Origin: a virus
Lineage: Duplodnaviria > Heunggongvirae > Uroviricota > Caudoviricetes
Virus record (IMG/VR): IMGVR_UViG_2917875804_000001
Direction: 5' to 3' (one strand)
DNA length: 40,512 nucleotides
Numbering within the stretch: position 1 is the first letter of the stretch; every line of letters begins with the position of its first letter. Below are positions 1 through 40,512 of this stretch, in pieces. The position numbers were made by a program, and so were the translations under genes. Below the pieces are notes generated by a model. The model saw only the letters and a program-made list of their open reading frames with translations. It did not search any database and had not been told where the DNA came from.

Positions 1-420
<420 letters not shown>

Positions 421-980
421 GTGGCTAATAAAAACGCTGCGCAACACCGTACTCAGGATCATTGAACTCCGATCGATGCTATGGAAAACGTCGATTTTGA
501 AACGAGGTTGGTTACCATTTATGAAGAAATGATGGGGGTACGGCATTCACATCGTACTAATGCCACAATAGGGCATTAATCTGCTCTTAGAAATCAAGCC
601 CGTTACCGAACCATTTCTGAATTTGTCTTTGCTGGGTGCAATGACAAGAAAAAAGCGATCTGCGAAGACGCTGTCCTTCACGTTATCAAGCAAATAGACT
701 ACGAAGGACTTGGCAAGCGGTCATGGTTTCCACCATGAATTCAGTTACCGTGATGAATGAGCATGACTGGCATGTTGATGCTATCGAAAAGCAGCTTACT
801 CATGTTAACAGTGGTTCTGTGCGCGGGATATATAACCACGCACAGAACCTCGATAAGCTCGTGAAATGATGCAGTGGTGGGCAGATTAGTTTGATGAGAA
901 AGCGTCCTAACTGGGACCGAAATGGACTATGACATAAAGATCTGATATTTTCCTAACAAAAACTTAGGGATTTTATTTTA

Positions 981-1939
981 ATGCATAAGAGCAACTGCTT
1001 TGATACGGCAAGGCTTGTGGCAGCTATGATGGTTCTAATCAGTCACCACTACGCGCTCTCTGGACAACTCGAGCCGTATATGTTCGGCTTTGAAAGTGCT
1101 GGCGGCATTGCTGTTATCATATTCTTTTCCATATCAGGATACCTGATTTCAAAATCAGCAATCAGAAGTGATTCCTTTATTGATTTCATGGCTAAAAGAG
1201 CAAGAAGAATATTCCCTGCTCTTGTCCCTTGCTCTGTACTGACGTATTTTTTTATTTGGATGGATGCTTAACAACTTCAGTACAGAATATTTTAGTCATG
1301 ACATTGTCCGGAAGACCATAAGCTCTATTTTAATGAGTCAGGCTCCAGATGCCGACATTACATCACATTTAATTCATCCCGGTATTAACGGTAGCTTGTG
1401 GACACTACCACTGGAGTTTATGTGTTACATAATAACTGGAGTGGCTGTTGCTCTACTAAAGAGCGAGAAAACGTTCATAGTTATACTATTGATTTTTGTT
1501 TCACTTTCATTAGTTGAAAGTGTATCTGAGAACAAGGATGTAATATTCTCCATTCCAGTATGGCTGTATCCTTTGCGGGGGATGGCGTTCTTTTTTTGGT
1601 GCCACTATGGCGATGTATGAGAAATCTTGGAATGTAAGTAATGTGAAAGTTTCCGTGATTTCTTTGCTTGCTATGTACGCATACGCGAGCTATGGCAAAG
1701 GCATTGACTATACAATGGCTTGCTATATTCTGGTTTCTTTCTCAACAATAGCTATATGCACATCCTTTGGAGATCCACTGGTTAAGGGTAGGTTTGATTA
1801 CTCTTATGGTGTGTACATTTATGCATTCCCCGTTCAGCAGGTTATTATAAATACATTGCATATTGGCTTTTACCCTTCGATGTTGTTAAGTGCCATTGTC
1901 GTTTTTTTTCTTGGCTCATCTTTCTTGGAATCTAATTGA
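981..1939 (+). pseudogene. Acyltransferase family 3 (O-antigen/LPS acetylase-like) membrane protein, interrupted by two +1 frame changes
   Basis: Three consecutive ORF-track pieces (981..1271, 1264..1620, 1607..1939) in frames 0, 1, 2 form one hydrophobic multi-pass protein. The N-terminus (HHYALSG...IFFSISGYLISKS...RRIFPALVP) is the acyltransferase-3 signature. Both frame changes sit at T-runs (about 1247-1253 and 1591-1597). Confidence 0.7.
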
Positions 1940-2315
1940 AAAAAGATTCCTTACACGAAGCTCGCCCAAATTATCCCTGAATTGAATAATAAAGGGGCCA
2001 TCGAGCCCCTGAATAAATCAAAGTCAGATATAACACTGCCTGGCAGAGGACACCGTCCTGATGCCTCGTCCTGCAAGGACGAGCGAAGGTGGAACTCTTT
2101 TCCACGCAGCTATTTAGTACAGTACTGAGTCATATTGTTTATGTATGAGTTAACTTCCGTAATATCAATTAAATAAAATAAGTTGAGGTCATTGTAGAAG
2201 TGAGCATTATACCTAGGTTATCGGGACTTGCTGAAAATTGCGTATTATTCCAACAATTATCTTAGGTTGACAAGTCTATTTATTTGGAGGCATAGGCCAC
2301 TCGGGTTTTACTATA

Positions 2316-2678
2316 TTAACACGCATAAGCAGCACCCGATATTTTTTTCCATGCCAGTAACAGTTTCGTTTCATCATCTGTTGCCATATCTAAATCAACC
2401 GCATCCTGAAGCGGCGCTATTACATTCGTTGCCTCTGCTATCAGTGCAGATTTCTTTTCATTATTTATTAAGGCTAATTGTTCTGGTGTTGGAGAAGGAC
2501 GGTCAACAATGACAGGGTGACCGTTCTCACCACAGGTAATCATTTTTGTTACACTCTGTGAATTAATCAGTGTTTTCCACTCTGATTCCGAGATTTCCAC
2601 TGCATCATCAGGAATATTGGTGCCGTGAAATTCAGTCGAATAAAATCCGTTTGTCGATGCAGAATAAAAATATGACAT
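2316..2678 (-). CDS. Tail fibre assembly protein (Tfa family), C-terminus apparently replaced or truncated
   Basis: Translation from the internal ATG starts MSYFYSASTNGFY and contains ...ATNVIAPLQDAVDLDMATDDE..., typical of enterobacterial Tfa. The last approx 8 residues diverge and the gene abuts unrelated DNA at about 2340. Confidence 0.6.
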   Translation of the reverse strand: MSYFYSASTNGFYSTEFHGTNIPDDAVEISESEWKTLINSQSVTKMITCGENGHPVIVDRPSPTPEQLALINNEKKSALIAEATNVIAPLQDAVDLDMATDDETKLLLAWKKISGAAYAC

Positions 2679-2682
2679 TTCG

Positions 2683-3333
2683 TTAATATCCCATTGCAAT
2701 GTAATACGCATCAGCAGATGAACCATATCCTGAACCGGGCGACACCGTAATATTAAATCCAGTGTTCTGGACACTTGTCGCCGATACAGTCGGCTGCCCT
2801 GCCGCGCCAGTAACGTTTAATGTAACTACGACAGCAATGACTCTTGAGAACGTCATCGGAAACCTCATCCCGTATGTTGAAGATACATTCGGGGCACCAT
2901 TCAACTGACCGCACTGTAAAATTAATCCAGACGGAAATTTTTGCGCAGCAGCCGTTACGGTATTAATTGACGCGAACAGGCTCATATCAGGTATCTGATT
3001 CGCCCCTGTACCTACATTCCTTTTAGCCGCTTCTCCCAAACCAAGGTTTGCGAGAGCCGTTGGTACCGTGCCATCCGATTTGATATCGCCAAACGGATTC
3101 TTGCGGCTTAACAGCAGCGCACGAAGCGCGGTAAGCAGCTGGTCATGCCGCCCCTTCTCCAGGCTGGCACCGGATGCCTCCACCACGCTGCAAAGCTCCT
3201 CCTGCAACATGTCAAAGTAGTCATCATCCAGATCGGTGGCAGGTGTGCCGGTCTGGGGGTTACCACGGGTAAAACCGTTCTTACCCGCGCCGAACTTATC
3301 CTTCTGCGCGGTTTTCGTGTCTATACGATGCAT
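2683..3333 (-). CDS. Tail fibre protein (short; conserved N-terminal attachment domain)
   Basis: 216-aa ORF directly upstream of tfa and downstream of the baseplate genes; N-terminus MHRIDT...[24 protein letters not shown]. Confidence 0.6.
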
Positions 3334-3336
3334 GGA

Positions 3337-3921
3337 TTACTCCGGATATTTAAAAATTACGTAGGTATGCGACGGGCTGAGTTTGTTAAGCACACATTCG
3401 ACAACGGTGTCGCCCCAGATACGCAGCGCGAAATCACAGGGATCGCCACATGTCATCCAGGTGGTGTTGGTAGCAGCTGGCATGTTGACCTGCCAGTAAT
3501 ACCGCCATTCCGGCGCGTTCACCGCATCAATACAGGCCGATGAGCAGGTGAAAGTGCTTTTGTCGTATCGCGTGATGGTGGCGTCAGGTCTGCCCAGGGC
3601 AGCAAGCTGTGCAAGATAAAAATCCTCGTTGATGCCGCCCGCCAGGTTAACCTTCGCATCCAGCCGTTGCTGACGCTGGCGAAGGGTCTGCGTTCCCGCC
3701 GGAATACATTCATCCGGCAGGCCGCACAGGCGCTCCCAACGGTTAATCAGTTCCGTGGTAGTGCGCGGATCCAGCTCCCGCATCAGGGCATCCGCACGCT
3801 GATGAACACGAGTTAATGACGGTGCCGCACCGGAAATCGCCGGATCGCTGGCTGACCACGCCGGACCGGGGGGCAACAGTGCCGACAACAGACGGATGTA
3901 ATCATCATTTGTCACGTCCAT
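3337..3921 (-). CDS. Phage tail protein, Mu gp48-like (YmfQ/DUF2313 family)
   Basis: 194-aa ORF positioned after baseplate J; sequence resembles the YmfQ-type tail protein. Confidence 0.65.
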
Positions 3922-4970
3922 GAAATCGTCCCCAGTACCGCCAGTTCATTTTTTGCAATGGTGATATTGTCTGCCGGTGCAAGCAACTGATGGCTGTATT
4001 CCCCGTTCGCACCGGAAATCGCCTCACTGATACGCGATACCTTCAGTTCTCCCTGCGGATAACCATCACGCAGCAGGAACGAACGCAACTCGGCGGTGAT
4101 GGCAGCCCGTATTTCTGGTGTATCCGGCGTCACACGGATATGAAAATCCACCGTATGCGCCACCGGCCTGAACACATACAAATCAGAGCCTGCCACCGGG
4201 GCCAGTGGCTCGATATGTTGTCTTGCCGCCATTTCCGTTGATTCTTCCGGAATGGGGTTAATCAGGTCACTGCTGGCAATCATCACACCGACAGTCCCCG
4301 TTCCCATCCAGTGTCGGTATGTCCATGCGCGGGTAATGCCGGGCACTTCTTTAGCCCAGACGACATAGTCCCCGTCAGCCCCGCCCTGAGGCGTCCAGTA
4401 ATACCGCTCAATGACGCGGGCGCGCCACGTTTCCAGCTCTTCAGTATCAAATCCACCTGTCAGGGTATCTGCCTCGCCGGAAGACGGCAGACCATTAACA
4501 GGCGTGACCAGGATTAATGACGTACCGTCGTCAGCGTTACCGACCGCGCCTGCACTTGAGCAGGCGATCGGCACGCGCAGGACACCACCGGTGCTGATTG
4601 CATCGGCAGTTGCCGTGTACTGAACCAGGTCATCGCGCTGAATAACACTTCCGGCGGTCACCTTCAGGCCATCGCTGACACCTTCCCAGCGCATATACCC
4701 GCTGGCAGCCGTGGCCCCCTTGCGCGGACACCGTTTCATCGCAGCATGTCGCGCCAGCCAGGACTCATCGCACAGGTCAGGCAGCATGTTCATTGCCAGA
4801 TAATCGATGTACCCGTAAACCGTATGCAGCGCCGCCGCATACACCTTTGCCCGCACGTCTTCATCCATGCGCCGGAGCGTGTCGCTGACGTCCAGCCTGG
4901 CGAATAAATCGTTACGGAGCATACTGATATTTTCTGCCAGCGTCGGGCGCTGAAATTCACTGTCCGCCAT
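3912..4970 (-). CDS. Baseplate J-like protein (Mu gp47-like)
   Basis: 352-aa ORF in the baseplate block with conserved order V-W-J. Confidence 0.8.
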
Positions 4971-5385
4971 GCGTTATCGCACTCCACAGATCATCAAAAG
5001 AAATCATTACCGGTCCGTCACGACGCCAGAGAGTGATACTGTTACCCAGTTCATTAATCCCGGTGCGGCGGATATCCAGATCAATACGGGACACCACGCC
5101 GTCATCAATCATCCATTGCAGGCATTCGCGGATATACCCCCTTACCGTCTGCACCAGCTGATTGGTCAGTTTGCTGCGCTGAAGCAGCCACAGTCGGGAG
5201 CCGTAACGGTCATTCTGTACCGTAGGCCAGGTATCCCCCCACCATCCCATCGGGACGTCGGCATTGTCATCAGGCTCCGCCCGCCGCCAGGTAAACAGGG
5301 AAATCACCACGGCGCGGGTCAGCGGATCCAGCGGTGCGCTGGCGCAGGTGCGTTTACCGTTCACCGTCAGCCACAGTTCCATCAT
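4957..5385 (-). CDS. Baseplate protein, Mu gp46-like (GP46/W-like)
   Basis: 142-aa ORF between the V-like and J-like genes. Confidence 0.7.
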   Translation of the reverse strand: MMELWLTVNGKRTCASAPLDPLTRAVVISLFTWRRAEPDDNADVPMGWWGDTWPTVQNDRYGSRLWLLQRSKLTNQLVQTVRGYIRECLQWMIDDGVVSRIDLDIRRTGINELGNSITLWRRDGPVMISFDDLWSAITHGGQ

Positions 5386-5930
5386 GCCTCCATCGCTTTA
5401 TCAGGTTTGTCGGTGTTACTGCCCTGACCGTTCTCTCTGTGACGATGCCCGTTATAGGCAAGCCGCATCGCTGACATGGTGGTGCCGCCGGAGTCGCACA
5501 GGTCTTTCACCTGTCCGGTCACTTCAAGGTCCATTTCAAAACGTGCTTCAGGTGCATTGCGAAACGTGATCGTTTTACCTGCACCGTCCACCACGATCCC
5601 CTCCCGGGTCAGCGTCACGGACTGCCCCTGATCGTCATAGACAGCCACCTCACCCGTCTGCAGCCCTTTCAGGCGGTAGCGCCGGTCCGACACCGTAACA
5701 ACCACCGCATGAGAACGATCGCCATCCGGAAACAACACCACCGCTTCCGCACCGCTGTTTGCCCTTGCGGTAAAACCGTAGGGTTCAAGATGTTCAACCC
5801 CGGCTTTGGGTTCACCGGCAATCAGGGACACATCCACGGTCTGACATTTCGTGGCGGCACTGATGCTTTTCACCACGGCCCGCCCAATCAGGCTGAGGAG
5901 TTGTCGCTGCATGGCTTCAATCGTCCTCAT
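5382..5930 (-). CDS. Baseplate assembly/spike protein V (Mu gp45-like); start taken at the internal Met (MRTIEAMQ...)
   Basis: ORF-track piece 5382..6020; the N-terminal extension overlaps the upstream gene, so the internal start is more plausible. Confidence 0.6.
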   Translation of the reverse strand: MRTIEAMQRQLLSLIGRAVVKSISAATKCQTVDVSLIAGEPKAGVEHLEPYGFTARANSGAEAVVLFPDGDRSHAVVVTVSDRRYRLKGLQTGEVAVYDDQGQSVTLTREGIVVDGAGKTITFRNAPEARFEMDLEVTGQVKDLCDSGGTTMSAMRLAYNGHRHRENGQGSNTDKPDKAMEA

Positions 5931-7008
5931 CAGAACGGGTCCTCCTGTACTCTGGCTTTTTTCTTTTTCCGCGCGCGGGGGCTTCGGGTTCAGGCAGATA
6001 AGCATCAGGTGGGCCGACACGGATTTCCGTCAGGGTGCCGTTCTGGTCCTGAGTAAACGTGACTTCCGAGACAAGCAGTTCGGTATTGTCGAAACCACAG
6101 ACCGGATCGAAGACAATCACCCGCTGGTTGGGCTGCCACAGCGTACCGTTACCCTGTCGCCAGCCCTGCACCACATAGGTGGTTTCATCCGTCCGCGCCG
6201 CCCGTTGCCGGGCTTCAAAGTCCGCACGGGCAATACAGCCTGCCCCCGTAGCCTGCCCTGTCTGCCTGATATACATCGGACGGTAACGGGCAATAAATGC
6301 GTCTTCTGTGCGGGCCCGCAGCGCGGTGGTGGTGGCCTCACCGAAATCATCGTCATTTCCGGCACGCTGCCCCGCCACCTGGTAAACTGAAAACCGCTCC
6401 CGGATACTCTTCTCCGTATCACAGGAAAGGATGTTTTCCCCAAGTACCAGCGCGGTATGTGCCCGCGTTGAGCCAATACCGCCAATCACCAGCCTGCCGT
6501 GCGGGTCGTCGTAAGCCAGTGCCTGCTGCTGACCGAGTATTTTGTTGATCACCTCGATCACCGTTTCGCCGTGATCAGGCTGGACATCCGGAATAACACC
6601 CGACGGCGCACCGTTGTTCACCACCTCAATGCCGAAAGGCGCAGCAAGCGCCTGCGCAATCTGTACCAGCGATCGTCCGTTAAACTGTGTCGGTTCGGCT
6701 GCACAGTCAATCAGGTCAGCGGTCAGACTGCGTCCGGCAATACCGGTGCTGACCGAACGGGCATCGTAACGAACGGGCGTCGCCTCCACCCAGCCGGTGA
6801 TCACCAGCTCATCACCAATCAGAACTTCCACTTTTGAACCGTTTTTAATACGCGGCTGAAGCGTGGTGATACCCTCATCTCCCGGCCACTGGCGGGTGAT
6901 CTCCATACTGAAATCCCGTGCCAGCCGTTCAATACCGGCACCGATGCGCACCGATGTCCAGCCATTCCACTCCCGGCCATTTACCCGTAGCGTGACATTG
7001 TCGTTCAT
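5917..7008 (-). CDS. Tail protein / baseplate hub, Mu gpP (gp44)-like
   Basis: 363-aa ORF downstream of the DNA-circulation gene, conserved Mu-like order. Confidence 0.75.
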   Translation of the reverse strand: MNDNVTLRVNGREWNGWTSVRIGAGIERLARDFSMEITRQWPGDEGITTLQPRIKNGSKVEVLIGDELVITGWVEATPVRYDARSVSTGIAGRSLTADLIDCAAEPTQFNGRSLVQIAQALAAPFGIEVVNNGAPSGVIPDVQPDHGETVIEVINKILGQQQALAYDDPHGRLVIGGIGSTRAHTALVLGENILSCDTEKSIRERFSVYQVAGQRAGNDDDFGEATTTALRARTEDAFIARYRPMYIRQTGQATGAGCIARADFEARQRAARTDETTYVVQGWRQGNGTLWQPNQRVIVFDPVCGFDNTELLVSEVTFTQDQNGTLTEIRVGPPDAYLPEPEAPARGKRKKPEYRRTRSDEDD

Positions 7009-8381
7009 TGCACTGGCACCTTCAGAGGGATCACCGGCACAAAGCCGGGATGCGTAATAGCATTACGCCGGATAAGGTCCACGTCACGCGCCGCGTTATC
7101 AAACCAGGTCGCCGCCAGCACCAGCGCGGGTAAAACCTCATCCGGCGTGCGCTGAATGATCCGCGCAGACTGTTCAAGGCGCGTGTTGATATCCGCATTC
7201 AGATCTGCTTTCACCCGGCGCAGCGCCAGAAACAGCGCATCACTGGTTGTACGGGACAACTCCTTATCAATTGCCGTATTCAGTGTGTCGCGAATGTCGG
7301 TCAGTTCTTCCCACGTTGGCAGGTCAACCGTGTTTTTCACCGCAGGTGCATTGTTCAGTGCCGGATGCGTGACGGAAGGCCAGCCGGTGCTCTGCGCGGG
7401 TGTTGTTGACTGCCCCACTGCGGCATTCTGCATCACCGCGGGAGTTGTTGGCGCAGGCAATCGTGTGACGGCATACGCTGCTTCGCTGATTGCAGTCGTA
7501 CGAAGAGTGCTGGCAACCACGTTACGCTGCTGCGTCGCTGTGGCGGTGGTTTTACTGTCCGTTTTCCAGACGCCGCGCGGTTGCAAATCGCTGCCGAGGC
7601 TGACACCAGAAAGCATTTTGATCATGGTGACCAGGTCGCTGGCGTTACCATAAAGGCGTTTACCGGTACGCCACATTTTCTGCACCTGCTCAACGAAATT
7701 TTTTCCTGACGATGGCGGCGGCAGAAGTACCGAGATATCCCCCTGCAACAGCCTGGCGGCATCCGATACAGCAGAATCCACCACTTTCATCGCATCAGAA
7801 ACATACCCAAGCATTGTGCTGGCATTACCGATAACGTCGTTCTGCACAAAATCCGCCACGCCATCGATACTGAAACCGCTGAAGCTGTCACTGATGCAGT
7901 CATCCAGTGCAGAACAGGATGACATCAGCGTCTGCGCCGTCGCCACGCCTGATGTGGGGTAAGAGAGTTCTCCCGCTTCGACAAACTTCAGGTCAAAGCG
8001 GACAATACGCCCTTCACTCTTCGATGTGCTGACCCGGACTTCCCCGTCAACACAGACTTTCACCTCACCGTATGTCGGGTGGACAAGCGTGCCGGGACCT
8101 GGTTTATTCAGCGCTTCAATCAGGAGATCACGCTGGTCAAAGCAGTCATCTCCCACCACATAAGCCGTGATGGACGGGCGGAAAGTGATTTTCCCCAGGT
8201 CTTCGGTATAGGGTTTGTCGCGGTTCGGGTATTCATGTGTTTCCACACGACGACCGGTTCCCGCACTTTCTTCTTCAACCTTAAACGGCACGCCGCGAAA
8301 TGACGCATCCTGAAGTCTGTCTTTCCACGTCATATAAGTCCCATATTTATTATCAGTAGTAATATTTACTGGTAATGCCAT
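7005..8381 (-). CDS. Mu gpN-like DNA circulation protein
   Basis: 458-aa ORF with Mu N-like N-terminus (MALPVNITTDNKYGTYMTWKDRLQDASFRGVPFKVEEE) and position after the tape measure. Confidence 0.7.
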   Translation of the reverse strand: MALPVNITTDNKYGTYMTWKDRLQDASFRGVPFKVEEESAGTGRRVETHEYPNRDKPYTEDLGKITFRPSITAYVVGDDCFDQRDLLIEALNKPGPGTLVHPTYGEVKVCVDGEVRVSTSKSEGRIVRFDLKFVEAGELSYPTSGVATAQTLMSSCSALDDCISDSFSGFSIDGVADFVQNDVIGNASTMLGYVSDAMKVVDSAVSDAARLLQGDISVLLPPPSSGKNFVEQVQKMWRTGKRLYGNASDLVTMIKMLSGVSLGSDLQPRGVWKTDSKTTATATQQRNVVASTLRTTAISEAAYAVTRLPAPTTPAVMQNAAVGQSTTPAQSTGWPSVTHPALNNAPAVKNTVDLPTWEELTDIRDTLNTAIDKELSRTTSDALFLALRRVKADLNADINTRLEQSARIIQRTPDEVLPALVLAATWFDNAARDVDLIRRNAITHPGFVPVIPLKVPVQ

Positions 8382-8443
8382 AATTTGTAGTGGTAGCCAT
8401 TACCATTTGTAACTATATAAATTATTAGCATTAAGGTGATAAC

Positions 8444-8890
8444 ATGAAGAAATTATTAAAATGGATTTTATATATTTTCATCGGGTTGGTGATTATTGGA
8501 TATTTTGCAGGCAATAACGATAAAGGCTCTAATTCTTCATACTCATCCGATACGGAAGCTGCGGCACCGCAAAAAGAAATCTACAACACTACTGCTCGAC
8601 AGCTGTTTAAAGAGTATGAAGAAAATGAAGTCGCTACCGATGAACAGTTAAAAGGTAAATTAATCGCCGTTAGAGGTATCGTACAATCCATTGATAAGGA
8701 CTTTACTGACTCTATAATTATTAAATTCAGAACTGAAAATGAATTCATGCCAGCAAGAATGGAGATGCAAGACTCTGAAAAATCAACAGCTGCTGCTCTT
8801 AAAAAAGGAGAACAGGTAACTGTTATTTGCGAAAAAATGTCCAGAATTGTCGGCTCCCCATCAGGCCGAAATTGCGTGTTCGCACAGTAA
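8444..8890 (+). CDS. Membrane-anchored OB-fold (tRNA_anti-like) protein; opposite-strand moron inside the tail module
   Basis: AT-rich 148-aa ORF on the opposite strand to the flanking tail genes. It has an N-terminal transmembrane helix and a C-terminal KGK-LIAVRGIV...GEQVTVIC motif like tRNA_anti-like OB folds, and is followed by a hairpin terminator. Confidence 0.6.
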   Translation: MKKLLKWILYIFIGLVIIGYFAGNNDKGSNSSYSSDTEAAAPQKEIYNTTARQLFKEYEENEVATDEQLKGKLIAVRGIVQSIDKDFTDSIIIKFRTENEFMPARMEMQDSEKSTAAALKKGEQVTVICEKMSRIVGSPSGRNCVFAQ

Positions 8891-8893
8891 GTT

Positions 8894-8925
8894 CAGGGAG
8901 GGGCGGCCCTCCCTGTTCGTCTTTA
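8894..8925 (+). terminator. Rho-independent terminator-like hairpin (CAGGGAGGGG-cggc-CCCTCCCTG followed by a T-rich tail)
   Basis: Perfect 9-10 bp GC stem with 4-nt loop immediately after the stop at 8890. Confidence 0.5.
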
Positions 8926-10754
8926 CCTAAATCTGGTGTACCCAACATCGTGATTAATATCAATGTCACTAGAACGTGTTTCCATAACCCGCATACCCGG
9001 AGGCGAATTCACAAAAGAGACCTTGATCTCACCATCAACTTTTGGCGCAGAAGCTTTGTTAATCATGAAGGGATTCGGGGCTGTGGCATCGGAGGCGTTG
9101 TTTGACTGAGCCAGATCCACCGCCGGATAAGGTGTGTATCCCCGCGCCGGTATTCCCGTCCCATAAGCATCATAAGCACCCGCGCCCCACTGCGCAGAGT
9201 TAATGGCATCGACCGTGTCACCGGAACTGTCGGTAAACCACTCAATAATTGGCTTCAGCTTGTCCCACATATCCTGAAACCACTTAACAACCGGCCCCCA
9301 GTTATTGATCACCATCCCCAGCGGCGACCAGGCAAAAACTTTCTTAAGGAGTTCCCAGCCAGCCTCAAAATAAGGACCAATGGTTTCCCAGAGTTTCTTA
9401 AAATAAGGTCCGACAACATCCCAGTTAGTGATAATTAATCCCGCAGCCAGGCTATCGCCGTCGCAATCATGCCAATCGGCGTCATCGACATGATCCTGCT
9501 GACAATACTGATGGCACCGCCAACGCCCATCAATCCCAGTTTCAGAATCGCAAGACCGGCAGCAAGCCCGACGACGCCGCGAATAACCCGGGGATTTTCA
9601 TCCGCAAACTTCGTGAATTTCTCCCCCAACTCCCCCAGCCATTGCGTGATATTTTTAGCGTCACCAGAAAATGCACCGCCAATAGCCGCAAGGCCGTTAG
9701 TTGCGGTCCCTGTCATTGCCTCCCACAGGTTGGACAGCGTACCAAGCTGTGCCTGAACACGTTTATTCAGGCTGGCCTGTTTATTCATCTTCTGCTGGAT
9801 CTGATCGTAGCCATCCTTTCCTTTATCGATTAGCGCATTGACCACCTGAAGGGTTTCGGCATCATCACCAAATATTGCCTTAAGTACACCAGTTCGTTTA
9901 ACGTCGGTCAGTTGTCGCAGCTTTGCCAGTTGCCTGAACATGTTATCAAGACCGCCAAAACTCCCTTTGCCGTCAGTAAAATCGAGCTGTACCCCGAGTT
10001 TCTGGCGGGCCATGATTTTATTGACGTCCCTGATTTTCTTAACGCTTAATCCGGACTGGATAACTTTTCGCAGGGCGTTACCTGCCGACTCCCCGTTCAT
10101 CCCCATCTGATCCATCATGACGCTGATGGGGGCAAGGCTCTGTGCAGCCTGAAGACCGTCCTTGTTCACCATCTTCAGAACAGAGCTGGTTTTAGTGAAG
10201 AAGGACAACATGTTGGTATCGTCAACGCCCAGATAAAACGCCTTCTGGATAGTGTCGAACAGCCCCATCATGTCTTCTGACGCCGTTCCGGTAGCATCCT
10301 GCATCTTTGCGGCAAACTCGGCAGCCGCTTCCGGTGTTTTTTTCAGTTGTACCGCAAGATAAGCTGTCGCTTTACCCACACCGCCAAGAATGTTTTCTGC
10401 CGGGATCCCCTGACGCACCAGCATCTGCATCATGTTCTGGAAATCAGCCGTTGTACCGGGTAGCTGGTTACCCAGGCCAATAGCCAGTTTATTGATGTCC
10501 TGAAAGCGCTTTCCAACCTCGCCGTTCGCATCCATCATGGCGACTTTCAGCCCGGTGGCGGCGTTTTCCTGATCGGCATAAGATTTCAGGGAAAGCGTCA
10601 GACCCGCTGCCAGTCCGCCACCAAGCGCCAGCCCACCCTGTGACGCTTCTTCCGCCTGGCGTTTAAATCCCCGGATTTTCTTTTGCATTTTCGACAGCGC
10701 GGGAGAAAGCCTGTCGACACCGGTGATCAACGCCTTAAGCTCAAATTCAGCCAT
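8923..10754 (-). CDS. Tail tape measure protein, split by an apparent -1 frame change near 9435-9445
   Basis: ORF 9435..10754 (439 aa) continues in another frame through 8923 with W-rich repeats (NWDVVGPYFKKLWETIGPYFEAGWELLKK...). The frame downstream of the stop is open across the junction. Confidence 0.7.
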
Positions 10755-11165
10755 GTGTGCGTTTCTCCTGCTCTATCCTGTTTGCCTGACTGACCAGTAA
10801 GGGAATTTCACTGATCGGCATATTCAGCAATTCGAAAGGATTAATGCGCCAGTAGCTGGCGCAGTCAAAGAAGCGATCAGTGAGGTATTCAGCCGTCAGG
10901 CCTGGAGGAAAAAACCGGCCACAAGCCACGCCGCTGCATTCAGGTCTGCCGGAGACATCTGGTCGACAGAGCTTTGCGGCACTTTCGCCAGCCGCACAAT
11001 GTATTTCGACACCACATGCGCCAGAAGTCTGACGGACTCATCCTGATTCATCTGGTAGGGATACCCCAGCTCGCGGACATCCTTCCCGGTGGGCTCATCA
11101 AACTCCAGTACGGAGAGTGTCTCGCCATGAGCAGTAATCGGTTTCTTTAACTCAAGCTCTTTCAT
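10747..11165 (-). CDS. Tail assembly chaperone pair (89-aa ORF plus overlapping 60-aa ORF; possible programmed frameshift product)
   Basis: Two short overlapping ORFs between tail tube and tape measure, the canonical chaperone position. Confidence 0.5.
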
Positions 11166-11521
11166 TACTGGTAATCCCCTTCTTCACCGTGGAACTCAAG
11201 ATCAACCGTGCCTTCTTCGGCATTATGGTTCGCTTCGCCGTGCAGCCAGGCAGACGACAGTACATAGACCTGACCGTTCGCCAGCTCGGCAGTGATTGTC
11301 ATCTCATCAGACGAGGTGATTTTGCCCACCGGAAAATTCTTCGGCACCTTGAAGGTCCCTTTGACATAAGGCGCACGGTGAGTTTCCTTGCGGTCCACTG
11401 AACCGTCCAGGCCGATGATGTCATCATTGACCGTCCTGTTCATGGGCACCTCAATGCCACCGGTCAGCGATAGCTGCTGACCGTCAATTTTGAAATAACA
11501 GGTTCCCCCGATACGAGCCAT
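11165..11521 (-). CDS. Tail tube protein (Mu gpM-like)
   Basis: 118-aa ORF immediately after the sheath gene. Confidence 0.8.
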   Translation of the reverse strand: MARIGGTCYFKIDGQQLSLTGGIEVPMNRTVNDDIIGLDGSVDRKETHRAPYVKGTFKVPKNFPVGKITSSDEMTITAELANGQVYVLSSAWLHGEANHNAEEGTVDLEFHGEEGDYQ

Positions 11522-13017
11522 TATGCAGACTCCTCTGAATACTGAAGACGGAACTGGTTAACCACGGCAAAGACACGCAACTGGTTAACATAGTCAGGCG
11601 GGAACAGCGTGTTCAGGCGGTTCGGATCGCTGGCATCACGCTCCACAACCAGGTACTGCTTGAACAGTTCGTAGTTTTCCACGATCCCCGCACGCTCGAG
11701 CTGACGGTAGGTTGCCAGCAGTTCCCCTTTGATCACCGCCGGGGTGACAATCGCCTGACCGGGACCAAAGCGGGTACCGTCACTGGCAAGCTTGTGACGC
11801 CCGTACTTACTGGTAATGACGGATTTCAGTTTGCGCAGTACATACGCGCTGGTATGCAGCGTCTCGCTGTCGAGGTAGCTGTTATCCGCAACCCCGTAAG
11901 CGTTTTTCCTGTACGTGGTGACATCACGCTGAATGCGCAGTACCCCGCTTTCGACATACGCCGTTGCCACGCCATGAGACAGCAGGGTCTGTTGTTCGGT
12001 CATCGTGAACCGTTTCCCCTTCGGCGCAGGCAGCATACCCACCAGCTCACCGGTCTGCGTGGGACGTGCCGGATCGTTGCGGATAAACACCGCTGCGCGG
12101 GCGGTACGGCTTGCCGCCAACTCGTCGGCAGGCGTCTGGGTGTCTTTTTCGTACCCCGCCAGGGTAATGTGCTGCTGGTTAAACTGGTCACCTGCGGTCA
12201 CCAGTTCTGACAGCGTGCCGATCTTTGCCGTATACACATGACCATACAGCTGACGCGCATAGCTCCAGCGACCGCTGGTATCGTTCATCTCGGTCACCAG
12301 CGTGTTAACGGAGGCCGTGTCGTTGAACGGCAGGCCGATATAATCAAACGGCTCATCCGCCATTGCAGCTACCGCGCCGGTGAGAACCGGAGCACCCGTT
12401 CCGGCGGTACCCGTCGCCACGGCAATCTGTACGCCCGCTGGCAGCACTTCGCCCCCACCAAAGCCGTAGTAATTGAGGCTGACAGGAATTTCATTCCCGC
12501 AAAGCCCCTTATGACGCGCGGCCAGTGTGACCACGCCTGCCGAAGATGAAGCCGTAAACGGCAGGGTCGGAACGGCATTGATGGCATCCTGGATACTGCT
12601 GGCAATCATCGTGACGTTATCGCCGTTAGTCACCGGTGCCTGCACGCGGGTACGTCCCACATACACATTCACCGTGCCGGTTTCGGTTGCCGCCCCGGTC
12701 ACCGTCAGCGTAACCGTTGCCGCCGCGCCTGTGGATTCAGGAACGGCAATCACATACAGCTCGCCAAACGGGTCAGTCTGGCGATAAGCCTCGACCATAC
12801 GCGCCAGCTGACTTCCCGCACCACAAATCTGGCGTGCATAGTCTGCCGACGGCATCAGTACCAGACTGTTGGCAACAATCTCTGCACCGTTACTGGCATG
12901 ACCAATCAGCAGCGATGCTCCGCTGTCCTGTGCAGTATTCGCCGCCTGGTTATCCATTTCCGCATAAAACAACGGAACCAGCGTATTCGACGGAATGGTG
13001 TTAAAGCTTATCGTCAT
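11521..13017 (-). CDS. Contractile tail sheath protein (Mu gpL-like)
   Basis: 498-aa ORF with N-terminus MTISFNTIPSNTLVPLFYAEMD typical of Mu-like sheath proteins. Confidence 0.85.
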   Translation of the reverse strand: MTISFNTIPSNTLVPLFYAEMDNQAANTAQDSGASLLIGHASNGAEIVANSLVLMPSADYARQICGAGSQLARMVEAYRQTDPFGELYVIAVPESTGAAATVTLTVTGAATETGTVNVYVGRTRVQAPVTNGDNVTMIASSIQDAINAVPTLPFTASSSAGVVTLAARHKGLCGNEIPVSLNYYGFGGGEVLPAGVQIAVATGTAGTGAPVLTGAVAAMADEPFDYIGLPFNDTASVNTLVTEMNDTSGRWSYARQLYGHVYTAKIGTLSELVTAGDQFNQQHITLAGYEKDTQTPADELAASRTARAAVFIRNDPARPTQTGELVGMLPAPKGKRFTMTEQQTLLSHGVATAYVESGVLRIQRDVTTYRKNAYGVADNSYLDSETLHTSAYVLRKLKSVITSKYGRHKLASDGTRFGPGQAIVTPAVIKGELLATYRQLERAGIVENYELFKQYLVVERDASDPNRLNTLFPPDYVNQLRVFAVVNQFRLQYSEESA

Positions 13018-13171
13018 CGGTATTCACCTTTTTATTCACGCGCCGGATATCACCCGCTGCTTCACGGCGCAGCCAGTAGTTGTTCTCGTCAACATTTCGC
13101 CCTTCGGCGGGCAAAAGGTCGCCGCGGGCAGGGTCAGGAACTGACCGCCCTTTAACAGGTTTGACAAACAT
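12995..13171 (-). CDS. Small protein preceding the sheath gene (58 aa by my translation; below ORF-track cutoff)
   Basis: ATG with in-frame ORF MFVKPVKGRSVPDPARGDLLPAEGRNVDENNYWLRREAAGDIRRVNKK...; position matches small conserved genes upstream of Mu-like sheath genes. Confidence 0.3.
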
Positions 13172-13179
13172 GAGGATCC

Positions 13180-13740
13180 TCAGGAAGGAAGGGTTATTTC
13201 GGTGTGATGTTCGATATCGCCGTCAGGCCCGTTACCGGGCTCGAGATAATCAACATCAATCGCCAGCGTTTGCAGTTCATCCAGACTGTTCAGATCATCC
13301 TGCTGGCGGGTATCGTCTTCGGTCAGCTCGCTGATGACCGAAAAATCGAACTGATAAATCAGCTCATGACGATTAAGATCCAGCAGCGTGCCGCCGTCAT
13401 AGGTAATCGGGTTACCGCACGCTTCCGGGTTCCAGCCCAGCAGGGCCTTAAAGAGCATCTGCCGGACATCGTCCACCACATCATACGAAGCAAACTGACC
13501 GCGCTCATCACGCCCGTTACTCAGTATGACAATCACGGAGAAGCCCTCTTTCAGCTCCTGCCAGTAGTCGGTCTGGCTTTTGTTTTCTCCCGGAGAGTCA
13601 TCACCCGGTACCACATACGCCGCCGGGAGTCTCAGCTTTCCGACCTCCGGCAGATTTTTGAACTGTGCCGCGCCTGCCACCCGGTTTTCAAAATACGGGC
13701 AGCGGGCACGCAGCGCAGCAATAACAGGCGTCAGTTTCAT
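13180..13740 (-). CDS. Tail-associated protein (Mu gp36/37-like; possible tail terminator or completion protein)
   Basis: 186-aa ORF between the head-tail joining genes and the sheath. Confidence 0.45.
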   Translation of the reverse strand: MKLTPVIAALRARCPYFENRVAGAAQFKNLPEVGKLRLPAAYVVPGDDSPGENKSQTDYWQELKEGFSVIVILSNGRDERGQFASYDVVDDVRQMLFKALLGWNPEACGNPITYDGGTLLDLNRHELIYQFDFSVISELTEDDTRQQDDLNSLDELQTLAIDVDYLEPGNGPDGDIEHHTEITLPS

Positions 13741-14243
13741 CTGCGTCGTCGCTCCGGCTTCAGTGATTTACGTAATTCCCGCGCCAGAAAATAGCGTGTC
13801 CAGCTGCGGTTCTTTTCAAGAGTTTCCACCATAAAGTTATTACGTGGAGCCAGCCGCCAGCCGCTGCCACCGGATGCACCACGATGATGACTACGACGAC
13901 GTTTTGCTCCTCCCCGGACACCAAAAAACAGAAACGCCGGATAGAAGTCACCAGAGATCATCCGGTTCCCCTTCCCGTTGCGCTGGTTAGGGGCAATGCG
14001 TGTCATAAAACCGGCTCGCTTTTTACTGGCTCTCGGCACCATGTAACCAATCGAACGAGCCAGGCGTCCGGTCTGATAACCGGGGTTTTCACCCGGTGCC
14101 GACCGCGCACGGCGCATCACCAGCCGACGGGCATCACGCATATGACGCTGCCCAATCGTGACAAACGCCCGCCGGACACGGGCGCGGTTAAAGCGCATCT
14201 CCGCGGGCTGCTGAACATCAACGTGAAAAAAGGGAGTCGCCAT
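13737..14243 (-). CDS. HK97 gp10-family virion morphogenesis/tail-component protein
   Basis: 168-aa Arg-rich ORF in the head-tail joining block. Confidence 0.5.
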   Translation of the reverse strand: MATPFFHVDVQQPAEMRFNRARVRRAFVTIGQRHMRDARRLVMRRARSAPGENPGYQTGRLARSIGYMVPRASKKRAGFMTRIAPNQRNGKGNRMISGDFYPAFLFFGVRGGAKRRRSHHRGASGGSGWRLAPRNNFMVETLEKNRSWTRYFLARELRKSLKPERRRR

Positions 14244-14628
14244 TGCTGCCTCCGTGACTCTGCGTAAATTCGCCCAGTTCCGTACACTCCAGCAGCAGAA
14301 AGCGCCGCGCCCCGTTCAGATCGCGCTGACGTTTCACCCGGTACACACTGTCATCACAGACCACCTCATAATCAGCAGTGATCCCCCGGCGGTAGCGAAT
14401 GGTGATGTAATGGGTGATGGCATCTCCGGTCTGCGCGGTTTCCTGCCAGGTGGTGGCACTGGTCTGGATAACCTTCGCCCATGCCCGGAACGCAACCGGG
14501 TATTGAGGCTCCACGCCAAAGTTATCCGCGGGCATATCCACCCGCAGGCGAATCAGGACGCGTTTATTCAGTTCACCGGGGTCCGGCAGAATGTAGGTTG
14601 CGCTGGTCTGCGCCTGACGAATTTTCAT
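14218..14628 (-). CDS. Head-tail adaptor / head closure protein
   Basis: 136-aa ORF following the gp6-like connector. Confidence 0.6.
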   Translation of the reverse strand: MKIRQAQTSATYILPDPGELNKRVLIRLRVDMPADNFGVEPQYPVAFRAWAKVIQTSATTWQETAQTGDAITHYITIRYRRGITADYEVVCDDSVYRVKRQRDLNGARRFLLLECTELGEFTQSHGGSNGDSLFSR

Positions 14629-14948
14629 TGCGGAAAGTACCTGTACGGGCCGACAAGCCAGCCAAAACTCTGCGGCATGTCGAGTTTCTCCACTTCCGTA
14701 ACCGACGAGCGGTTTTCGTAAAAATGGCTGATAAGCATCAGCATCCCCAGACGAATATCATCCGGCAGGTGCAGCCCGTCCGGATCGCTGTCCGGAATGG
14801 TTTCATCCGGTGCATAGAGCTTCCGGTTCAGATACGTTTCCGTCCGCTTTTGTGCCGCACATGCCAGCAGTTGCAGATGGCGGTCATCAGTATCGAAATC
14901 CTCATCCAGCCGGAGTTGGGCTTTAATCTCTTCCATTGTCAGAAGCAT
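14625..14948 (-). CDS. Head-tail connector protein (phage gp6-like)
   Basis: 107-aa ORF with N-terminus MLLTMEEIKAQLRLDED...LQLLACAAQKRTETYLNRKL typical of gp6-like connectors. Confidence 0.7.
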   Translation of the reverse strand: MLLTMEEIKAQLRLDEDFDTDDRHLQLLACAAQKRTETYLNRKLYAPDETIPDSDPDGLHLPDDIRLGMLMLISHFYENRSSVTEVEKLDMPQSFGWLVGPYRYFPQ

Positions 14949-14950
14949 AC

Positions 14951-15151
14951 TCAGCCCTCTTTACTGGTCGTGGCTTTTTTCTCTTTTGCCGCTTTACTGC
15001 TTTTTGCACTGATTCCGCGCTCTGCTAACCCGGCCTGAAGTGCAATCTCCTGCACCCGGGCAGGAAGCGCCCCGTCGTCATACTCACCGGCCCGAATGAC
15101 CTCAACACGCATACCGTCCGGTGACCATTTCAGATCTTGTTTCAGGATCAT
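14951..15151 (-). CDS. Small hypothetical head-module protein
   Basis: 66-aa ORF between major capsid and connector genes, co-oriented. Confidence 0.4.
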   Translation of the reverse strand: MILKQDLKWSPDGMRVEVIRAGEYDDGALPARVQEIALQAGLAERGISAKSSKAAKEKKATTSKEG

Positions 15152-15200
15152 GATTCTTCACCCGTCAGAACAGGGGGCGCGGTTCCGCGCCCCTGAGTGA

Positions 15201-16405
15201 TTACGCCGCTGCAATCTTCAGCAGTTTGATGGCCTGAGAATCGACCAGCATCCCGCCGGTGCGCTTGGTGGTATAAAAACCGACAAACGGTTTATTGGTG
15301 TACGGGTCACGCAGAATGCGGGTGCCGATACGGTCAACGATGGTGTAACCCCGTTTGAAGTTACCAAATGCAATGGCTTTCGCATCAGCGGCGATATCCG
15401 GCATCTGTTCGTTTTCAGCGATACCGTAACCCGCCAGAGAGGACGGCTGCCCCAGTTCCAGCCCCGGACGCCACAGATAGTTACCCTCGGTGTCTTTCAG
15501 CAGACGGATGGCAAACAGGCTGTTGTTGTTCATCATGAACTTCGCGCCAGTGCGGTGTGCCTTACGCAGCGTGTAAATCAGTTTGATAATGGCGTCTGCG
15601 GTCACCGCGGTCGCTTCGCCGGATACAATATGCTGAAGTTTGCCGAACGCCCGGACCTTGTCGGTTTCATCAGTGGATTCATACGCCAGGAACCCTTTCG
15701 GCTTCTTGGTGCCATCGCCTGAGGTAAAGGCAATTTCTTCCTGTTCGGCAAATTCGGTTGCCAGCTCGCTGTTGATCCAGGCCTCCACGTTGAAGAAGGC
15801 ATCGTCCAGCATTTTCTGGGTGGCCTGCGGGTTACCGTAGATTTCCCCCATGAAAGGTTCAATCAGTCCCAGTTTTGAGGTGGCAGTCTGGGAACGCGCG
15901 TCAGTCTCGCCCACCCATCCGGAAGCCGTACCGCCCAGATTCACCAGTTTTTTGTAGTCGGAACCGCCAACGGTGATCACAGTGGCTTCCTGACGCATCA
16001 CCACTTCATCTTTCAGCAGGTTAAGAATGTTGCGATCCAGTTCTTCCGGCACGGCGTAGCACCGTCTTCATCGGTACCCACCTGCAATGCCTTACGCTCC
16101 AGATCGCGCAGACCGTCTTCACGGCCTTTACGCAGGAAGCCCACAAACGCCTCTTTATGCTCGGTGGCCAGTTTATTTTGCGCTCCACCTGCCGGACGTT
16201 TCAGCTCAAGCAGCTCTTTTTCAAGGTCGCTTTTGAGATTTTCCAGCTCGCTGAGTTTCCCGTTCAGGGTTTCCACCTGCCCGGCAAGCTTGCCTTTTTC
16301 CTGCTCAATCGCATCCACACGCTTGTCGTTCTTTGCTTTGAAGTCGTCAAACTTCTGCTGCAGCTCCTGCGCGACCTGTTCGACATCTTTAATATCAACC
16401 GTCAT
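15201..16405 (-). CDS. Major capsid protein, HK97 family, split by an apparent -1 frame change near 16030-16050
   Basis: N-terminal coiled-coil delta-domain ORF (16013..16405) and C-terminal ORF (15201..16052) overlap in different frames. A one-base gain in the ggtgctacgcc region would give ...DGGYAVPEELD..., a typical HK97-fold motif. Confidence 0.8.
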
Positions 16406-16419
16406 CGTATTTCTCCTGA

Positions 16420-17070
16420 TTAGAAGTTCAGATTTTTCAGTGCATTCAGTGCAGAGCCCACATCCTCAGCGTCGCGCAGGGACAGTGCGCCATAGCCCCC
16501 AGCCATGAATGCTTTGGCCTGGGTACGGGAGAGTCCGACATCACGCAGGACTCTTTCGATTTTTTTCTGTTCGGGGATTTCCCCGCGGGCCAGTGCGTTC
16601 TTGACGTCGCTGATCCGCGCCTCGTCGTTAGACGGGAACGTCACCAGACTGACTTCCCAGAGGTCGATTTCTTTCAGCAGAAAGGCTTCTTTGCTCCGGT
16701 CGTATTCCCAGTCTTTCAGGACGTACCCAATAGAAAGGCCGGTTAACGAACCGGCCTTCATGTGTGCATGTGCGCGTTTTGCCAGGGGATCATCATCAAT
16801 GAGCAACCGCCCCCTGACGTAAAGCCCGACATCGTCTTCCTTCATTTCGGTGTAAACACCGATGGGCTCATCCATGCGGTGCTGCCAGAGCAGCGCAGGT
16901 AACGCTTTTCTGTCACTCCACGCCCGCAGTGAAGCGGCAAATGCCCCTGACATCACCACATCATCGTGGCTGTCCTTTACACCAAAGACGGAGCCATACC
17001 CTTCAAACTCACCGGAGTCACTGACAGATTTCAGACTCAGCGGTACATCAAGACGTTGTTTCGTCTGCAT
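16420..17070 (-). CDS. Prohead protease (HK97-type, peptidase U35 family); track ORF extends to 17106
   Basis: 228-aa ORF between portal and capsid; start ambiguous because the upstream part overlaps the portal gene. Confidence 0.75.
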   Translation of the reverse strand: MQTKQRLDVPLSLKSVSDSGEFEGYGSVFGVKDSHDDVVMSGAFAASLRAWSDRKALPALLWQHRMDEPIGVYTEMKEDDVGLYVRGRLLIDDDPLAKRAHAHMKAGSLTGLSIGYVLKDWEYDRSKEAFLLKEIDLWEVSLVTFPSNDEARISDVKNALARGEIPEQKKIERVLRDVGLSRTQAKAFMAGGYGALSLRDAEDVGSALNALKNLNF

Positions 17071-18289
17071 TGGCGTTATCCTTCTGCTTACCGGCTTTAC
17101 TGCCATCGGAGGGTTTCGTGGTCATGTTCATCGGTGTGAGATAGACATCACCACCGGGACGCGGATTCATATCTTCCAGGTCGCGGCAGTCATTGGGAGA
17201 GTAAATTCCCCAATTGATCCCGGTAGCGTAGGCTTCAAAACGGGACTTCATATCCCCGCGCAGTAAGGCCCCGGCGTTAAATTTGGCGTAATAAACGCCC
17301 TGCTTACTTTTTCGTACCAGTCCGGCGTTGATCCGCTGCTCAATGCGGGTCAGATACGGCACCAGTGAATAGTTGATAAATCCCAGCCCCAGCTCTTCGA
17401 TATTGTTGAAGGTGGCGCGATCGGTGTTCTGCACCATGTGCAATGGCACCCGGAACAGACGACAGATTTCTTCAAGCTGAAACTTGCGGGTTTCCAGGAA
17501 CTGGCTGTCCTCGGCGTTCAGCGCCATCGACTTCCAGTCCAGCCCCATCTCAAGGATCATCGGGCGGTGAGCATTGCCAAGCCCGGTGTGACGCTCCTCA
17601 AAATCTTTCTTCAGGCGCTCGTAAGCCTGATCTGACAGCGTCTGCTCTGTACGCAACACACCCGACGTCACCGCACCATTGCTGAACAGTCTGGCCCCGT
17701 GCTCTTCGGTCGCTGCCGCCAGCGATATTGCCTCGCGGGCATAGGCGATGGGATTCAGCCCCACCAGTCCGTCCAGCGTCAGCGTGCGCACATGCCAGAT
17801 ATCTTCCTGGCTCAGCACATCCGTGGAGCCGTCCGGGAATGTGACCTGATAGACCGGCTCCCAGCTACTGTTAAGCTTCGGTACCACACAGCCGGGATCG
17901 ACGGGCAGCAGTTCAGCCACTTCGCCAAATGCTTTCACTTTGTAGGCGTAAAAGTTTCCCCGCAGGCACAGACAGGTGACCACCAGCTCCCAGAACTCCT
18001 GCGGCGTCATATAGCTATTGGGATGCGTGGAAATCAGCTTATGCAGACGTTCGCCGGTGGCTCTCTGTTTCAGGTTGCCGTTCAGGTGATACAGGTTGCA
18101 GGGCAACATCCCGACCGACTCTGCCAGCACCCTGACGCAGGAAAAAACCGCCGTCAGTCGCATGGCCCGCTGACTGCTGATCTGCTTTCCGGTATAGGTG
18201 TCGTAGGACAGCCCGATAGCGTCCGCCAGCTCTGCTGGCGTGGTCACCGGTGCGTCACTTTTTCGTTGAAATAATCCCGAAAAGAACAC
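17048..18289 (-). CDS. Portal protein (HK97 family)
   Basis: 413-aa ORF following TerL, conserved order. Confidence 0.85.
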   Translation of the reverse strand: MFFSGLFQRKSDAPVTTPAELADAIGLSYDTYTGKQISSQRAMRLTAVFSCVRVLAESVGMLPCNLYHLNGNLKQRATGERLHKLISTHPNSYMTPQEFWELVVTCLCLRGNFYAYKVKAFGEVAELLPVDPGCVVPKLNSSWEPVYQVTFPDGSTDVLSQEDIWHVRTLTLDGLVGLNPIAYAREAISLAAATEEHGARLFSNGAVTSGVLRTEQTLSDQAYERLKKDFEERHTGLGNAHRPMILEMGLDWKSMALNAEDSQFLETRKFQLEEICRLFRVPLHMVQNTDRATFNNIEELGLGFINYSLVPYLTRIEQRINAGLVRKSKQGVYYAKFNAGALLRGDMKSRFEAYATGINWGIYSPNDCRDLEDMNPRPGGDVYLTPMNMTTKPSDGSKAGKQKDNANADETTS

Positions 18290-18471
18290 TATTTACCTCC
18301 GCCGACAGACGACTGTGTACGGTCGAGATATCGCGCCACCAGCCACGACCAGAACAGGCACAACGCCCCGGCAACAACAAACCCCGCCGGGGGATAAATC
18401 AGCCAGGCACCATACGCCAGCAAAAGCGCCCCCAGCACGCCCACCAGAGGCGCGAGAATCAGCATGATCAT
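18289..18471 (-). CDS. Small hydrophobic hypothetical protein between TerL and portal
   Basis: 60-aa ORF, strongly hydrophobic. Confidence 0.3.
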
Positions 18472-18482
18472 AATTACCTCAG

Positions 18483-20216
18483 TTAAAGCGAGCGGATCCC
18501 ATAGGACTCAATGTGGTCAGACAGCGTGTCTTCTTTCTCGTACAGCATGGCTCTGCCAACCGCCATAATCAGCGCAACTGCACCATCGATTTTGTTTTCC
18601 GCCTGCTCTTTGACGGGCTTCACCACATCATCGTTACCCGGAATGGTTTTGCCGACCACGTTGCCGATACACCAGGTCATGATGGGATTGCCATCATGAT
18701 GAAAGCGCCCCGATTCAATTGCCGCTTCCAGCTCTTTCATCGGGTCGGACATGTTGGTGTAGTTCTGAATGATAGTGATGGGGTTCAGGTCTTCATCAGC
18801 AAGGTCATGTGACAACCCGGTCGCCCCGAAGGGGTCAATGGGTGACTCACTGACCGGGCTGATTTTGTTCGCCGCTTTGGCCTCTTCGAGGATGTAGCGA
18901 TAATCCACCTCTGCACCATCGGTAACGGTCAGAACGCCCATTTCCACCCATTTCTGAAAGCGTTCGGCTGTCCGGCGATCTTCATTTTTCTCGACGCTGT
19001 ACACCGTGTCATACGGTACCCAGAAACGCGGGGCCACACTGTAGTAATGCGTTTTACCGTCAATCTCGCGGGTATAAAGTCGCGCCATGCTGTTCATATC
19101 CAGCTTACGCGCCAGGTCAAAAGCCAGAATGCACGGCTGCCCCTCGAACTGCTCAAGGGTCAGTGATTTATCCTCGCAGCTCTGCCAGCTCACCAGGTTG
19201 AAATACGCCGAACGCGCCGACACCCAGATATTGAGGTGTTTTGTTTTAAAGACGTTTGCCAGACGGGCGTTATTTTTCGCACGCTGCTGCTGGCTTAACA
19301 AAAACTCGCGATAAACCGACACACCGATATTCGGGTTAGCTTTTTCAAGTACCTGCGGGTCGGTCCAGTCGTCGCCTTCGTCAACGGTATAGATGATCCC
19401 GAACAGTTCATCGTTGGGCACCGAGCCGTTGAGCATCTCGATGACTTCCCGCCGTTTGTCGTAGCACGGCCCCTCAATGTTGTACCCGGCGGTGGTAATG
19501 GCCCACATCAGTGGCTGGCGTCGCGCCCCCATCCCGGTAAGCATCGTGGTGTAAAGCGCATCTGTGGCGTGCTCGTGATATTCATCCACCACGGCACAGT
19601 GGGGTGATGAACCATCACCGGGGTTACCGATCAGCGGTTCAAACCGCGCACCATCCTCCGGACGGTTCATGTTTGAGGCGTTAACCTCAATCCCGAACGC
19701 TTCCGTCAGCATGGGTGTGCGTTTACACATCAGTCGTGCCGGACGAAAGACTTCCCATGCCTGTTTCTCCGTCGTGGCACCGGAATACACTTCCGCGCCG
19801 AACTCGTTATCACAGGCAAAACAATACAGGGCAACACCGGCAGAGATTGCTGATTTGCCGTTCTTACGGGGAATTTCGGTATACACCTCCCGGAAGCGGC
19901 GCAACCGGGTGCCTTTATTGACCCAGCCAAACGCACAGCAGATCACAAATAGCTGCCACGGCTCCAGCGTGATGGGCATCCGTTTAAATGCCCACTCACC
20001 CTTGGTGTGCGGCAACAGCTGAATAAATTTGGCGGCCCGTTCAGCCAGGTCCTTGTCGAAGCGGTAACGAAACGACTTACTTTTTTCCGCCATCAGGTCA
20101 TCAAGATGGCGCTGGCAGGCCTGAATCACAAACTGGCAGGCAACAATCTTTCCGCGCACGACATCCCGGGCATACTGATTTGCAGCATTTACGTTGGGGT
20201 AAGATTTCCGGCTCAT
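18483..20216 (-). CDS. Terminase large subunit
   Basis: 577-aa ORF in canonical TerS-TerL-portal order. Confidence 0.9.
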
Positions 20217-20716
20217 GATTCGATAATTTTCAGAAACGGGTTAGTGGCTTTCTTCTGCCCCGCCAGGCCAATCAGACGCTGGCGGCTGCTGGGGTCGAGT
20301 CCGAGCATTGCCCCCGTACTGCTCATCTCGGACTCCTGTTCTTTTTTGGCGGTCAGCTCCGGATTTTTGACCATGCCGCCCATTGCACCGGTGATGGTGT
20401 TGCCCTGTCTGGCAATATTTTTCACAGCACGTCGCCAGAACTCATAGGCTACGCACCACCGCTCAAGCACTGCGAGGTCAGTCACGCACAGCAGGCCCTG
20501 ACCGCAGAGTTCTTTGGTTGTCAGTTGCCACATGATCGTGGCGAGAGGGAGCTCTTCTTCAGCGAACCACTCCGGTGGCTCAACACCTTTGATGGGCGTA
20601 AAAACGGGTTCATCTTTGTTCAGGGCTCGCTTGCCGGGGTTTCCGGCCAGCGCCTTGCGCGCCGTTGGCTTGGGGCGACGCCCGGAACGCCCCGCCGTTC
20701 CAGCCATATGCGGCAC
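20213..20716 (-). CDS. Terminase small subunit (P27 family)
   Basis: N-terminal [25 protein letters not shown] motif; overlaps the TerL start. Confidence 0.7.
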
Positions 20717-20831
20717 TCCTGGTTAAATTTCATTTTTCGCGGGTATAAAAAAACGATGGGGCGGGCAGTCCTGAAGGCGTCAGGTCACAGGGATTTGACC
20801 CGCCCTCCCCTCTGGCAGTGGGAACTGGTTC

Positions 20832-21182
20832 TTACTTCAGCCGTTCACGGGCCGTCTTCGCCTTATGACACGGCCAGCACAGGCTCTGCAGATTGCTGTC
20901 TGAATCTGTGCCGCCATGCGCTTTAGGAATGATGTGGTCAACGGTTTTCGCCTCGCGCACCACACCAGCACGCAGACACAACTGACATAAACCTTTGTCA
21001 CGTTTCAGCACACGCGCGCGGATAACGTCCCACTTCGAACCATAACCGCGCTGATGACGGGATTGTCCTGGCTTGTATTGCTTCCAGCCTTCGCTTTTGT
21101 GGCTTTCGCAGTAGCCTGACGGGTCTGTGGTGGTATGGCGGCAGCCACGAACACGGCAGGCTCTGGGGATTAAGGCAGGCAT
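20832..21182 (-). CDS. HNH endonuclease (packaging-associated)
   Basis: Cys/His-rich 116-aa ORF with ...VDHIIPKAHGGTDSDSNLQSLCWPCHKAK; placed directly upstream of TerS as in HK97-like phages. Confidence 0.8.
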   Translation of the reverse strand: MPALIPRACRVRGCRHTTTDPSGYCESHKSEGWKQYKPGQSRHQRGYGSKWDVIRARVLKRDKGLCQLCLRAGVVREAKTVDHIIPKAHGGTDSDSNLQSLCWPCHKAKTARERLK

Positions 21183-21455
21183 GATAAATCGACTCGTTTA
21201 ACTCTTCTCTGTCTACAACGCAAATCACAAACTCCGCATTCTTCCCTCCATTAAAACTGAATATTGAAGAGGGATTATGAAAAAAGATTATTTAATCAAT
21301 CTGATAATCAATATCTTACTTAAGATGATAATAAAGCTTTGCGCAAATTGGATATTGGAACACTTCCACATATGGTTGAACCATCTGCTGTCTTACATGA
21401 GCTGACACTGTTCATCCGCACACGAGTGGTGTGGTAGGCATATTGATTCGAGCGC

Positions 21456-21953
21456 TTATGAATGCAGCCCGGGTATTGTGAGCTGCAGCTGGGTAGCCAG
21501 GTTACTAATTTCAGCCATCAGAACTGGCTTGGTGTAACGCCAAGCAGCCAGTCCCTGCCCGCAAAAGCTCGCCATATCTTTCTTCTGATCAAACTCGTGA
21601 CACTTCATATTGAGCTGTGCACTTAAGCTGCTGCGATTCTGAAGCTCTCCAGTGAAGTAGTCATCGAGGACTTTATAGGCTGCATATTTAAATCCAGGGT
21701 TTAGCCATGCTGCGTAATCATAAGCAACGAACTTTCCTCCATAAGTTCCACCGTGTACACCGCGTTCCGTAAAAACCACAGATTCGTGGTTTTTCTCCAG
21801 CTCGGCTAAGAACTCTTTGGTCTGCTTGTTTCTCAGGTAGTGGTACGGCGATTCAGATTCACTTTTACCACTAGCTTTCCACATGTCAGTGAGGCAGATC
21901 ATTCCTGATTCATCAACACGGATCGGTGTATTAAAAAGCGTGATTGCTTTCAT
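21456..21953 (-). CDS. KilA-N domain protein
   Basis: Internal start MKAITLFNTPIRVDESGMICLTDMWKASGK matches the KilA-N N-terminal domain. Confidence 0.6.
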   Translation of the reverse strand: MKAITLFNTPIRVDESGMICLTDMWKASGKSESESPYHYLRNKQTKEFLAELEKNHESVVFTERGVHGGTYGGKFVAYDYAAWLNPGFKYAAYKVLDDYFTGELQNRSSLSAQLNMKCHEFDQKKDMASFCGQGLAAWRYTKPVLMAEISNLATQLQLTIPGLHS

Positions 21954-22144
21954 AGCGCTTTTACCTTTTAGAAAATTGAGCCTGTCCCACAGAAAAGCCG
22001 CCCCGAGATGGTCGCCACCATATACGGCAGTTCTCAGGCTCAACTTTCTGAAAGGCTCGGGTGATAATGTGCGCGTGGGGTGCGCGGTGAAATTCAGATA
22101 TGAAAAAGCCCCGCTAAAAGCGAGGCCATAAATCACTTAATATC

Positions 22145-22570
22145 TTATTGAGGACGCTGGAGTAATCCGTGCTGAGCGAGAGTTAGAGCAATGTCATAAG
22201 ACCCTTGCCTGTCTTTATAGCAAGTTTTATCAACTAGCTCAGCTTTGCTAATTCCGGGTAAATCAAGAATCAGATTCGCAACTTCAATTGCCCTTTGGTA
22301 CAACTTACCGCCCTTTTTCTCCCCATGCAGTGGTTTTACATTCTTGAGGTAACCGCTATCCGCCAGGGCGAGAAATGTTGCCCTTGGGCATATCTTCTTT
22401 CTTGACGATTCGCTTTCTGTAACCTCTGCGACAGCTGCATCCCATGCATCACGAGGAGGCATTGAGCTATCAGCAACCAAATGATAAGCGATTAAAGCGG
22501 CGCGCGCGTATTGAGACATAATGCATCCATATACAAAAATCTCATGATAAGACTTTTCTAATATGAACAC
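22145..22570 (-). CDS. Hypothetical protein (between lysis cassette and KilA-N gene)
   Basis: 141-aa ORF, co-oriented with late genes; no family recognised. Confidence 0.4.

Positions 22571-40512: not shown

What the first reader, a model, noticed from the sequence alone, without database searches (positions are those of the whole stretch)
8340..8925. Opposite-strand OB-fold membrane protein inserted in the contractile-tail module, with palindromic upstream sequence and hairpin terminator
A single AT-rich gene on the opposite strand sits between the DNA-circulation gene and the tape-measure 3' end. It encodes an N-terminal TM anchor and a C-terminal region with the KGK...V.G.V...GE.VTV.C pattern of tRNA_anti-like OB folds. 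Upstream there is a near-palindrome (GGTAATGCCA ... TAGCCATTACC, about 8380-8412); downstream a perfect GC hairpin. Such a self-contained unit inside a structural module is typical of lysogenic-conversion or exclusion genes, but the function is unknown.
Basis: partly seen in the sequence, partly recalled or inferred. Interest (0 to 1): 0.55.

Follow-up and report, generated by a model that had tools for sequence, protein, structure and literature searches.

The report
Sie2009-like exclusion gene in prophage tail
A small, self-contained gene inserted backwards between two tail genes of an SfV-like E. coli prophage encodes a membrane-anchored, periplasm-facing OB-fold protein that is a distant relative of Sie2009, a lactococcal phage protein known to block DNA injection by rival phages; it is an ordinary moron of a known kind, though no Gram-negative member has been tested.

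Summary
Window 8334-8922 is a 37% GC cassette between the DNA-circulation gene (true start 8333, minus strand) and the tape-measure stop (8923). It carries one plus-strand ORF (8444-8890, 148 aa), an 8-bp inverted repeat upstream and a 9-bp GC hairpin downstream.

SfII, and by span SfV and SfI, lack the cassette. Other E. coli prophages hold a lipoprotein or a bPH_1 protein in the same slot, so this is a moron in a polymorphic slot.

The key link is Sie2009 of Lactococcus phage Tuc2009, an experimentally shown DNA-injection blocker. It belongs to the same PHROG (8545) and the same Pfam family, and aligns to this family's profile (hhalign 97.6%, E 3e-12).

In 27 of 51 dereplicated viral loci a co-oriented repressor-type gene lies within two genes upstream of the homologue.

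Best reading: a prophage-expressed, periplasm-facing exclusion protein that blocks DNA entry. This is inferred by distant homology and context, not shown. New member of a known kind; moderate-low interest.

The parts
8334..8922 (.). Inserted cassette (moron), 589 bp, GC 0.37
   Evidence: Absent from SfII by alignment, and from SfV and SfI by the shorter span of the match (975 vs 1501 bp). In SfII the tape-measure stop and the DNA-circulation start are separated only by a hairpin. Composition.
8444..8890 (+). ORF of 148 aa: Sie2009-family / PF12869 membrane-anchored OB-fold protein (WP_000734912.1 in RefSeq, 'OB-fold protein')
   Evidence: Purifying selection between cassettes: pN 0.09-0.16 against pS 0.67-0.84.
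8444..8512 (+). Residues 1-23: MKKLLK plus hydrophobic helix (signal-anchor, N-in)
   Evidence: AF2 helix 2-22. Three Lys precede the helix and an acidic linker follows it. No lipobox and a poor -3/-1 signal-peptidase site (read from the sequence).
8513..8578 (+). Residues 24-45: Ser/Asn-rich disordered linker
   Evidence: pLDDT below 50 for residues 24-39. Length and sequence vary among homologues.
8579..8887 (+). Residues 46-148: OB barrel with N-terminal helical cap; invariant Y58, N61-E62-V63-A64, D66, G78, K85, C129, R134, C144
8376..8384 (+). TGCCATAAT: candidate extended -10 promoter element (inferred)
   Evidence: This is the main block conserved across three otherwise diverged leaders: window, E. 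coli I3 (TGCTATAAA) and Buttiauxella (TGCGATAAA). The consensus promoter scan, which requires a -35 match, did not report it.
8370..8405 (.). Inverted repeat TGGTAATG ... CATTACCA (8 nt arms, 20 nt apart), overlapping the candidate -10
   Evidence: Not conserved in the I3 or Buttiauxella cassettes.
8431..8439 (+). Shine-Dalgarno TTAAGGTGA, about 5 nt before the ATG
   Evidence: Read from the sequence. AGGTGATAACATG is conserved in the I3 cassette.
8894..8915 (+). Terminator-like hairpin (9-bp stem, 7 GC pairs, GCGG loop) followed by TTCGTCTTTA
   Evidence: Stem conserved in the I3 and Buttiauxella cassettes. On the minus strand no T-run follows it.
7005..8333 (-). Flank: DNA-circulation (Mu gp43-like) gene; real start at 8333, not 8381
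   Evidence: RefSeq annotation of the identical segment. The alignment with relatives diverges just beyond CATATAA.
8923..10755 (-). Flank: tail tape-measure gene, split in this window by a 1-bp deletion near 9450

Best explanation
The cassette is a moron: a horizontally acquired, self-contained transcription unit in a polymorphic slot between the tape-measure and DNA-circulation genes of an SfV/SfII-like prophage at thrW/proA.

Its product is a Gram-negative homologue of the lactococcal superinfection-exclusion protein Sie2009.

Shown here:
- The homology to Sie2009.
- The architecture of anchor, linker and OB barrel.
- The insertion polymorphism at this slot.
- Purifying selection on the gene.
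- The frequent position of homologues directly behind phage repressor genes.

Inferred:
- The gene is transcribed from its own weak, extended -10-type promoter while the late operon is silent in the lysogen, and transcription stops at the 3' hairpin.
- The protein inserts in the inner membrane N-in, with the OB domain in the periplasm, stabilised by a C129-C144 disulfide.
- Like Sie2009, it lets rival phages adsorb but blocks transfer of their DNA across the inner membrane.

Speculative: it does this by binding a component of the incoming injection apparatus, such as the tape-measure or tail-tip proteins, or the membrane or peptidoglycan site that apparatus uses.
For: Identity and fold:
- PF12869 E 2.9e-19.
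- phrog_8545 'superinfection exclusion Sie-like' E 1.5e-49.
- AF2 pLDDT 86.5 with TM helix, disordered linker and OB barrel.
- 3F1Z is the top PDB match.

Link to a tested protein:
- Tuc2009 orf2 (Sie2009) hits phrog_8545 at 1.7e-79 over its full length.
- It hits PF12869 at 43.3 bits, above the 23.5 cut-off.
- It aligns to this family's profile with hhalign probability 97.6%, E 3.3e-12, over 128 columns spanning anchor, linker and OB domain. Pairwise BLASTP gives E 1e-6.

Extracytoplasmic domain:
- Positive-inside charge distribution.
- C129 and C144 are invariant, and 41 of 42 homologues have exactly two Cys in the OB part.
- Homologues swap the anchor for a lipobox (P0064, P0067, L073) or for a cytoplasmic zinc ribbon plus TM helix (P0081, L006; 10-11 of 60 long relatives).

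Lysogen-expressed context:
- In 27 of 51 dereplicated IMG/VR loci a co-oriented repressor-type gene (CI, HTH or S24 type) lies within two genes upstream.
- In 15 of these it is the immediate neighbour, often with a 13-27 nt gap.
- The same arrangement occurs in Burkholderia phage Carl1 and in a lambdoid contig.

Moron status:
- The slot is empty in SfII by alignment, and in SfV and SfI by span. It holds other cargo in other E. coli prophages.
- The same slot and orientation recur with a 74%-identical cassette in E. coli I3 and a 73%-identical protein in Buttiauxella.
- GC 0.37 against 0.52-0.56 in the flanks.

Selection: pN 0.09-0.16 against a saturated pS.
Against: - No member from a Gram-negative host has been tested. 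The literature library holds four papers that mention tRNA_anti-like, and none is about exclusion.
- The homology to Sie2009 is distant: about 30% identity to the profile. Sie2009 lacks the Cys pair, and the C-terminal strands are not aligned.
- The window copy sits in the tail module, not the lysogeny module.
- No consensus sigma-70 promoter was found by the scan.
- Some homologues lie outside recognisable prophages, in Pantoea and Pectobacterium chromosomal loci.
- About 20 E. coli genomes carry an allele with the promoter and anchor deleted, so the gene is dispensable.
- PADLOC gave no match.
Confidence: 0.55

Rival explanations
1. A lysogenic-conversion factor that benefits the host envelope rather than blocking phages. 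It would be a periplasmic OB-fold protein that binds peptidoglycan, an oligosaccharide or a host membrane protein and alters stress, serum or antimicrobial tolerance, in the manner of Bor/Iss or the YgiW/BOF proteins.
For: - OB folds bind oligosaccharides as well as nucleic acids.
- The domain is predicted to be periplasmic.
- Homologues also occur in non-prophage chromosomal loci in Pantoea and Pectobacterium.
- A related prophage carries iss as another moron.
- In a Serratia prophage the gene lies near an O-antigen-type acyltransferase at the prophage end.
Against: - No Pfam hit to BOF.
- The only experimentally characterised relative, Sie2009, is an anti-phage protein.
- The family is strongly linked to phage immunity operons.
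Confidence: 0.2
2. A membrane-anchored, nucleic-acid-binding abortive-infection protein of the AbiP / PdpSau type. In this reading the OB domain faces the cytoplasm, binds phage DNA or RNA after entry and aborts the infection.
For: - AbiP and PdpSau are described as an N-terminal TM anchor plus an OB-like domain with anti-phage activity (PMC10127798).
- PF12869 is nominally a nucleic-acid-binding OB family.
- The PF12869-related protein TcdC binds G-quadruplex DNA in vitro (PMC3575817).
Against: - The topology evidence points outward: positive-inside charge, an invariant Cys pair, and lipoprotein and zinc-ribbon-plus-TM variants.
- OB-domain pI ranges from 4.9 to 9.5 across homologues, and the conserved residues are mostly acidic.
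- No PADLOC match.
- Sie2009 blocks injection, not a later step.
Confidence: 0.1
3. A protein that serves the phage's own cycle rather than the lysogen. It might protect already-infected or lysing cells from re-adsorption and wasteful injection by progeny, or modulate the phage's own tail or tape-measure function. Its position next to the tape-measure gene would then be functional.
For: - Independent insertions lie next to tape-measure, gpU or gpD genes in unrelated tail modules (SfV-like, P2-like L018, L068, Klebsiella phage).
- T4 Imm and Sp are precedents for exclusion genes expressed during lytic growth (own knowledge).
Against: - The gene is transcribed opposite to the late operon, so it would be antisense to late transcripts.
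- The cassette is absent from fully functional relatives such as SfV, SfI and SfII.
- About half of the homologues sit in immunity operons instead.
Confidence: 0.1
4. A decaying passenger gene with no current function.
For: - Deletion and IS1-truncated alleles exist.
- The host prophage in this window has a frameshifted tape-measure gene.
Against: - Strong purifying selection between cassettes.
- Invariant residues across 42 homologues.
- The 148-aa ORF is carried on cassettes at least 99% identical in 74 E. coli genomes, though about 20 of these are the deletion allele.
- The family has 7,777 cluster representatives.
Confidence: 0.05

Closest known systems
Sie2009 (Lactococcus phage Tuc2009 orf2) and the lactococcal prophage Sie proteins
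   Same: - Same PHROG (8545) and same Pfam family (PF12869).
- Same architecture: basic N-terminus, one hydrophobic helix, a Ser/Thr-rich linker and an OB domain of about 100 aa.
- Prophage-borne.
- The shared motif Y..N..A.D..(Y/L)KGK...(V/F).G.V.S aligns.
   Different: - Gram-negative host, so the domain would sit in the periplasm.
- An invariant Cys pair that Sie2009 lacks.
- The window copy is in the tail module on the opposite strand, not between repressor and integrase.
- Only about 30% identity.
- Phenotype untested.
HK97 gp15 moron (superinfection exclusion, E. coli)
   Same: A small inner-membrane protein encoded by a moron inside the tail-gene cluster of a temperate coliphage. It blocks DNA entry (PMC10883804; location from own knowledge of Cumby et al. 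2012).
   Different: No sequence or fold relationship was detected or expected. gp15 is a short membrane protein without an OB domain (own knowledge); this was not tested here.
TP-J34 Ltp lipoprotein (Streptococcus thermophilus)
   Same: A surface-anchored, extracytoplasmic prophage protein that blocks DNA injection. The tape-measure protein was identified as its target (reference cited in PMC10883804).
   Different: - A different fold (helical repeats, from own knowledge) and a lipid anchor.
- One BFVD entry whose structure matches the model carries the name 'Host cell surface-exposed lipoprotein'. Whether that entry is an Ltp-OB fusion was not verified.
3F1Z, Klebsiella pneumoniae 'putative nucleic acid-binding lipoprotein' (structural-genomics entry)
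   Different: 16-19% identity, a lipoprotein anchor, and no known function.
Vibrio phage K139 Glo
   Same: A periplasmic exclusion protein encoded in the lysogenic operon behind cI and a BRCT-domain gene. Homologues of the window protein occupy an equivalent position: repressor, then a WYL/BRCT gene, then the OB gene, in L101.
   Different: Not homologous: hhalign probability 0.3%. Glo has a cleavable-looking signal peptide and no OB signature (read from the translation).
AbiP (Lactococcus) / PdpSau (S. aureus prophage)
   Same: An N-terminal membrane anchor plus an OB-like domain, with anti-phage activity (PMC10127798).
   Different: Described as abortive infection with a cytoplasmic nucleic-acid-binding domain. 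The window protein's domain is inferred to be periplasmic. No PADLOC match.
Clostridioides difficile TcdC and TcdC-like genes of Lactobacillus and Leuconostoc phages
   Same: - A membrane anchor plus a C-terminal OB domain that HHpred relates to PF12869.
- The phage copies lie between cI and int (PMC3575817).
   Different: - Has a dimerisation coiled coil and is assigned a role in toxin regulation.
- Phage A2 ORF22 aligns only weakly to this family: 78% probability over 35 columns.

Membership tests
Pfam PF12869 tRNA_anti-like | HMM score above the curated gathering threshold | tested here: met
   69.5 bits against 23.5; E 2.9e-19; residues 2-130.
Pfam PF12869 tRNA_anti-like | OB barrel with an N-terminal helical cap, as in the family's solved member 3F1Z | tested here: met
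   [not shown]
Sie2009-type superinfection exclusion proteins (phrog_8545) | Sequence homology to Sie2009 | tested here: met
   Both proteins hit phrog_8545 (1.5e-49 and 1.7e-79). hhalign probability 97.6%, E 3.3e-12, 128 columns.
Sie2009-type superinfection exclusion proteins (phrog_8545) | Small protein with a hydrophobic N-terminus, membrane-associated | tested here: met
   148 aa, with a predicted helix at residues 2-22.
Sie2009-type superinfection exclusion proteins (phrog_8545) | Encoded in the lysogeny module, next to the repressor | tested here: not met
   The window copy lies between tail genes. The feature is met by 27 of 51 dereplicated homologous viral loci.
Sie2009-type superinfection exclusion proteins (phrog_8545) | Expressed from the prophage in lysogens | not testable with these tools
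   Only a conserved extended -10-like element and a terminator hairpin. No transcript data.
Sie2009-type superinfection exclusion proteins (phrog_8545) | Blocks phage DNA injection without affecting adsorption | not testable with these tools
   Requires plating, adsorption and transduction or DNA-entry assays.
Moron (Hendrix/Juhala sense) | Present between two genes that are adjacent in related phages | tested here: met
   SfII has the tape-measure and DNA-circulation genes adjacent, by alignment. SfV and SfI show the same by the span of the match.
Moron (Hendrix/Juhala sense) | Own promoter and terminator | tested here: inconclusive
   A terminator-like hairpin is found and conserved. The promoter is only inferred, from a conserved TGnNATAAW block, and the consensus scan was negative.
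Moron (Hendrix/Juhala sense) | Base composition distinct from the neighbours | tested here: met
   GC 0.372 against 0.556 and 0.517.
Bacterial lipoprotein (RefSeq name 'OB-fold putative lipoprotein' on some copies) | Lipobox [LVI][ASTVI][GAS]C at the end of the signal sequence | tested here: not met
   No Cys before residue 129. A lipobox is present only in other homologues (P0064, P0067).
AbiP/PdpSau-type membrane-anchored OB abortive-infection proteins | Cytoplasmic nucleic-acid-binding domain; match to known defence models | tested here: not met
   Topology indicators point to the periplasm. PADLOC gave 0 hits. Direct homology to AbiP was not tested because no sequence was at hand.
   The Pfam scan at E up to 1 returned only PF12869 and a sub-threshold KOW hit.
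K139 Glo | Sequence homology | tested here: not met
   hhalign probability 0.3%.

The most novel reading that the evidence does not exclude
Membrane-anchored PF12869 OB-fold proteins may form one ancient, cross-phylum family of DNA-entry blockers.

The family would include Sie2009 in Firmicutes and thousands of relatives in Proteobacteria; this search found 7,777 cluster representatives. The PaLoc protein TcdC might also belong.

Their conserved helical-cap motif (Y..NE.A.D...KGK) would recognise a feature common to tailed-phage genome delivery, for example the tape-measure or ejection-protein conduit at the cytoplasmic membrane.

The tape-measure / DNA-circulation junction of SfV-like prophages would then be a small hotspot for envelope-acting anti-phage cargo.
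Probability: 0.3. Interest if true: 0.6.

Novelty: new member of a known kind. Interest (0 to 1): 0.35.

Why it matters
Proteins that block phage DNA injection are among the least understood anti-phage functions. The mechanism of Sie2009 is still described as unknown (PMC10883804).

A close-to-model E. coli/Shigella homologue would be easy to work with. It is a single gene of 148 aa with a confident predicted structure, and it has natural null alleles. That would make the mechanism testable with coliphage genetics, including escape mutants in the tape-measure or tail-tip genes.

It also matters for phage therapy and host-range prediction. About 1.5% of complete E. coli genomes carry this cassette.

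The link between PF12869 and Sie2009 would also give a functional hypothesis for thousands of 'OB-fold protein' annotations.

Tried and rejected
- Direct sequence search of PDB chains gave only chance hits.
- PADLOC and NCBIfam gave nothing useful.
- The consensus promoter scan found no site upstream of the ORF; its only strong hit lies inside the ORF.
- K139 Glo was tested as a possible homologue because of its identical operon position and was rejected.
- Lactobacillus phage A2 ORF22 (TcdC-like) gave only a weak partial match, so the TcdC link stays a lead.
- A hoped-for fusion with Ltp domains was not seen among 60 long relatives. The extra domains there are mainly zinc ribbons and GYF_2.
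- Literature searches for tRNA_anti-like, 'Sie-like', and OB-fold combined with exclusion found no study of this family in Gram-negative hosts.
- Rfam found nothing in the cassette.
- No plasmid copies were found.
- The AFDB fold library was unavailable.
- The upstream palindrome as a conserved operator was rejected for lack of conservation.
Full report
**1. What is there**

The window between about 2 kb and 40 kb is a prophage. It has Mu-like contractile-tail genes, HK97-type head genes and a lambdoid early region, and it ends at an integrase next to tRNA-Thr/proA. Its tail segment is 93-97% identical to parts of the Shigella serotype-converting phages SfI, SfII and SfV and to many E. coli prophages.

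The inserted segment, 8334-8922, has GC 0.372. The two flanking genes have 0.556 and 0.517.

**2. It is an insertion in a polymorphic slot**

In SfII the two tail genes are separated only by a short hairpin, annotated there as a rho-independent terminator. SfV and SfI show the same short span across the junction (975 bp against 1501 bp).

Among 5,426 complete E. coli genomes:
- 1,093 carry the flanks.
- 79 carry this cassette, 74 of them at 99% identity or more.
- 55 carry a 225-aa lipoprotein (lipobox LLGGC, phrog_1353) in the same slot.
- 28 carry a 125-aa bPH_1 protein there.

A 74%-identical cassette in E. coli I3, and a cassette encoding a 73%-identical protein in Buttiauxella, occupy the same slot in the same opposite orientation. 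Divergence starts at the very ends of the flanking genes, including the last codons of the tape-measure gene.

The cassette therefore meets the moron criteria of insertion and composition. It ends in a stable hairpin (8894-8915, -20.4 kcal/mol) whose GGGAGGG/CCCTCCC stem is conserved in both diverged cassettes.

**3. The upstream region**

It is not conserved in the I3 or Buttiauxella leaders.

The main conserved island in these otherwise diverged leaders is TGC-N-ATAA(A/T)TT (window 8376-8386). It reads as an extended -10 element: TGnCATAAT, TGnTATAAA and TGnGATAAA in the three cassettes. This is an inference. The consensus scan, which demands a -35 match, found nothing there. A strong Shine-Dalgarno sequence (TAAGGTGA) precedes the ATG.

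**4. The protein**

- Pfam PF12869 tRNA_anti-like matches residues 2-130 at 69.5 bits, against a cut-off of 23.5.
- AlphaFold2 with 42 homologues gives pLDDT 86.5: helix 2-22, disordered 24-39, then two short helices and a beta barrel at 46-146.
- The window protein has no lipobox, because its first Cys is residue 129. The RefSeq name 'putative lipoprotein' used for some copies does not fit it.

**5. Topology (inferred)**

- Three lysines precede the hydrophobic helix and an acidic linker follows it.
- C129 and C144 are invariant, and 41 of 42 homologues have exactly two Cys in the OB part.
- Some homologues replace the anchor with a lipobox (P0064, P0067, L073).
- Others add a zinc ribbon before the TM helix (P0081, the Klebsiella phage protein, and 10-11 of 60 long relatives).

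All of this fits an N-in / C-out protein whose OB domain lies in the periplasm. Net charge of the OB domain is not conserved (pI 4.9-9.5), and many invariant residues are acidic. This does not suggest a nucleic-acid-binding surface.

**6. The link to a characterised protein**

PHROGs places the protein in phrog_8545, 'superinfection exclusion Sie-like' (E 1.5e-49). I traced the label. RefSeq gives exactly that product name to orf2 of Lactococcus phage Tuc2009, which lies between the integrase and the repressor. That gene is sie2009.

- Its product hits phrog_8545 at 1.7e-79 over its full length.
- It hits PF12869 above threshold (43.3 bits).
- It aligns to the profile of the window protein's family with hhalign probability 97.6%, E 3.3e-12, over 128 columns covering anchor, linker and most of the OB domain.

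[quoted passage not shown] It protects against heterologous lactococcal phages and blocks DNA injection; transduction falls below the detection limit (PMC7693887, PMC11381338, PMC10883804). Its mechanism is still called unknown.

The library holds four papers that mention tRNA_anti-like, and none connects it with exclusion. A 2024 review of superinfection exclusion lists no such Gram-negative protein.

**7. Context of homologues**

The family is large: 7,777 50%-identity cluster representatives at E of 1e-3 or better.

In 51 dereplicated IMG/VR loci:
- 27 have a co-oriented repressor-type gene (186-type CI, HTH, or HTH plus S24) within two genes upstream.
- 15 have it as the immediate neighbour, often 13-27 nt away.

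The 'HTH repressor' label for the largest neighbour cluster rests on HTH domains and on BLAST clustering. The matching Carl1 gene is annotated as immunity repressor.

The same arrangement is seen in Burkholderia phage Carl1 (repressor, membrane protein, OB gene, terminator) and in a lambdoid contig (S24 repressor, then the OB gene). That is the classical position of lysogen-expressed exclusion genes.

Other copies are inserted, again on the opposite strand, in unrelated tail modules: a P2-like gpU|gpD junction and a Klebsiella phage baseplate region. One lies at a prophage end (Serratia). Others lie beside Gabija-like ATPase/helicase genes. A few are in chromosomal loci without obvious phage genes (Pantoea, Pectobacterium).

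Between the three tail-slot cassettes, synonymous sites are saturated while pN is 0.09-0.16. The protein is therefore under purifying selection.

**8. Most likely mechanism**

Shown:
- Homology to Sie2009.
- The architecture.
- Moron status.
- Selection.
- Linkage of the family to immunity operons.

Inferred:
- Expression in the lysogen from the cassette's own promoter.
- Periplasmic exposure of a disulfide-stabilised OB domain tethered to the inner membrane by a flexible linker of about 22 residues.
- Blockage of DNA transfer from adsorbed rival phages.

Speculative: the target is the incoming tape-measure or tail-tip complex, or its membrane entry site, by analogy with Ltp and HK97 gp15.

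Confidence is about 0.95 that this is a Sie2009-family PF12869 protein. It is about 0.55 that it acts as an injection-blocking exclusion protein.

**9. Rivals**

- An envelope or virulence conversion factor (0.2).
- An AbiP/PdpSau-like abortive-infection protein with a cytoplasmic OB domain (0.1; contradicted by the topology indicators).
- A role in the phage's own cycle (0.1).
- A decaying passenger gene (0.05; contradicted by selection).

K139 Glo shares the operon position and periplasmic location but is not homologous.

**10. Verdict**

The element is a new, Gram-negative, tail-module member of a known kind: a prophage moron encoding a Sie2009-type exclusion protein. Standard phage annotation based on PHROGs would already label it 'Sie-like'.

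It would not greatly surprise a specialist. Two things add value. One is the explicit bridge between the PF12869 OB fold and Sie2009. The other is the availability of an E. coli model with natural null alleles for studying how injection blockers work.

Interest 0.35.

Noticed in passing
[not shown]
   Followed up: partly
L009 (E. coli 042, NC_017626.1) 1487-1960; equivalent to window about 8373-8515: About 20 or more E. coli genomes carry an allele of the cassette with a 143-bp deletion. The deletion removes the candidate promoter, the ATG and the TM anchor, yet RefSeq still annotates the remnant as 'OB-fold protein'. This is a natural null allele, useful for comparison.
   Followed up: partly
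L010 (E. coli EJN001) 3111-4174: Here the OB gene is truncated at its 3' end by IS1A. The tape-measure side of the prophage is replaced by chromosomal genes (lacI-family regulator, maltoporin).
   Followed up: no
L003 1498-1875 and L004 1488-2165 (same slot in other E. coli prophages): Alternative cargo of the tape-measure/DNA-circulation slot, on the same strand as the tail genes: a 125-aa bPH_1 (PF08000) protein in 28 genomes, and a 225-aa lipoprotein (lipobox LLGGC, phrog_1353, no Pfam match) in 55 genomes. Both are of unknown function.
   Followed up: partly
L082, L085, L087, L091 (IMG/VR contigs), genes just downstream of the OB homologue: The OB homologue sits beside a 504-507-aa AAA_15/AAA_21 ATPase, or beside a 574-aa UvrD-type helicase followed by a 625-aa protein. 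These resemble Gabija-type defence genes, so this may be an accessory 'defence corner' of those phages.
   Followed up: no
L101 and L087 versus Vibrio phage K139 (L106 744-3772): The gene order HTH repressor, WYL/BRCT protein, OB gene mirrors K139's cI, BRCT-domain orf2, glo. Glo, a periplasmic exclusion protein, is not homologous to the OB protein. The BRCT/WYL partner may be a recurring regulator of such exclusion genes.
   Followed up: partly
literature (PMC3575817) and L109 5044-5721 (Lactobacillus phage A2 ORF22): C. difficile TcdC was related to PF12869 by HHpred, and TcdC-like genes lie between cI and int in Lactobacillus and Leuconostoc phages. That is the same position as Sie2009 and as many homologues found here. 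TcdC might descend from a phage exclusion protein. The A2 ORF22 match to this family was weak (78% probability over 35 columns).
   Followed up: partly
L002 (SfII) 1944-1982; L017 (Buttiauxella) about 5885-5910: Relatives have a hairpin with flanking A and T runs between the tape-measure and DNA-circulation genes, inside the late operon. It looks like a bidirectional terminator. The window cassette has replaced it, whereas the Buttiauxella cassette keeps it alongside the OB gene.
   Followed up: no
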